NCBI GenBank assembly: GCA_021783725.1
Contig: JAJXTN010000004.1
Location: 12,178 to 76,177, forward strand
DNA: 64,000 nucleotides
From: a bacterium
Lineage (GTDB): Bacteria; Patescibacteriota; Saccharimonadia; Saccharimonadales; UBA4665
Direction of reading: 5' to 3'
Position 1 is the stretch's first letter. Each line of letters begins with the position of its first letter. The notes beneath the pieces were generated by a model, which did no database searches, was not told the origin of the DNA, and saw only the letters and a list, made by a program, of their open reading frames with translations. This document shows positions 1 to 64,000 of this stretch, one piece after another. Made by a program: the position numbers and the translations under genes.

Positions 1-989
1 CGACCGTCTGGACGAACACCGTCTTTAACGATACCTTTGCGAACGTCTTTGTGGACTGCCAGCTGGAAAGCTTCATCGTACTCAGCTTTAGCCCCAACAT
101 ATTCTTCACCAATCTTATCGGCGAAAGCGGTGTGCATTTGATCTCGTAAATTCTGGATTAAAGCGTTGCGCTCTGGATATGGAAGTCGCAAGTCTTCGCC
201 GAGTTGACCTTCCAGCCACTCATCGACAGCTTTCTGGACAGCCGGGTCGGGCAAATCAAGTTCGTATTCTTGCTTGGTAACGCCGATTTTCTTAACCAAC
301 TGTTCCTGGAGTGTAATCGCTGGTTGCATAGCTTTGAAAGCATAGTCGATGGCTTCAATGACTTGAGCCTCAGTAACTTCATTAGCTCCAGCCTCAACCA
401 TCATGACACCGTCTTTAGTGCCAGCGACAACGAGGTCGAGCGCACCTTCATCAAGCTGTTCAGCCGATGCGAAAGCCGTGTACTTACCGTCTACTAAGCC
501 AACACGCAGGCCGGCAACTGGCCCTTCGTAAGGAGCACCGGTTAGCATCAAAGCCGAGCTTAAGGCAATCATCGCTACCATATCAGGTCGAAATGCCGGA
601 TCCATGCTCAGGACTGTAGCCACGGCCTGAACTTCGTGTCGATAACCTTTAGGCCACAACGGACGAATTGGGCGGTCAATCAATCGACCAATCAAGATAG
701 CATCATCACTCGGACGACCTTCACGTTTGATGAAACGGCTGCCACTAACCTTGCCGGCGGCGTACATTTTCTCTTCATAATCAATACTTAGTGGGAAATA
801 GTCCATGCCAGAAATGCGGTTCGGGCTGACCATGGCTGTACCGAGCACGACTGTATCGCCGTAACGGGCGATGACTGAAGCTGAGGTCCTGAAACCAACT
901 CGACCAACTTCCAGGCTAAGCGTTCGACCGCATAGCTCAGTTTCGACTTTAATAATTTCTTTACCTAATGGATTGATAGTTTGTCCCAT
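1..989 (-). CDS. pnp: polyribonucleotide nucleotidyltransferase (PNPase), N-terminal part; the 3' end runs off the window
   Basis: Not in the ORF track because it is open at the window edge. Manual minus-strand translation from the ATG at 987-989 gives MGQTINPLGKEIIKVETELCGRTLSLEVGRVGFRTSASVIARYGDTVVLGTAMVS...DYFPLSIDYEEKMYAAGKVSGSRFIKREGRPSD, which is the PNPase RNase-PH domain 1. The gene order is the classic rpsO-pnp. Confidence 0.9.
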   Translation of the reverse strand, partial: MGQTINPLGKEIIKVETELCGRTLSLEVGRVGFRTSASVIARYGDTVVLGTAMVSPNRISGMDYFPLSIDYEEKMYAAGKVSGSRFIKREGRPSDDAILIGRLIDRPIRPLWPKGYRHEVQAVATVLSMDPAFRPDMVAMIALSSALMLTGAPYEGPVAGLRVGLVDGKYTAFASAEQLDEGALDLVVAGTKDGVMMVEAGANEVTEAQVIEAIDYAFKAMQPAITLQEQLVKKIGVTKQEYELDLPDPAVQKAVDEWLEGQLGEDLRLPYPERNALIQNLRDQMHTAFADKIGEEYVGAKAEYDEAFQLAVHKDVRKGIVKDGVRPDG

Positions 990-1255
990 ATGAAGGTACC
1001 TTTCTGTATCTAGAGTTATCTCGCCAGGGTTCAAATATATGGCGCTCCCCTTGTGCTAAATAAGGGTGCTATATATCTGCGTCTCTACCGAGATAGACTT
1101 CTAAGATGTTTAATGTGCACAAGCTTCGTCTATCGATTTTCGATAGACGTTGTCTATGCGCAAAAGGGGTTTTCAGAAATAGTGCAGTTTGTGCCATTAC
1201 GATGAGCATCGGAGCGCAAAGTTTGGTGCAAAATGTGCATTTCTGGGAACCCTCC

Positions 1256-1528
1256 CTAGCGGCGGATGCCGAGTTTCTTGATTAGGTCTAGGTAAGCTTG
1301 GCTATCACGTTCAGCAATATAAGCCAGCAAGCGTCGGCGCTTACCGACCATCTGCAATAGACCGCGTCGAGCGGCAAAGTCATGCTTGTTAATCTTCAGA
1401 TGTTCAGTCAATTCTTTGATGCGTTCAGTCAGAACAGCTACCTGGGCACTAGAGCCACCGGTGTCTTTAGCGTGGGCCTGCGCGCTTTTAATGGCGGCGG
1501 TTTTCTTCTCGGTTGTAATCATGTTCAA
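1256..1528 (-). CDS. rpsO: 30S ribosomal protein S15
   Basis: 90 aa. The motif ...VAVLTERIKELTEHLKINKHDFAARRGLLQMVGKRRRLLAYI... is typical S15, and the gene lies upstream of pnp. Confidence 0.95.
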   Translation of the reverse strand: MNMITTEKKTAAIKSAQAHAKDTGGSSAQVAVLTERIKELTEHLKINKHDFAARRGLLQMVGKRRRLLAYIAERDSQAYLDLIKKLGIRR

Positions 1529-1598
1529 GTATTTTATCAGATACCGACCCCTTATGCAAGTCCTAAATATCTAAAATGTATTCAAGTGCTTTGAATGT

Positions 1599-1886
1599 TT
1601 AAGCCCGGTGGCGAAAGCTACTAGGCAAGGGACCGGTGTTGGGCTTTCGGTCAGATCGATATCCGACCTCTACGGTTTGAAGGGTGCTAGATTGACCGGT
1701 CCTGGGTGCTGGAATATCTGGACTTAAGCCGGTGGCTAATATTACGGCCATGCCAGCCATACCAAGAGCGACAACCCTAGAAGCAAAACCATCGGCGACC
1801 GCCGGCATTTGATCCATAACTTGTTTGCTGGGTTGTCCAGTCATTAAGTCAATTACTTCAAATTGCCTTCTGTCACTCATGTGCAA
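1599..1886 (-). CDS. hypothetical small protein (one hydrophobic segment)
   Basis: The ORF abuts the truB stop codon. I recognise no family. The region may instead be a non-coding rpsO upstream region. Confidence 0.25.
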   Translation of the reverse strand: MHMSDRRQFEVIDLMTGQPSKQVMDQMPAVADGFASRVVALGMAGMAVILATGLSPDIPAPRTGQSSTLQTVEVGYRSDRKPNTGPLPSSFRHRA

Positions 1887-2753
1887 TTATTGTAGACTAG
1901 TCTGTAAATTTTTGGCAATCATGTCAGCATCTAATTTGTCGGTACCAATAGCCTCATCGATGAGATACTTACCTACTCGGATTCGTCGCAATTCAACAGT
2001 ATATGCACCAGTATTAAGTATTTTACCGATGTCTTCTACTAGCGTGCGGATATAAGTACCAGATGACACGTCAACCGTGAACTTCACCTCTGGATAGTTG
2101 TAGTCGTTAATCTGTAAGCTGTTAATTGATACCGTTCGCGGTTCGATTACTACTTGCTTACCTTCTCTGGCTAGTTTGTAGGCGCGTTGGCCATCAATCT
2201 TGATAGCCGAATAGGCTGGTGGCACCTGCTGAATAGCCCCCTTGAACTGTTTGGTTGCTTTTTCTACCTCATCTCGGGTGGGAATGACTATGTCATCTCG
2301 AGCTTGTCGAGAGATCTGTTCGGATTTACTATAGATCTCTCCACTCTGGTCGAGATGACGAGGCGCAAGTTCTGCATGACTAATAAAATCTGTGATTTCA
2401 CCTTCTGGGTCGCCAGTGGTGCTAGTTTTACCTAAACGCATGGTTACTTCGTAAGTTTTGTTTAGTTTCGATAGTTCGCCGGCTCGTTTGGTATAGTCTT
2501 TGCCTATTAAAAGTACTAATAATCCGGTAGCAAATGGATCAAGCGTGCCAGTGTGGCCGACTTTTACCTTCGGTAAACGAGTTGAAAGTTTGAAAGTTTC
2601 CCAGTCTAAGGTTATCTCGGCTTTTTCGCTTTTAGCTTTACGAACTTGATAACTTTCAACTACAGCGGCTTGTCGCGCAATCTGGCGTACGTAATTAACC
2701 ACGTCGAAACTTGTCCAACCGGCCGGTTTATCAACTAATAGCAGTCCTTGCAT
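1887..2753 (-). CDS. truB: tRNA pseudouridine(55) synthase TruB
   Basis: Motifs LLLVDKPAGWTSFDVV, GHTGTLDPFATGLL and QVPPAYSAIKIDGQRAY. I prefer the ATG at 2753 (MQGLLLVDKP) over the TTG at 2819 used in the track. The gene carries two repeat-derived in-frame inserts (see findings). Confidence 0.9.
   Translation of the reverse strand: MQGLLLVDKPAGWTSFDVVNYVRQIARQAAVVESYQVRKAKSEKAEITLDWETFKLSTRLPKVKVGHTGTLDPFATGLLVLLIGKDYTKRAGELSKLNKTYEVTMRLGKTSTTGDPEGEITDFISHAELAPRHLDQSGEIYSKSEQISRQARDDIVIPTRDEVEKATKQFKGAIQQVPPAYSAIKIDGQRAYKLAREGKQVVIEPRTVSINSLQINDYNYPEVKFTVDVSSGTYIRTLVEDIGKILNTGAYTVELRRIRVGKYLIDEAIGTDKLDADMIAKNLQTSLQ
2292..2359. repeat. GTCAT...ATGAC double-hairpin element embedded in the truB coding sequence
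   Basis: GTCATCTCGAGCTTGTCGAGAGATC-17 nt-GATCTCTCCACTCTGGTCGAGATGAC. The first hairpin is 25/25 identical to the reverse complement of 22258-22282. Confidence 0.85.
2580..2661. repeat. 82-nt segment bounded by a perfect 11-nt inverted repeat (AGTTGAAAGTT / AACTTTCAACT) inside truB
   Basis: Read directly from the sequence. It coincides with the first extra peptide of TruB (VESYQVRKAKSEKAEITLDWETFKLST). Confidence 0.7.
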
Positions 2754-2863
2754 AAAATTAAGTTTAACCCAAGAGGGCAAAAAGACAGACGCGACGGGCA
2801 AAAAGACAGCATTTAGCAATTTGCAAATTGCTCATTGCTAATCGTAGTTTGTCACCTGTTGTT

Positions 2864-4459
2864 TTAGGCGCTGGGCGGTCGAAACTGAAACGGAATCGGT
2901 GGTGGCACTGGTGGTGGCGCATTAGGATCATTGACTTCTGGCGGTGGAATCGTTGGCTCAGTGTTATGCAGTATATCGCCTAGTGGTTGAGCGTTTAGAG
3001 CTTGGATTGGTTCAGGGGTGCTACTAGGTACTGAATTTAGGGCTTGATTTACTTGATCTCTGGCGTCTTCTAAGTTGGCTTCGGCCGCCACATGTGGACT
3101 GTGCACTGATTCTTCTAAATCGGTTAGTGTTTCGTCGGAAGTATCATCGGCTAAGATTTTCAAACCGCTAGTGTCACCAATTGGGGCCGCCCAAGCTGGT
3201 GGTGGCGGTGAGAAGTCCGGCATTGCTGGCATTGGTGGCAATGGCTTGTCGGCTGGAGATGCTGTAAGAGGTTCCGGCGATTGGTCTGATGAAGTTGTAG
3301 CCGGTGGCTGTATCGATTCGGCCTGATCGGTACTAGGCATCGACTGCGACGGACTGTGGTCCAACATTTTACCTTGCGGTGCATAACCCATACTTAATGG
3401 GTCAACGGCGGGGTCGAGCCCTTCGGGCTGAGAATTAGCCGTCAATACCCCGCCCATGGTTGGCGCTGAAGTCATCAATCTTGAGCCGGGCGAAAGATTC
3501 TCGGAAGCCGGTTCGTCGGATTGCTCGGGCGGTTTCGATTCATCCAAACTCGGTAGTTTCAAATCTGGCAATTGATCCATTAGCGAAGGGTTGGATGGAA
3601 TCTCCGTGGCATTAGAATTATGACTTATGGCAAGGGTGCCGTCATCGGACTTAGTCGAACTATCATTGAGCGTTACTAGATCTTGCGATTCGTCGGTCGA
3701 TACGATTGACAAGCTACCCGATTCTTCGAGCTTAGTCGCAACCAATTGCTGATTAGCCCCGGCGGTCATTAAGGTCGCACTAACACTCATAGTCTGCGAA
3801 CTGGTCTTCTGATTACTGAACCGATTGGTTTCAGCCACAATACCAGTCAGTAAAGCGGTAGCAATTTGGGCATCAATCAAATTAGCGCCTAATTTACTAG
3901 CTAGGTCAGCCACAAGTTCGCCTAGGCTACTAGCTTGAGCGTCTGTCCAATTAAGACTACCTAACTCACCGCCTGTGACAGTGTTGATGCTGATGACTGT
4001 GGCATCATGAAGAATTCGCCCATGAGTGGTGATTGCCTCATCAAGATCCTCTTGTTTTAGTACACCCAAAGCAACAACAGCATCGACATTAAAATCACCT
4101 TGGCTAAAATCTAAATCATCTTGGGTGATTGATGTTCTATAAGGAGTAATGAATATTCTGACGACATTATCTTCAACTTTATAGCGCAGTTTGTCGGCTT
4201 TGGACTTATCTAGGGCAATTATGAAATCGCGCAATGAATCGGTGTTCTTCTCTAAAGTATCGCTCGGCTGGAGAAATTCAATCGTCGACGGTACTTGGCC
4301 ACTAAAAACAGCGGCCGTATGTTTGCCTAGCTTATTCAATAACAGAGTTAGTCCGATACAAGCCGACAGTTGGTCGACCGACGGGTTGCGACTAACCGTC
4401 ACCAATATATTATTGGCGGTCTTGAGTTTATCAGCAATCTCAGTTTTTACATTTTCCAT
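2864..4459 (-). CDS. DHH/NrnA-like phosphoesterase-fold protein with degenerate catalytic motifs and a long Pro/Ser-rich tail
   Basis: The N-terminal ~250 aa align in pattern with NrnA-type DHH proteins (ILVTVSRNPSVDQLSACIGLTLLL..., ...SSLGELVADL). The DGD and DHH positions read SVD and SIN. The C-terminal ~280 aa are low complexity. The position next to truB is typical for nrnA. Confidence 0.6.
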   Translation of the reverse strand: MENVKTEIADKLKTANNILVTVSRNPSVDQLSACIGLTLLLNKLGKHTAAVFSGQVPSTIEFLQPSDTLEKNTDSLRDFIIALDKSKADKLRYKVEDNVVRIFITPYRTSITQDDLDFSQGDFNVDAVVALGVLKQEDLDEAITTHGRILHDATVISINTVTGGELGSLNWTDAQASSLGELVADLASKLGANLIDAQIATALLTGIVAETNRFSNQKTSSQTMSVSATLMTAGANQQLVATKLEESGSLSIVSTDESQDLVTLNDSSTKSDDGTLAISHNSNATEIPSNPSLMDQLPDLKLPSLDESKPPEQSDEPASENLSPGSRLMTSAPTMGGVLTANSQPEGLDPAVDPLSMGYAPQGKMLDHSPSQSMPSTDQAESIQPPATTSSDQSPEPLTASPADKPLPPMPAMPDFSPPPPAWAAPIGDTSGLKILADDTSDETLTDLEESVHSPHVAAEANLEDARDQVNQALNSVPSSTPEPIQALNAQPLGDILHNTEPTIPPPEVNDPNAPPPVPPPIPFQFRPPSA

Positions 4460-4659
4460 AAAGATTTTTGTTTAGGCTTATCTTCTGACAATGTATCATA
4501 AACGCTCATGTTTAGCAATCTTCGATACTTCTATTAGAATCAGGTATTGGCCTAACAGCCTTCAAGCTAATGTATGCCGACCTTGGCCCTGGCTTTACAA
4601 AGCTAAATCACCCCTGTATAGTTGGTACCAATAATCATTAGTTATAAGCAAGGAAATAT

Positions 4660-5004
4660 ATGCCGATTATCAAATCAGCTAAAAAGCGCGTCAAAACAGC
4701 TCGAAAAGCTACTACTCGTAACAGCAAAACTAAGCGTAGTCTAAAAAGTGCATTCAAGCTTTTCACTAAAAGCCCTAGCGCTAAAACCCACAGTGCCGCC
4801 CAGAGCAACCTCGACAAAGCCGTCAAGAAAGGTCTAATTCACAAGAACAAAGCCGCTCGCCTCAAGAAACAAGCTTCGGCTAAAGCTAAGTCGGCTGGTG
4901 TCAAACACACCGCTGTCAAAAAAGCCGTTCCCGCAAAAGCTACACCTAAAAAAGTTGTCGCCAAGAAACCTGTCGCTAAGAAGACCACTGCTAAGAAAAA
5001 ATAG
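4660..5004 (+). CDS. rpsT: 30S ribosomal protein S20 with a Lys/Ala/Pro-rich C-terminal extension
   Basis: MPIIKSAKKRVKTARKATTRNSKTKRSLKSAFK is the S20 N-terminus. There is a Shine-Dalgarno-like AAGGAAA upstream. Confidence 0.9.
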   Translation: MPIIKSAKKRVKTARKATTRNSKTKRSLKSAFKLFTKSPSAKTHSAAQSNLDKAVKKGLIHKNKAARLKKQASAKAKSAGVKHTAVKKAVPAKATPKKVVAKKPVAKKTTAKKK

Positions 5005-5018
5005 TCTGTTAGTTGGAT

Positions 5019-5093
5019 AGTTAAATAGTGAGATAGTAAACCGCAGAAATGCTGGCGTACTATACGACTATAAAACTATCCCACTATTTAACT
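5019..5093. terminator. long inverted repeat between convergent rpsT and holA (candidate bidirectional terminator)
   Basis: AGTTAAATAGTGAGATAGT (5019-5037) pairs with ACTATCCCACTATTTAACT (5075-5093), matching 18 of 19 positions. Confidence 0.45.
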
Positions 5094-5108
5094 AATTATT
5101 TATTAAAG

Positions 5109-6038
5109 CTATTTTATTGATAGCTTTAATAAATAATTCTGCAAAGCTTCGTCACTGTCGATGTTTGAACTCTTAGAAGCAATATCGATAGCTAGTAGGT
5201 CGGCGATCAATTTTTTGAGCTGTCCGAGAGTTAATTGGGCGGCGACTGATTGACTTTTGCGGACTACAAAAGGATTTAACTTGGCATCGCTAGCGATTTG
5301 GTCAGCGCTAATATCACCGGCCGTTTTGATAATCGCTAAAATATGCAACTGCCAGGCCAGCATGGCTATAATTTGCGGAGTCTCAACTTTCAGAGCCCGC
5401 TGTTCTGAGTAGAGCTGGATGGCTTTCTTGGACTGGCCATTGAAAGCCGCTTCCAATAATTGGAAGATAGTACTCTGGGGTGTTTCGTCTACCAGCAAAT
5501 CGATAGTCCTACGAGTAACTTTCTCATCATATAACAGTAGTTTTTCGAGTTCATTACCAAGTAACTGCTGATTTAGACCAACCCGGTCGGCCAGATATCT
5601 AGCATCATTTAGATTCAGTTCCCCGCCCTTGGTTTTTGCTTGAGCAACCAACCACTGACTTAACCCATTAATATCTAACTCTTTATACTCTCGATAATTG
5701 GTTTTTGATTTTAGATACTTATAATAACTTAGTCGTTTATCAAGCTTAGTTTCAATAATGACGACGTCGTTAGTTTCGGGTAAGTTGGTCAATATTTGTT
5801 CAGCTCGGTCGGCAAATGACTTATTTTTACTCGGCGACCTTAGAATGACCAATTTTTTAGTTGATAGGAATGGTAAGCTGTTCAGCGCTTCTTCTATTTT
5901 CTCAATATCGGCTTCTTCGCCATCAATTCGTTCCAGAGCTAGATCACCATGCTCCTCAACGAATTTAGCAACCAGCTCATTTAGAGCAATTTGCCAACCA
6001 AAGCTATTGTCGCCGGCCAATGTAATAATCATGTTCAC
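5109..6038 (-). CDS. holA: DNA polymerase III subunit delta
   Basis: 309 aa. The N-terminus ...LERIDGEEADIEKIEEALNSLPFLSTKKLVILRSP... is typical of HolA, and the gene is adjacent to rpsT as in many Gram-positives. Confidence 0.8.
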   Translation of the reverse strand: MNMIITLAGDNSFGWQIALNELVAKFVEEHGDLALERIDGEEADIEKIEEALNSLPFLSTKKLVILRSPSKNKSFADRAEQILTNLPETNDVVIIETKLDKRLSYYKYLKSKTNYREYKELDINGLSQWLVAQAKTKGGELNLNDARYLADRVGLNQQLLGNELEKLLLYDEKVTRRTIDLLVDETPQSTIFQLLEAAFNGQSKKAIQLYSEQRALKVETPQIIAMLAWQLHILAIIKTAGDISADQIASDAKLNPFVVRKSQSVAAQLTLGQLKKLIADLLAIDIASKSSNIDSDEALQNYLLKLSIK

Positions 6039-6161
6039 CTATTGTAGCAATCAATTAATATCAATTCGCTATTTCACAATCATTCATTATTATTTCCAGT
6101 TATCAATTAACCTCCCCGTAGTAAGCGCTAGCCATCCAGCCCCTTTTCATCCCAAGGCCAG

Positions 6162-6252
6162 GTCATCCCAGGCTTGACCTGGGATCTAATCGGTTATGGC
6201 GTCCTACGATCCAGCTACATAATATTAGATTCCAGATCAAGTCTGGAATGAC
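6162..6252. repeat. GTCAT...ATGAC double-hairpin element (copy A), followed by two further GTCTGGA(A)ATGAC half-units to 6293
   Basis: GTCATCCCAGGCTTGACCTGGGATC ... AGATTCCAGATCAAGTCTGGAATGAC. It is the inverted counterpart of 55226-55318. Confidence 0.85.
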
Positions 6253-6309
6253 GACGGACGTCTGGAAATGACGTAGAAGAGTCTGGAATGACAGGGAGAA
6301 TTAATTATT

Positions 6310-7191
6310 CTACGCAGTTAATCTGTGTTTTTGGCATTTGGGGCACAAGTGGGTACCCCGACCAGCGACTCGAGTTTTGACTATAACCGTCCCGCAGCGC
6401 GGACAAGACTGACCTTCCCGTCGAAACACTCTAGCAAAGTCCATATAACTACCCTTTTTACCTTCAGCATTAACGTAATTACGATCGGTCGAACCACCTT
6501 TTTCAATCGCCAAACGTAGTACGAATGTTAGTTCATCGTATAGTTTATGGATTTGATTGGGCTTCAAATCATTAACTATTGTAAGCGGGTGAATTTTTGC
6601 ACCCCACAAAGATTCATCGGCATATATATTACCAACGCCGGCCACGACGGTTTGGTCTAGTATGACAGCCTTGATATTACTCTTGGGACGTCGGAGTAAC
6701 CTTGTTTGTAAAGCTTTCCAGTCGAAACCATCAGCCAGCGGTTCAGGACCTAATTTTTTCATAAAATCCAAATCATCAACTTCTAAGGTTGGCAGTAGTC
6801 GCATCCAACCAAATTTACGTTGATCGTTAAAGAACAGCTGGCTAGAATCGACAAAATTGATTATTACTCGAGTGGATTTATCGGGTAACTTACCGATTAA
6901 TGAATCATTAGGATGACCGGCACCAAATCTTTGCTGTTGGCTACGAAACACCAATTGACCGGTCATTTTCAAATGTACTACTAGTGAATAATCGCTATCG
7001 AGATTAATGATTAGCGCTTTGCCGCGCCTTTTTATATCAATCACTTGGGCGCCAATCACAAAATTATCAACATCATGAACGGCATTGGGGAATGACTTGG
7101 CCCAATCATGACTAACGCTGGCGATTTGGCGCTTTGGCAATAAGCTCAATAAACCTATGCGCACAGTTTCAACCTCGGGTAGCTCTGGCAT
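6310..7191 (-). CDS. mutM: formamidopyrimidine-DNA glycosylase
   Basis: The N-terminus is MPELPEVETVR and the C-terminus has the zinc finger CPRCG...CPKCQ. Confidence 0.92.
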   Translation of the reverse strand: MPELPEVETVRIGLLSLLPKRQIASVSHDWAKSFPNAVHDVDNFVIGAQVIDIKRRGKALIINLDSDYSLVVHLKMTGQLVFRSQQQRFGAGHPNDSLIGKLPDKSTRVIINFVDSSQLFFNDQRKFGWMRLLPTLEVDDLDFMKKLGPEPLADGFDWKALQTRLLRRPKSNIKAVILDQTVVAGVGNIYADESLWGAKIHPLTIVNDLKPNQIHKLYDELTFVLRLAIEKGGSTDRNYVNAEGKKGSYMDFARVFRREGQSCPRCGTVIVKTRVAGRGTHLCPKCQKHRLTA

Positions 7192-7242
7192 GAATCTATT
7201 CTAACAAGAATAAGTCTTATCACGACAGGCTATACTAGGTGA

Positions 7243-7479
7243 ATGGATAGTCTGCAACAAATAATCGGCGACCGCTTGCCCGCCCAACCACCAGAGGTCA
7301 AAATCATCAAACAATATGTAAAAGTCGAGTTCAACAGCGACGTTGAAGTGATGGTCCGTGATAAAGACATTGTTATTAGCATGAACAGTGCAGCTTTGGC
7401 CAATAGCCTGCGGTTGCGTGGTCAAAAAATTAAGGCTTTGTGTCAAACCGACAAACGATTAACTTTTCGACTCAGCTAA
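7243..7479 (+). CDS. small DUF721/DciA-like protein (tentative)
   Basis: The pattern ...VMVRDKDIVISMNSAALANSLRLRGQKIKALCQTDKRLTFRL resembles the DUF721 signature. It competes with an antisense 81-aa ORF that has no recognisable features. Confidence 0.4.
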   Translation: MDSLQQIIGDRLPAQPPEVKIIKQYVKVEFNSDVEVMVRDKDIVISMNSAALANSLRLRGQKIKALCQTDKRLTFRLS

Positions 7480-8037
7480 AAGCCGGTTAATATCGCTGAT
7501 AGCTTGTTCGGTACTACTAAAACGGACGGCTTTCATGCCAATATCGGTTGCGCCGATGCAGTAACGTTCTTGGTCATCCACAAACAAACAATCCTCAACA
7601 TCAACTCCCAAACGCTCGGCGATGACTTTATAAGCTTCCGGTTGAGGCTTAATATATCCCGATTCATAGGACAGAGCTACTGCATCAAATAAAGCTACTT
7701 GTTCTGGATTAAACATTTCACTTAGCCAGTTCTCGGCGGCATTACTGAGCATGCCGATTTTATATGTTGGCTTCAGAGTCTTTATGTAATTAAACAATTG
7801 GCTATCGGCGACGTGATCCTCAATTTGACGGTGGGCGTCATTGTTTGTCACACCGGCCAACGTAGCGACAGCTTCGATAAAATCATGATAACTTATTAAT
7901 CCAGCGTCGGATTGTTTGTTGAGATCAGTAGCGTCCTGTAGTAATTGTTTATCGTGGCCGAAGTATTTTGATTTAAATGGCAGCCAGCCATCACTAGTTA
8001 GCACACCGAAACAATCAAACACCACGGCTTTAATCAT
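7459..8037 (-). CDS. HAD-superfamily hydrolase
   Basis: Motif I is VVFDCFGVLT, followed by ...MLSNA... and ...LFVDDQERY. Confidence 0.8.
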   Translation of the reverse strand: MIKAVVFDCFGVLTSDGWLPFKSKYFGHDKQLLQDATDLNKQSDAGLISYHDFIEAVATLAGVTNNDAHRQIEDHVADSQLFNYIKTLKPTYKIGMLSNAAENWLSEMFNPEQVALFDAVALSYESGYIKPQPEAYKVIAERLGVDVEDCLFVDDQERYCIGATDIGMKAVRFSSTEQAISDINRLLAESKS

Positions 8038-8070
8038 ATATATATTATAGCCGTTCTAGTTAACCAATAG

Positions 8071-8637
8071 CTACATGGCTATATTATTGGTCAGAGCCGT
8101 GTAGTCTGGAATTTGGGCTTGGAACAGCTCCAGGTTGACACTCAGGTTGCCACCAAAAGTTTTGGTGCCACCACAACTCGATGTCCATAAGTTTTCTAAC
8201 TGGTTGCCATCTTCGATTAGTTCAAATGTGTAGACTTGGCCCAAAGGACAATAACCGGTCGAATCGGCTAGACTAGGCTTGGCATTGCCTAGAGTGAAGC
8301 CAGCTCGCCCGATGGCATGTAAGAATGAATTATAACTATTTTCGGTGTTGTCAAAGGTCTTACTGTCAACAACCGTTCCGTCATAACCGGTAAAATGTTG
8401 ATAAACGGCCTGGTCTCGGCCGACTGTTATGACAATTGAATTATGGTTCTGAGGGGCGGTAATAGGACCGGTAATGGTCAGCCTAGCGACAGCTGTAGTG
8501 TTAGAGAAACTACTCAAAGACCGTGGTGTAGGAGCTTTAGTTTTATTACCACTTTGAGTTAATAGAAATATCAAGGCAATGATCAGCCCGATAGCTATAA
8601 CTAAACCAATGAAGTAGCGCAAGTAATAATTCTTCAT
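8071..8637 (-). CDS. membrane-anchored secreted hypothetical protein
   Basis: N-terminal anchor YFIGLVIAIGLIIALIFLL. I prefer the ATG at 8637 (MKNYY), which follows GAGGAA. Confidence 0.5.
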   Translation of the reverse strand: MKNYYLRYFIGLVIAIGLIIALIFLLTQSGNKTKAPTPRSLSSFSNTTAVARLTITGPITAPQNHNSIVITVGRDQAVYQHFTGYDGTVVDSKTFDNTENSYNSFLHAIGRAGFTLGNAKPSLADSTGYCPLGQVYTFELIEDGNQLENLWTSSCGGTKTFGGNLSVNLELFQAQIPDYTALTNNIAM

Positions 8638-8744
8638 AACTTCCTCTGTACAAATCATATACTAACACTATTAAGCTAATTTTGCAAACCGCTGATCTAT
8701 TTAACGCTGTCTAAAAAACATAAGCGTGAGATAATAATATTTAT

Positions 8745-9185
8745 ATGACTCTGCGCTATGAAACCGGTATCGCTACCCTAATCCAATTCGTCACATTAAC
8801 TATCTTGAATATCGGCACCGGAACCGTTTCGGCGGTAACCGGTTGTACTAATGGCACAAGTGGATGTGTTACTAGCCTTTTTACTTCTGCAGTTTTCTTC
8901 GTATTGATTAGTATCTGGTTCGGTTTCATTTGGATTCTCGGTTTCGCCGCTCAAGAAACGCGCAGTCGACGCCTGGCTCAAGCCTTAATTATCGCTGAAG
9001 TTTTGGTCATCATGGTCGCCACGCTCAATGCCCGCCATCATACCGATATGCTCAACCTCGTTACCAGCTTGTTAGACATTTGTTTGGCGTTGTGGGTTAT
9101 CTACCTGGCGATCCGATTGATGCAATCTAAGGGTGGTCGAGTCGTCAAAAAAATCAAAGTCCGCCAGCGCTTCATCAAACGCTAA
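8745..9185 (+). CDS. hypothetical integral membrane protein (about 4 TM)
   Basis: Four hydrophobic segments and a basic C-terminus. I recognise no family. Confidence 0.5.
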   Translation: MTLRYETGIATLIQFVTLTILNIGTGTVSAVTGCTNGTSGCVTSLFTSAVFFVLISIWFGFIWILGFAAQETRSRRLAQALIIAEVLVIMVATLNARHHTDMLNLVTSLLDICLALWVIYLAIRLMQSKGGRVVKKIKVRQRFIKR

Positions 9186-9818
9186 CTATTTCTTTACCGC
9201 CACACACTGCAAGAAACTAGCTGACTTGTCTTTATAATGTTCGGTTAACTCATCCACACTACGCACCTCGAAGGCCAATGACACCAATTTTTCGGCATAT
9301 TCTTGTGTGAAGAAATGCCTGATGTGTCCTTTGCTCGATACGAAGTAATTTGGCTCGATTTCTTGGCCATCACCGTATTCTGGATCATTTACCGTCTTAC
9401 AAGCAAAGCATAATAATCCACCAATTTTCAAAACTCGGGCTATCTCGGCAAACACCCTGACGGTAGTTTCATTATCATAATAATGTAGTGAAAGATGAGC
9501 ATACACGACATCTTGGCTCTGGTCGTCATATGGTAGGGGTGCCGTAATATCAACTAGCGAGAACTCTAAATTATTTTTATCGTTCAGTTGGCGATCTTGG
9601 TCTAGGACTGTTTCCGAGAAATCGGTAGCTATAACGTGGTGGCCTTGGGATGCGAAAAAACTAGCGTCTCCGCCAACGCCACAGCCCAATTCTAATACTT
9701 CTGCTTGGCGCGGGAATTGAGCTTCAACAGCAACTGCGAAAGGTGCCGGTAAGGCCCGAAAATCGGCGTGCTCACCGGCTTGGTGCTTATTATTCCACAT
9801 CTGTTTTTGATCAATCAT
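9186..9818 (-). CDS. class I SAM-dependent methyltransferase
   Basis: SAM motif I VLELGCGVGGDASFFA and the post-I motif VIATDFS. Confidence 0.8.
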   Translation of the reverse strand: MIDQKQMWNNKHQAGEHADFRALPAPFAVAVEAQFPRQAEVLELGCGVGGDASFFASQGHHVIATDFSETVLDQDRQLNDKNNLEFSLVDITAPLPYDDQSQDVVYAHLSLHYYDNETTVRVFAEIARVLKIGGLLCFACKTVNDPEYGDGQEIEPNYFVSSKGHIRHFFTQEYAEKLVSLAFEVRSVDELTEHYKDKSASFLQCVAVKK

Positions 9819-10336
9819 AATGACTCTGTATTTACATTTTGAAAATAGTAGTCCCAGGCTGGTAGCTCTAACGTAAACAGTTTCTCAGGCGTTTCTTCAT
9901 ATATCTGTTTTACTACTGTGGCGTCCTCCCAGTGGACATTCAATGACTCACCGGCTTGGTCCTGTGGCTCACCATCTTCTACTTCACACCTAAATATGAA
10001 TCCGACCCATGGTCTTCCCTCTCGAAGTTGCTGAGTGCAACAGAATGGTCTGAAACCAAATGCCGCATCAACTCCTTGCGGAGAGTGAACTTTGGTCTGA
10101 GAATCATCAATGATTCGTTTAAGCACCATGCCAGTTTCTTCTTTTATCTCGCGGGCTACGGCGGTATAAACATTCTCGTATTCAATATCCAAAGTCCCAG
10201 CGGCAAATTCAAAAGTTCCGTTATATATCGATTGATACTTGGTATTCCATCGAGTTTGGATTAATAACTGTAACCTACCTTGGTGTTGGCGCTCGACGAT
10301 TGCCGCCACAAACGGTACGCAATATTTTTTATCCAT
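9815..10336 (-). CDS. NUDIX hydrolase
   Basis: Nudix box G.LDIEYENVYTAVAREIKEETGM. The ATG at 10336 (MDKKY) lies just after the polA stop. Confidence 0.8.
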   Translation of the reverse strand: MDKKYCVPFVAAIVERQHQGRLQLLIQTRWNTKYQSIYNGTFEFAAGTLDIEYENVYTAVAREIKEETGMVLKRIIDDSQTKVHSPQGVDAAFGFRPFCCTQQLREGRPWVGFIFRCEVEDGEPQDQAGESLNVHWEDATVVKQIYEETPEKLFTLELPAWDYYFQNVNTESL

Positions 10337-10338
10337 TA

Positions 10339-12990
10339 TTAAAGTTCGCCCCAATTGTCACCGGTACTAACATCAACCGCTAAATGAACCGGAAGTTTAT
10401 AGACATTTTCCATGCTGTTTTTGAGTAGTTCGCTAATCCGATCAGCGTCTTTAGCCGGACATTCAACCAGAATTGAGTCATGAATTTGTAATAACATATG
10501 GCTTTTAGGATATTCATCCAGCAGAATATTTTGAACTTTTATCATCGCAAGCTTCATTAGATCGGCTTCGGTGCCTTGAATCGGCATATTGATAGCGGCT
10601 CTTTCGGCAGATTGGCGAATCACAAAATTGCTGGACAAAATATCGGGCATTGGACGACGTCGACCAAGTAAAGTTTCTACGTAGCCGTCTTCCCTAGCCT
10701 GGACTTTCACCTGATCGATGTAGTCAAACAGTGGTTTACGTAAAGCTTTGTATTTATTAATGAAATCTAAGGCTTGATCATTGGTCATATTGGCCGCCAC
10801 CGACAAACCGTGCGGACTCATGCCATACAATATACCGAAATTGATGACTTTGGCGGCGCCACGCATTTGTTTGGTGACGTCTTCCAACTCACGACCATAA
10901 ACTTGAGCGGCCGTGGCAGTATGAATGTCAGCGCCACGGTTGAACATGTCGATTAATTCGGTGTCATTAGCCAATACAGCCGCCAAGCGCAGTTCGAACT
11001 GAGAATAGTCGGCACTAACTAGCTTCTTGCCAGGCCCAGCTACAAACGACGTCCGAATCCGTCGGCCTAGATCAGTTCTGGTCGGAATATTCTGTAAATT
11101 GGGGTCAGTGCTACTCAATCGACCAGTCTGGGCTATTGTCAGGTTAAATGTCGTGTGTAATCGGGAATGGTCATCGACCATTAACGGCAAAGTGTCGACA
11201 TAAGTATTCTTGAGTTTAGCCACTTCGCGGTACTGAGTAATCAAATCAATTATTGGATGGTCACCGCGCAATTTATCGAGTTCACTGGCGGCCGTGCTAT
11301 AACCAGTTTTGCCTTTTTTGATGAATTTGGTCGGTAGTTTCAGCTTATCGAACAATATTTCGGCTAATTGAGCCGGTGAACTAATGTTGAACTCGGTGTC
11401 AGCATAACCATATATTTGTTGTTCGTAATCTGAGATTAAGTCGTTGATTTCGTCGGCGAATTTGGCTAAATAGTTAGTATCAAGCTCAATTCCGACGTGT
11501 TCCATCTGGGCTAATACTGGTATGACTGGCCATTCGACTTTATCAGCCAGCGCCAGAACGTCAGGTATTTTCTCTAGTTCGGTCATTTGTTGGTGATATA
11601 AGCCCACAATAACAGCCATTACATCTGGCGCTCGCGATAGTAGCTCCTCGTCATCTAAATCTTCGAAATCTGATCCGTCATAGCCGAGGTCGGCTCGCGC
11701 TAAATCGGTCAGGCTTTGTTCTCGGCGCAGAGAATTAATCAGAAAAGCGCCGACTAATACATCATGACTTACAGACGGTAGATTATTGACGCCCAGTTCG
11801 AGAATCAGCTTCAGACTATTCTTCACATCATAGCCAATTAACTTCTTGGTCTGAGCCAAAGATTCAACCAAAGATGTTACGTCAATTTTAGCTAAATCAA
11901 AGCTGTAGGTTGTCTTGCCGTCGGCCGTCAACATCAGTACTTTTGGATCGCGACCGTGTTTGCCAGCCGCTCGTGTATATATATACAATTCTTCAGCTTC
12001 AGGTAGTTGAAATTTAGCCAATTGTTCTTTTGAATTAATCATTACGTTCTGACCGGTGACTAGTGGCGCTCCTATAGTCACCGCCAAACTACTGGCCGGC
12101 ACATTCATGACTTCGGGCAAATGCCGAGCTAAACTTCTAAATTCTAAGTCTTGTAATAATTGAGCGATTTTAATCGGGTCAGCTTTGCTACCATCGACGG
12201 CTTGGAGATCTAACTTAACTGGCGCATCTATCCAGATACGGGCTAATTCTTTACTTAAGTAAGCCATATCTTTTCCGGCAATCAACTTCTTACTGAGCGT
12301 GTCTTTGATAAGTGCTAAATTATCGTATATTCCGTCTAGAGTTTCGTATGTTTTGAGCAGTTCCAGAGCACCTTTTTCGCCGATACCCGGTACGCCTGGG
12401 ATATTATCTGATGAATCGCCTTTCAAAGCTTTGAAATCTAAATATTGATCGACGCGAATACCATGTTTGGCTTCAAAAGTTTTCGGTGAATACAGTTCAA
12501 TATTGCTCAGACCAGTTTTCAACGCGTAAACATGAACGTTGCCGTTCACTAACTGCAACATATCCATATCAGATGTAACTAGCAGTGTATCAAGGCCGGC
12601 CGCCCGCGCCTGAACTGCCAAAGCGCCCATAATATCGTCGGCTTCGTAATCGTCTAGCTCGTATAATGGCCAGCCGAAGGCATCAAGTAATTCATGGAGT
12701 ATCGGAATTTGTTCATAGAAATCTGGTGGCGGCGGTTTACGTCCAGCTTTGTATTCTGGGTACATTGCCAGTCGTTTGCGAATATTGGTTTTGGGCTTAT
12801 CCCAAGCCACTGCCACATAATCCGGCTTCAACCTTTTGATAACTTCTAGAGCCATAGTCGCGAAGCCAAAAACGCCACCGGTCGGTCGACCATCTTTAGT
12901 GCCAAGATTAGGCATGGCGTAATAACCACGGTAAAAAACACTTTTACCGTCAATGATTACAAACTTCTTGGGCGCCACATCATCACTCAT
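10339..12990 (-). CDS. polA: DNA polymerase I
   Basis: 883 aa. It has a 5'-3' exonuclease N-terminus (VIIDG...YRGYYA), the pol motif A DYSQFELRLAA, motif B RGAAKVINFGILYGM and motif C QIHDSILVE. Confidence 0.95.
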   Translation of the reverse strand: MSDDVAPKKFVIIDGKSVFYRGYYAMPNLGTKDGRPTGGVFGFATMALEVIKRLKPDYVAVAWDKPKTNIRKRLAMYPEYKAGRKPPPPDFYEQIPILHELLDAFGWPLYELDDYEADDIMGALAVQARAAGLDTLLVTSDMDMLQLVNGNVHVYALKTGLSNIELYSPKTFEAKHGIRVDQYLDFKALKGDSSDNIPGVPGIGEKGALELLKTYETLDGIYDNLALIKDTLSKKLIAGKDMAYLSKELARIWIDAPVKLDLQAVDGSKADPIKIAQLLQDLEFRSLARHLPEVMNVPASSLAVTIGAPLVTGQNVMINSKEQLAKFQLPEAEELYIYTRAAGKHGRDPKVLMLTADGKTTYSFDLAKIDVTSLVESLAQTKKLIGYDVKNSLKLILELGVNNLPSVSHDVLVGAFLINSLRREQSLTDLARADLGYDGSDFEDLDDEELLSRAPDVMAVIVGLYHQQMTELEKIPDVLALADKVEWPVIPVLAQMEHVGIELDTNYLAKFADEINDLISDYEQQIYGYADTEFNISSPAQLAEILFDKLKLPTKFIKKGKTGYSTAASELDKLRGDHPIIDLITQYREVAKLKNTYVDTLPLMVDDHSRLHTTFNLTIAQTGRLSSTDPNLQNIPTRTDLGRRIRTSFVAGPGKKLVSADYSQFELRLAAVLANDTELIDMFNRGADIHTATAAQVYGRELEDVTKQMRGAAKVINFGILYGMSPHGLSVAANMTNDQALDFINKYKALRKPLFDYIDQVKVQAREDGYVETLLGRRRPMPDILSSNFVIRQSAERAAINMPIQGTEADLMKLAMIKVQNILLDEYPKSHMLLQIHDSILVECPAKDADRISELLKNSMENVYKLPVHLAVDVSTGDNWGEL

Positions 12991-13103
12991 TCTTTAAGTA
13001 TAGCCCACCGTCGTTATCCAAGCACAACCGAAAAAGTAATCTTACATAATATGCGCGACAGTATTAATAGCCTTAGCAATCGTATTCCGGTACCTATTTG
13101 TTT

Positions 13104-13988
13104 TTATAAGTCTTGTTGGGCTTCAAGAATAGATTTAGCCGTGACAGCAACTTGGCGTAAGCCAGTCTGGGCTTTTTGGTATCTCAGTGGCTTAGCATCT
13201 TGTTTCTGGCTTCGTGAGACTGGGAGACTATCCGTCATCACAAACATTTGTGGGTTGCTTGGGTCACTATCAAAATCTGGTCGGATAGCTCGAGCCGCGT
13301 GACGCAGTTGAACAGCTAACTGAATTCCAGCGTTAGCTACCCGAACGGCCGCGATTCGCCCATCGAGCAAGTGTGGATTCCTATCAAAAAAATCGATTGC
13401 CAAGGTCTCACCTTTTGTTCCTGCGTAGGTCGATGGCAATACGTCAAAACCTCTTTCAACTAGTTTTCGCTGGACTACGCCAGCAGCATATTCGGCCTCT
13501 GTAGGGTAACGTTTAAATGTTTCGAAGACAGCTTTAACGTTGGGGTTTGGTTTCTCCGTGACGGAGTCCATGATTCGCTCACCAGCAAAGATATATACCG
13601 GCGCTTTTGTCCCATAGCTAGCCAACTTGTTGGCCGCCCTATCTTGCCAGTTAGCAACTGCTCCAGTTAATACGTATCCGTCAAGTTTACGCGGTGTAGC
13701 GCGAAGTTGTGGCGTCCACAAACTTCGATTAAGGGCCTTCTGGACTCCAGATTGATCTAGATAATCAGCCATTTCTGTAGGACTTAAAGCCTGCACTGGT
13801 TCGTTAGCCCGTAAAACTTCATTCTTGCCAAGCTTTCCGACCAACTCACCAAGCACTTCTACGGTCGGCTCGGCGCCGTGGTCTATAGCAAACCTATCAG
13901 CTAGCTCAGATATTAAATTATCAGCCAGTGAATAAACACTATCTGTTTGTAACTCGAAATTACTGAAATCTCGTTGTTGTTCACTCAT
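13104..13988 (-). CDS. hypothetical protein
   Basis: 294-aa ORF with ordinary composition. I recognise no motif. Confidence 0.5.
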   Translation of the reverse strand: MSEQQRDFSNFELQTDSVYSLADNLISELADRFAIDHGAEPTVEVLGELVGKLGKNEVLRANEPVQALSPTEMADYLDQSGVQKALNRSLWTPQLRATPRKLDGYVLTGAVANWQDRAANKLASYGTKAPVYIFAGERIMDSVTEKPNPNVKAVFETFKRYPTEAEYAAGVVQRKLVERGFDVLPSTYAGTKGETLAIDFFDRNPHLLDGRIAAVRVANAGIQLAVQLRHAARAIRPDFDSDPSNPQMFVMTDSLPVSRSQKQDAKPLRYQKAQTGLRQVAVTAKSILEAQQDL

Positions 13989-14142
13989 AAACTTCTCCTT
14001 GCAACTTAGATTGCGTATTATATATCCTTAATCGATATATGTCAATACTACATTCACTAATATTTCTAAATCACACAGTTGTTATATGTCTTTTTGTGAT
14101 TTACATATTCACATTTATATAAATACATGCTACTATTAATTC

Positions 14143-14934
14143 ATGAAACCACTTTTGATAACACTGGGCCTATCCGAGCTACAGGCCGAAACCTACCTTT
14201 TTCTTATCGAAAACGGCTCCGAGGCGCCACCCAAAATTGCCGCCAAATTACATATGACCAGATCGAATGCTTACAAAGTTTTAGACTCGCTTGAAGGCCT
14301 AGGGTTAGTCAGCAAATCCGAATTAAATAAAAAGTTCGTATATCGAGCTTCCGAACCGACTGCCCTGTCGACTTTAGTTGCCGAGAAGCGTAACCAAGCT
14401 CTAGTTATGGAACATAATGCCCAGACGGCTATCAGAGAGTTAAACAAACTGCTAAAAACTACCGATAACAGCTCTAGAGTAGATTTAAAAACTGGCGAAA
14501 AAGCCATGTTGAGCGCTTATGAGGTCCAGGCCAGCAGCGGCCAGCCTATACATTTCATAAAAACCCGTGCTGATATACCATTTATGGGATTTGAATCGAT
14601 GGATAAAATCAGACGGCTGGTTAGCGACACCAAGACTCAGAGGTTCGGCATAACTCCCGACGCTGTCGAAGCCCCGATCAATCCGATAATCGACAAGCAA
14701 TCCAACTTACATAGAACTTGGATGCCGAGCGAAGCTTATGCCTCACCAGTCGAGTGGACAGTTAGTGGTAGCCAACTATTAATTCAAGTATTTGACGCTA
14801 AGGGTCGAGTGATTGAAATAAACGATCGACTCGTTGCTGACAGTTTCAAACAGCTTTGGGGGTTAATTGACAGTGGATTAAAGTCGAGCTCCGACTATAA
14901 CAAAATGCCAAGAATTGCTCGCCGAGAGATATAA
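14143..14934 (+). CDS. TrmB-family winged-helix transcriptional regulator
   Basis: The N-terminus LGLSELQAETYLFLIENGSEAPPKIAAKLHMTRSNAYKVLDSLEGLGLV is a TrmB-type wHTH. Confidence 0.7.
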   Translation: MKPLLITLGLSELQAETYLFLIENGSEAPPKIAAKLHMTRSNAYKVLDSLEGLGLVSKSELNKKFVYRASEPTALSTLVAEKRNQALVMEHNAQTAIRELNKLLKTTDNSSRVDLKTGEKAMLSAYEVQASSGQPIHFIKTRADIPFMGFESMDKIRRLVSDTKTQRFGITPDAVEAPINPIIDKQSNLHRTWMPSEAYASPVEWTVSGSQLLIQVFDAKGRVIEINDRLVADSFKQLWGLIDSGLKSSSDYNKMPRIARREI

Positions 14935-14938
14935 GCGA

Positions 14939-15535
14939 TTACTTGAGGTTGAGTTTTTGGGTGATTTCGGTTGCCAGACTGGCTAAATCACTGCCGCCGT
15001 TGTCGATAAACACATCGCTGCGCTGTTTGACCGAAGCGCCGTCTAAAACAGCTGAATCACTGCCAGCTGGGGCGTGCATTTCTGCCTCTTCTTCAGCCAT
15101 GAATTGTTCGAAAGTCTTATTGTCTTCTTCGGCCCGATTGCGGCTGGCGGCGTTGGCTTGAACCCGATGGTAACGGACTTCTGGATCGGCATCAATCCAC
15201 ACCACCGTACCGCCAAATTCATGAATTCGGTCAGCTTCACCAGGGTTACGCAAACTAGCAATCACCACACCAGCATATTGATCGCTCTGCTTCTCATATT
15301 CGGCAATCGCTTTATCGATTAATACGCCTAGGCCCAGTTCGCGACGCCATTCGGCGCTAATTGTTCGCAGGACTTCCCTTTCCACCGGCTGATTGCGTCG
15401 TTTGGCTTCATTGCGCAATAATTCAGTTACCGAGATAAATAAATAGCCGTGATTTTCTGCCAGCATATTACCGACTGTATCTTTGCCGGATCCATTAGTT
15501 CCAGCTAGCCCAATAAACTTCAACTTCTTATCCAT
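14939..15535 (-). CDS. P-loop nucleotide/nucleoside-monophosphate kinase-like protein
   Basis: Walker A GLAGTNGSGKDT. The size and layout fit the dNMP/CoaE/Cmk-like kinases, but the exact specificity is not determinable. Confidence 0.6.
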   Translation of the reverse strand: MDKKLKFIGLAGTNGSGKDTVGNMLAENHGYLFISVTELLRNEAKRRNQPVEREVLRTISAEWRRELGLGVLIDKAIAEYEKQSDQYAGVVIASLRNPGEADRIHEFGGTVVWIDADPEVRYHRVQANAASRNRAEEDNKTFEQFMAEEEAEMHAPAGSDSAVLDGASVKQRSDVFIDNGGSDLASLATEITQKLNLK

Positions 15536-15597
15536 TCAATCATTTTACCAAGAAAATACTATTACGCCCTGTAAATAAATTATTGGCTTCCTGCTGT

Positions 15598-16221
15598 ATG
15601 ATAAATCCTATGACCAACCAGCCCGTACCCCAACCGCCCAACATCGACCGTCTGCTAGATTTGCAAAAATTCTTGCTCCAATTCCAGTCGATTGACCGAG
15701 TAATCCATCTGAAACACAAAGACGATTATCCTAATGAGAATGACGTCGAACACAGCTACTCACTGGCGATGCTAGCCTGGTTTCTAGCTGGCCACTTCCC
15801 CGAACTGGATAAAGACAAAGTCATCCGCTACGCGCTGGTGCATGATCTAGTCGAAGTCTATGCCGGTGACACTTATATATTTGCTGACTCGGCTCACTTG
15901 AATAGTAAACACCAGCGCGAAAAAGACGCCCTCGAGAGAATCAACGCTGAATGGGCCGATTTTCCAGATATGACTAACGATATCACTGAATATGAAACTA
16001 GGAACTCTCCGGAGGCAAAATTCATCTACGCATTAGACAAAATAGCCCCAATAATGATCAATATCATCAATAAGGGCTACACTTGGCACCAAGAAAAAAT
16101 TAGCCTAGACCAACTTCACTCCAACAAAGCCAACAAAGTTCTAACTTCGCCAGAAATCAAACCGTACTACGACCAGCTGTACGCCATCATGCAAGCTAAT
16201 CCCCAGTTTTTCTCTGAATAA
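15598..16221 (+). CDS. HD-domain phosphohydrolase (YfbR-like 5'-nucleotidase family)
   Basis: H...HS..LA ... ALVHDLVEVYAGD is the HD motif. I prefer the ATG at 15598 to the TTG at 15583. Confidence 0.7.
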   Translation: MINPMTNQPVPQPPNIDRLLDLQKFLLQFQSIDRVIHLKHKDDYPNENDVEHSYSLAMLAWFLAGHFPELDKDKVIRYALVHDLVEVYAGDTYIFADSAHLNSKHQREKDALERINAEWADFPDMTNDITEYETRNSPEAKFIYALDKIAPIMINIINKGYTWHQEKISLDQLHSNKANKVLTSPEIKPYYDQLYAIMQANPQFFSE

Positions 16222-16286
16222 TTTAGAGTAATCCTGTGCGAAACATTCAATATTCCCCATTCCCCACTCATCATTCATAATTCTAA

Positions 16287-17414
16287 TTATTTAATGTAAT
16301 CGTGGAGCTTCTTGGCGTCGCGGTGCTTGCGCAGTTTAGCCAAAGCTTTAGCTTCGATCTGACGAATGCGCTCGCGAGTGACTGAGAATTCTTGACCAAC
16401 TTCTTCTAATGTGTGGCTTTTACCGTCTTCCAGACCAAAACGCAGTTTGAGAATCTTCTGTTCGCGTTCAGTTAGGGCTGACAACATATCCTTGACCTGC
16501 TCTTTTAATAGCTGGCCGGTAGCTGATTCTTCAGGACTAACGGTGTCTTCGTCTTCGATGAAATCAGCTAAAACGGAATCTTCTTCGTCATCACGAATCG
16601 AAGCATCAAGCGAAGATATATCTTGTTTAATCTTCATGATGTGTTCGACTTTGTCGACGTCAATCTCCATAGCTTTGGCAATTTCGTCATTACTCGGTTC
16701 ACGGTTCAACTCTTGAGTTAAACGACGCTGAGTGCGGAGTAATTTGTTGATCGTTTCGACCATGTGCACTGGGATACGAATCGTTCGGGCTTGGTCGGCG
16801 ATGGCTCGGGTAATCGCTTGGCGAATCCACCAAGTGGCATAAGTACTGAATTTGAAACCTTTATCTGGATCAAATTTCTCAACCGCACGTAGTAAACCAG
16901 TGTTACCTTCTTGAATTAGATCAAGTAGGTCTAGACCGCGTCCAACGTAGCGCTTAGCAATCGAAACTACTAAACGCATGTTGGCTTCAGCCATTTGGTC
17001 TTTAGCATCCTTATCGCCGGCCACGACACGTTGAGCTAGGGCTAACTCTTGTTCGGAGTTAAGTAGAGGGATCTTACCGATTTCACGTAAGTACAGACGA
17101 ACCGAGTCGTCGGCAACGTCATCATCAAGATAAACGGCCGTGTCAGTCGCTACTTCCTCTTCGCCTTCTTCAGCAACCCATTCATCGGTAAAGTTTTCGG
17201 CATCTGGCTCAGTAGTCGTGATTTCGATATTAGCGTCAGCTAATTCGGTATACAAAGTATCGAGAGCTTCGGCATTTTCGACAGTTTCTGGGAAAATCGC
17301 AAAAATATCTCTAGCTTCTACATGACCGTCTTTCTTGGCCTTTTCAATTAATTTGGCACGTTGTTGTTCTAGGTCTTTTGGACCAGGTGTAGATTTATCT
17401 TTCGCTTTCGCCAC
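16287..17414 (-). CDS. rpoD: RNA polymerase sigma-70 factor (primary sigma)
   Basis: Region 2 ([35 protein letters not shown]), region 3 and region 4 ([20 protein letters not shown]). The GTG start is preceded by AAGGAG and overlaps the dnaG 3' end. Confidence 0.95.
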
Positions 17415-19176
17415 GGGCGGCTCCTTTGACTTGATTAAGTAGTTGGTCGTATTTTTTTACTTGGCCTAGCAGTTCTCTAGTAGCTGTCTCATCGGACGCC
17501 TCAAGCAATCCTGACAGTTGTTCTTTTTTGCTTTTTACAAAATTTGCTATCAATCGTGCCTGCAATCGAGCTGCTTCATAGTGAAGTTCATTAAGCTCAA
17601 GGCCCTGATAGAGTTCCTCGTAGAGTAATGCTTGTATTTTAACATAATCTGCCAGATTTTGCAGGTCTTTGGACTTCTCTAGCTTGCCATGAAAATCTGG
17701 ATTGGCCTGCAAAAACAATAGCAAGGTCCGACCTTGAGCAGTGAACAGCATTTTTGGGGTGATAATATCCATAAATTCTCGGAGCGTCGGGCGCATCAAC
17801 ATTAGACTAAGGAAATTATCTTGGGCGCGCTGATTTTCGACTGCTACTTTATCGATTTTAGCCTGATCGGGCTTGACGCGGCGCTGGCGAACGGCTGTTT
17901 CCGGACCGGAGGTTTTTTGAAATTTCTGAGTCAAAGCTTCTTTACTAACACCGATTTTAGTGGCAATCGAAGTCAGATAGTGATCTTTTTCTACCGGATC
18001 GGCTAATGACCGGACAACCGGTAATAATACATCGCTAAATTCCCGCTTACCGACGGCCGATTTTAAATCAAGTTTCGATTCATAAAGATCGGTCAGCCAA
18101 TCAAGCGCATATTTATGATCATTTATGGCTTTATCCCAGAGTTTAGGGTCTTGTTTGATCAATTCATCGGGGTCTTTGCCACTCGGAATATCAATGATGC
18201 TTAGCGATACTTTAACCCGACTAGCGATCGGTATCGCCCGCTCAGTAGCCGCCACGCCGGCTTTATCAGCATCAAACGCTAAACGAATGTCACCAGTGAA
18301 TCGACTCAAAGCCTTAAGATGCGGTTCAGTCAGGGCCGTACCAGCGGTCGCCACTACTTGGCGAATACCGGCCTGATGACTGGCGATGACGTCTAAATTG
18401 CCTTCGACCAGAACGGCATACTTGGTTTTGCGAATACTATCTTTGGCTAGATGTAAGCCATAGATGTGACGACTTTTATCATACAGAACAGTTTGCGGAG
18501 TATTGATATACTTCGGCGCTTTGGGGTCATCGTCGAGCTGTCGAGCTGTAAAACCGATAACTTTACCCTGCTGATCTTGGAGTGGAATCATTAATCGACC
18601 CCGGAACATATCTTGGACCCCGCCTTTGTAATTTTGAGCACTCAAGCCAGCTTGTTTGATTTCAATTTCGTTAAACTGCTTGGATTTCAAAAATTCTAAT
18701 AGCGCTGAACCATTATTCGGCGAATAGCCTAATCGCCATTCCAGTGCTGTGGCTTTAGTGAATAAGCGTTTCTTGAAGACATATTCTAACGCCAGCTGAT
18801 TCTTAGAAAATTGGACTTGATAGAAGTGAGCGGCGGCTTCCAGTACTGCATATAGTCGATTCTTATCAGGCCCCCCTCGAGACGATGAAGTTCGAAACTG
18901 CTCGATATCAATGCCGGCTTTACGAGCCAACAGCTCCAGAGCTTCTTTGAATTCCAGGCCTTCGACTTCCATTATGAAGCTAAATATATTGCCACCCTTA
19001 CCTGAGCTGAAGTCATGCCATATCTGTTTTTCGGGACTAACTACAAAGCTCGGCGTCCTTTCATTACTGAACGGGCTCAGACCCTTCCAGTTACGCCCAG
19101 CTCTTTTCAGCTGAACATATTCACCGATAACATCCTCTATCGCCAGTCTAGCTTTTACCTCTTCAACAGCATCCAT
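17395..19176 (-). CDS. dnaG: DNA primase
   Basis: TOPRIM core ([21 protein letters not shown]) and the conserved dnaG-rpoD order. The N-terminal zinc-binding motif is degenerate (see findings). Confidence 0.9.
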
Positions 19177-19310
19177 GCATATAGCTTATAGCTTTTAGAC
19201 ACAAGCTCATAACATGAGCGGTTTAAGACATGGAGTTGACGTAGTGTTCGCTAACTAACTTCAACATTCTAAGATAGCTCTGTTTCAATTCTTATGGTTA
19301 AATTATATCC

Positions 19311-19928
19311 ATGCAACCGACAGCACCCAACCTAACACCTCCGGCACCCCAGCCCAACTATGACTTCATCATCAACCCCAATAAACCATCGAGCGGTATG
19401 TCATTCAATGGTTTTAAGTCTCTGCCGGCCCGAATTGTTTTAATAGCCGGGGGGCTATTAGTTTTGTTAGTGTTGTTTGTGGTGATAAAAGGCCTGTTGG
19501 GCGGAAGTAGTAATGCTTCGGCGATGACGACTGTCGTTCAAGAACAACAAGCTTTAATCCATATAACCACCATAGCAACTACTCAACCCGGCACCAATAC
19601 AACGACCCAGAACTCAGTGGCCACAGTCCTATCAAGTGTATCCAGCGCTCAAAGTCAACTGTTGGCCTATCTCAGAAGTAATAATCAATCGGTTTCTAAA
19701 TCTGTACTAAATCAAAGAGTTAGCACGACTACCGATGCCCAACTTACTACCGCCGCCTCGGCCGGCACCTACGACAGCACTTATAAAACCATCGTCCTAG
19801 CCATTCTCAACAATTACATCAACGCCCTAAAAACAGCCTATAACCAAACTAAAGGCCCCAAAGGCCAAGCTTTACTGAACGACGACTACAATAGCGCCCA
19901 ACTGCTATTGCGACAGCTATCGACGTAG
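19311..19928 (+). CDS. membrane-anchored hypothetical protein
   Basis: A Pro-rich N-terminus, a single TM (IVLIAGGLLVLLVLFVVI) and a Thr/Ser-rich ectodomain. Confidence 0.5.
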   Translation: MQPTAPNLTPPAPQPNYDFIINPNKPSSGMSFNGFKSLPARIVLIAGGLLVLLVLFVVIKGLLGGSSNASAMTTVVQEQQALIHITTIATTQPGTNTTTQNSVATVLSSVSSAQSQLLAYLRSNNQSVSKSVLNQRVSTTTDAQLTTAASAGTYDSTYKTIVLAILNNYINALKTAYNQTKGPKGQALLNDDYNSAQLLLRQLST

Positions 19929-19949
19929 TCAGTAGTCAGTAACTATTTT

Positions 19950-19977
19950 CCTACAGCCTACTTTCTACTGTCTACTC
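19950..19977. repeat. heptamer array (CCTACAG CCTACTT TCTACTG TCTACTC)
   Basis: Four units with 7-nt periodicity, immediately left of element copy B. Confidence 0.7.
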
Positions 19978-19984
19978 CCGCTCT

Positions 19985-20075
19985 GTCATCCCGACTGAAA
20001 TGGAGGGAACTATTAAACTATCCGACTATGAGACTATCCGACTTTATATAGATCTCTCGACTAGCTCGAGATGAC
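19985..20075. repeat. GTCAT...ATGAC double-hairpin element (copy B)
   Basis: GTCATCCCGACTGAAATGGAGGGAAC ... GATCTCTCGACTAGCTCGAGATGAC. Confidence 0.85.
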
Positions 20076-20077
20076 AT

Positions 20078-20105
20078 GTCTACGGTCTACTTGCTACAGT
20101 CTACT
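20078..20105. repeat. heptamer array (GTCTACG GTCTACT TGCTACA GTCTACT)
   Basis: Four units immediately right of copy B. The array overlaps the stop codon of the YjbR-like gene. Confidence 0.7.
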
Positions 20106-20436
20106 GGTTAAGTTTGTGTTCGCCAGTAACCAACAAATAACTATGCCGAATTAGCCCCTGGACCTCTTCCCAGTCCGGAAGACCACTGAGTATAACTGTA
20201 ATCCAGTGCTTTTTGTTCAAATGATAGCCTGGCATAACCGTGTCATACTTGGCTTTGAGCACTTCACTAAGCTGTGGATCGCATTTCAGACTCAGTCTAA
20301 TAGGCTGTTTGCCTTCGGCGATTAAAGCGAACATTTTATCGGAAACTTTGTAGACAGCCACCTCTTCACCGAACGGATAATCGAGCTTGGCGTTCGGCAT
20401 ACTTAGCAAATATTCTTCAACTGTTTTGTGATCCAT
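20101..20436 (-). CDS. MmcQ/YjbR-family DNA-binding protein
   Basis: The pattern ...LDYPFGEEVAVYKV.DKMFALI... LSLKCDP ... PGYHLNKKHWITV is typical of the YjbR family. Confidence 0.75.
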   Translation of the reverse strand: MDHKTVEEYLLSMPNAKLDYPFGEEVAVYKVSDKMFALIAEGKQPIRLSLKCDPQLSEVLKAKYDTVMPGYHLNKKHWITVILSGLPDWEEVQGLIRHSYLLVTGEHKLNQ

Positions 20437-20437
20437 A

Positions 20438-20995
20438 CTAGTTCAGCGACTTCTTAAACCATTCTAGATAATTCTGAAGCTCTGCAATCGAAGCTTGAAT
20501 GTCATCAAACGCCCGGTGAACTTCTTTCTTCTCGAACTCAACGCCATATTTGCCCTGCATAACTATTTTGAAACTGCTAACATCAAGCATACGATAGTGT
20601 AATTTCAGATCAAATTGTGGCCACCATTGCTTGATGAAATTACGATCATTATGAATACTGTTGCCGGCCAGTATAGCTGGTTCACTACCAAAATGCTGTT
20701 CAAGTAATTGAATAAGCTCTTGTTCAACTTGGTCACTGGGCTTTCCGTAGTCCAAATTATTCACAAATTGATCCCGATTAGCCGGATAATCAGCCCACCA
20801 TATGTTTTTTTGCATTCGCTCAACGACTACTTCGCGCGGTTGCTTAATGACCGCTTCGTAGCTAGCTAAAGTTTGAAAGTCGAAATCAGTAATCTCTGCC
20901 GCCACTTCCAATATAACGTCCTGTTCGGCATCGAGACCGGTCATCTCCAAATCAACCCATAACAACTTGGTTGGGATGGCGTGTTTATCTATCAT
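20438..20995 (-). CDS. orn: oligoribonuclease
   Basis: LLWVDLEMTGLD (ExoI), GNSIHNDRNFI (ExoII) and HRAFDDIQASIAEL (ExoIII) align with E. coli Orn. Confidence 0.85.
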   Translation of the reverse strand: MIDKHAIPTKLLWVDLEMTGLDAEQDVILEVAAEITDFDFQTLASYEAVIKQPREVVVERMQKNIWWADYPANRDQFVNNLDYGKPSDQVEQELIQLLEQHFGSEPAILAGNSIHNDRNFIKQWWPQFDLKLHYRMLDVSSFKIVMQGKYGVEFEKKEVHRAFDDIQASIAELQNYLEWFKKSLN

Positions 20996-21148
20996 TACGG
21001 CAATTATATAGCAACTAGGAAGTAGAAAGTAGCAGTTAGCGAATTCCGATTAGCAATGACTTAGCAAGTACCAATTATCCAGTTATTCGCTAAATGGAAA
21101 AAGCCAATACATGGTCATTTGCCAATCGTGAATTGCTAATATATGTTT

Positions 21149-21733
21149 TTAAGTTTTGGATCGGGCTTCACTAAGGGCATCACTGTACCATTTGAGCTCT
21201 TCTAAAGTAGCAGTTAATGCTCCTTGGGGGCCATAAGATTCAGCTTTGACTACTGGATCTAAGACACCATTGTCATCAATGCTCTGGCTGGCACCAGCGA
21301 AAGCTACAGCCTTCGGGATTATAGCGGCTTGAGATTCACTCAAAATTTCCTTTAAGTGCATGATGGCTCGTGCACCGCCAACCGTTCCATGTCCTACAAC
21401 TGTTGCTGGCTTTTTGACTAATTCAAAAGTGACATAATCTAAGGCGTTCTTCAGTACACCAGATATAGAGTGATTGTATTCGGGTGTAACAAAAACATAG
21501 GCATCAGCTTCGGCTAATTTGCTAACCCATTTACCGGCTTCAGGGTTTATTTGGCGATCTGGATTATAACGTGGTGACATTGGCTCGTCCAAGAATGGCA
21601 ATTGATAATCAGCCAAATCGACCAGTTCGACAGAAGTATCAGCTAAAAGACTGGCTTCACCAGCTACCCATTTAGCTAATTTTTCCGTTACTCGGTTAGG
21701 CCGTGTACTGCCAATTATGACTTGTAGTTTCAT
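21149..21733 (-). CDS. NAD(P)H-dependent FMN reductase family oxidoreductase
   Basis: MKLQVIIGSTRPNRV...FVTPEYNHSISGVLKNALD. It is divergent from an HxlR regulator. Confidence 0.8.
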   Translation of the reverse strand: MKLQVIIGSTRPNRVTEKLAKWVAGEASLLADTSVELVDLADYQLPFLDEPMSPRYNPDRQINPEAGKWVSKLAEADAYVFVTPEYNHSISGVLKNALDYVTFELVKKPATVVGHGTVGGARAIMHLKEILSESQAAIIPKAVAFAGASQSIDDNGVLDPVVKAESYGPQGALTATLEELKWYSDALSEARSKT

Positions 21734-21810
21734 GTTTTTTCTCCTTTTATGATATACTTTGTATAGTTAACATTAAATAAGTATAGAGCCATTACTATAC
21801 ATTGTAAAGT

Positions 21811-22158
21811 ATGAAATTATCTCCTTCTAAAAAAAGCCTTGAACCGAAAGTTGGCTGTATCGCTAGCGCTATGGAAATAGTTGGTAATAAATGGACGGCA
21901 TTGATCATTCGCGACCTATTCGAAGGTAGTAAACGTTTCGGCGAACTGGAAATATCAGTTGGCAATATTAATCCTCGCACTCTCAGCCAACGCCTTGATG
22001 ACCTAGAGAATCACGGCATCATCACCAAAAAGTCTTACTCGGAAGTTCCGCCACGGGTCGAATACACGCTAACCCGTAAAGGGCGCGATTTATTGCCGAT
22101 CATTGAACAGATGGCTACTTGGGGCACTAAGTATTACGACCAGCCAGACTGCGCCTAG
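21811..22158 (+). CDS. HxlR-family transcriptional regulator
   Basis: C..A..IVGNKWTALIIRDLFEGSKRFGELE...NPRTLSQRLDDLENHGII. Confidence 0.85.
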   Translation: MKLSPSKKSLEPKVGCIASAMEIVGNKWTALIIRDLFEGSKRFGELEISVGNINPRTLSQRLDDLENHGIITKKSYSEVPPRVEYTLTRKGRDLLPIIEQMATWGTKYYDQPDCA

Positions 22159-22204
22159 ATAAAGAATCTAGCAAGTAATTTCCTACTGTCTAAATATGCT
22201 CGCT

Positions 22205-22282
22205 GTCATCTTGAGCGGAACGTGAGTGAAGTCGAAAGATCTGTTGTATATTCCATGGATCTCTCGACAAGCTCGAGATGAC
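22205..22282. repeat. GTCAT...ATGAC double-hairpin element (copy C), flanked by the 11-nt direct repeat CTACTGTCTAA
   Basis: GTCATCTTGAGCGGAACG... ...GATCTCTCGACAAGCTCGAGATGAC. The direct repeats lie at 22183-22193 and 22287-22297. Confidence 0.85.
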
Positions 22283-22293
22283 AAGGCTACTGT

Positions 22294-22707
22294 CTAACTG
22301 TCCTCGGGTTCAGTTTCTTGGGGCATGAATTGCAGACAGGAAGAATTGATACAGTACCTTTTGCCAGTTGGTTGGTCAACAGCATCTTCGAACATATGGC
22401 CTAGATGACTACCGCAGTTAACACAAGCTACCTCGGTGCGAACCATACCGTGGCTTTTATCTTCAACTAATTTTATAGCCGTGGTGTTAGCCGGGTCATA
22501 GAAACTAGGCCAGCCACTACCACTTTCAAACTTGGTGTCGCTTTTGAAAACCACTGCCCCACAAGCACCACACACGAAGTCACCACTGCCATGCTCATTC
22601 AATAATTTACCGGTGAAAGGCGCTTCGGTAGCTTTCTGGCGCAAACTAGCATATTGCTCAGGAGTGAGCTTCTGTTTCCATTCGTCATCAGATAACTGCA
22701 TGGTCAT
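22294..22707 (-). CDS. msrB: peptide-methionine (R)-S-oxide reductase
   Basis: CxxC ... CxxC zinc site and the catalytic motif RYCINSSCL. Confidence 0.93.
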
Positions 22708-22710
22708 AAG

Positions 22711-23163
22711 CTATTTCTTGTCTTTCGGCTTATCGAGCTTATCGAGCTTCAGGAATTTAATAATCACATATATAACCAGCAGGATGAATAAGAAGTTGAT
22801 CACGGCATAAACAAATATTCCCCAACCAAAAACGGCAACTTTACCGTTTAAGTGCAGTTCGAAAGTTCTTTGGCTTAATGTCTGGCCGAACAACAACTGA
22901 AACAGCGGATCTATAAAACTCGAGATTAACTGCTTCACGACAACTTGAACTTGAGTACCGATAACAAAACCGATCGCCAAGCCGACTATGGCGTTTTCGC
23001 GCAAAAAGCCGACAAAACCGCTGGCCGGATTGACCGTCGTGACAATCGTAGTAGTCGTCCGGCGTTGATTGCGACGATTACTTTTCGGTTCTTCCATGCG
23101 CAAATTAATGCCGGAAATTACCTGCTGTGATTGTGGTGCTCGTCGATTGTATTTGTCGGTCAT
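22711..23163 (-). CDS. mscL: large-conductance mechanosensitive channel with a basic N-terminal extension
   Basis: GFVGFLRENAIVGLAIGFVIGTQVQVVVKQLISSFIDPL is the MscL TM1 region. The start codon is uncertain. Confidence 0.8.
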   Translation of the reverse strand: MTDKYNRRAPQSQQVISGINLRMEEPKSNRRNQRRTTTTIVTTVNPASGFVGFLRENAIVGLAIGFVIGTQVQVVVKQLISSFIDPLFQLLFGQTLSQRTFELHLNGKVAVFGWGIFVYAVINFLFILLVIYVIIKFLKLDKLDKPKDKK

Positions 23164-23202
23164 TGATTTATGATAGCCTCTGACATAACTTGGGACAACC
23201 AG

Positions 23203-25008
23203 CTACATTGTCTCGGGTGCGTTAATGCCTAACAATTCTAAGCCAGTTTTAAGCCGCTGAGCGTACAACTCGACCAGTTTTAACCGAATTGCCTGGCGAT
23301 CGTCACCAACTACTCGATTATGCTCATAGAAACGATTAAAATTTTGAGCTAATTCATACAAATAAGTGGCGATGTAGTGAGGCATCAGTTCATTGACAGC
23401 TTTATCAAATACTTCGGGGAATTCACTGATTTTGCGAGCCAGACTACGCTCGCCAGGCTCAAAAGTCACATTTAGCCCAGTCTCGGCTTTTGATGGGCTA
23501 GAATCCGTCGGCACGCTATTCGACGGAGTGATGTTGCTCACGACAGGCATATCTTGATTGGATTCCAAATCAAGTTTGGAATGACTTGGAGAGTTTTCGG
23601 CTTTGCGTAAAATACTGCGGGCCCGAGCATGCGCATACTGCAAATATGGGCCGCTATTGCCTTCGATGCTAACCGATTCCTCGGGGTCATAAATGATGTC
23701 ACCGCCGGTACGCTGTTTCAAAAATGCGTACTTAACAGCTGAGTTCGACACTTGATCGTTAGTCTGGGCATTGATTTTCTCAGACGCGACTTTGGCGGCA
23801 TCCAGTACATCATTAGCCAACAAGAAATTACCCTTACGCGAACTCATTTTCACCCCACCAGCCAGCTTAATTTGGCCATGAGTAATATGTTTGGTGCGTG
23901 GTGGCAGTTCCGGCTGGAATTGCTCAATGCTTTTGAGCACAACTTTCATATACTCGACAATATCATTACCAGTGACAATGACCGATGTATCGAAAGCGTA
24001 ATCCTGCCATTTCTTCATGATTAAACCGACGTCTTTGGCTTCATAAGTTGGCAAACCAGCCGAATTGATAAATACCCGAGTGTGTAAGCCATATGGTTCA
24101 CCACGAAATATTACGGCACCGTCACTGACCTCATAAACCCCTTTGGCTAGTTGTTGTTTGACGGTATCGATACCAAGTTGAGCGGTTTCGCTTTCAGGAT
24201 AATATTTCTCAAAGGCGGTTACGCCAAGTCGTTCATAGAATAAATTGAAATAGTCATAACTCCATTGTCGGCAAGTCCAGTAGACATAGGCAAAATCGCT
24301 ATCTTTATCACCACTAGTTTGTGTTTCGTAGACCCGTTTATTGATAGAAACGATTTCGGTTTTGGCCACTTCATCTTCGTCATAAGCACTGCTACCATCT
24401 ACATATCGAGCCGCCATGAAAGCCGCTTTTTCATCAAGCGATTCGGTCGACATCGATTGAATATGCTGTTTGGCGGCGACCTCATCAACTTGGCCTTGAC
24501 CGTCATATTTCAAAATGCCCCACATCGCTTTACCAACATGAAGACCAACGTCACCACCAAAGTTAACTCGGTGCACGTTGCCACCAGCGGTCTCTAGCAA
24601 ATTGGCAATCGCGTTGCCGACAATCGTCGTATATAAATGACCAGCATGTAAAACTTTGAAAGGGTTGGGATCAGAATACTCGGCGACGATAGTTTGGTCT
24701 TTTAACGACCGCGATAATTCGCTATACATTGCCTGATTTATGCTGGTATCGTTCAATGTCAGATTAATGAAACCGGGGCCAGCGATGTCGATGGCACTCA
24801 GTTTATCAGCCAGCTTGGTTTGTAAGACTGACGTTAATTCTTCGGCTACCTGTCTAGGGTTTTTACTGACCGACTTGGCTAACTGGAGAGCGACGTTAGT
24901 CGCGTAATCACCAAACTTTTCTTCAGGACGAGTTAATTCAATTACTACTTTTTGACCGAATAAATCTTCGGCAACTTCAGCAATCACATTCTCCAAATCT
25001 TTCTGCAT
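23203..25008 (-). CDS. argS: arginine--tRNA ligase
   Basis: HAGHLYTTIVG (HIGH), KMSSRKG (KMSKS-like) and the C-terminal anticodon-binding DALR-type region. It contains a repeat-derived insert (see findings). Confidence 0.93.
   Translation of the reverse strand: MQKDLENVIAEVAEDLFGQKVVIELTRPEEKFGDYATNVALQLAKSVSKNPRQVAEELTSVLQTKLADKLSAIDIAGPGFINLTLNDTSINQAMYSELSRSLKDQTIVAEYSDPNPFKVLHAGHLYTTIVGNAIANLLETAGGNVHRVNFGGDVGLHVGKAMWGILKYDGQGQVDEVAAKQHIQSMSTESLDEKAAFMAARYVDGSSAYDEDEVAKTEIVSINKRVYETQTSGDKDSDFAYVYWTCRQWSYDYFNLFYERLGVTAFEKYYPESETAQLGIDTVKQQLAKGVYEVSDGAVIFRGEPYGLHTRVFINSAGLPTYEAKDVGLIMKKWQDYAFDTSVIVTGNDIVEYMKVVLKSIEQFQPELPPRTKHITHGQIKLAGGVKMSSRKGNFLLANDVLDAAKVASEKINAQTNDQVSNSAVKYAFLKQRTGGDIIYDPEESVSIEGNSGPYLQYAHARARSILRKAENSPSHSKLDLESNQDMPVVSNITPSNSVPTDSSPSKAETGLNVTFEPGERSLARKISEFPEVFDKAVNELMPHYIATYLYELAQNFNRFYEHNRVVGDDRQAIRLKLVELYAQRLKTGLELLGINAPETM
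23465..23585. repeat. GTCAC...ATGAC double-hairpin element embedded in the argS coding sequence
   Basis: ...GATTCCAAATCAAGTTTGGAATGAC (23561-23585) matches the intergenic unit AGATTCCAGATCAAGTCTGGAATGAC, with a compensatory G:C to A:T change in the stem. A second hairpin, TAGCCCA...TGGGCTA, lies at the other end. Confidence 0.8.
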
Positions 25009-25070
25009 ACAGCTAGTATATAGCTGAACTTATCAGATTAACAGAGGCAGAACAGAATATTACCACTTAA

Positions 25071-25223
25071 CTAATGAATGCCGGCAATTTTATCGGCATT
25101 ATTGGCTACGTATTGATAGCTGGCATTCAAATTTTGAGTTTGCTGTAGCACGATATCGGTAGTATGGGTCAGTAGCAGATAATAGCCCCCGACTATTACC
25201 CCCAACACTAACAATAATTTCAT
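25071..25223 (-). CDS. possible 50-aa membrane peptide
   Basis: Manual translation gives MKLLLVLGVIVGGYYLLLTHTTDIVLQQTQNLNASYQYVANNADKIAGIH. It falls below the ORF-track cutoff and has a single hydrophobic N-terminus. Confidence 0.3.
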   Translation of the reverse strand: MKLLLVLGVIVGGYYLLLTHTTDIVLQQTQNLNASYQYVANNADKIAGIH

Positions 25224-25299
25224 AAACATATTTAATCAGGCTTTGGCGACTTTTAAAATAGGCTTAAGCGTAAAAGTTAGGGTTGCAGCTATGTTTAGA

Positions 25300-26331
25300 T
25301 TAGTCTTCTAGGGTCTTTTTGAATTTTTCAATCAAATCTACCGGTGTCGGGTTGATGCCATTGAGTAGCGCTGTATAGATGCTGACGAAATCCCCAAGAG
25401 CGATCGTCCACAGCAGTTGCTCAAGTAAATCTTGCCCTTGGGCCTCAACGACAATCGGGTCTGGTCGCTTGCCAGACAACAGTCTAGCGCTAACCTCAAA
25501 TCGTTTCTGGACTCGAGGGTGCTCGAGCGAACTACGCAAATCAATCACTGCATAAGGCTTATCGACAGGTTGTTCGGTCCATCCGATAAATTCATTATGA
25601 TTGAATTCTGGGTACTGATTAGCCCAAGCAATGTGCTTGGCATTTTCGTTGAAACTAATTTTCCACTTGTAAGCGGCTGGCCATAGCTTAGGACCACCAT
25701 AAACTACTACAGATTTACCAATAACATCTAAAGCAATCTGTTTGGCCTGATTGTTGGCTGTAGGCACGGTTGGTAACCAGTCAGCTAACGACTGTTTGAG
25801 GAATTCAGCTTTGGACGCCAACTGCTGAGCTGAACCGTTAGACAAGCCTAGAATATCAGTAGCCGTCAGCAGGGCTTTCAGACTGTAAAGGACGGCGTGT
25901 CGTGGTTGTAGACCCTCTGGTAACAGCAATAACGGATAGCCTTTCTGACGGGCAATCTCAGCTAATTTGCCGCCGCTGGTAATGACTATGATTCCAGCTT
26001 GTTTGGCTTCGGCCTGCTCGATGGCGCTGAGTGTTTCTTCGGTGTTGCCAGAGTAACTTGAAGCGAAAAATAGCGTGTCGCTATCGACATAAGCAGGAAT
26101 GTCATAATTACGCGATATCTCAAACGGCTTATTGAAGCCCGGCCAACTCTGGGCTATTAAAGCCCCTAAAGCTGAACCCCCCATGCCGCCAAATACCACT
26201 CGTTGAATTGATTCGCTGGGAGTAGTCAAGTCTAAAGGATATTCCTGCTGAATCTGTTGCCATTGTTTCTCGGCAACTCCTAGAGCATCTTGGGCGTCAC
26301 GTTCATGAATCAACTTCAAATCATCTAACAT
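25300..26331 (-). CDS. bifunctional phosphoglucose/phosphomannose isomerase family (SIS domain)
   Basis: GGMGGSALGALIA ... SYSGNTEETL ... and a C-terminal PGI/PMI-type domain. Confidence 0.75.
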   Translation of the reverse strand: MLDDLKLIHERDAQDALGVAEKQWQQIQQEYPLDLTTPSESIQRVVFGGMGGSALGALIAQSWPGFNKPFEISRNYDIPAYVDSDTLFFASSYSGNTEETLSAIEQAEAKQAGIIVITSGGKLAEIARQKGYPLLLLPEGLQPRHAVLYSLKALLTATDILGLSNGSAQQLASKAEFLKQSLADWLPTVPTANNQAKQIALDVIGKSVVVYGGPKLWPAAYKWKISFNENAKHIAWANQYPEFNHNEFIGWTEQPVDKPYAVIDLRSSLEHPRVQKRFEVSARLLSGKRPDPIVVEAQGQDLLEQLLWTIALGDFVSIYTALLNGINPTPVDLIEKFKKTLED

Positions 26332-26405
26332 ACAGTTTCTCCTTATGACATTTATTGATTGGTCGTATATAGTATATCGTAACCATTAGTACTTAGGGGG
26401 GGGAC

Positions 26406-26927
26406 ATGTTTGGACATCAAGACGATATATCAATGCAGCCTCAAGCCGTAGCTGATTTAACTACTGGACCAGTTGATGAAGAACCGGCTATAAATTTACC
26501 AACCGCCAATCCCGCTCCAGCTGATGATCAAGCGGTCGCCAACAACCAAAATTGGCAACATCCGGGCGCTCCCATAGACCCAGCCCAACCAGTCGCTCCA
26601 ACCGCTCCAACGACTTTAGCCGATGCTGATTTACCGGCAGTTACCCCTAAAAACGATAATCAGCCAAATGCCGCCAACGATTTGATCGACATCAAACAGC
26701 GAGCCTTAAGCGAACTTTCACCTCTAGTAAATCATCTCGATCAATCACCCGAAGACAAGTTTCGAACAATGTTAATGATGATTCAGGCCAGCGATGACCA
26801 AAGCTTGATCAAGTCAGCTTACGAAACCGCCCAATCAATTAGTAATGAAAAAGCTCGAGCCAAAGCTCTACTCGACATCATCAACGAAATAAACTATTTC
26901 ACCCAAAACTCCACCGACAAAAAATAA
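26406..26927 (+). CDS. hypothetical protein (Pro/Ala-rich N-terminus, helical C-terminus)
   Basis: ORF with a plausible terminator downstream. I recognise no family. Confidence 0.45.
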   Translation: MFGHQDDISMQPQAVADLTTGPVDEEPAINLPTANPAPADDQAVANNQNWQHPGAPIDPAQPVAPTAPTTLADADLPAVTPKNDNQPNAANDLIDIKQRALSELSPLVNHLDQSPEDKFRTMLMMIQASDDQSLIKSAYETAQSISNEKARAKALLDIINEINYFTQNSTDKK

Positions 26928-26943
26928 CATTTATAAAATATAA

Positions 26944-26976
26944 ATAACTTGGGATTCATTCCCAGGTTATTTTTTC
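26944..26976 (+). terminator. rho-independent terminator
   Basis: ATAACTTGGGA-ttcat-TCCCAGGTTAT followed by a T-run. Confidence 0.7.
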
Positions 26977-27032
26977 CTATTTCAGGAAGAGCAGCGAAGC
27001 GATGAGGAACCCGATTGGGGTTCCTCATATTC

Positions 27033-28673
27033 TTACATCATCCCGCCCATTCCGCCCATATCCGGCATGTTAGCCTTTTCGGCTACCGGCACATCAACCA
27101 CCAAAGCACCCATCGTACTAGCCGTAGCGGCTATACTGACGGCATTCTGCAAAGCTTCTTTGGTAACTCGAGTTGGGTCAATGACTCCTACCGACTTCAG
27201 ATCAACCAGTTTAACTGGATTACTGACGTCTACCCCCTGCCCAGGCTTGGCGGCCCGAACTTTTGGTAACCATTCGTCAGGATTGAGACCTGCATTGCTA
27301 AGCAATATGCGGAATGGTTGTTCGAGAGCGTTCTTGAGAATTTGAGCACCAGCCGTAATCGAATCAGCTCCCTCTAGCTTAATGTCGTCGGCCAAGTTGA
27401 CGAGCGTTACGCCACCACCAGCGACGATACCTTCGTCAAGTGCCGCTTTGACAGCGTGGACTGCGTCATCGACACGGAATTTTTTCTCTTCAATCTCAGT
27501 TTCGGTAGCACCACCGACTTTGATGACAGCAACTTTGCCAGACAAAGCCGCTTGGCGGCCTTTAAGTTGATCTTTTTCGTAATCACTATCGGACTGAGTC
27601 GCCTGGCTTTCGATAAGTTTGATCCGAGCTTTCAAATCACTAGCCTTACCGCCACCTTCAATAATCGTCGTTTCATCCTTATTAACGATAACTTTACGAG
27701 CCGAACCGACGACGTCCAAGTCGACATTTTCGAAAGTCATACCGCGGTCTTCAGTGATGACCTGAGCTCCAGTCAGAATGGCGATATCGTTCAAAATGTC
27801 CTTACGCCGATCGCCGTAAGATGGAGTTTTGATAGCGACAGTATTAAACACGCTCTTCAAGCGGTTCAAAATCAACGTACCCAACGCTTCACCTTCAACA
27901 TCTTCAGCAATCAAAACTAAATCTTTTTTGCCAGATTGAGCTAACTTTTCGAGTAGCGGCAAAAACTCCTGCAAACTACTGATTTTTTTGTCGGTAATAA
28001 CGATAGCTGGTTTGTCATAGACAGCTTCCATACGAGCCGTGTCGGTCACCATGTAAGGGCTGACAAATCCACGATCAAATGTAAAACCTTCGACAACTTC
28101 CGACTCGAGCAGTAGTCCCTGCCCGGCCTCAACCGTCACTACACCATCCTTGCCAACCTTATCAATCACATCGGCTATCAATTTACCGATTTCGTCATCA
28201 CCAGCGGAAATCGTTGCCACTTCAGCCACTCGTGACTTCTTGCCTTGTATATCTTCCGATAGTGTCGACAATTTCTTAATCACATCGTGGCCGGCGGCTT
28301 CGAGCCCTTTGCGTAATTGCATAGGGTTGTGGCCGGCGGCGATTAATTTATTAGCTTCATTGAGAATGTGATAAGTCAGAACCGTTACCGTCGTTGTTCC
28401 GTCACCGGCGACATCATTCATTTTGCTGGCGGCTTGCTTGATTAACTCAGCGCCGACTTTATAACCCAGAGTTTCGTCATCGACATCAGCCAGATCGACA
28501 CCCTTAGCTACCGTTACACCGTCATGGGTGACGGTTGGAGCGCCAAAACCTTTGCTGATGACAACGTTGCGACCTTTAGGCCCCATCGTGGTCTTAACAG
28601 CGTTATATAAAATCTCCGCCCCGCCAAGCACGCGCTTGCGGGCATCATCATCATAAAATACTTTCTTAGCCAT
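27033..28673 (-). CDS. groEL: chaperonin GroEL
   Basis: 546 aa, with AGDGTTTVTVL and a GGM-type C-terminal tail. Confidence 0.97.
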   Translation of the reverse strand: MAKKVFYDDDARKRVLGGAEILYNAVKTTMGPKGRNVVISKGFGAPTVTHDGVTVAKGVDLADVDDETLGYKVGAELIKQAASKMNDVAGDGTTTVTVLTYHILNEANKLIAAGHNPMQLRKGLEAAGHDVIKKLSTLSEDIQGKKSRVAEVATISAGDDEIGKLIADVIDKVGKDGVVTVEAGQGLLLESEVVEGFTFDRGFVSPYMVTDTARMEAVYDKPAIVITDKKISSLQEFLPLLEKLAQSGKKDLVLIAEDVEGEALGTLILNRLKSVFNTVAIKTPSYGDRRKDILNDIAILTGAQVITEDRGMTFENVDLDVVGSARKVIVNKDETTIIEGGGKASDLKARIKLIESQATQSDSDYEKDQLKGRQAALSGKVAVIKVGGATETEIEEKKFRVDDAVHAVKAALDEGIVAGGGVTLVNLADDIKLEGADSITAGAQILKNALEQPFRILLSNAGLNPDEWLPKVRAAKPGQGVDVSNPVKLVDLKSVGVIDPTRVTKEALQNAVSIAATASTMGALVVDVPVAEKANMPDMGGMGGMM

Positions 28674-28681
28674 ATTTCCTC

Positions 28682-28948
28682 CTATTTAACTGTCGCTAAT
28701 ATGTCTTCTTCTTTGACTAGAACATAGTCTTTACCACTGATTTTAACTTCGGTCGTACTATAGGTTTTATAGACGATGCGGTCGCCAACTTTAACTTGTT
28801 TGGCTAACTTACCGACGGCTACAACTTTGGCTGTTTTAGGCTTCTCGCCAGTGTTTTCTGGTATATATAGACCACTAGCGGTCTTGGTAGGAGCTTCTTC
28901 GGCCTGAGCGACTACATAATCACCCAACGGCTGTAATGGCGTACTCAT
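28682..28948 (-). CDS. groES: co-chaperonin GroES
   Basis: ...LQPLGDYVVAQ ... GLYIPE ... GDRIVY. The ATG at 28948 has better spacing from GGGGGA. Confidence 0.92.
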   Translation of the reverse strand: MSTPLQPLGDYVVAQAEEAPTKTASGLYIPENTGEKPKTAKVVAVGKLAKQVKVGDRIVYKTYSTTEVKISGKDYVLVKEEDILATVK

Positions 28949-28978
28949 AAACATTTCCCCCTTATAGTTAAGTGTATT

Positions 28979-29005
28979 CTAGCACTTAAGACATGAGAGT
29001 GCTAG
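28979..29005. promoter_or_regulatory. CIRCE-like inverted repeat (HrcA operator) upstream of groES
   Basis: CTAGCACTT-N9-GAGTGCTAG compared with the consensus TTAGCACTC-N9-GAGTGCTAA. On the groES strand a TAGAAT -10-like hexamer follows directly. Confidence 0.7.
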
Positions 29006-29019
29006 TTGCATGCTATATA

Positions 29020-30081
29020 CTACCGAGTCGGAATATTTCTAGTCAATAGTAATTTTTCTACCTCGAAACGATTCCATTCATAATCTATGGCGGCTTTTAC
29101 AATTTTTGTAAATTTGTCGGCTGGGACATAAAGATGCGCCGGTGAAGACAATCCACTTCTTTCACCTCCCTTGCTAACACCGCATTGATAGTGCCCATAA
29201 ATACGATCGACAAACATCTCGTCAGCTAGTAATTTTTCCAATCTAGTCAGTATGACTGGTTCGTCGGCACTATTGGCCCGCTCCAAACTAGAAGCGAATA
29301 ATTGCATCACATCGGCCTTATACCAATCGGCGGTTTGCGGATCGTCAGCTATTGTCGAACCGTTCTTACGTTTAACAAACTTGACTAGCTCGGTGTCGAT
29401 GAACCTTATCCGATTGGAATCTCGCGCCAAATTTTTGACCGTGGCATCGCCGTACTTAACATCACCGCCCATCACCAAACCGGCGCCATGCATAATGCCA
29501 AGTGAGAAAAACATCAGCTCATAGCCCCTGGCTAACTGCCCGTCAGTTACACCTCTGGCTTCTTGTTCTTCAAGCCAAAAAAGGTTATCAAACGACTGCA
29601 CGCTATGCTCATATAAAGTTACTAACTGTTTTACTCCTGATTCGGTAGTCCAAACACCTAGTTGAAGATAACTTTGCTGGTTTTTGCTCAGACCATTCAT
29701 CACCGAATACATTACCCATTCATGGGCCAGCGTATCGGTATCATCGTGCGGCTTCACAGCAACTAGTGTCGGTAGTTCCTGATCGACGGCCGTTTTGAGA
29801 ACTAGTTGACCAAACATTAATTTATGGTGGCTGTGTTGGCGACCTTTTCCTAGTTCTTTGTTAGGTATAAAACGGGCTGTGGCAGTTGTAGCTTGAACGC
29901 CCAAGAACTCCCTTTGGTCGAGATTTATGGCACCTGGTTCAATCTGTTCAATATGATCTACGAGCTGATCATGCAATGAATCAACGGTCTTTAGCCGCAG
30001 TGGGTTTAATTCAGCATCTGGGTAAGCACCGAAAGACGTTTTAGGAATAATCAACGACTCGCCACTAAAAGCTATACTCAT
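29020..30081 (-). CDS. hypothetical protein with a possible atypical kinase-like fold
   Basis: LVAVKP (beta3 Lys-like), YGDATVKNL (HxDxxxxN-like with H replaced by Y) and IRFIDTE (DFG/IDxE-like) appear in the correct order and spacing. Confidence 0.45.
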   Translation of the reverse strand: MSIAFSGESLIIPKTSFGAYPDAELNPLRLKTVDSLHDQLVDHIEQIEPGAINLDQREFLGVQATTATARFIPNKELGKGRQHSHHKLMFGQLVLKTAVDQELPTLVAVKPHDDTDTLAHEWVMYSVMNGLSKNQQSYLQLGVWTTESGVKQLVTLYEHSVQSFDNLFWLEEQEARGVTDGQLARGYELMFFSLGIMHGAGLVMGGDVKYGDATVKNLARDSNRIRFIDTELVKFVKRKNGSTIADDPQTADWYKADVMQLFASSLERANSADEPVILTRLEKLLADEMFVDRIYGHYQCGVSKGGERSGLSSPAHLYVPADKFTKIVKAAIDYEWNRFEVEKLLLTRNIPTR

Positions 30082-30150
30082 ATTCTTATATTATATAATA
30101 TTTGGGTTAATAGGTAAATAGTGATATTGATTTTGGTATAATTATCCGAC

Positions 30151-30999
30151 ATGCCGAAGCTTAACCAACAAGTCTTGATGTCTGGGGCCGATTACTTTGA
30201 TGTCGTCGAGCTTAATTCTTACTCCAAAGGCATTACGGCTGTTGATCGTGAACGAGCTATGGCTGAATTCGCCAGTATCCAACAAGCACTGGAAACGGCC
30301 GGCATCGAAATCGTCAAAGTTGAGCCGCCTGCCGATTGCCAAGATGGTATATTCACCGCTAACTGGGGTCTTTGCCGAGGGGATAAAGTAATCCTGTCTT
30401 CCCTACCCGGCCCACGCCAAGCCGAAGAAGCCTATGCCGAAAAAATACTAACTGCTATGGGAAAACAGATTATTAAAGCGCCTCACCGCTTCAGTGGCCA
30501 AGGCGATGCTTTGCCATGTGGTAACTGGCTATTTGCTGGTTCGAATTATCGGACTGATCCGCAAATGCATCATTTTCTGGCTGAACAGTTTGGTTTTGAA
30601 GTCATAAGTTTAGAGACCGTACCCGAGCTAGATTCGGCCGGCAACCCAGTAATCAATCAGTTGTCCGGTTGGCCTGATAGTTTCTTCTATGACATCGACC
30701 TAGCGATTTCTGTCTTAAAAACTGATTTAATCGCTTGGTGCCCAGAAGCTTTCACACCGGACAGTCAGGCCAAGATGCGGGCTTTAGACATTCAGAAAAT
30801 CGAAGTTTCACTAGCCGAAGCCACCCAAGGCTTCGCCTGCAATCTAATATCCACCGGCGAAACAGTCATCATGAGTGCCCAAGCCCCTGAGCTACGGGCT
30901 AATATCGAAAAGCATGGCCTCAAAACGCTCACTCCCGCAATCAGTGAACTGGCCAAAGGTGGTGGATATATCCGTTGCACCACCCTGACTTTGAGTTAA
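30151..30999 (+). CDS. guanidino-group-modifying enzyme superfamily protein (amidinotransferase/DDAH/arginine-deiminase-like)
   Basis: The C-terminal KGGGYIRCTTLTL matches the catalytic-Cys signature GGG.(H/R)C of this superfamily. At about 280 aa it is the size of DDAH/amidinotransferase members. Confidence 0.6.
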   Translation: MPKLNQQVLMSGADYFDVVELNSYSKGITAVDRERAMAEFASIQQALETAGIEIVKVEPPADCQDGIFTANWGLCRGDKVILSSLPGPRQAEEAYAEKILTAMGKQIIKAPHRFSGQGDALPCGNWLFAGSNYRTDPQMHHFLAEQFGFEVISLETVPELDSAGNPVINQLSGWPDSFFYDIDLAISVLKTDLIAWCPEAFTPDSQAKMRALDIQKIEVSLAEATQGFACNLISTGETVIMSAQAPELRANIEKHGLKTLTPAISELAKGGGYIRCTTLTLS

Positions 31000-31035
31000 A
31001 AGTAAAAAGTCCTCACTTTATAAACTTTCAACTTG

Positions 31036-32334
31036 TTACTTTCTACTGTAGATGGCGCTATGCGCCGTAGCAATCTCGTCCCAAGCGTGCTCACCATCGG
31101 CCCGTTCAATAGTTTTTTCATGGCCTTTACCTAGAAGTAGTATCGTATCGCCAGCTTTAGCTCGATTGACAGCGAATTTAATCGCTTCGGTCCGATCATG
31201 AACTAAGAACAGATCACGGTCGCGGACCTTTCCAGCCGATTCAGCTCCTCCAGCTATCTGATCGATAATCGCTAAACCATCTATATCGCGATCATCCTCT
31301 TCGGTGATCACGACTTCATCGGCATAGCGCCCAGCTAACTCACCCTGCACTGCCCGTTTGGCTTCATCACGCCGACCAGCCGATCCAAACATCACTATCA
31401 ACTTGCCTTTGACTACCGGTCTCAAATCCTTGAACAACTTTTCGAAACTGTCAGGCGTATGAGCAAAATCGACTATTACGTCGTAGTCCTGGCCTTCATC
31501 TATCCTGGTCATCCGGCCCTCCACACCTTCTAAAGCAGCGATTCCTCGCTCTATCTGATCTTTGGTTAGACCAACGACTCGACCAGCCGCTACCGCCGCC
31601 AACGAATTATATATGTTGAAACTACCCGGCAAATTACAGCGTATATCATATCTATTATCACCTATGACCGCCATATAGCTACTGCCCGAGGGTTTGAGAT
31701 CGACGTTGGTCGCACGAAGATCACCTTTATCAATCCCGTAAGTAATTTTGGTGGCGATATCGCTGGCAAACAGCTCAGCACTAGGATCCTCAGCATTAAT
31801 GATGCCGGTTCTCAGGCCTTGCTGATTGGCATTAGCCAATTTGAAAAGTTTGCGCTTGGCGTCGCGGTAACGTTCAAAAGTTTTGTGATAATCCAAGTGC
31901 TCGTGAGTAACGTTAGTCATAACGGCGACTGAATATGGCACACCCCAGATGCGATTTTGGGCCAAGGCGTGACTAGTGGTCTCCAGTACCAACCATTCGA
32001 CACCTTGTTTTTTCATAGTTTTCAATCGGCGCATCAATTCTGGTACACCAACATTGGTCATATGATGAATTTGGGGGGTAATGTTTGAGCCGACACCAAA
32101 TCCAACGGTCGTCATCATGCCGACATGATAGCCAGCCTCGTTTAGCATCCGATGAATCATATAAGTCGTCGATGTTTTGCCGTTCGTGCCGGTCACACCG
32201 ATGACTTTCATGTGCTTAGCCGGAAAACCGTAAAGGATATTGAAGATTACCGCCTCTAACAGATGGCCGTAAGGCTCAATCGCCGGGAACAAACCGCTAG
32301 GAATAATTTTCTTAACACTATTACGAAAACTCAT
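31036..32334 (-). CDS. murE: Mur ligase, MurE-like (UDP-MurNAc-L-Ala-D-Glu: diamino acid ligase) with a short N-terminal domain
   Basis: VIGVTGTNGKTSTTYM (P-loop) and DFAHTPDSFEKL (MurE-type). I prefer the ATG at 32334 (MSFRNS). Confidence 0.75.
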   Translation of the reverse strand: MSFRNSVKKIIPSGLFPAIEPYGHLLEAVIFNILYGFPAKHMKVIGVTGTNGKTSTTYMIHRMLNEAGYHVGMMTTVGFGVGSNITPQIHHMTNVGVPELMRRLKTMKKQGVEWLVLETTSHALAQNRIWGVPYSVAVMTNVTHEHLDYHKTFERYRDAKRKLFKLANANQQGLRTGIINAEDPSAELFASDIATKITYGIDKGDLRATNVDLKPSGSSYMAVIGDNRYDIRCNLPGSFNIYNSLAAVAAGRVVGLTKDQIERGIAALEGVEGRMTRIDEGQDYDVIVDFAHTPDSFEKLFKDLRPVVKGKLIVMFGSAGRRDEAKRAVQGELAGRYADEVVITEEDDRDIDGLAIIDQIAGGAESAGKVRDRDLFLVHDRTEAIKFAVNRAKAGDTILLLGKGHEKTIERADGEHAWDEIATAHSAIYSRK

Positions 32335-32399
32335 CTCAATGATTATAAAGCAAACTGGCCAGTTTGCCGGCCAGTTTGCATTGTTCAGATACAACTATT

Positions 32400-33749
32400 T
32401 TAAAGTTTAATTTTGGCGCCGACGGGCAATTCTTTGGCTTCTTCCCACGTCAAACCATTTGCGCCTAAAGCATGCTTGGTTGCTTCATATATCTGAGCAT
32501 TAGTCGGATGTAAGTTACCGTGACGAATTAGATTAACCTTCTCTTCGTTCCAGATAGTATCACCTTCATGAAGTCGCACAGTGGTCGGCATCGCGGCTTT
32601 TGGTGGGTGAGTTTCTACTCCATGACCAGAGCCCGGAACAGTTGGGCTTGGACTATTACCGTGCCCGCCAGTGTGACCATTGGCCGCTTCTTGGGCACCA
32701 CCACTTTTACTACCGGGGTTACTTAACCCACGACTAGCTAGGTAGACTGTACCGGCGACTACCGCCACTCCGACTACGGCCGCAACTATTTTGCGTCGCT
32801 TGCCTTTTTCGATGTCAAACTTGCCTTTTTCTTGTTCACTGAAGTACTCATGGGTTTTATTTAATCCAAGCGTAACAGCCGCGCCAGTAGCCGCATAAGC
32901 CGACTTAACGCCGCTTTTCACAGTTTTCTTGGGGTGTTTAGAATCATCGAGTTTAACCTCTGGGTGTTCGACAATCGACCCAATAATCAACTCGTCTAAA
33001 CTCTTGTTCAACTTGCTCAGGGCGGCCCGAGCCTTGCCCATAATTCGACGTGTTCGGGCTCGAAGACCTTTCGGTGAAGCATCAATGACGGGCTCACTGT
33101 CAATTAAATCATCTGTTAAATCTGCAGGGGCTTCCTCGGGACTGGATTTTTTGGCTTGAGCCGACAAAACTTCAGCATCATGTTCGCGTAGCATACGGGC
33201 CAAATCAGCAGTTCGGGCCTCAGCTTCGGGCTTTTGAGTAACGGAATAGTACTCAGGCTCTAAGTGTCCGACTGAAAATCCCTCGGCGGCGGCTTCGGCG
33301 ACGGCTTCAGTTTGTAATTTTTTAGCTAACTCGGGGTTACGTTTTAGCCCAATCTCTCCACCATTCTGTAACTTTTTACGATATGAAATACCTTCTACCC
33401 TTTGATTGGCGGCATCACGTTTCGCTCGATAATCATTCATCTCGGATTGATAAATAGCTTCTTTTTCAGCGCCAATTTCTTTACGCGTAAAAGTTTGTTC
33501 TCGAGCGGCCTGCTCTGCTTCCCAAGCCAAAGCACTAGCTTCGAGATCACCATAGGTGGTGTATCCAGCTTCCATAACTTTTTGATGAGTCATTCCTGTG
33601 GCTTTTTGTATGTCTGGTCCGGCGGCAAATTCACGTTCAGGGGTATGAGCAAAGCTAGCCACTTTAGCTAAAACTAAAGGATCTTGTTGAATAACTAGTG
33701 GACTTTCAGTCGATGATAAGACAGTAATTGGAACGGATTCGTGTGACAT
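32400..33749 (-). CDS. single-pass membrane protein with a C-terminal LysM-like domain
   Basis: TM IVAAVVGVAVVAGTVYL, a Gly/Pro linker, then TVRLHEGDTIWNEE...LPVGAKIKL, which resembles LysM. Confidence 0.5.
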   Translation of the reverse strand: MSHESVPITVLSSTESPLVIQQDPLVLAKVASFAHTPEREFAAGPDIQKATGMTHQKVMEAGYTTYGDLEASALAWEAEQAAREQTFTRKEIGAEKEAIYQSEMNDYRAKRDAANQRVEGISYRKKLQNGGEIGLKRNPELAKKLQTEAVAEAAAEGFSVGHLEPEYYSVTQKPEAEARTADLARMLREHDAEVLSAQAKKSSPEEAPADLTDDLIDSEPVIDASPKGLRARTRRIMGKARAALSKLNKSLDELIIGSIVEHPEVKLDDSKHPKKTVKSGVKSAYAATGAAVTLGLNKTHEYFSEQEKGKFDIEKGKRRKIVAAVVGVAVVAGTVYLASRGLSNPGSKSGGAQEAANGHTGGHGNSPSPTVPGSGHGVETHPPKAAMPTTVRLHEGDTIWNEEKVNLIRHGNLHPTNAQIYEATKHALGANGLTWEEAKELPVGAKIKL

Positions 33750-33900
33750 ATATTAACCTAATTATCCTTAATATTATTTTTTTGTTTTTGATATTTCAAA
33801 ACTTATTCTAACAAATTACAAGTGATTTGTCAACTATAATTAAACATATTATGTATTTATGCAATTTTAGTTCGAGGTACTCATGATATGCTAGTCAGTG

Positions 33901-34983
33901 ATGAAAATACTTGGGATTGAGACTAGTTGTGATGAAACGGCCGCTAGCGTCGTCGAAGATGGCCGACGATTGATTAGCAATGTTGTGGCTTCAAGCATGG
34001 ATTTGCATGTCAAATACGGTGGCGTAGTGCCAGAAATTGCCGCTCGCAGTCATATCGAAGTTATCAATTCAGTCATTCAGCAAGCTCTCGAACCGCTATC
34101 AGGTACGACCCAGCAGGAAAAGTGGGCCCAAATTGACGGCATCGCCGTGACTTACGGTGCTGGGCTCGGTGGTAGTTTGTTGATTGGGGTCATGACGGCC
34201 AAATCTTTGGCAATTAATTATCATAAGCCGCTATATGCGATAAATCATGTTGAAGGCCACGTGTACGCCAATTTCCTAACCGAAGCCTCGCCTGCCCTGT
34301 CTACTGTCTACAGTCTACGGTCTACTGCCCCAGTTTTCCCGATGTTGGCCGTTATCGTTTCCGGTGGGCACAGCCAATTAGCACTGTTTCGCAATCATTT
34401 TGACTACACGCTATTGGGCCAAACTCAAGATGACGCTATCGGCGAAGCTTTCGACAAAGTTGCCAAAATCATTGGTCTGCCCTACCCTGGTGGACCTTCG
34501 GTAGCTAAAGCGGCGGAATCTGGCGACCCCACCAAGTACAAATTGCCCAAAGCCAAGATGACTGGTTACGACTTTAGCTTCTCTGGGCTCAAAACAGCCG
34601 TTCTAAGGCTGGCACAGGCCGAAATCGGGGAAAGTTACGACTTCCCTTCTATGAAGCTAGCCGAACGACTTACAACCGTCCAAAAACAAAACATTGCCGC
34701 CAGTTTCCAGCGAACCGCCATAGAGACCATTGTTGATAAAGTTAAAACCGCTTATCAAGAATTCTCGCCCGCAAGTGTCGTAATTGCTGGTGGCGTCGCC
34801 GCCAATCAAGAATTGCGTCGCCAATTGAGCATTGCCCTGCCATTATCGGTTGACTATCCTGACATTAATCTTTGTACCGACAACGGGGCAATGATCGCTA
34901 CTCTGGGATGCTATAAAGCCCTGCTCGATCAACCACCAGCCGACCCCTACACCTTGGCTATCAACCCCAATCTGACGATGTAG
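33901..34983 (+). CDS. tsaD: tRNA N6-adenosine threonylcarbamoyltransferase
   Basis: ILGIETSCDETA, HVEGH, VSGGHSQL and CTDNGAMIA. Confidence 0.93.
   Translation: MKILGIETSCDETAASVVEDGRRLISNVVASSMDLHVKYGGVVPEIAARSHIEVINSVIQQALEPLSGTTQQEKWAQIDGIAVTYGAGLGGSLLIGVMTAKSLAINYHKPLYAINHVEGHVYANFLTEASPALSTVYSLRSTAPVFPMLAVIVSGGHSQLALFRNHFDYTLLGQTQDDAIGEAFDKVAKIIGLPYPGGPSVAKAAESGDPTKYKLPKAKMTGYDFSFSGLKTAVLRLAQAEIGESYDFPSMKLAERLTTVQKQNIAASFQRTAIETIVDKVKTAYQEFSPASVVIAGGVAANQELRRQLSIALPLSVDYPDINLCTDNGAMIATLGCYKALLDQPPADPYTLAINPNLTM
34299..34326. repeat. heptamer array GTCTACT GTCTACA GTCTACG GTCTACT inside tsaD
   Basis: Read directly from the sequence. It is the same motif as the arrays flanking element copy B. 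Confidence 0.8.
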
Positions 34984-35039
34984 TACGTATTTTGTTCACA
35001 TTTTCGCTTTCATTACAGAGGTGATATCATAGTACGGAT

Positions 35040-37595
35040 ATGAGTTTACCAAAAGTCTATGAACCAAATCTTTACGAAGATGACATCTATGCTTTGTGGG
35101 AAAAAAGTGGCGTTTTTGCACCTCAAGATTCCAAAAACTACTATTCAGTGGTCATGCCGCCACCAAACGCTAACGCTGATTTGCACATTGGCTACGAACT
35201 AACCGCCGCGCTTGAAGATATTTCAGCCCGCTATCACCGCCTGAAAGGCGAGTCAGTATTACTTCTACCAGGAGCCGATCACGCTGGATTCGAAACCCAA
35301 TCAGTTTACGAAAAACACTTGGCCAAGGAAGGCAAGAGCCGATTTGATTTTTCACGTGAACAGCTATATCAACAGATATGGGACTTTGTAGCCCTCAACC
35401 GGTCTAACTTCGAACAGCAGTTGCGGAAAATGGGTGTCAGCTGTGATTGGACACGTTTCACTTTTACTCTAGATGACAAAATTGTTAAACGAGCCTATTC
35501 GACTTTCCATAAAATGTGGGATGAAGGACTGATATACAGGGGTGAACGTTTAGTTAATTTCTGTACTTTCCACGGTACAGCCTTCGCCGATATCGAAGTC
35601 GTCTACAGGGATGAAGCTAGTTATTTATGGTATATCCGCTATCCATTGGTCGACGGCAGCGGGGAACTGACCGTGGCAACCACCCGACCAGAAACGATGT
35701 TTGGCGACACAGCCGTGGCCGTTAATCCCAACGACGACCGCTATAAATCATTTATCGGTAAAACTGTTAAATTACCCCTTACAAATCGAGAACTACCGGT
35801 GTTGGCCGACGAATTCGTCGATATGAAATTTGGAACTGGCGCCGTCAAAATAACTCCGGCTCATGACCCCAACGACTTCGAAGTTGGTCAGCGTCACTCA
35901 TTGCCATCGATTACAGTTATAAACCATGAGGGTAAGCTTATCGATGTGCCGGAAGCTTACCGTGACTTAAGCGTTGAAGATGGCCGTAAAAAAGTTGTCG
36001 CTGACCTAGAATCTCAAACTTTTCTCGTGAAAACTGAAGACCATATGCATAGCGTTGGCCACTGTTATAAGTGCGGCACGGTGATCCAACCACTACTACG
36101 CGATCAATGGTTTATCGATATGCAGCCTTTGGCCAAAAGGGCTATCAAAGCGTTGAAAGATGACCAGATTAAATTCTATCCGGAATCTAAAAAAGTTCAG
36201 TTGATAGCTTACTTAGAAGGTCTCCATGACTGGAATATCAGCCGTCAAATCGCTTGGGGGATTCCTATCCCAGCCTTTCAAAATGTCGACGATGCCAGTG
36301 ATTGGATTTATGACGAACGCGTCACTGAAGAAATTATCGAAATCGATGGCAAAACTTACCATCGCGACCCTGACACATTTGATACTTGGTTCAGTAGCAG
36401 TTCGTGGCCATACGCCACTTTAGAGCACCCCGATAGTGACGACTTTAAGCGATTTTACCCCTTAAGTCTGATGGAAACTGGTGGTGAGATACTGTATCCG
36501 TGGGTTAGCCGGATGATTATGTTGGGTTTGTACGTAACTGATGAGATTCCATTCAAAGAAGTCTATATCCACGGCTATGTCATGGCTGAAGATGGATCGA
36601 AGATGAGCAAATCAGTCGGTAATGTCGTTAACCCTTTGCCGGTAATCGAACAGTACGGATCGGACGCCTTGCGTTTGGGCATTATTAACGGTCGGTCGGC
36701 GGCGGTTAATCGAGGCTATGACCAACGCAAAGTCGAAGACGGCCGAAACTTCTGTAACAAACTGTGGAATATTGCCCGCTATATCGAAACAGTTGTCGGC
36801 GAAAATCCGAACAGGGAAGACACCAAACCAATCACCATTGCTGATCACTGGATATTGACTAATTTACAACGTTCTACGGATAAAATTAAAGCTGATTTGG
36901 AAGAATATAAATTCAGCGACGCTTACGATAAGCTGTATCATTTTATCTGGGACGATCTGGCCGATTGGTACATCGAAGCTAGTAAAACAGCTCCTAATCA
37001 CGGTCTGCTGTGTCACATCTTGGAGTCTGTGCTGATTGTAGCTCATCCATTTGCTCCATTCGTAACTGAAACCATCTGGCAAACTTTAGCTTGGGAAAAT
37101 GATAGTTTACTAGCCGGCAAACAGTTCGCGCAAACCATCAAAGGCGATATCAAAATATCGGCCGACTTTACCGAAATCCAAGCAATAGTTAGCGAAATTC
37201 GCTTAATCATCAAAGCTTTGCAGGTTGGCAACGTCACCATGTACTACACGGACGATGAATTCATCACCAACAATGCCGCTATCATTAAGCATTTGGCGCG
37301 TTTACAGGCCGTTACGGACGTCAAAGACGGTTCCGGCATGAATTTGACCAGTACGACTCACAAAGTCTGGCTAGACATCGATAAAAGCCGAGCTCAGGCC
37401 TACGTCATTGAATTAGAAGCCCAGAAAACCAGACAATCGGCTCTAATAGCCCAACTAGAGGCTCGGCTGACCAACAAAAGCTATGTTGATAATGCGCCTC
37501 ACAAGGTTGTCAGCCAGACCAAACAACAGATATCCGATGCTAAAGACCAACTCGCCGTAATCGTTGCAGAGATTAAACGATTTACTAATAATTAG
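35040..37595 (+). CDS. valS: valine--tRNA ligase
   Basis: PPPNANADLHIGY (HIGH), KMSKSVGN, the CP1 editing domain and a C-terminal coiled coil. Confidence 0.96.
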   Translation: MSLPKVYEPNLYEDDIYALWEKSGVFAPQDSKNYYSVVMPPPNANADLHIGYELTAALEDISARYHRLKGESVLLLPGADHAGFETQSVYEKHLAKEGKSRFDFSREQLYQQIWDFVALNRSNFEQQLRKMGVSCDWTRFTFTLDDKIVKRAYSTFHKMWDEGLIYRGERLVNFCTFHGTAFADIEVVYRDEASYLWYIRYPLVDGSGELTVATTRPETMFGDTAVAVNPNDDRYKSFIGKTVKLPLTNRELPVLADEFVDMKFGTGAVKITPAHDPNDFEVGQRHSLPSITVINHEGKLIDVPEAYRDLSVEDGRKKVVADLESQTFLVKTEDHMHSVGHCYKCGTVIQPLLRDQWFIDMQPLAKRAIKALKDDQIKFYPESKKVQLIAYLEGLHDWNISRQIAWGIPIPAFQNVDDASDWIYDERVTEEIIEIDGKTYHRDPDTFDTWFSSSSWPYATLEHPDSDDFKRFYPLSLMETGGEILYPWVSRMIMLGLYVTDEIPFKEVYIHGYVMAEDGSKMSKSVGNVVNPLPVIEQYGSDALRLGIINGRSAAVNRGYDQRKVEDGRNFCNKLWNIARYIETVVGENPNREDTKPITIADHWILTNLQRSTDKIKADLEEYKFSDAYDKLYHFIWDDLADWYIEASKTAPNHGLLCHILESVLIVAHPFAPFVTETIWQTLAWENDSLLAGKQFAQTIKGDIKISADFTEIQAIVSEIRLIIKALQVGNVTMYYTDDEFITNNAAIIKHLARLQAVTDVKDGSGMNLTSTTHKVWLDIDKSRAQAYVIELEAQKTRQSALIAQLEARLTNKSYVDNAPHKVVSQTKQQISDAKDQLAVIVAEIKRFTNN

Positions 37596-37738
37596 TAGTC
37601 GGGGAGTAGACGTTGCAGACTTACAGATAGCAGAAGGGCAGGGAGGCGACAGGAATCAGACTGTCAGACCACGTAGCCTGCTACCTGCTATCTGTTACCC
37701 ACCTGTTTATCTGTTGTCTGAATCCTGATTATCTGAAT

Positions 37739-38584
37739 CTATTCCGCTGGCTCGAGGACTTCGCGCACTCTGTCGACCGCTTCTTCGGTACGCGAATCGT
37801 CAAACCACAGCACATGCCAACCTTGTTTCTCGGCGGCCATAACATTAACTCTCGAATCGTCGATAAGCAGTATTTCTTCCGGTGGTACACCAGCTCGTTC
37901 GGCGGCAATTTCAAATATCTTGGACTCTGGTTTGATCACTCCTACCTCAGAAGAATCAACCACGCTATCATAAGTTAAATCTGGCAAAGCGCCGGAATTC
38001 TTCATGGCTCGTAGTTGACCAGGCATGATATTAGTTAGTAAGCCGACTCGATAGTTTTCAACGGCCCACTTAAGCAAATCTTGCATTTCAACAATCGGCT
38101 CAACTGTTTCAAGATAATATTTTAGCCAATCAACTTGTTTGATATTGAGCCTTTCGGCCAAATATGTGTTGAAATCTTCCATGCTGAAAGTTCCGCGACA
38201 AACTTCATCGTTATAATGCCAAAAAGCCGACTCAACAACATCGGTCGGAACGCCGGTTTCAGTCGCCAATTTAGCAAACGCTCGTTGATAAAAGTGAACT
38301 AGACAACCATTAACATCAAAGTAGATAAAACTTACGCCACGCTTAGTAACATGTAGATTGCGCAGTGGGGCAGGGGGGCCAACTAATTCATCGAGAGTTT
38401 TACCAACAGCACTGGCTATCGACTGGACGGTAAAGATTGATGGTGATTTGATAGCCCCACGTTCTATTTTCGTAAGAGTAGAGAAGCTCAAATTGGCTCG
38501 TTGACACAACTGTTGTTGCGTCAAGCCAGCCGCTTGTCGCGCTAACTGTAGGCGTTTGCCCAACCCCTTCTCATCCATGGCCAT
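37739..38584 (-). CDS. XRE-family HTH domain fused to a HAD-like hydrolase domain
   Basis: The N-terminus is LGKRLQLARQAAGLTQQQLCQRANLSFSTLTKIERG. The C-terminus is HAD-like (IYFDVNGCL..., LLTN, LLIDDSRVNVMAAEKQGW). Confidence 0.7.
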   Translation of the reverse strand: MAMDEKGLGKRLQLARQAAGLTQQQLCQRANLSFSTLTKIERGAIKSPSIFTVQSIASAVGKTLDELVGPPAPLRNLHVTKRGVSFIYFDVNGCLVHFYQRAFAKLATETGVPTDVVESAFWHYNDEVCRGTFSMEDFNTYLAERLNIKQVDWLKYYLETVEPIVEMQDLLKWAVENYRVGLLTNIMPGQLRAMKNSGALPDLTYDSVVDSSEVGVIKPESKIFEIAAERAGVPPEEILLIDDSRVNVMAAEKQGWHVLWFDDSRTEEAVDRVREVLEPAE

Positions 38585-38632
38585 ATGTTACCAACATTTC
38601 GACCATAATCCAAGTAAATTAGTACTAAATGG

Positions 38633-38815
38633 CTAGTGAAAGTGCAAAACCCAAGTCATTATTGAATAGAACAGGAACATCGCCATTAGAAAGGCCATGC
38701 CAACCAAAAACCACACACTTTGTCCATTTTTATTGCCCAGCCGATGGCTCATTTTGCTATAGACAAAGCCGGCTACCCCAAGCCCAAAAAAAACTGCGAA
38801 AAGCATATTATTCAT
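38633..38815 (-). CDS. small 2-TM membrane protein
   Basis: 60 aa with two hydrophobic helices, 14 nt downstream of the HIT gene. Confidence 0.4.
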   Translation of the reverse strand: MNNMLFAVFFGLGVAGFVYSKMSHRLGNKNGQSVWFLVGMAFLMAMFLFYSIMTWVLHFH

Positions 38816-38829
38816 CTATTAATTGTATC

Positions 38830-39225
38830 CTAGAAAGCTAATTTAGTGACCATTTCATTGAGTTCGGCGAAGTTTGGCTCAGCCGACATATCTGGTTGTC
38901 GACGAAATTCATCAACTGTCGAGAAGGGAACTAGATGAACGTGAGCATGTGGTACGTCGACGCCAACGATTTGTTCGCCGATATAAGGCACTTTCAGAAC
39001 CGTTCGAAGGTGAATCGCGACTTTCTTGGCCGTTGCCAAAACTGCCTGATAAGTGACGTCATCAAGATCCCAGACGAATTCTACCTGTTGTTTGGGTACT
39101 ACCAAGACATGGCCGGGCTGGATTGGATGAATATCCAGAAAAGCTAGCGTCAGCTCATCTTCATAAACCTTAAAACAGGGGATTTCTCCTTTAATAATCT
39201 TAGTGAACACACTGTCTTCAACCAT
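38830..39225 (-). CDS. HIT-family (histidine triad) protein
   Basis: MVEDSVFTKIIKGEIP... and HAHVHLVP (HxHxHxx). The longer 5' extension in the track looks spurious. Confidence 0.85.
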   Translation of the reverse strand: MVEDSVFTKIIKGEIPCFKVYEDELTLAFLDIHPIQPGHVLVVPKQQVEFVWDLDDVTYQAVLATAKKVAIHLRTVLKVPYIGEQIVGVDVPHAHVHLVPFSTVDEFRRQPDMSAEPNFAELNEMVTKLAF

Positions 39226-39354
39226 CCAACAATTATAACAGTGCGGCCATTGCCATGCTTTATTAAATTTATCTGAACTATATCGATTACAGGGTCGCTT
39301 ATGCTTGCTGTTCGATAGCCAGTAGGTCGATATTGATAACTCGAAAGGACTTGC

Positions 39355-42216
39355 TTGAAGCACAAATTCAAAATCAGCCTATTACTATTAGTCGCTTTGG
39401 GTCTGAGCTTTTGGCTGATATTAAATAATCTATTCGTAGCCGCCCTGGTCGCTGATACATCGGTGAATAGCTGGTCATCCCCAAGTATAATCGCTACAAA
39501 GCTACTCGGACCTGCCACCACCAGTCTGAATCACCCCAATCTATATCCGAATGTTGACTGCAGCCAAATAAGTTATCGACGGGCGAGCGATAGCTCGATT
39601 GAATTAGGCTGTTTCTACCGAACTGCTTACGGTCTGATTGATGCCGATAGTTATATGACAATCTTCAACGGCAGCAGTGAAGCACTGCCAATCATTCCCT
39701 ATAATCCCCAAGAGTTACTGGTCGCTTGGCCAGGTACGGCTGATGTTCTGACCTTAGATAGTGCCCTCAATGAAGGCGTCTACTTGGGCATGTATAAGAA
39801 TATTTACACCTCATTGAAAGATCAAAATGGGCTTTTGGGCGAGATTAATGGCAAGAAAGTCAGTCTAGCCCCCGAATATCGATTCCATGATAGCCATGGC
39901 GCCAATTTGATTATCAACCCTCAGACTATCACTTTCTCGTCTAACAGTAGTTGGTTAGTCGCTGAAACGGTCGGCGGGGCTTTCGTCAGAATCAATCTAG
40001 CTACATTAGACGTGAAGCCATTTGCACCTGCCTTCAGTACTATCAGTAGTTCGTCCTTGTTTGATTCGCATTTGGCGATTAGTTCAAGTGGGCGCTACGT
40101 GGCCATCAGTAACACCGTCGCCGACAGCTTTAAAGTCTATGATTTAGCCAGTTGTCAGACTGGCACCAACTACCAGCTATGTCCGTACTTCGACTATAAA
40201 TCCTACGTTAAATCTAAAATATCCAATTTAACATCTATAAAACAAGTTCGTTTCGTCAACGAGGAGTTGCTTAGTTTCGTCGCCAACACGATTAGCGGGT
40301 CGAACAGTTACCTATTAGCGCCACGCTCGGAGATCACCACGCTTAGCAACTATTTGGCACTGGGCGATTCATACACATCTGGCGAAGGTGCTTTCGACTA
40401 CGTCGACGGCACCGATACAACGGTCAACCATTGTCATCTATCACTGCACTCTTATCCATTGCTGATTAGTGGCCAGTTATTTGGCAATGCTGGTGGTCAT
40501 TCGGTAGCCTGTTCGGGTGCTAGAAGCCAAGATATCCTACCATCCAATCCTGACACTTACTCCGGTCAGATTATCCATGCCAGCCAAACAGCTAAGTTAA
40601 GTTCGCTAGATATTAGTCATCTGTTAAGCGACTACACCCCCGGCAACTTGCCACAATCCGACTTTGTTAGCCAGTATCAACCAGAAGTTTTGACCGTATC
40701 AGTCGGCGGCAATGATATTGGATTCGGTAACATGCTGGTGAACTGCGTAATGCCCCATTGGTCTCGATATACAAGTGATAACGTCTGCTATAACAGCTAC
40801 GAGGATCGGCTAGAGGTTATAAAATTGATCGACCGAACCGTTCCAACGTGGACCAATATATTCAAACAACTTCAAGCTAAATCGCCGTTAAGCCAAATAT
40901 ATGCCATTGGCTACCCCCAAATCGCCTACGACAAAGGACAATGCGCACTTAACGTTCAATTAAACAAAAGTGAGCTGGAGTTCTCGGCGGAAATTATCGC
41001 TTATCTTAACGGTGCCATTCAGCAGTCGGCCAAACTGGCCGCTATCAGCTATGTCGATATTGCTGATGCTTTATATGGTTATCGGTTATGCGAGAACGCT
41101 AGCTACAACACAGCCGTCAATGGACTAACGGCCGGCAAAGACAACGGATTGTTTGGCTTAAAAATATTGGGTAGGGAGAGCTACCACCCCACTGCTTTTG
41201 GACATTATCTTATTGAATCGACTATTTTGAGACGAACCAATAATTTTCGCTCGCCAATCAGCCCAGAATCGATCATTAATTCCAGCCAAAGCCTGCTCAA
41301 CAGCCCCAAAAGTGGACGAACTGTTCAAACTATCATTCCTGCAACCACCATCTTGCCAGAGATAGTCAACCCCAATACCAGTTATCCAATAGCTATTGAT
41401 GGCCAAACTAATGGTCTGAGACCAGCGACTATATATATGATTGAACTAGACCGACTGACTTCTGGTCAGGCAACCACTGTCATCACCGATTCACTGGGTA
41501 ACATCACTACGACATTTGTCCTACCAGCGGCTAACAGCGGTCCGCATACTGTCGATATCCTTGGCACTAACCAATCAGGTGATTCAATAGACATCACTCA
41601 ACCTATATATGTCACTGCCGGTAGTCTGGATAGCGATGGAGATAGCCTACCGGATACAACCGATTCTTGCCCATTAGCCCGAAACTCTGGCATCGACAGT
41701 GACAATGACGGTATCGATGATATCTGCGACGCCTATATTGGACCAACCTCATCAACTTCAGGCACTACGCCAGTCGGCAGCTCACCACCCGCCACCATTA
41801 CTACAGCCAACGATACAACAACCAGTAATATACCGATTAACCCTATGCCCTCAACCAACCCAGAACCACTAAGCTCATCATCTATAACTGGTAGCCTTGA
41901 GTCGCCTACAAGTGTTACGTCCAAATTGCGCTCACCGTTGTCGACCCGCCAGATTACACCTATCAAAACACCATCGAATAATTTAAATACAGCTTCAACA
42001 ATTGCCCCGAAGCCGATTTCATCTAATAAATTAATCAAAAATCTGATACCGCCGTCCGTGAAACACATCACCATGAGTAGCTGGTTGATCTATACAGTCT
42101 GGATTTCTACCTATCTGGTAGGCCTATTGCTCGGGCTTTGGGTAGCTTACCGAATTATTGCCTACGCCAGACGACGATCACACCGCAATAGACCGAGACA
42201 ACTAGCTATGGGGTAG
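39355..42216 (+). CDS. large surface protein with an SGNH/GDSL hydrolase domain, Ca-binding-type Asp repeats and a C-terminal TM anchor
   Basis: Signal peptide; LALGDSYTSGEG (block I), ACSGA (block II), VSVGGNDIGF (block III), SYHPTAFGH (block V); DSDGDSLPDTTDSCP...DSDNDGIDDICD; an STP-rich linker; a TM followed by the RRRSHRNRPR tail. Confidence 0.7.
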   Translation: MKHKFKISLLLLVALGLSFWLILNNLFVAALVADTSVNSWSSPSIIATKLLGPATTSLNHPNLYPNVDCSQISYRRASDSSIELGCFYRTAYGLIDADSYMTIFNGSSEALPIIPYNPQELLVAWPGTADVLTLDSALNEGVYLGMYKNIYTSLKDQNGLLGEINGKKVSLAPEYRFHDSHGANLIINPQTITFSSNSSWLVAETVGGAFVRINLATLDVKPFAPAFSTISSSSLFDSHLAISSSGRYVAISNTVADSFKVYDLASCQTGTNYQLCPYFDYKSYVKSKISNLTSIKQVRFVNEELLSFVANTISGSNSYLLAPRSEITTLSNYLALGDSYTSGEGAFDYVDGTDTTVNHCHLSLHSYPLLISGQLFGNAGGHSVACSGARSQDILPSNPDTYSGQIIHASQTAKLSSLDISHLLSDYTPGNLPQSDFVSQYQPEVLTVSVGGNDIGFGNMLVNCVMPHWSRYTSDNVCYNSYEDRLEVIKLIDRTVPTWTNIFKQLQAKSPLSQIYAIGYPQIAYDKGQCALNVQLNKSELEFSAEIIAYLNGAIQQSAKLAAISYVDIADALYGYRLCENASYNTAVNGLTAGKDNGLFGLKILGRESYHPTAFGHYLIESTILRRTNNFRSPISPESIINSSQSLLNSPKSGRTVQTIIPATTILPEIVNPNTSYPIAIDGQTNGLRPATIYMIELDRLTSGQATTVITDSLGNITTTFVLPAANSGPHTVDILGTNQSGDSIDITQPIYVTAGSLDSDGDSLPDTTDSCPLARNSGIDSDNDGIDDICDAYIGPTSSTSGTTPVGSSPPATITTANDTTTSNIPINPMPSTNPEPLSSSSITGSLESPTSVTSKLRSPLSTRQITPIKTPSNNLNTASTIAPKPISSNKLIKNLIPPSVKHITMSSWLIYTVWISTYLVGLLLGLWVAYRIIAYARRRSHRNRPRQLAMG

Positions 42217-42223
42217 GGAATAG

Positions 42224-42484
42224 TTACTTGGTTTTGGGTGGAATGTAGGGGTGCTCGCGATTGTATGGAATCAAGACGACCAAGAAATAGATTGCGGCAC
42301 CGATTAAAGGTAGTAGGATTATCGCCGCCAACCACAGCCAACGATGCTTGACGTCTTGATGCTGTAATACGTGAATGATGCTCAAAACCATCAAAACTAG
42401 CGTCACGCTGACAGCCAGCATCGTAATCGCCCACATAATCATAAAAGTGCCGACAAGCCCATTGGTATTTACGGTCGCATACAT
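42224..42484 (-). CDS. small membrane protein, PLD-nuclease N-terminal (PLDc_N)-like
   Basis: ...HRWLWLAAIILLPLIGAAIYFLV is characteristic of PLDc_N. Confidence 0.55.
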   Translation of the reverse strand: MYATVNTNGLVGTFMIMWAITMLAVSVTLVLMVLSIIHVLQHQDVKHRWLWLAAIILLPLIGAAIYFLVVLIPYNREHPYIPPKTK

Positions 42485-42574
42485 TTATATAGTGTAACCC
42501 AGTAACAGGGCATGTGGAAAAATGCTTGAATAAATTTAGTATTGTATTTTACGGCTTTCGACTACAATGAGTTC

Positions 42575-43753
42575 ATGCTTTGGATTCGAAATGGAGTTGT
42601 TTACTTTCTGTCGGTAATTTTGTTCCTGTGTTTGCTAGCTGGCGCGGCTGCTACCAGTATTAATATTGCTGGTGCTCATCCCGACAAAATCGAATCTTGG
42701 CTATCACAAAGTGGCCTGTACACCAGCATCGTCAACACAGCAATCAAACAAGCTCAAACCTCTACTAATTCCAACGGTAACAGTGGTGTTTTGCTAAGCG
42801 ATCCAGCAGTCCAACAAGCCGCCAAAACAGCCTTCACGACCGATTTATTACGAACCAGCGTTAATACCATCATCAACAGTAATTACGCCTGGCTAGAAGG
42901 CAAAACCGCCAAACCGCTTTTCTCAGTCGATTTAACAACCGCCAAACAGACATTCGCTCAACTTATCGGCGACAGCGTCACTAAACGTTTAGCCAGTTTA
43001 CCGGTTTGCACTCTAGCCCAAGCTGTTAGTCTAAAAAATTATGATCCGTTAACTGTTTTCTGTCGTCCAGCAATTCTCGACCCAACTACCGCCGGGACAA
43101 CCGTCACTAATCAAATATTGACCAGTGACGGTTTCTTGAGCAACCCAGTCATTACCGCCGATACCATCGATCCTAACACTGGCACCAATGGTAGCGAAGC
43201 TTATTATGTTAGGTTCTCCTATGCGCCCAAGGTCTATCAGTCAGCCACCAAGCTACCATTCGCTATCGGCGCCTTAGGTTTGTTATGTGCTGTCGGCGTG
43301 ATATTCATATCGGCCCGTAAGCGCAAAGGCCTCCACCGCGTCGGCCTAGTGTTGACCTACGCCGGTATAATCCTGATTACAACTCGTTTTGTATCCGATT
43401 ACGTTCTAAAACAGATTGAAAAACAAGTATTCAACAACTCCTCAACTGGGGATTTGCAACAATCACTAACGGCTTTTGCGCATCTAGTTGAAAATCAATT
43501 AGTAAAAATTAACATGTACTTCGGTATCGCTTACCTTGCTCTAGCCGCCTTAATATTCATCACGCTAATGATCGTTAAAGGCAATAAAGTCAAAACACCG
43601 CAGACCGTTAAGTCCAGCGACAACAGCCAAGCTCCAGCCGAACCACCAGCTTCATCAACCGACAGCGTTACGGCCACAACAACTAATCCAGCAACGCCAG
43701 TTTATAAATCACCTACTAAACCCAAATCCAACAAACCCCGTTTGATTCAATAA
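42575..43753 (+). CDS. hypothetical membrane protein (N-terminal TM, large ectodomain, 3 C-terminal TM, STP-rich tail)
   Basis: Called from the hydrophobicity pattern. I prefer the ATG at 42575. Confidence 0.5.
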   Translation: MLWIRNGVVYFLSVILFLCLLAGAAATSINIAGAHPDKIESWLSQSGLYTSIVNTAIKQAQTSTNSNGNSGVLLSDPAVQQAAKTAFTTDLLRTSVNTIINSNYAWLEGKTAKPLFSVDLTTAKQTFAQLIGDSVTKRLASLPVCTLAQAVSLKNYDPLTVFCRPAILDPTTAGTTVTNQILTSDGFLSNPVITADTIDPNTGTNGSEAYYVRFSYAPKVYQSATKLPFAIGALGLLCAVGVIFISARKRKGLHRVGLVLTYAGIILITTRFVSDYVLKQIEKQVFNNSSTGDLQQSLTAFAHLVENQLVKINMYFGIAYLALAALIFITLMIVKGNKVKTPQTVKSSDNSQAPAEPPASSTDSVTATTTNPATPVYKSPTKPKSNKPRLIQ

Positions 43754-43813
43754 TTAGCTACTGACCAATCGTGCTCAGCCAAGCAATTTCTCTAATAATC
43801 TAAGGCTCATATT

Positions 43814-43832
43814 TTGGTGTACCCGACAGGAT
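43814..43832. repeat. 19-nt duplicate of the tRNA-Arg 3' end (TTGGTGTACCCGACAGGAT)
   Basis: Identical to 43994-44012. No cloverleaf can be drawn around it. Confidence 0.85.
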
Positions 43833-43961
43833 GCGCTTCGCTTGCACGGCAATCTCTTATCGGAGCAAGCTCCTGCACGTTCATGCCTGTACGTACCAAC
43901 GACTATGGTATTTTCTTGCAGAAAATCCCTGTCGTAGAACCCAATTCTAACGAGTACCAAT

Positions 43962-43987
43962 ACAAAAACTCCACCTTAAGTGGAGTT
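43962..43987 (-). terminator. rho-independent terminator downstream of tRNA-Arg
   Basis: On the minus strand: AACTCCAC-ttaag-GTGGAGTT followed by TTTTTGT. Confidence 0.65.
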
Positions 43988-43994
43988 CATGTAT

Positions 43995-44071
43995 TGGTGT
44001 ACCCGACAGGATTCGAACCTACGACCTTCGGCTCCGCAAGCCGACGCTCTATCCAGCTGAGCTACGGGTAC
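43995..44071 (-). tRNA. tRNA-Arg (anticodon GCG)
   Basis: Manual cloverleaf: acceptor GTACCCG/CGGGTAC, anticodon arm TCGGC-TTGCGGA-GCCGA, T loop TTCGAAT, encoded CCA. Confidence 0.9.
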
Positions 44072-44312
44072 TCGTCGAAACTTACGTCTCTGTCTCGTTT
44101 TGCCTAGCAGGCAAATGCTTCGATCAGAGACTATGTTCCTCCTCTCAAATTCACATTCAGTCGCGTACGCTCCTTGGATTGTGAATTTGGGTAATCGCAA
44201 ATTGCAACAGGGGTAATTCTAGCATGTTTGAGGTGTTAATGCTAGCCTGCAAGAGCTTTAATAATTTATTACGGTCAAATATGTCGTTTAACTGATAAAA
44301 TATGTTGGTCGC

Positions 44313-44412
44313 GGAGAGGTGACCGAGTGGTTGAAGGTGCTACTCTCGACGCCAGTCAAGCCGATTCGGCTTGACCAGGTAGCGAAAGAGTACAATTTAT
44401 TCACTCGTTCGC
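44313..44412 (+). other. tRNA-Ser-like 5' fragment followed by two stable hairpins (pseudo-tRNA or unknown structured RNA)
   Basis: GGAGAGGTGACCGAGTGGTTGAAGGTG mimics the acceptor and D arm of tRNA-Ser. There is no T arm or 3' acceptor strand. Hairpins GTCAAGCCG-att-CGGCTTGAC and GCGAAAGAGT...ACTCGTTCGC follow. Confidence 0.35.
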
Positions 44413-44427
44413 GTTAAAGAAGTGTAT

Positions 44428-44517
44428 GGAGAGGTGCAAGAGTGGTTGAATTGGACGGTCTCGAAAACCGTTGTGCCAGCAATGGTACCGAGGGTTCGAA
44501 TCCCTCCTTCTCCGCCA
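44428..44517 (+). tRNA. tRNA-Ser (anticodon CGA)
   Basis: Type II tRNA with anticodon arm ACGGT-CTCGAAA-ACCGT, a long variable arm, T loop TTCGAAT and encoded CCA. Confidence 0.9.
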
Positions 44518-44522
44518 AATTA

Positions 44523-44551
44523 AAAACACTCAGCTTGCCTGGGTGTTTTTA
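44523..44551 (+). terminator. rho-independent terminator after tRNA-Ser(CGA)
   Basis: AACACTCAG-cttg-CCTGGGTGTT followed by TTTTAT. Confidence 0.65.
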
Positions 44552-44673
44552 TATTGACTGATAGGGATTGGTGATAATCATCTAGGGTTCGGCGAATGAA
44601 AAGCGCAGTTGATAGACTGCTTGCAAACTATCAACGAGCATCGCAAGAAGGAGTGTGGCGCAGACGCGCGATA

Positions 44674-44708
44674 TCCGTCCTTCTGATATGTAAGAACGGG
44701 CTTTTTTT
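44674..44708 (+). terminator. orphan rho-independent terminator
   Basis: TCCGTCCTT-loop-AAGAACGGG followed by CTTTTTTT. No annotated plus-strand gene lies upstream of it. Confidence 0.4.
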
Positions 44709-44725
44709 AATGTAGCCAATCCCTG

Positions 44726-45538
44726 TTAGGGATTGTTTCTCAGAAATGTACTGATGGCCGCGGACACTTGTCCGCTCATAACCAAATTATTCCAATAAAT
44801 CACTTGTGAACTTTTGTGGGTGGCGACTTGAGCTGGGTCAACCTTCATTAAACTGACTGAGTTGTTGGCGCTAGACTTCAGAGTAAATACTACTGTGCTC
44901 GCCGAGAATAATGGATCAGTGGTAATTGATTGCAGTTTGGCGAAATAAACTGTGCCGTCATTGAAAAATACCGCTTGATATTGACCAGTCTTAATATATT
45001 TGTCGATCGAAGCCGATGGGTAGGCATCGCTTACAGTTGGGGCAGGGGTAGCCTTGTTGGAAGCGATGATTGCAGAATAGATCTTATCGGTTGAAGCTAG
45101 CGGGGTAACCGTCGCCACACTCGCTAGATTGATATACATAGCTGATTCCGGAGCGTGTAACTCCTTACCCAATAACACTATCGTGCCACTACTGGTTGCA
45201 TAATATGCCGGAGTGAGACGAATGTAGCTATCGTTAATCTTTTGAACTTTGCCATAATAGACATTGCCAGTAGATAGGTTGCTACCCGTGAGCGTTACTG
45301 AATAATAGTCAGATTTCTGTATTGGCGTGCCTTTAATCGTAACTGGCTGAGCGGTTTTTACAGTACTGGCCGAATTACTAATTTTGGATGCTGATGCATG
45401 ACTAGATACTGAAGCTGTAGTTTTAGCCTTAATTGAACCGTTATTATACACAAACCAGCCAATCGACGAGATTGAAAGTATGATAGCTAAAATTATAAAT
45501 GTTTCAATTAACCCGAACCCTTTTTGATTATTCTTCAT
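44726..45538 (-). CDS. type IV pilin-like protein (prepilin-type N-terminus)
   Basis: MKNNQKGFGLIETFIILAIILSISSIG gives the G/F cleavage motif with Glu at +5 and a hydrophobic helix. The body is Ser/Thr-rich with two related beta-rich halves. Confidence 0.65.
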   Translation of the reverse strand: MKNNQKGFGLIETFIILAIILSISSIGWFVYNNGSIKAKTTASVSSHASASKISNSASTVKTAQPVTIKGTPIQKSDYYSVTLTGSNLSTGNVYYGKVQKINDSYIRLTPAYYATSSGTIVLLGKELHAPESAMYINLASVATVTPLASTDKIYSAIIASNKATPAPTVSDAYPSASIDKYIKTGQYQAVFFNDGTVYFAKLQSITTDPLFSASTVVFTLKSSANNSVSLMKVDPAQVATHKSSQVIYWNNLVMSGQVSAAISTFLRNNP

Positions 45539-45584
45539 ACCAGCCAGTATAAACAATTATTTCGTATTGTCCATAACGCTTATC

Positions 45585-46349
45585 CTAAAAAGTATATCGC
45601 CGTCTCGACCGATTTACGGCAATCCGCACATGATCCGAGACACTCCTCAAAGCAATTCTAAATACACCGTCAGTATGTGTGCTGTATGGCATGTGGGTAT
45701 AGTCATCTATACGTACTGCTTTTATTTTTAATTTGTTTGCCTGAGCAATTGCCAAAATTTCCAAATCAAAACCCCAGCCGAGAATAGTTAACTTCGAAAA
45801 ACAAAGTTGAGCGGCTGGAGCAGTAAACATTTTGAAGCCACACTGAGTGTCCTCAACCTTCATTCCTCCAGCTAAACGATACAACGAGTTGCCAAAACTA
45901 GAATACAGCGACCTAAATTTATTCGTACGATATACTCGAAGATTACGAGTACCAATCACCACATCAGCGTCTCGAGTGCACTCATTATAGAATGTTTTAA
46001 GATGTCGCAGTGGTGTAGCCAGATCGGCATCCATAAAGATAATTATGCTACCGGCTGCGCGTTGTACGCCGTACTGCACATCACGGCCTTTACCAACCAC
46101 CGCACCTGGCTTTAATAATCTAAGATGACGGAACCGAGATTGCTTCTCTAAAACAATTTCGTACGTGCGATCAGAGCTGTCAGCAGCTACGATGAGCACT
46201 TCGACTGTCTTATTTTTGAAAAAACTATCGTGCTTTAGGAAATATGCAAGTTCATCAAGTGTCTTGCCAATGCGTTTCTCCTCATGAAGCGCTGGGATAA
46301 TGATCGATATGTCAGGCTGTTTCTGTACTGAGATCTTCGATGATTTCAT
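45585..46349 (-). CDS. family 2 glycosyltransferase (polyprenyl-phosphate sugar synthase-like)
   Basis: ISIIIPALHEEKRI..., FMDADLATP (DxD) and QCGFKMF. The start at 46349 has good SD spacing. Confidence 0.8.
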   Translation of the reverse strand: MKSSKISVQKQPDISIIIPALHEEKRIGKTLDELAYFLKHDSFFKNKTVEVLIVAADSSDRTYEIVLEKQSRFRHLRLLKPGAVVGKGRDVQYGVQRAAGSIIIFMDADLATPLRHLKTFYNECTRDADVVIGTRNLRVYRTNKFRSLYSSFGNSLYRLAGGMKVEDTQCGFKMFTAPAAQLCFSKLTILGWGFDLEILAIAQANKLKIKAVRIDDYTHMPYSTHTDGVFRIALRSVSDHVRIAVNRSRRRYTF

Positions 46350-46821
46350 TGCCATGCCTCTTACCGTTAAAAACGAATATCCTGTAGCCATTATAATTCC
46401 AAAACATTACGGCCAGTGATGCGATGACGTTGCTTAGATTTACGTTAACGAAGCTATCGCTTAAACGTAGGCCAAGGCCTCTTTGTATTACACCCGCTAT
46501 GCCTGCTTCATGATGATTCAATAAAACAATGCAGAGTGCATAAACCGAATTCTGTATCAAAAAGACACCCAAGACCGATACGACCATGAACTGGGGTAGT
46601 TTCTTGATTGGGCGCTCTTTATCAGAAAATACAAAGTTGCGATTTAGAATAAAACTAACTGTAATGGCACAAGAGGTAGCGATAACAATTGAGATAATCT
46701 TATTCTGATGCAGTCCATAATACATAAAATTAAGAACTGCAAAGTTTGTTATGGTATTGACGGCGCCAGCAATAGTAAATCGGGTTACTCGAGAAGCCAC
46801 TAAACGTTTGGCGTATTTCAT
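46312..46821 (-). CDS. GtrA-family membrane protein
   Basis: RFTIAGAVNTITNFAVLNFMYY, four TM segments and the typical GtrA size. Confidence 0.8.
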   Translation of the reverse strand: MKYAKRLVASRVTRFTIAGAVNTITNFAVLNFMYYGLHQNKIISIVIATSCAITVSFILNRNFVFSDKERPIKKLPQFMVVSVLGVFLIQNSVYALCIVLLNHHEAGIAGVIQRGLGLRLSDSFVNVNLSNVIASLAVMFWNYNGYRIFVFNGKRHGNEIIEDLSTETA

Positions 46822-46923
46822 AATTGAAGCTCCTGATGACAGTATACCTTCGTTTGTCGGCATTAAGCATTATTGATAAGATTGGTGTTAAGGTATTGCT
46901 TAAGATGTGAAGTTACTTTAATT

Positions 46924-48654
46924 ATGGAACGATTGTTGTCCAAGATAAATAATCTCGAGCCTTGGCAAGTCACTTGCGTCATATTCGTCTTAGGTTTTAT
47001 AGTATTTTTTTCTGGCCTAAATGGTGGGTTCCAAGGCGATGATGCGTTTCAAATCGTAAGTAATACACCGGTGCATTCATTTTCCAACGTTGGGCATTTC
47101 TTTCAATCAGGTACTTTCTATAACGGTTACCAACTTACTGGCGACTATTACAGACCAATGATGTCGACTTTATTCTCAATAATATATACACTATTCGGTC
47201 CTCACCCAATTGCATTCCATATCGTACAACTCGTTTTGTACCTTTCCGGGGCCTTTGTTCTATACCTGATTTTTAGACATTTCTTTAAACAACTCTTAGC
47301 TTTAGCGCTCGTCCTCATATTCGTCGTCCATCCGCTCAACTCTCAAGACGTATATGCTGTTCCATCTATGCAGGATGCGTTGTTCTTCTTATTTGGCACC
47401 CTCTCTATGTGGACACTTATTACTTACAAGTCGACGCGTAGCATGATATTGGCTGCAACCTTTTTGTTTTTGGCATTACTTTCCAAGGAGGCGGCGCTTG
47501 TATTTGTCGCTTTGGCTTTACTGTACTTATTTATATTTGACCGAAATAGATTATACAAATTTATTAAAATTATGGCTTTACCATTCATTATTTATTTTGC
47601 TCTCAAAGCTAATGCGGTGGGACTTGTCGGTAGACATCCTAATGGCGGGCCGATAGATAACTATGGCTTTTTTGAGCGCATATACACTATCCCGTCGCTT
47701 ATCACATTCTATGCATCAAAGTTTGTTTTTCCTCGACAGCTTGCCAATAACTACTATTGGGTATATTCAAGTTTTAGTGTCCGCCACGTACTACTCCCAC
47801 TATTGGCCGACTCAGCAATAATTGGAATGTTTATCTATCTAGGCTTCCGAGTGCGTCAAAGATTATCTAATGATAGTTTAAAGACTTATTTGTTTTTCAT
47901 GACCTGGGCAGTTCTCAGCCTCGGCATATACCTTCAATTTATACCCCTAGACATGACTGCTTGTGAGGGATGGTTCTACTTTTCTATGGCAGGACTACTC
48001 GGTGCTCTCGGTGTTATAGTACAAACTTTTAACTTAAAGTTAAGTCCAAACTCAATGGCACTACTTGTTGTTTTGTTGGTGGGTGTGCTTGGTGTGCAAA
48101 CGGCAGTACGAGGGACTAATTATCACAATCAATACACTCTGGCTGTCCACGATGTAAAAGTTTCCAAAGAGGATTACTTTGCCATGAACAACCTCTCTCA
48201 AACTCTTATCGACCAAAAACGATATCAGGAAGCTATCATATACGCCAAACAATCAATTAATATATACCCTGTTACTAATAACTTTAACAACCTTGGTGTG
48301 GCCCTTGAGCAAATGGGTAATTATTCTGCCGCACAAACTGCGTATGAACAGGCTCTAAAATACGGTGAAATGGACATCATATACGAAAACCTAAGTTTGA
48401 TTCTCATGATGTATTCAACCCCGACATCGACTGAACAGTTTTTCCAAAAAGCCATTAATGCATACCCGCACGATTTTAAGCTATTGGTATATTACTCGCT
48501 TTTTCAAGGTGCTCAGGGTCATACAGATATTGCGAAAACTTATATATCAACTGCTACCAAGTATGGAAATGTTCCGGCCTTGATATACGACAACATCATA
48601 AGCGATCGACCGTTCTCAATTCTTTTACTCGGCAAGACTCTATTGGTCAAATAG
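46924..48654 (+). CDS. GT-C-type membrane glycosyltransferase (PMT/TMTC-like) with C-terminal TPR repeats
   Basis: A first-loop GDDAFQIV...YYRP motif, about 10 TM segments and C-terminal TPR-like repeats (...NNLGVALEQMGNYSAAQTAYEQALK...). Confidence 0.7.
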   Translation: MERLLSKINNLEPWQVTCVIFVLGFIVFFSGLNGGFQGDDAFQIVSNTPVHSFSNVGHFFQSGTFYNGYQLTGDYYRPMMSTLFSIIYTLFGPHPIAFHIVQLVLYLSGAFVLYLIFRHFFKQLLALALVLIFVVHPLNSQDVYAVPSMQDALFFLFGTLSMWTLITYKSTRSMILAATFLFLALLSKEAALVFVALALLYLFIFDRNRLYKFIKIMALPFIIYFALKANAVGLVGRHPNGGPIDNYGFFERIYTIPSLITFYASKFVFPRQLANNYYWVYSSFSVRHVLLPLLADSAIIGMFIYLGFRVRQRLSNDSLKTYLFFMTWAVLSLGIYLQFIPLDMTACEGWFYFSMAGLLGALGVIVQTFNLKLSPNSMALLVVLLVGVLGVQTAVRGTNYHNQYTLAVHDVKVSKEDYFAMNNLSQTLIDQKRYQEAIIYAKQSINIYPVTNNFNNLGVALEQMGNYSAAQTAYEQALKYGEMDIIYENLSLILMMYSTPTSTEQFFQKAINAYPHDFKLLVYYSLFQGAQGHTDIAKTYISTATKYGNVPALIYDNIISDRPFSILLLGKTLLVK

Positions 48655-48713
48655 AACCTGCTTAAGCAATTTATTGTGCTACGATTAATGAAGTATTGGG
48701 TGTTTGGAGTTAC

Positions 48714-49439
48714 ATGGCATCGGTGATAAAAATTGAAAAATTGACGGTTGTGCTCGGGGGCAGGGTTGAAGCCCTGAAAGATGTTAATTTGGAGCTGTTT
48801 GACGATAAAATCGTCGGCATCATCGGGCCGTCAGGGGCCGGCAAAACAACGCTAATTCGGTCAATCGTCGGTCGCCAAAAACTTCAGCAGGGAAGTGTAA
48901 CGATTCTCGGTCTGCCGGCCGGATCACGAAAATTGCGCTCACAGTTAAATTACATGACTCAAGCCGTTTCAGTCTATGAAGACTTAACGGTCATCCAGAA
49001 TCTCCGCTATTTCGCGACCATGCGCGGGCTAAACCGCCAAACGGCCAACGACACAATTCCGACACTGCTGGCCGATATCGATATGACCAATCAAGCCAAT
49101 CAGCTGGTACACAGCCTGTCTGGTGGCCAAAAACAGCGCGTATCATTAGCTATCGCCCTGATTGGCCAACCAAAAATAATGGTCCTCGACGAACCAACTG
49201 TCGGGCTCGATCCCTTACTTAGGGACCAGATATGGCAATTATTCCACAAGCTTAAAGCTCGCGGTATCAGCATCATTATCACCAGTCACGCCATGGACGA
49301 AGCCGAGCGCTGTGAAGACCTCATATTAATCCGAAATGGCCAGATTCTAGCCCACGATTCACCCCAAGAACTATGTACTAAAACTGGCAGTAAAACCGTT
49401 GAGCAAAGCTTTTTGAAGCTAGTCGGAGACAAACGATGA
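48714..49439 (+). CDS. ABC transporter ATP-binding protein
   Basis: Walker A GPSGAGKTT, signature LSGGQKQR and Walker B IMVLDEPT. Confidence 0.9.
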   Translation: MASVIKIEKLTVVLGGRVEALKDVNLELFDDKIVGIIGPSGAGKTTLIRSIVGRQKLQQGSVTILGLPAGSRKLRSQLNYMTQAVSVYEDLTVIQNLRYFATMRGLNRQTANDTIPTLLADIDMTNQANQLVHSLSGGQKQRVSLAIALIGQPKIMVLDEPTVGLDPLLRDQIWQLFHKLKARGISIIITSHAMDEAERCEDLILIRNGQILAHDSPQELCTKTGSKTVEQSFLKLVGDKR

Positions 49440-50170
49440 GTGTTCGCAAAACGTTCGCCACGGCGATTCGAGTCATCCAGCAATTACTGCATGACCCCCG
49501 AACTTTAGTATTAATATTGCTGGTTCCAGGAATACTTTTAACAATTCTGAAATACGTGTTTTATAACGATCAAGCTCGCTTTAATAATATTGCGCCGGAA
49601 ATACTAGGAATTTTCCCGCTGGTCATGATGTTCATCATCACGTCGATAGCCACAGTCCGCGAACGAACCGCCGGTACGCTCGATAGGTTGATGACATATC
49701 CGATGTCAAAGCTTGATTTTATCCTCGGTTACGCTCTGGCTTTCGCCGTCGTAGCTTTCGCCCAGGCCGTAATAGCTACTGGGGTGGTCTTGGGATTACT
49801 GAAAGTCACCGTCCAGGCGGGCGCTTTGCCGGTCATCATTTGTGCGGTTGTGGCGGCGTTATTGGGTACGGCGCTTGGTTTATTCATGAGTGCTTTTGCG
49901 ACCAGCGAATTTCAGGCTGTACAGTTCATGCCGGCCTTTATATTCCCTCAGTTATTGATTTGTGGCCTATTCGTTGCCCGTGATCAAATGGCACCATTCC
50001 TCCAAAAACTATCGAACATCATGCCCCTAACTTATAGTGTCGACGCTATGAAACAAGTCGCACACCACTCTGATTGGACGACCGAACTAACTAAAGACCT
50101 GCTGATTGTCGCTAGCTTCGGGGTTGTCGCTCTGATATTAGGTTCGGTGACGATTCGTCGCCAAGACTAG
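49436..50170 (+). CDS. ABC-2 type transporter permease
   Basis: Six TM segments. The start overlaps the ATPase stop (ATGA). Confidence 0.85.
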   Translation: MSVRKTFATAIRVIQQLLHDPRTLVLILLVPGILLTILKYVFYNDQARFNNIAPEILGIFPLVMMFIITSIATVRERTAGTLDRLMTYPMSKLDFILGYALAFAVVAFAQAVIATGVVLGLLKVTVQAGALPVIICAVVAALLGTALGLFMSAFATSEFQAVQFMPAFIFPQLLICGLFVARDQMAPFLQKLSNIMPLTYSVDAMKQVAHHSDWTTELTKDLLIVASFGVVALILGSVTIRRQD

Positions 50171-50364
50171 CAGTCAAGATTGTAGGAATATTTACAGCGC
50201 CGATTCAGTTAAGCAGGTTACTATAGTCGAGTAAGCTGCGGGAGGCTGACATGCAACACACATCTACGGAGACAAACTCTAGGTCACACACTAGGACTTG
50301 GTGGCGCCAGTACATACAGTACTAGTTGCCCATTCCGAACATCCATTCATATCTATTGACGATG

Positions 50365-51207
50365 CTATTTTATTATTTTTATCGGCCAAAGTTTTCGACT
50401 TTTAACTAGCGCAATTTCCATTGAGTAATAGACTATTTGCGACTGTAAATATATCCAGAACAATAGTCCTAGCGAAACAGCAAATGTACTATACAGTGCA
50501 TCGAGATTCTTGAGCACGCGACCCAATATGTAGGCCCCGAGTATTTGCATCGTCACCAGGCCGATGGCTGTAAATAGTGATGCCAGGTGTATTTCTTTGG
50601 TAGCGATTTTACCGACCAACACTAAGTTAAACAGCACGTTAAACACCAGATACAAGACAATGGCATCAGCAATATATGATAATAACCACCAAAATGGACT
50701 GTTGCCATAAGTGGCGACCGTACCAGTAATCCCAGCCGCAATGAATAAGCCTAAGCCCCCGAAAACAATCGTCGTGATGTCTTTGATGATCGAATTCGGA
50801 AAGCCCAACATGTGACTACGAGTAATACCCCAAACATGATTCGACCCATTACGAAACACCGAAGCGACTCCTCGAGCACCATACAGCAAGAACAACAAGC
50901 CGACCAATAAAGCCAAGCCATTTCGATGCAAGCTTTGAATATGGGTCGTTAATTGATTACCGAGTGTTGGAGAATTGCCAGTTAAAGCGTTGACGACATC
51001 GGTCTGTAAATGGAGGTTGTTGAAAGCCAGTATTTGTAAAATGGTCGTCGCTACCAATAGTAACGGGAATAGAGCCAGAAAACCGTAATAAGTTAGCAGG
51101 GCAGCTTGATTACCGGCTTGGTCGTCCCCGTACTTCTTGATAACGGCTATTGGAAAAGCCAGGACTGGATGTTTGGATTGGATATGGTCGAATTTTTGAA
51201 AGTTCAT
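50365..51207 (-). CDS. YihY/BrkB-family membrane protein
   Basis: AALLTYYGFLALFPLLLV and a six-TM pattern. Confidence 0.8.
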   Translation of the reverse strand: MNFQKFDHIQSKHPVLAFPIAVIKKYGDDQAGNQAALLTYYGFLALFPLLLVATTILQILAFNNLHLQTDVVNALTGNSPTLGNQLTTHIQSLHRNGLALLVGLLFLLYGARGVASVFRNGSNHVWGITRSHMLGFPNSIIKDITTIVFGGLGLFIAAGITGTVATYGNSPFWWLLSYIADAIVLYLVFNVLFNLVLVGKIATKEIHLASLFTAIGLVTMQILGAYILGRVLKNLDALYSTFAVSLGLLFWIYLQSQIVYYSMEIALVKSRKLWPIKIIK

Positions 51208-51313
51208 TTTAAGTAATTATACTTCTTAAACTTAAATTTAGTGAGAAACTTCACAGCATAGTTTAAGTCTCAAGTTAGATACTAATACTACCAGCTAAAA
51301 AGGAGAATCACCC

Positions 51314-51445
51314 ATGTCACACGAAGACGCTGAAACCCTAATGGACGAATTCGAAAAACAAGACGCTCGCAAAGCTAAGCACAGTTACATAACTCGCATG
51401 GAGCACAAACTATTTCGACGCGGACGAGTCAGAGCGACTAGATAG
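51314..51445 (+). CDS. possible 43-aa basic protein
   Basis: AAAGGAG lies 7 nt upstream of the ATG. Translation: MSHEDAETLMDEFEKQDARKAKHSYITRMEHKLFRRGRVRATR. Confidence 0.4.
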   Translation: MSHEDAETLMDEFEKQDARKAKHSYITRMEHKLFRRGRVRATR

Positions 51446-51449
51446 TTAG

Positions 51450-52151
51450 CTAGAAACGGATTCGGTCCATCAGCCGATCAATAGCGTCGTGGCTACGTTC
51501 TTCGAACGGCAGACGTGGCGTCAATATCTCGACAATCTGGTCAGATTGGTCGGCAGAGAAGTATATCGCCCTTAACGGCGAGAATCGTTTCAGGGGCATG
51601 AAAACCACGCTCATGAACGCACCTTCTTCGAGTATCGAAAAAGATCTGAACTCATCATATGGGTAATGTTTATCACCGATATCTACACCTGAACTACTCA
51701 ATTTATAGTGTTGCTCATTGGGCTGTCTAGATGCGTAATAACCCAGTAGCACCGCTCCGAAGATAACAAAGCCGGCGGTAATGAAGTCTTTGGTTAGAAA
51801 ATATAGAACCACCGAAACAACTATCGCCCCACCAGCTAAGGCACCGTACCAGCCCCGGGTTTTCTGATGAGAAATATACTCTGAGGCTGTCCAAGTGACC
51901 GAAACGTCTGTCTGATCTAGTTGAGTCGACTTGTCTTCGTGATAAAAGTTTGGCTCACCAGTTTCAGGACTAGCGGGTTGGCTGGATGTAGCAACTGGCG
52001 GCTGAGGAGCTGGTGGCAGCTCGGCAGGCGAGGCCGTAGCCGGCTCTTGAGTAGTTGGAGTTGTAGCGCCCGGTGAAACAACTACTCCTGGCAAATTATT
52101 AACTGCCGGTTGATCGTTCTGAGCACCATCTTGATTATCTGGCATAAGCAT
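51450..52151 (-). CDS. hypothetical 2-TM membrane protein with a Pro-rich N-terminus
   Basis: Called from the hydrophobic hairpin GALAGGAIVVSVVLYFL / AGFVIFGAVLLGYY. The start codon is uncertain. Confidence 0.5.
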   Translation of the reverse strand: MLMPDNQDGAQNDQPAVNNLPGVVVSPGATTPTTQEPATASPAELPPAPQPPVATSSQPASPETGEPNFYHEDKSTQLDQTDVSVTWTASEYISHQKTRGWYGALAGGAIVVSVVLYFLTKDFITAGFVIFGAVLLGYYASRQPNEQHYKLSSSGVDIGDKHYPYDEFRSFSILEEGAFMSVVFMPLKRFSPLRAIYFSADQSDQIVEILTPRLPFEERSHDAIDRLMDRIRF

Positions 52152-52194
52152 TATTGTACCGTACCGCAACGATTCGACCCAAAAAGCTTATATA

Positions 52195-54615
52195 TCACAG
52201 GTCGACCCGCCGGAAGAATTGACGTTTAACAATTTCCGAGGATAGCAAATACGTTAGCGTAATAGCGACAACTGACGTCAAAGCGGTCACCGATAGTGGA
52301 CCGAACCGGAAATAGTGGCCTAGTGGCCCTAAAGCCACGAAAAAGCCTAGAGCGATCGTCCCTAGCGTACTGAACATCAAGTACGGGCTTGGCGTGCTCT
52401 GAATGAATGGAATTTTGCGCGTCCGAATAACATACACTACTAATGTTTGAGTCATCATTGATTCTAGGAACCAGCCTGACTGAAACGACGCTTCGCCATA
52501 ATGGAACACGAAAAGTAGCATAGCGAAAGTCGTGAAGTCGAAGAAAGAGCTAAGCGGGCCAAACACCCACATGGCTTTCTTGAGAGAAGCAATCTTTAGT
52601 ACCCGAGGTTGTTTGAGACGTTCGGTATCGACATTATCGAGTGGTATTGCCAGCTGTGATGTGTCGTACAGCAGATTGGTTAACAATATCTGCGTCGCTT
52701 TCATCGGTAGAAAAGGCAAGAACATCGATCCGGCGGCCATCGAGAACATATTGCCAAAATTCGAGCCTAACGACATCATCAAGTACTTGATGGTGTTGGC
52801 ATAAGTTCGACGGCCTTCGATGACGCCGTCAATCAGACTTTTGAGACTTTTGCGCAATAGAATTAAATCAGCTGTGGCTTTGGCGATATCAACAGCATTA
52901 TTAACACTTATACCGATGTCCGCGGCTTTAATCGATGGCGCATCGTTAATGCCGTCACCAAGATAGCCAACTACGTGCTTATTGGCTTGTAAGGTTTCAA
53001 TGATTCGCAATTTCTGTTCAGGATTAACTCGCGCAAACACGTTAACCGTCTCGACAGCCGCACACAACTGTTTTTCCGACATTTTTTCAATCTCATTGCC
53101 GGATAACACCCCAGCAATCTCCAAACCAATGTCTTCAGCGATTTTGCGAGTGACTAGAGCGTTGTCGCCGGTCACTATTTTGACCGCAATCCCATAATCG
53201 CGGATTCGGTCGAGGGTTACTCGAACTGATTGTTTAGCCGGATCTAGGAAAGCCATGAAACCGATAAATGTCATTTTCTGTTCGACATCAGGTTCATAGT
53301 CGTCCTTGGTTACTACGTTACGAGTCGCTACTGCCAGAACCCTAAAACCTTCGGCACTGAGCGCTTCATACTCGGCTTGGACTTTGGCTTTAACGTCACT
53401 GAATGGTTGACCGTCAGCATACTCTACACAGATACGCATGATTTCTTCTGGTGCGCCTTTAGATACCAGCAATCGTCCCGTATCATGCTTAACTACCACT
53501 GACTCACGTTTGCGCTCAAAGTCATAAGGAATCTCGTCAACCTTATGATAGCCAGTCGTATTAACGGTTTTGAAAGATTGCACAGCCTTGTCGAGCGGGT
53601 TCTCGAACCCGGTAGTGAAAATACTGGCGATATACCCGTATAGCAACACTTTGTCGGACTCACTACCAAAACCATCAACATATCGAACCAGAGTAATTTT
53701 ATCTTCGGTAAGCGTTCCGGTTTTATCGGTACACAGCACATCCATAGAGCCAAGATTCTGGATTGAAGATAAACGCTTAATGATTACGCCGTGTTTGGCC
53801 ATTGCCAGTGAACCCTTGGTGAGATTGAGCGTAATGATTAGTGGCAATAGTTCTGGCGTTAATCCAACCGCCAAAGCCACACTAAACAAGAAAGCCTCAA
53901 GCGGGTTGTGCCTAAACATAATGTTGAACAAAAAGATGAACACCACCAAAGCCACTGTGACTTTAATGATTAGGACGCTAAACTCTTTGATTTCGCGGTC
54001 AAACTCAGTTGGCTTGTCGCGGGCCGAAAGATCACGCGCTATATGTGAAAATTTTGTGGCCGAGCCAGTCTGTTTGATCAGCATCAATCCTTCACCACTA
54101 GTAATGCTTGAACCTAGGTACAGTTGCGAGTTAACCGGTTTGGGCTGGGGAAATGATTCACCGTTAAGCGCGGCTTCGTTGGCATACAAATCTTTGCCCT
54201 CGATGACTTCACCATCGGCCGGAATAAGTTTACCGGCCACCAATTTCACCACATCGCCTGGCACCAGACTGGCCAACGGCAGACTGACCCACAAGCCATC
54301 ACGCAGGACTTCAGCTTCAACCCTGACCCGCTCTTTTAACTCTTCTGCGGCGTGCTCGGACTTGTAAGAATTAACAAAATTGAGAATGGTCGACACCATA
54401 ACAATGGTAGTGATAATCACAAAACTAATAATGTCGCCCATGAAAGCCGAAAGAATGGCGGCCAGCATCAGGATAATGACTAGTGGATTGGTAAAATTAC
54501 TTAGAAAAGCCAGTATCCCAGGTAGTCGAGTAGTCTCAACTAGTGTGTTGGGGCCATATTTGTTTAGTTGTTTGGTGGCATTAGCAGTTGTTAGGCCTTG
54601 AGTGTCTGTGTTCAT
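52195..54615 (-). CDS. mgtA: magnesium-translocating P-type ATPase
   Basis: CTDKTGTLT, TGDN, GDGINDAP and the MgtA-specific LLTNLLYDTSQLAIPLDNVD. Confidence 0.88.
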   Translation of the reverse strand: MNTDTQGLTTANATKQLNKYGPNTLVETTRLPGILAFLSNFTNPLVIILMLAAILSAFMGDIISFVIITTIVMVSTILNFVNSYKSEHAAEELKERVRVEAEVLRDGLWVSLPLASLVPGDVVKLVAGKLIPADGEVIEGKDLYANEAALNGESFPQPKPVNSQLYLGSSITSGEGLMLIKQTGSATKFSHIARDLSARDKPTEFDREIKEFSVLIIKVTVALVVFIFLFNIMFRHNPLEAFLFSVALAVGLTPELLPLIITLNLTKGSLAMAKHGVIIKRLSSIQNLGSMDVLCTDKTGTLTEDKITLVRYVDGFGSESDKVLLYGYIASIFTTGFENPLDKAVQSFKTVNTTGYHKVDEIPYDFERKRESVVVKHDTGRLLVSKGAPEEIMRICVEYADGQPFSDVKAKVQAEYEALSAEGFRVLAVATRNVVTKDDYEPDVEQKMTFIGFMAFLDPAKQSVRVTLDRIRDYGIAVKIVTGDNALVTRKIAEDIGLEIAGVLSGNEIEKMSEKQLCAAVETVNVFARVNPEQKLRIIETLQANKHVVGYLGDGINDAPSIKAADIGISVNNAVDIAKATADLILLRKSLKSLIDGVIEGRRTYANTIKYLMMSLGSNFGNMFSMAAGSMFLPFLPMKATQILLTNLLYDTSQLAIPLDNVDTERLKQPRVLKIASLKKAMWVFGPLSSFFDFTTFAMLLFVFHYGEASFQSGWFLESMMTQTLVVYVIRTRKIPFIQSTPSPYLMFSTLGTIALGFFVALGPLGHYFRFGPLSVTALTSVVAITLTYLLSSEIVKRQFFRRVDL

Positions 54616-54696
54616 GATTATGCATTAACATTATAGCTTTAAGTCTCAAAAGCGTATGGTTATTAATTATCGCTCGCCATGCCCGTTCAAATCCCC

Positions 54697-54736
54697 CAAA
54701 AATGAATAGCCCTCCGTCGCTAAAGCTATGGAGGGC
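54697..54736 (-). terminator. terminator after the tRNA-Ser pair
   Basis: On the minus strand: GCCCTCC-loop-GGAGGGC followed by TATTCATTTTT. Confidence 0.5.
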
Positions 54737-54784
54737 ATCCTACTCGATAATATGTAAATCCTACGAAGCTTTAGCGAAGTAGGA

Positions 54785-54877
54785 TGGCGGAGAGGGAGGG
54801 ATTTGAACCCTCGCGGGGGATTGCTCCCCCCTATCGATTTAGCAAACCGACCCCTTCAGCCACTTGGGTACCTCTCC
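54785..54877 (-). tRNA. tRNA-Ser (anticodon GCU)
   Basis: Acceptor GGAGAGG/CCTCTCC, anticodon loop TTGCTAA, a long variable arm, T loop TTCAAAT and encoded CCA. Confidence 0.9.
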
Positions 54878-54921
54878 GTATCTGTTCGAGCAACCGTGTT
54901 ATTGTAACTCGTATTTTAATC

Positions 54922-55011
54922 TGGCGGAAGGGGTGGGATTCGAACCCACGGTACCATTGCTGGCACGACGGTTTTCAAGACCGTTTCCATCGACCACTCG
55001 GACACCCTTCC
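54922..55011 (-). tRNA. tRNA-Ser (anticodon UGA)
   Basis: Acceptor GGAAGGG/CCCTTCC, anticodon arm ACGGT-CTTGAAA-ACCGT, a long variable arm and encoded CCA. Confidence 0.9.
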
Positions 55012-55124
55012 ATAACAGAGGTAATTATATCTTTTCAGGCCTTATTCTCCAAACTTAAAAATGATTAATTACAGTTTACATACTCTTACAGTAGCTCAGG
55101 CCTAGCATCCGGCCACAATTCCTT

Positions 55125-55210
55125 GTCATCTTGAGCCCCACCTCTTAGGCTGGGGCAGGCTCCGTAGAAAGTTCTGTTTGAGTGGATCTCTCCATTTCAG
55201 TCGAGATGAC
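55125..55210. repeat. GTCAT...ATGAC double-hairpin element (copy D1)
   Basis: GTCATCTTGAGCCCCA...TGGGGC... ...GATCTCTCCATTTCAGTCGAGATGAC. Confidence 0.85.
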
Positions 55211-55225
55211 AGTGAGACGGTGTTT

Positions 55226-55318
55226 GTCATTCCAGACTTGATCTGGAATCTAATCTTTAATGTAGCTGGAGCGCTTTGCGCCAAAACTGATTGGATCCCA
55301 GGTCAAGCCTGGGATGAC
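55226..55318. repeat. GTCAT...ATGAC double-hairpin element (copy D2), inverted counterpart of copy A
   Basis: GTCATTCCAGACTTGATCTGGAATC ... GATCCCAGGTCAAGCCTGGGATGAC. Confidence 0.85.
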
Positions 55319-55405
55319 TTGGAATTTAAGCTGTTCGATAATTGATAAATGTTTATTGTGAAATTATTTGTTAAATGTGAAATGACAATTGTATAAATAG
55401 CTTTA

Positions 55406-56071
55406 TTAGGGTTGGGCGAAGACCAAGGCTTCGACTCTTCTAGCACCGCTTCTACGTAATAATGTTGCCGCTGACTCAAGAGTCGAGCCAGTAGTCACAA
55501 CATCGTCGATCAACAAAATATTCGCATTATGGATACTGCCGACCCGGACAACTCTAAACGCCCCTTTCAGTTGAGCCAACCTTTGACTGCGTCGGGCACC
55601 GACTTGATGAGACTGATTGGTCCGCTTCAAACAGTTCACTAGCGGTTGACCTGATAACTTAGCTAACTCTCTGGCTAGCAAAACGGCTTGATCATAACCG
55701 CGACGGCGAATTCGACTGCTAGCGGTCGGCACCGGCACAATCACATAACTAACATCTGGGTCGATATTGCGAAACATACGCTTGGCCATTTGCTTAGTTA
55801 CTGCCTGGGCGCCATGAAACTTTAGATTCCAGACTACGTCTTTAGCCAAACCGGTATATATGGTAGCAACCCGGACACTGTACAGTCGACTGCTACTACG
55901 ACAAGGTCGGCAGGTGAGGGCTTGTGGTGACACTTTACGACAGCGATAACACCTTGGCGGAATGACTGGTAATTGATGATTACAGCTATCACAAAGCAAG
56001 CTACCTTCAGTCCGACAACCCAGACATTCATAAGGCGCTATTACAGACAGCAGTCGATCAAATATACTCAT
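55406..56071 (-). CDS. comFC: ComF-family protein (phosphoribosyltransferase domain)
   Basis: An N-terminal Cys-rich zinc ribbon (CLGC...CDSC...CYRC) and the PRT motif LLIDDVVTTGSTL. Confidence 0.8.
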   Translation of the reverse strand: MSIFDRLLSVIAPYECLGCRTEGSLLCDSCNHQLPVIPPRCYRCRKVSPQALTCRPCRSSSRLYSVRVATIYTGLAKDVVWNLKFHGAQAVTKQMAKRMFRNIDPDVSYVIVPVPTASSRIRRRGYDQAVLLARELAKLSGQPLVNCLKRTNQSHQVGARRSQRLAQLKGAFRVVRVGSIHNANILLIDDVVTTGSTLESAATLLRRSGARRVEALVFAQP

Positions 56072-56226
56072 GTTGTGATTAATGTGTTGTAAATAAGTGA
56101 GGGCAAGTTGCACTCTCTTAACGACCTAAGCTATACTGTTGATAACACAAAAATGCAAGACTCTTATCACTGATTCCTTAACTATTTAAGGATGACGTTG
56201 CATTAATCAATTGGAGGGTAACAACT

Positions 56227-56706
56227 ATGGCGCGACGTAATCGCGATGACGATTTATTACTCGAAGAAGACGAACTAACTGCGGCTTTTTTGGGTGATGA
56301 TGATCTGAGTATGGCTACACAGGCCGGTGAGCCAACAGCTACACCAGCCGTTGAAGATGAGTGGGACGAGGACGAAAGCGTACCTGGACAGCTCGCTGTT
56401 GATGTATTCGAGACTCGTGAAAAACTAGTCGTTAAGGCCCGCACCGCTGGTGTCAACAAGAGTGATTTGGATGTCAGTATTTCTGATAACCAATTAACGA
56501 TTCGCGGCACTTTGAGTAGTGGCACCGAAGACGGTGTCGAGAACTACTTCCTGCAAGAATGTTACTGGGGTGAATTCTCACGAACTATCGCTTTGCCAGT
56601 ACCAGTCAAGGAAGAAGAGATTGAGGCCGTCCTTAAAGATGGTGTGTTAACCATAAGCTTTGGTAAGCTCCAACAAGATACCATCAAGAAGATTCAAGTC
56701 TTGTAG
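56227..56706 (+). CDS. Hsp20/alpha-crystallin small heat-shock protein
   Basis: LAVDVFETREKLVVKARTAGV... FSRTIALPVPV...AVLKDGVLTISF. GGAGGG lies 8 nt upstream of the ATG. Confidence 0.9.
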   Translation: MARRNRDDDLLLEEDELTAAFLGDDDLSMATQAGEPTATPAVEDEWDEDESVPGQLAVDVFETREKLVVKARTAGVNKSDLDVSISDNQLTIRGTLSSGTEDGVENYFLQECYWGEFSRTIALPVPVKEEEIEAVLKDGVLTISFGKLQQDTIKKIQVL

Positions 56707-56727
56707 ACGACAAATCTAACCAAATAA

Positions 56728-56755
56728 AATACCCCCTCGATTTTGAGGGGGTATT
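56728..56755. terminator. bidirectional rho-independent terminator (hsp20 and the pilin operon)
   Basis: AATACCCCCTC-gatttt-GAGGGGGTATT, flanked by an A-run and a T-run. Confidence 0.75.
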
Positions 56756-56774
56756 TTATTGGCGAAGAATATAT

Positions 56775-57203
56775 CTAAGCCGTTAAGCCAGTGTTGCTAG
56801 CTGTAGTCAACACGAAGTGAACGATGAATTGAGCTAGAGCGACAATCAATAGTCCAATGATCGCGTAGATCAAAGTATTCTTGGCGCCAGACACGTGTCC
56901 GCTGTCACCACCGGAAGTAATATATTTGAATCCGCCCCAGATAACCATAATAACGGCCACGATACCGACAATGATTGAGAACACATTAACGATCTGTGAT
57001 GCAATGTGCGCAAATGAACCATTAGCTGTTGTGGTCGTACAGCCTGAAGAACTACCCCCCGTAGCCGTATTTGTGCCTGTACATAGACTAGTGTTGATAT
57101 TGTCCGCAACTGCTACACCAGCTAGGCCAGGCACCAAGCCCGGAGCCAAGAGGGATACGCTAGCGATGAGTACGAAAATTGATTTTTTAATTTTGCCGAT
57201 CAT
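56775..57203 (-). CDS. VirB2/TrbC-type T4SS pilin-like protein, paralog 6 of 6 in transcription order
   Basis: Leader, 2 Cys, TM1, YITSGGDSGHVSGAKNTLIYAIIGLLIVALAQFIVHFVL. Confidence 0.7.
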   Translation of the reverse strand: MIGKIKKSIFVLIASVSLLAPGLVPGLAGVAVADNINTSLCTGTNTATGGSSSGCTTTTANGSFAHIASQIVNVFSIIVGIVAVIMVIWGGFKYITSGGDSGHVSGAKNTLIYAIIGLLIVALAQFIVHFVLTTASNTGLTA

Positions 57204-57264
57204 TTTTACCTTTCTTTAGTATGTTTAACTTATATCATAGCACCCCGTTACAGGGCAAGTACAC

Positions 57265-57687
57265 TTAAACACCTTGGGCCGTAGTCAGAACAAAGTGGAC
57301 AATGAACTGAGCTAGGGAAGCAATGAACAAACCAATAATCGCATAGATTAAGGCATTTTTAGCTTTAGTGATTTTGCCACTGTCACCACCGGAAGTGATA
57401 TACAAGAAACCAGCATAAACTATCATGATGACCGCTACTACACCGACAGCGTAACTAATAATCTTGACTATCGATACGATTAAACTGTCGACACCAGAAG
57501 TGCTACAGCTAGCGCCAGTCTGATTAATGCCTCCTAACACCTGGCCTTGGGCGGTTGTATTCTGAATACAAGCAGGCCCTGGCGCTGGGGTTGTTGATGG
57601 TGCGGCATAGGCCGAGCCAGCCCCGATTATAAACGGCACGAAAATCATGGCTAGTGTCACGAACATTTTGGAAAATATTTTATTCAA
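57265..57687 (-). CDS. VirB2/TrbC-type T4SS pilin-like protein, paralog 5
   Basis: Signal peptide ...GSAYAAP, 2 Cys, TM1, YITSGGDSGKITKAKNALIYAIIGLFIASLAQFIVHFVL. The track start is TTG, so the true start is uncertain. Confidence 0.7.
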   Translation of the reverse strand: MNKIFSKMFVTLAMIFVPFIIGAGSAYAAPSTTPAPGPACIQNTTAQGQVLGGINQTGASCSTSGVDSLIVSIVKIISYAVGVVAVIMIVYAGFLYITSGGDSGKITKAKNALIYAIIGLFIASLAQFIVHFVLTTAQGV

Positions 57688-57701
57688 GTCTTTTACGTCT
57701 C

Positions 57702-58076
57702 CTATAATTTACTTACTACAAAATCGATAATAAAAGTACCGGCGATGATGATGACCAGCCCAATGGCGGCGTTAAAGATGGTATTCCGAGCTTTGGCTAC
57801 GCCAGCGCTATCGCCCCCCGAAGCCACCATTTTGAAACTGCCAATCAGTATAAAGATAACAGCCGCCGCGCCAGCCACGAAAGCCAACAGATTAGTAATC
57901 TTGGCAATAATGCCGTTACTGCCCAATATTGCCGTGTCGCCCTGTTGACTACAGACCGCCGAGCTGGCAGTAGTCGTGTCGCAGACAGGTGCAAAAGGGC
58001 TCCAGGCGAATACCGGTTGGGCTTGTCCAACTATAACGACCAAGAATGCGGCTAGAAGTATAAGTTTTTTCATCAT
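57702..58076 (-). CDS. VirB2/TrbC-type T4SS pilin-like protein, paralog 4
   Basis: Signal peptide ...AQPVFAW, 2 Cys, TM1, MVASGGDSAGVAKARNTIFNAAIGLVIII. The start overlaps the stop of the upstream gene by 1 nt. Confidence 0.7.
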   Translation of the reverse strand: MMKKLILLAAFLVVIVGQAQPVFAWSPFAPVCDTTTASSAVCSQQGDTAILGSNGIIAKITNLLAFVAGAAAVIFILIGSFKMVASGGDSAGVAKARNTIFNAAIGLVIIIAGTFIIDFVVSKL

Positions 58077-58354
58077 TACAGTTTCCCCGCTACGAAAGCG
58101 ACTATGGCTTCAGCGAAGATCGCTACCGCCACTCCTACCAAAGCATAAAGTATACCCTCGCGAGCCTGGGCGGCTCTCTGAGGATCGCCATTAGAGGTTA
58201 TATATCTTAATCCGGAAAGAGTAATCATTAGTAAAGCAATCGCTCCCACCAAGCCAAAAACTACGGCTAAAACATTGGCAATAACCGAAGTTGAAGCACT
58301 AGCTTGAGGTAGGCAAGATAGATTGGCACAGCTGGCGGCAAATATTGTAATCAT
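58076..58354 (-). CDS. VirB2/TrbC-type T4SS pilin-like protein, paralog 3 (short N-terminus)
   Basis: 2 Cys, TM1, YITSNGDPQRAAQAREGILYALVGVAVAIF. Confidence 0.65.
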   Translation of the reverse strand: MITIFAASCANLSCLPQASASTSVIANVLAVVFGLVGAIALLMITLSGLRYITSNGDPQRAAQAREGILYALVGVAVAIFAEAIVAFVAGKL

Positions 58355-58355
58355 T

Positions 58356-58730
58356 TTAAGCTCCTAAAGTTGTTCCTAAGAATGTGACGACACCGATAGC
58401 TACTATAGCAATCGCCATGCCAATCAGGGCGTTAATCAATGTTTTTAGGGCTTTGGATGTCTGCTCCGGATTGCCCTGACTCGTCAAGTAGATGAAGCTA
58501 GCGTAAATAACATAAGCCACAGCCGCCATACCGGCAATTCTCAATAAATCGTCAATTAACGCCAGCAGTACCAAAGGTATATCACTACCCGAAGCGGCCG
58601 TCGGCATGATCTGAAAAGTATCCACATTACAAGTAGTTGGATTTAATTTTAGATATTGATACCACGGTATTAAACCAAAAAATGTTGGTTTACAGTTGGT
58701 GGCGGCAATAAGAGTGATGATATTAAACAT
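58356..58730 (-). CDS. VirB2/TrbC-type T4SS pilin-like protein, paralog 2
   Basis: 2 Cys, TM1, YLTSQGNPEQTSKALKTLINALIGMAIAIV. Confidence 0.65.
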   Translation of the reverse strand: MFNIITLIAATNCKPTFFGLIPWYQYLKLNPTTCNVDTFQIMPTAASGSDIPLVLLALIDDLLRIAGMAAVAYVIYASFIYLTSQGNPEQTSKALKTLINALIGMAIAIVAIGVVTFLGTTLGA

Positions 58731-59222
58731 TTAGCCTCCAGAGTTTAAAAAGCCGCCAGGGATAATGAATTGGATGAAGGCGTACAAGAAAATATATGCC
58801 ACAATCGCGATGATAGTATTACGAATCCGAGCTTTGGCGGCCGACACTTTCTGTGGATCGCCAGCCGAAGCGGTATATTGGATACCAGCCATAATTAAGG
58901 AGATGACCGCTATCAAGGCTAGCAACACCGACAATAGATTAATCGCGGGTGTTAGATATGCCTTGACCAAGTTACAGCTGTTTTGCGTACAACCAGTAGA
59001 TGCCGGGTCAGCGACCGATTTACATAAATCACTGCCAGTACAGCTAGGGCAGGTACCCGAAGTCTGGGGGTCGCAGGCTGTAGTTTTGGAAGTTGCAGTC
59101 GTGGTTGTACTGCTGGTTGTGTTTGGTGATGTGGCTGCATAGATCAAACCAGTCGATGAAGACAACGCCAGTATCACCATAATCATGCTGTTGCTGATAA
59201 ATCTTCGTATAGTTTTCATCAT
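58731..59222 (-). CDS. VirB2/TrbC-type T4SS pilin-like protein, paralog 1 (first gene of the operon)
   Basis: Signal peptide, a Thr-rich segment with 6 Cys, TM1, YTASAGDPQKVSAAKARIRNTIIAIVAYIF. Confidence 0.65.
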   Translation of the reverse strand: MMKTIRRFISNSMIMVILALSSSTGLIYAATSPNTTSSTTTTATSKTTACDPQTSGTCPSCTGSDLCKSVADPASTGCTQNSCNLVKAYLTPAINLLSVLLALIAVISLIMAGIQYTASAGDPQKVSAAKARIRNTIIAIVAYIFLYAFIQFIIPGGFLNSGG

Positions 59223-59423
59223 ATTAGACAGACCTAGTAACTTTAGTTATTAGAATTAACATAATTATAGCCGCCCAACGCCAACGATTTTCGTCCGGCC
59301 AATTTTAAACGATTTTTGTTATTTGTAATCTGTAACATTTGATTTGATTATACCCCTATAACATATTTGAGCAAATTTAATTTCTTTACGGTTTTGCTTT
59401 TAGAGATTACCATATATAGAATT

Positions 59424-62400
59424 ATGGTTGTGGGTAATAAGATAAAAATCCAACGCTACATAATTATTGCGTGCTTGCTAGTCTTTGGACTCGGCATTTT
59501 CGTGGCGTCCGTCCCACTGCCCGCCACTGCGGCCACAAACTTCAACTTCGTTGATTCTAATTTTAATCAAAGCACAATTATACCCGGCAACACTACTAGA
59601 TTTAAGTTCATTAATCCGTTCACGATTGTCGACATGGGCACACCAATCAACTGTCAAGCTAGTAACACCCCGACCAATGGCGCTAGCACTTGTGCTATTT
59701 ATTCCACTTCGGCCTCAAACTACATCGCTGACGACAAGAATGGAAGCGGTTTTTATTGGTATTGGCCGGGGGCTAACGGCGGCAGTGTTTTGGCTAGCCC
59801 TACCCATGGAGTATGTCAAGGCGCTTTAGTATTAGGTTTTAACGGCAGTACTGCCGCCACCCTTTATGCAGTACAGCCAACAACAGGTAATGGTGATACT
59901 AGTTGCATAGTTACCAATGGTAAAACCAGTCTCGATCCGACAAAAGTGACTGGACGCCAGCCATTTATAATCTCTGGTGCGGTTAGCGCTGGCAGGAACA
60001 CTTCTGGAACGAGCACAATCAACCCAGACACCATGGGAGCAATCAACAACGAAGGCGTGACCATTGGTAGCGATTGGGGTGTATTAAGGGCTATGGCGAC
60101 TTTCTTGAGCTGGAAAAGCCCTGACGAGCTTGATAGCATGTTTGGCCAAACACTAAGTCGTCTAGCGCCGTCAAAAGCTTATGACTATTTCGTCCAGCAC
60201 GCGCCAAGTCAATACACAGCCGGTTATAACCTATACACCAATACTGCCAATTTACCGGCCGGTTGTACTAAAACCGATGGTCAGACGGTTGCCGCTGTAG
60301 TGGCCGTATCTCCAAGCAATGTCACTCAAGGCACAATACTGCACTGGGATTCTGTCAAGAAAAAATACGATACTACATGGGATGGTAGCAAACAGACTTG
60401 TATCGCCGGGACCGATGGATCTAATGATATTGGCAGTAGCCCTAATATCGCCCTACCCGGTGGCAATAGTTCTGACTCTACTATCGGTTTAGCTGATGTC
60501 GCCAACTATACTGGCGCAGGCAACAGCCCAAACGCTACTGGCACTACTAGTGGTACTGCTGCCGGCTCGGGTACTGGCGCTCCCAGCCTGACTTGTAGTC
60601 CTGGAGCCAATCCGCTTGACTGGTTACTGTGTGCCGCCGTCCAAGGCATGGTCAACATCATCAACCCTTTAGCCAACCTGATATATAGCCAATTATCAGT
60701 CGGCACCTCTGGCAATACCGGCGCACCTGATCAGATATTTGGTAATGGCGCGTCGGCTAAAGATTATAAAAGTGCCTGGGATTCTTTTCGCAACATATCT
60801 CTAGCCTTAATGGTGATTGCCGCTTTGGTAGTGATCATCTCTCAAGCCGCCGGTTTTGAGATACTCGATGCTTACACTATCAGAAAAGTTTTGCCGAGAT
60901 TCCTGATCGTCGCCATATTGATCAATTTGTCTTGGCCACTAATGCAATTCTTCGTACAGCTAACTAATGATTTAGGCTACGGTATCCGCTGGTTGATTTA
61001 TAGTCCGTTCAGCGATCTAAAAGCCAGTTCGCTATCAGGTGGCGGCGACTTCGCGATAACTGTTGTAGCAGGTGGCGCCATCGTCGCGCTAGGAACTTTT
61101 GGTCTACTGAGCTTTGCAGTCACTGGCGCTCTATCCTTATTTGTGGCGTACATTACTCTAGTCTTACGACAAATACTTATCATCTTTTTGATTATTATCG
61201 CGCCGGTCGCCATCGTCGCCTACATTCTGCCCAACACCCAGAAATATTACAAAACTTGGTGGGAATCATTCAGTAAGGCCCTGCTGATGTTCCCGATCAT
61301 CGCCGGCATCATTGCCGCTGGTCATGCTTTTGCGGCAGTCGCCCTAAGCGGGCCCAACGGTGGTAGTGCCATCAATCAATTCATCGCTTTCGCCGCCTAC
61401 TTTGGACCGTACTTCATGATTCCGGCCACTTTCCGTTTCGCCGGTGCCGCTCTAGGCGCCGCCAGTGGCATGATCAACAAACAAGCTCAAGGTGGCTTCA
61501 AAGGCCTCCAAGGCTATCGCAAAAGTCGAGCCAAAGGCAACTGGGAGAAAACTCAATCTGGCAAACGCTTCAAGGGAGGCAATGACGAGAACTTCCGTGG
61601 TCGCATAAACAAAGGCCTGCAAGTTGGTTCGACGATCAATAATGCTGGGGTCGATCCTCGTCGATGGCGGTCTAGAATGCGTGAATCTATCGAACGAGAT
61701 TCTGAGCAACAACGCGACCACATGATGGAAGACAAGGATTACACTTGGAAGGGCGACGACGGACTCAACAAGGCCGCTTCGGCTTCAACCGACAGAAATG
61801 ATCTCAGGCGCCGACTTATGGCCATACCTGACCGATATACTGGTGCTAATGATCCAAACATTGACCGTGATGTTGAAAGAGTCGAGAAACTACGTGAACG
61901 ATATGACCCAGCGGCTTTCAAGCAAGCTACTTTCTTGAGTGCAGTAGCTGGTGGTACAGCCTATACCAAATCAGAAATATGGAAAGCCGCCGCTGATGTT
62001 GCCGGCGACGACAATGGTCTAATGGCAACTCTTGTGGCTAAAGGTCGTAGCGCGGCCATGAGTGCTGGTAGGGCTGACCAAGGCGGTGCCAGCTTTGGTG
62101 AAACATACGCAATTGCCGACAACTATCGAAGAGGTGCTTACGCCGACGTCGACGCCGAAGGCAGGAGCGCAACCGCCGATCTTGAGCTGGCTGGAAAAGC
62201 CCTCGATTCTCAAGGCGCTGGAGTCTTGGCCCACGCCAGCATGAAAACCAGTTCGGTTGAAAGTCTGGTGCCCGTCCTTCAACAAAGAGTTAGGGATGCG
62301 GTAGCGAGTGGTGATCAGGATGAAATTGATAGACAGCTGGCTACTGTCGCTAACCTATACGACACTATGTCAGCTTCGTCTCCCAAGAATGCCAAAGTAT

Positions 62401-62624
62401 TGGCTGATCAAGTATTGCTCTACTCAGTACCGGGTGCTCCGGGTGCAAACGGGGCGGTAACTGTCCAACAACGTGTAGAAGCAAGCAGAATCAACCCTAT
62501 GTTCCAAACTACGAGAAGAGAACTAGGGTTAGGACAATTACCGCCGGGACAAACAGGTCCTGCTGTGCCCGGAGGCCCCGGTCCTATACCAGGAGCGCCG
62601 ACTCAACCCGGTATACGTCCTTAA
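59424..62624 (+). CDS. giant polytopic membrane protein with a VirB6/TrbL-like core
   Basis: Signal/anchor, a ~430-aa ectodomain with 8 Cys, 6-7 TM segments including LVLRQILIIFLIIIAPVAIVAYILPNTQKYYKTWWESF, a ~400-aa charged C-terminal domain and a Pro/Gly tail. I prefer the ATG at 59424 to the TTG at 59367. Confidence 0.6.
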   Translation: MVVGNKIKIQRYIIIACLLVFGLGIFVASVPLPATAATNFNFVDSNFNQSTIIPGNTTRFKFINPFTIVDMGTPINCQASNTPTNGASTCAIYSTSASNYIADDKNGSGFYWYWPGANGGSVLASPTHGVCQGALVLGFNGSTAATLYAVQPTTGNGDTSCIVTNGKTSLDPTKVTGRQPFIISGAVSAGRNTSGTSTINPDTMGAINNEGVTIGSDWGVLRAMATFLSWKSPDELDSMFGQTLSRLAPSKAYDYFVQHAPSQYTAGYNLYTNTANLPAGCTKTDGQTVAAVVAVSPSNVTQGTILHWDSVKKKYDTTWDGSKQTCIAGTDGSNDIGSSPNIALPGGNSSDSTIGLADVANYTGAGNSPNATGTTSGTAAGSGTGAPSLTCSPGANPLDWLLCAAVQGMVNIINPLANLIYSQLSVGTSGNTGAPDQIFGNGASAKDYKSAWDSFRNISLALMVIAALVVIISQAAGFEILDAYTIRKVLPRFLIVAILINLSWPLMQFFVQLTNDLGYGIRWLIYSPFSDLKASSLSGGGDFAITVVAGGAIVALGTFGLLSFAVTGALSLFVAYITLVLRQILIIFLIIIAPVAIVAYILPNTQKYYKTWWESFSKALLMFPIIAGIIAAGHAFAAVALSGPNGGSAINQFIAFAAYFGPYFMIPATFRFAGAALGAASGMINKQAQGGFKGLQGYRKSRAKGNWEKTQSGKRFKGGNDENFRGRINKGLQVGSTINNAGVDPRRWRSRMRESIERDSEQQRDHMMEDKDYTWKGDDGLNKAASASTDRNDLRRRLMAIPDRYTGANDPNIDRDVERVEKLRERYDPAAFKQATFLSAVAGGTAYTKSEIWKAAADVAGDDNGLMATLVAKGRSAAMSAGRADQGGASFGETYAIADNYRRGAYADVDAEGRSATADLELAGKALDSQGAGVLAHASMKTSSVESLVPVLQQRVRDAVASGDQDEIDRQLATVANLYDTMSASSPKNAKVLADQVLLYSVPGAPGANGAVTVQQRVEASRINPMFQTTRRELGLGQLPPGQTGPAVPGGPGPIPGAPTQPGIRP

Positions 62625-62690
62625 TGCAAAACCTGCTGAGTCCGATATGGTTCATTAGTTTAATGTGAATTTTGATATACTTAAGCGGTA

Positions 62691-63791
62691 ATGGCAACAT
62701 ACAAAGTACTGCAAGATATTGAGGCGGAAGACAAGATTCTGGGACCGCTGTCGTTAAGACAGTTCATTTTCGGTCTAATATCGGTCTTCCTGTTATATAT
62801 TAGTTTTCTACTGGTCGGCAAGGGCGTCGGCTTTTTGCTGATAATCACTTTGCCGCCAGCATTATTCACTGGTTTTTTCGCTTTTCCATTTGGCCGTGAT
62901 CAGCCGACCGAAATCTGGGCGCTAGCCAAAATCCGTTTCTATTTCAAGCCCCGCAAACGTCTGTGGGACCAGAGTGGCGTCAAGGAATTAGTGACGATTA
63001 CCGTCCCGAAGAAAATTGAACGGGTACTGACTAACGGTTTATCAGCCAACGAAGTCCAGAGTCGCTTGAGCGCTCTTGCTACCACCATCGACAGTCGTGG
63101 CTGGGCGGTCAAAAACGTTAACGTCAACCTGTATAGCCAGCCAGGCTTAATCGATAGCGTTGAGTCTGACCGACTGATTGACATTAACTCAATTCCTCAA
63201 GAAGTACCGAATTATGATGTTCAAGCTTCTGACGATATACTCGACGAAAACAATAATCCGATTGCGCAACAATTCCAGAGCATGATAAATGCTTCGACCC
63301 AAACGCACCGTCGGCAATTAGTCGACGAGCTGAATAATATTCGAGCCCAACAAGCTCCAACCACCGCGCCACCCAACGACTATTGGTTCATGAATCAACC
63401 GACTCCACCACCCAACCTGCCAGCCGATAAAGCGATGTTCGGTAGTGACCCGGTTGTTCAACCAGGTGCGCCGGTGGGTGACTCATCGGTCGCCCCAACA
63501 GCCGACGAGCAGGCTATTGTTGAACGGTCAAAAGCCCAACATGCCACTCAAAATCAGTCTTACGCCCATCTGCGAACCATTCAACCACTAGGTACGCCTG
63601 CGGTGGCTCAAACTCCAGCACCAACAGATTACGTTCCGGCGCCAACCACCATGACACCACCGCCAGACCCTGCTATACTATCCTTGGCAAACAACGACGA
63701 TTTGAATGTGGCTACTTTAGCCCGCGAAGCCTATAAAGCCAAGAATCCAGATAGGCCTCCCGAGGATGAAGTTGTTATTTCACTCCGCTAA
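62691..63791 (+). CDS. PrgI/VirB3-like membrane protein with a long Pro-rich C-terminal extension
   Basis: MATYKVLQDIEAEDKILGPLSLRQFIFGLISVFLLYISFLL plus a second TM gives the N-terminal signature and two-TM layout of the PrgI family. Confidence 0.6.
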   Translation: MATYKVLQDIEAEDKILGPLSLRQFIFGLISVFLLYISFLLVGKGVGFLLIITLPPALFTGFFAFPFGRDQPTEIWALAKIRFYFKPRKRLWDQSGVKELVTITVPKKIERVLTNGLSANEVQSRLSALATTIDSRGWAVKNVNVNLYSQPGLIDSVESDRLIDINSIPQEVPNYDVQASDDILDENNNPIAQQFQSMINASTQTHRRQLVDELNNIRAQQAPTTAPPNDYWFMNQPTPPPNLPADKAMFGSDPVVQPGAPVGDSSVAPTADEQAIVERSKAQHATQNQSYAHLRTIQPLGTPAVAQTPAPTDYVPAPTTMTPPPDPAILSLANNDDLNVATLAREAYKAKNPDRPPEDEVVISLR

Positions 63792-63841
63792 AGCTATGCG
63801 CATCAAACAAACGTTGTCAAATATAGGTGGGCTAAAAACAT

Positions 63842-64000
63842 ATGAATCCCTCGGTAAATAATCCAAATCCAGCACAGGGTCCGGCGGCCATGCCTTTCGT
63901 GACACCCCAATTTCCGATACCTCCGACTCCTCCCGCACCAACCCCATCACCTATGCCACAAGTAGGTGGTCAGCCTGCCGTTACACCGCCTAGAACCAAC
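63842..64000 (+). CDS. hypothetical protein, 5' part only (Pro-rich N-terminus); by position possibly the T4SS VirB4-type ATPase
   Basis: The frame is open from the ATG at 63842 to the window end (MNPSVNNPNPAQGPAAMPFVTPQFPIPPTPPAP...). The function cannot be determined from 53 residues. Confidence 0.35.
   Translation, partial: MNPSVNNPNPAQGPAAMPFVTPQFPIPPTPPAPTPSPMPQVGGQPAVTPPRTN

Follow-up and report, generated by a model that had tools for sequence, protein, structure and literature searches.

A VirB6-like protein with a variable, probably exported N-terminal domain in a chromosomal Saccharibacterial T4SS locus

The T4SS of Saccharibacteria has been described as completely unknown in its role, yet essential for the epibiotic lifestyle (PMC11665869, PMC10633639). 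The closest described system is that of Ca. Southlakia epibionticum ML1 (Wang et al., 2023; PMC10633639), in which the T4SS, including SEML1_0013, is essential for epibiotic growth. The SEML1_0013 gene (3267 bp, about 1088 residues) was annotated from structure as TrbL/VirB6, with an ARM-like repeat at its C-terminus (residues 806–1085), and was scored essential by Tn-seq at later time points (PMC10633639). A VirB4 phylogeny places the T4SSs of Patescibacteria nearest to MPF_FATA (PMC12102498), and two studies agree that the Saccharibacterial T4SS shows no relaxase/coupling-protein association of the kind seen in mobile elements (PMC12102498, PMC10633639). Extended VirB6 proteins are standard in the MPF_FA systems of Gram-positive bacteria (PMC12857230).

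The gene analysed here lies in a 64-kb stretch of DNA, referred to below as the window. We consider it likely that its product is the VirB6-family subunit of a chromosomal, monoderm-type T4SS that Saccharibacteria have in common as a conserved system, a joint reading that takes in the roles proposed below for the core, the ectodomain and the C-terminal domain as well as exchange of the ectodomain; PMC7427843 is among the literature counted for it. The VirB6 identity of the gene is nothing new in itself. What this analysis adds to that identification is a gradient of variability along the protein, with a conserved core, a less conserved C-terminal domain and an ectodomain of which 55 unrelated sequence types were distinguished.

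The open reading frame on the + strand (59367–62624, 1085 residues) begins with a TTG start, and its first ATG, at 59424, gives a VirB6-like (TrbL_3) gene at 59424–62624 (+) with 1066 codons plus stop, assigned from the reading frame, from the identity of its product to database protein P0001 (with records at NCBI and ENA) and from the fold match to TrwI/VirB6 described below. The giant protein of about 1066 residues reported in the first-pass annotation is thus borne out. From the N- to the C-terminus it consists of a probable signal peptide, an exported region of 416 residues, seven hydrophobic helices, a charged all-helical domain of 320 residues and a Pro/Gly tail. The exported region is rich in Thr (12%), Gly (11.6%), Ala (10.4%), Ser (10.4%) and Asn (8.2%) and contains exactly eight cysteines (residues 77, 90, 131, 161, 281, 326, 391 and 403), close to the Thr/Gly/Asn-rich stretch of about 430 residues with eight Cys first described; the core and the C-terminal domain contain no cysteine. 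Hydropathy analysis identifies an N-terminal segment and a block spanning residues 457–675 with about seven helices, in agreement with the six or seven transmembrane helices counted before, and the charged C-terminal domain (29% charged over 320 residues) and its quoted Pro/Gly ending were likewise recognized correctly.

The N-terminal segment (residues 1–37; 59424–59534, +) has a basic n-region and a hydrophobic stretch followed by PLPATAA and then Thr, with predicted cleavage after PATAA, and is 97% identical to that of protein P0002. From its sequence and hydropathy it looks like a cleavable signal peptide and not the permanent anchor originally proposed. The variable ectodomain cassette (residues 38–353; 59535–60482, +) contains six of the cysteines and is delimited by a drop in identity to the closest related contig (L001). 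It leads into a Gly/Ser/Thr-rich linker (residues 354–390; 60483–60593, +), recognized from its sequence, along which identity to L001 climbs back. The conserved neck that follows (residues 391–455; 60594–60788, +) is 94% identical to P0002 and consists of the Cys391/Cys403 pair, placed around the motif NPLxWxxC and invariant in 49 family members, and an amphipathic helix, with a pLDDT of 72–83 for residues 397–424 in the AF2 model. At the other end of the protein, the Pro/Gly-rich tail (residues 1021–1066; 62484–62621, +) is a second variable stretch with a pLDDT below 50; it is 65% identical to P0002, and DNA identity to L001 falls to 41–63% from 62394 onward. A promoter/terminator scan of the gene region gave signals at or below chance.

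The gene is divergent from a pilin operon, as had been noted, and this operon comprises six tandem VirB2-like T4SS pilin genes (56775–59222, −), all six of which match PF18895 with E values of 4e-7 to 2e-14. Directly 3′ of the VirB6-like gene lies a PrgI/VirB3-like gene (62691–63791, +; PF12666 PrgI, E 2.4e-11). The window ends before VirB4. Gene context in relatives was taken from P0002 and P0003. The divergent six-pilin arrangement is repeated in L001 and in three further contigs (L002–L004). In L001 a TraC-like gene and a VirB4-like ATPase come after the PrgI-like gene, and a lysozyme gene also follows. A VirB4-like ATPase is encoded downstream in L001–L003 and in five further loci, and the synteny is seen again in L006, L008, L011, L035 and L039. 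The locus is chromosomal, with housekeeping flanks (ComF-like and HSP20), and no relaxase was called in L001–L004. The features of the SEML1_0013 group are present, namely the divergent six-pilin neighbour, a length of about 1000 residues and a C-terminal helical-repeat domain.

Between this gene and that of L001 the DNA identity is 98–99% on the flanks and 40–60% across about 59525–60480, changing abruptly at both ends. Residues 38–390 are 47% identical in amino-acid sequence to the closest relative, with saturated synonymous sites (pS 0.72), and pS in the adjoining gene segments is 0.07–0.51 (signal peptide 0.19, neck 0.07). pN is 0.35 in the ectodomain and 0.03–0.04 elsewhere in the gene, and dN/dS of the ectodomain is 0.19. 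The same contrast is found across the family: the ectodomains of 182 proteins form 55 sequence types and their cores a single one, the type found here occurs in only three of 171 family proteins, and among pairs with 75–85% identical cores the ectodomains are alignable in only 42%. Two genes of one MAG (L008 and L010) are 98% identical over the core and C-terminus and have ectodomains that cannot be aligned. The step from 99% to 40–60% identity, together with the saturated synonymous sites, points to replacement of the ectodomain cassette by recombination, as judged from one close relative and a few analogous pairs within the family. A foreign origin of the cassette was rejected on composition (GC 0.473, compared with 0.487 in the neck and 0.494 in the core). 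The AlphaFold model of the ectodomain (pLDDT < 50) is unusable, so no fold is assigned to it.

It is unlikely that the ectodomain has instead diverged in place, very fast and under diversifying selection, with no DNA exchanged between lineages. Such divergence would suit the surface-exposed part of the protein, where pN is concentrated, and in pilin 2, too, the exposed N-terminal portion has diverged further than the membrane portion; moreover, four Cys positions are common to both alleles, which indicates that the two ectodomain alleles are homologous. Divergence in place does not, however, account for a cassette in which synonymous sites are saturated next to a signal peptide and neck in which they are not, nor for a dN/dS that is well short of 1, an identity that drops abruptly from 99% to about 50% and returns, and a MAG with two nearly identical backbones that bear unalignable ectodomains.

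The hydrophobic core (residues 456–700; 60789–61523, +) contains about seven helices according to hydropathy and AF2, with pLDDT values mostly of 78–95, and is assigned as VirB6-like from these together with Foldseek and hhalign. Its seven hydrophobic helices agree with the polytopic character of the VirB6/TrbL superfamily (at least five), and the motifs LDAYTIRKVLPR, APxAIVAYILPNT and WW are kept. Database annotation places P0001 and its homologues (15 + 13, except P0015 and P0028) in PF19590/TrbL_3, a family that hmmscan of the 1066-residue protein against our local Pfam copy never returned. Neither the protein as a whole nor its individual domains gave a significant match in Pfam, NCBIfam and PHROGs scans; the hmmscan match to PF04610 (TrbL) has an E value of 0.23–1.1 and scores 9–12 bits against a gathering cut-off of 25.9, and weak PF04610 matches fall on the same core region in nine of 15 members (E 2.8e-4 in the best member). 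In a Foldseek search against 350,542 PDB chains, the five best matches are all TrwI/VirB6 of R388, with probabilities of 0.91–0.98; they span the whole target and start from a predicted model, with modest scores (E 0.06–0.19, target-normalized TM-score 0.30–0.43). PDB sequence searches with the family, core and C-terminal profiles and with the ectodomain returned nothing meaningful, TrwI/VirB6 included. When the 154-sequence core alignment was compared with nine canonical VirB6 proteins by hhalign, a probability of 84.6% was obtained (E 6.8e-6 over 72 columns), in a weak test whose positive control reached 0.2%. The aligned segment (residues 556–628) is the most conserved of the family and the one quoted in the first-pass annotation. 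Against the MPF_T set alone the probability is 56% and against the PrgH-type set alone 0.4%; the control between these two canonical sets fails at 0.2%, so the test has little power. The profile comparison suggested at the outset gave a match of this low power with hhalign on the quoted segment and fell below the cut-off with PF04610, and the central block is upheld as VirB6/TrbL-like by the TrbL_3 annotation, the TrwI matches, the hhalign result and the T4SS neighbourhood. By this evidence the helical core appears VirB6-like both in its sequence profile and in the fold predicted for it.

That the protein is some other polytopic membrane protein, for example of the ABC-2-type permease-like kind, which merely lies inside a T4SS locus, seems very improbable. 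Direct scans give no significant TrbL match in Pfam, hhalign comes back empty with TcpH as well as with the PrgH-type VirB6 set by itself, and the Southlakia counterpart is labelled KEGG K01992 and 'ABC transporter permease' by one method (table in PMC10633639). Weighing more heavily on the other side are the exclusively VirB6 identity of the five best PDB fold matches, an hhalign probability of 85% with pooled canonical VirB6 on the most conserved segment of the family, the TrbL_3 annotation, a position next to VirB3/VirB4 that is kept across dozens of genomes, and published HMM-based and structure-based annotations that concur (PMC12102498, PMC10633639).

No part of the gene recurs in the 64-kb window, either as a second copy or as a repeat, and silent cassettes within it were rejected on this ground. 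Diversity-generating retroelements are common in Patescibacteria, and a CPR surface protein that contains a hypervariable region would be a plausible target for one. Diversification of the ectodomain by such an element is nevertheless highly improbable and was rejected as a mechanism: no template repeat that copies any stretch of the gene is present in the window, and the divergent stretch is about 950 bp long, contains numerous indels and differs at every kind of base, instead of showing adenine-specific changes confined to some 100 bp.

At E ≤ 1e-3 the core profile matches 11,167 cluster representatives. Among these, the 154 representatives with a complete core share the three-part architecture; their median length is 989 residues, with an N-terminal region of 49–572 residues and a C-terminal region with a median of 404. 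Homologous loci were found in 54 MAG sequences, nearly all of them labelled Saccharibacteria, Saccharimonadia or Patescibacteria, with core identities of 35–57%; most contain a single uninterrupted gene for about 740–1230 residues, and a few are shorter or cut by contig ends. The MAG OY969576.1 carries an apparent orphan second copy of the VirB6-like gene (L010). A tblastn search with the core against 72,556 plasmids gave zero matches, and a metagenome scan with the single protein as query found no relative. The protein is therefore not exceptional, as it had seemed from its size and layout, but one of a very large family, with thousands of members and a fixed three-part layout. There is a negligible chance that the long reading frame arose artificially, through a frameshift or an assembly error that joined genes for an exported, a membrane and a cytoplasmic protein: nothing speaks for this idea but an unusual length next to the roughly 300 residues of Gram-negative VirB6, and it is already refuted by the three-part frame, which is uninterrupted in the majority of the 54 independent MAG loci as well as in the 154 representatives, and by the identical protein on record at NCBI and ENA, so that the split-gene explanation raised at the outset falls away.

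The C-terminal domain (residues 701–1020; 61524–62483, +) is all-helical in the AF2 model, charged and probably cytoplasmic, and contains a GRxDL motif with conserved Arg and Asp. Foldseek searches of this domain against the PDB and a viral library gave only low-probability helical-repeat look-alikes, none of them significant, and neither it nor the ectodomain matched a known fold or family in family scans or in PDB sequence and fold searches. Just past the last hydrophobic helix, 19 Lys and Arg residues are found compared with seven Asp and Glu. An N-terminus outside and a C-terminus inside, as the first-pass annotation had oriented the two domains, fits the predicted signal peptide, the distribution of the cysteines and this basic stretch. 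The R388 structure has most of its VirB6 helices outside the membrane (PMC12857230), and for this reason the seven-helix transmembrane topology, and with it the cytoplasmic C-terminus, stays a prediction.

In the mechanism that we propose, the core would assemble into an oligomer within the cytoplasmic membrane, probably a TrwI-like pentamer, and would form a platform or channel for pilin assembly and substrate passage. After cleavage of the signal peptide, the N-terminal domain, probably disulfide-bonded, would project from the cell surface on its Gly/Ser/Thr linker. It may serve as a putative strain-specific contact or recognition module for the envelope of the host cell; alternatively, it may merely be the exposed part that is under pressure to vary. 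The C-terminal helical-repeat domain would lie in the cytoplasm as a putative docking site for the ATPase module (VirB4, TraC-like, PrgI) or for substrate. The first-pass annotation had suggested putative roles for both extra domains, an adhesin or receptor on the outside and a docking module on the inside. The ectodomain would be traded among lineages by homologous recombination in the conserved sequences that flank it, the signal peptide and the neck. More tentatively, and as a possibility that we hold to be doubtful, the ectodomain could determine partner specificity, either towards the envelope of host Actinobacteria or in escape from recognition by host or phage, with the cassette swapped by natural transformation and recombination and orphan second alleles acting as an alternative or reservoir. 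If this were true, one cassette of about 1 kb could serve both to predict the host range of the epibiont and to re-engineer it. The view of the protein domain by domain, with a core that does not vary, a helical and probably cytoplasmic domain of moderate conservation, and an exported domain that is exchanged whole where the backbones are almost identical, offers a concrete handle on the system: the ectodomain is a candidate for allele swaps that address host range and the C-terminal domain for mapping of interactions with the ATPase module.

Compared with known systems, the VirB6 paralogues of Rickettsiales (RvhB6, Anaplasma VirB6-4) are alike in combining a VirB6 core with very large hydrophilic extensions and are sometimes multicopy in a genome, as may be compared with the orphan copy mentioned above, but they belong to diderm MPF_T systems and their extensions are mainly C-terminal and repetitive, and a relationship in sequence is not expected. 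TrwI/VirB6 of R388 (PDB entries 7O3V, 8RT9 and 8RTD) has a helical hydrophobic core and provides the best structural matches, and residues 146–217 of TraD of R46/pKM101 align with residues 556–628 in hhalign over conserved helices containing Pro and Trp. Both are encoded beside VirB3/VirB4 homologues, as here, but they have about 260–350 residues, with neither an exported N-terminal nor a long C-terminal domain, belong to diderm MPF_T systems with VirB5 and VirB7–10 and show no similarity in direct sequence HMM searches. PrgH of pCF10, the VirB6 of an MPF_FATA system, is encoded directly upstream of a PrgI-family gene, but has 266 residues and no extra domains, and the PrgH-type set alone gives no hhalign signal.

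The extended VirB6 proteins of MPF_FA systems, such as TcpH of pCW3 (832 residues) and ConG of ICEBs1, are alike in coming from monoderms and in having 700–900 residues, a polytopic core and large hydrophilic extras (PMC12857230), so that extended forms are not mainly a feature of Rickettsiales, as had been assumed. TcpH differs in belonging to conjugative elements with a relaxase and a coupling protein, in systems with no pilins; it has no Pfam match in the local library, and hhalign of the core alignment against this single sequence shows no similarity (probability 0.5%, 22 columns), and single-sequence comparisons with PrgH and TraD were likewise uninformative. The closest likeness is to SEML1_0013, matched by synteny, size and annotation, which adjoins the first pilin gene of a six-pilin T4SS locus and is of near-equal size; its ectodomain is probably of another type, because so few family members have the one found here.

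The VirB6-like gene occupies one long frame on the forward strand (59367..62624), the first ATG of which (59424) gives the single ORF of 1066 residues (59424-62624) described in the first-pass annotation; the product is identical to P0001, a database protein from NCBI/ENA contigs. By composition and hydropathy the N-terminus is hydrophobic, as that annotation had noted, but it ends in PLPATAA|T and reads as a probable cleavable signal peptide rather than the permanent anchor proposed. The exported region that follows is rich in Thr, Gly, Ala, Ser and Asn and contains exactly eight cysteines (77, 90, 131, 161, 281, 326, 391 and 403), the number counted earlier. Residues 457-675 form a hydrophobic block that resolves by hydropathy into about seven helices, in agreement with the six or seven transmembrane helices claimed. 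The C-terminal region lacks cysteine and is 29% charged overall (19 Lys/Arg versus 7 Asp/Glu in its first 85 residues) and ends in a Pro/Gly tail, as also described. The gene is indeed divergent from the pilin operon: six neighbouring genes transcribed in the opposite direction each match Pfam PF18895 (T4SS pilin), and the gene downstream matches PF12666 (PrgI, VirB3-like). At L001, the locus of the closest relative (P0002), the downstream order is PrgI, a TraC-like protein, a VirB4-like ATPase, a 902-residue protein and a lysozyme/GDSL hydrolase, an order that recurs in other Saccharibacteria. Elsewhere in the window, two tRNA-Ser genes (54785-54877 and 54922-55011, reverse strand; anticodons GCT and TGA) are overlaid by spurious translations (ORFs at 54784-55068, forward strand), and an ORF of 806 residues (52195-54615, reverse strand) contains, from its translation, the DKTGTLT motif typical of P-type cation-transporting ATPases.

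An hmmscan of the protein gave no significant match, with TrbL (PF04610) below the cutoff at E values of 0.23-1.1, and scans of NCBIfam and PHROGs returned nothing. The protein database assigns PF19590, named TrbL_3 in the contig annotation, to the identical protein and to 26 of the 28 relatives it lists; our own hmmscan (E ≤ 10; 15 and 49 members) did not return this model, which was seemingly absent or filtered from the Pfam copy used. From 28 sequences, AlphaFold2 gave a model that is confident and entirely helical for residues 390-710 and 750-1035 and unusable for residues 22-384. When this model was searched against 350,542 PDB chains, the top five hits all came from TrwI/VirB6 of the R388 T4SS, spanning the whole target with probabilities of 0.91-0.98, modest E values (0.06-0.19) and TM-scores of 0.30-0.43. 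We also ran hhalign between an alignment of 154 family cores and nine canonical VirB6 sequences drawn from annotated plasmids: TraD of R46 with three relatives, and PrgH of pCF10 with four. This test has little power, since its control between the two canonical sets failed; the pooled set gave a probability of 84.6% (E = 6.8e-6, 72 columns), the MPF_T set alone 56% and the PrgH-type set alone nothing. The pooled alignment pairs residues 556-628, the stretch singled out in the first-pass annotation as resembling the TrbL/VirB6 core, with TraD 146-217. Taken together, the fold, the profile-profile alignment, the T4SS gene context and the literature firmly place the protein in the VirB6 superfamily.

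The first-pass annotation is correct on family and layout, but the protein is not unusual in its family, and the rarity first attributed to a VirB6 of this size does not hold. The core profile recovers 11,167 cluster representatives at E ≤ 1e-3 (4,762 at E ≤ 1e-30). The 154 representatives with a complete core have a median length of 989 residues (range 514-1398), with medians of 274 (49-572) before the core and 404 after it, so that 1066 residues falls in the upper quartile and no further. Screening one genome per species turned up 54 loci, almost all of them from Saccharibacteria/Saccharimonadia MAGs. The majority have a single unbroken ORF of ∼740-1230 residues, and a few are shorter or truncated at contig ends. 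This excludes the frameshift or assembly-fusion artefact given in the first-pass annotation as a possible refutation.

The regions of the protein differ sharply in their amino-acid identity to P0002: 97% in the signal peptide, 47% in the ectodomain, 94% in the neck, 96% in the core, 93% in the C-terminal domain and 65% in the tail. The neighbouring genes are 90-100% identical to their L001 counterparts. In the DNA, the two genes match at 98-99% up to ∼59,524; identity then falls to 40-60%, with indels, as far as ∼60,480, and has recovered to 99% by 60,597. Synonymous sites in this cassette are saturated (pS 0.72, against 0.19 on one flank and 0.07 on the other) and its dN/dS is 0.19. The abrupt drop, the saturation and the low dN/dS together indicate that the cassette is probably a long-diverged allele brought in by recombination; rapid evolution of the ectodomain in place is unlikely, given the same saturation and dN/dS. 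The two alleles share four cysteine positions and are still homologous, and the GC content is close in cassette (0.473), neck (0.487) and core (0.494). A second divergent stretch covers the 3' end of the gene and the Pro/Gly tail (62394-62624; 41-63% DNA identity to L001, with a 30-column indel block). The second pilin gene (58356-58730, reverse strand) shows the ectodomain pattern on a smaller scale: identity to the closest relative is 78% in its N-terminal exposed part (pS 0.65) and 99% over the last 75 residues. Neighbouring genes differ widely in their synonymous divergence from the closest relative (0.09-0.85), a spread suggestive of mosaic recombination along the locus.

When about 190 non-redundant family proteins are grouped by BLAST, the core gives a single component, the C-terminal domain four and the N-terminal region 55 (28 of them singletons); where two cores are 75-85% identical, the N-terminal regions can be aligned in only 42% of cases. 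The gradient of variability, with its cassette-like ectodomain, is a general feature of the family. The MAG OY969576.1 contains two VirB6-like genes (L008:9341-12193 and L010:9455-12049) that match at 98% across the 2,073 bp encoding core and C-terminus, with unrelated ectodomains and flanking DNA. The L008 copy lies in the canonical T4SS locus; the orphan L010 copy is surrounded by GNAT, MFS, fn3, DDE-transposase and ABC-transporter genes. With 1.9 Mb this assembly is large for a Saccharibacterium and may therefore be chimeric. The 64-kb window contains no second copy of the gene, which argues against local silent cassettes. Diversification by a DGR is most improbable, as the same window holds no template repeat.

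In 49 members, Cys391, Cys403, an NPLxWxxC motif and an amphipathic helix are invariant; these make up the conserved neck that links the variable domain to the membrane core. The ectodomain matched nothing in family or PDB sequence searches, and its model is unusable for assigning a fold. The C-terminal domain, modelled separately with 13 sequences, is predicted to be a bundle of about 17 helices (pLDDT 70-87); no match in the PDB and a viral library was better than E = 0.67. Its low-probability look-alikes, TPR and armadillo repeats, are in keeping with the published ARM-like label (PMC10633639). A GRxDL motif is conserved in the domain. The four BLAST-level groups of C-terminal domains have 118, 60, 13 and 1 members, and in some pairs at 75-85% core identity these domains cannot be aligned; the cytoplasmic domain may also exist in more than one type. 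In P0008, another family member, and two of 49 aligned members, a Peptidase_S74 domain follows the helical domain (E = 1.6e-7 to 3.5e-6). Peptidase_S74, the endosialidase intramolecular chaperone, is a domain characteristic of phage tail fibres. The 902-residue protein downstream of VirB4 (L001:11548-14256) has no Pfam match; in the Southlakia locus, the neighbouring SEML1_0011 (998 residues) bears the label 'Type IV secretion system protein' and an ARM-like repeat (Wang et al. tables, PMC10633639), and the T4SS may contain two large helical-repeat proteins.

Taking the observed family membership, architecture, synteny and variability pattern together with the essentiality of the T4SS reported in the literature (PMC10633639), we propose that the core would oligomerize, by analogy with the TrwI pentamer, into a platform or channel in the membrane that serves the six pilins and the substrate. 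A Gly/Ser/Thr linker would hold the ectodomain outside the cell, where it would either make strain-specific contacts or be an exposed target under pressure to vary, and the C-terminal helical domain would dock the ATPase module or substrate in the cytoplasm. An N-outside, C-inside topology is consistent with the signal peptide, the cysteine distribution and the positive-inside rule; it stays a prediction, since most VirB6 helices lie outside the membrane in the R388 structure (PMC12857230).

The VirB6-like protein belongs to a kind already published. Saccharibacteria have VirB4, VirB6 and VirB2 homologues and an array of small secreted proteins (McLean et al., 2020; PMC7427843), and VirB6 homologues near virB4 have been catalogued across Patescibacteria (Quinonero-Coronel et al., 2025; PMC12102498). 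Tn-seq showed the T4SS locus SEML1_0006-0019 to be essential for epibiotic growth of Southlakia epibionticum; SEML1_0013 (3267 bp), at the same locus position as our gene, adjoins the pilin SEML1_0014, is annotated from structure as TrbL/VirB6 carrying an ARM-like repeat at its C-terminus (residues 806-1085), and scored as essential at later time points (Wang et al., 2023; PMC10633639). The statement in the first-pass annotation that extended VirB6 proteins are known mainly from Rickettsiales is incomplete, since Gram-positive MPF_FA systems typically have forms of 700-900 residues, with extra domains of unknown role (2025 review; PMC12857230). The literature searched contained no description of ectodomain variability in this family, and the cassette-like ectodomain is a modest, testable addition to what was known of these proteins.
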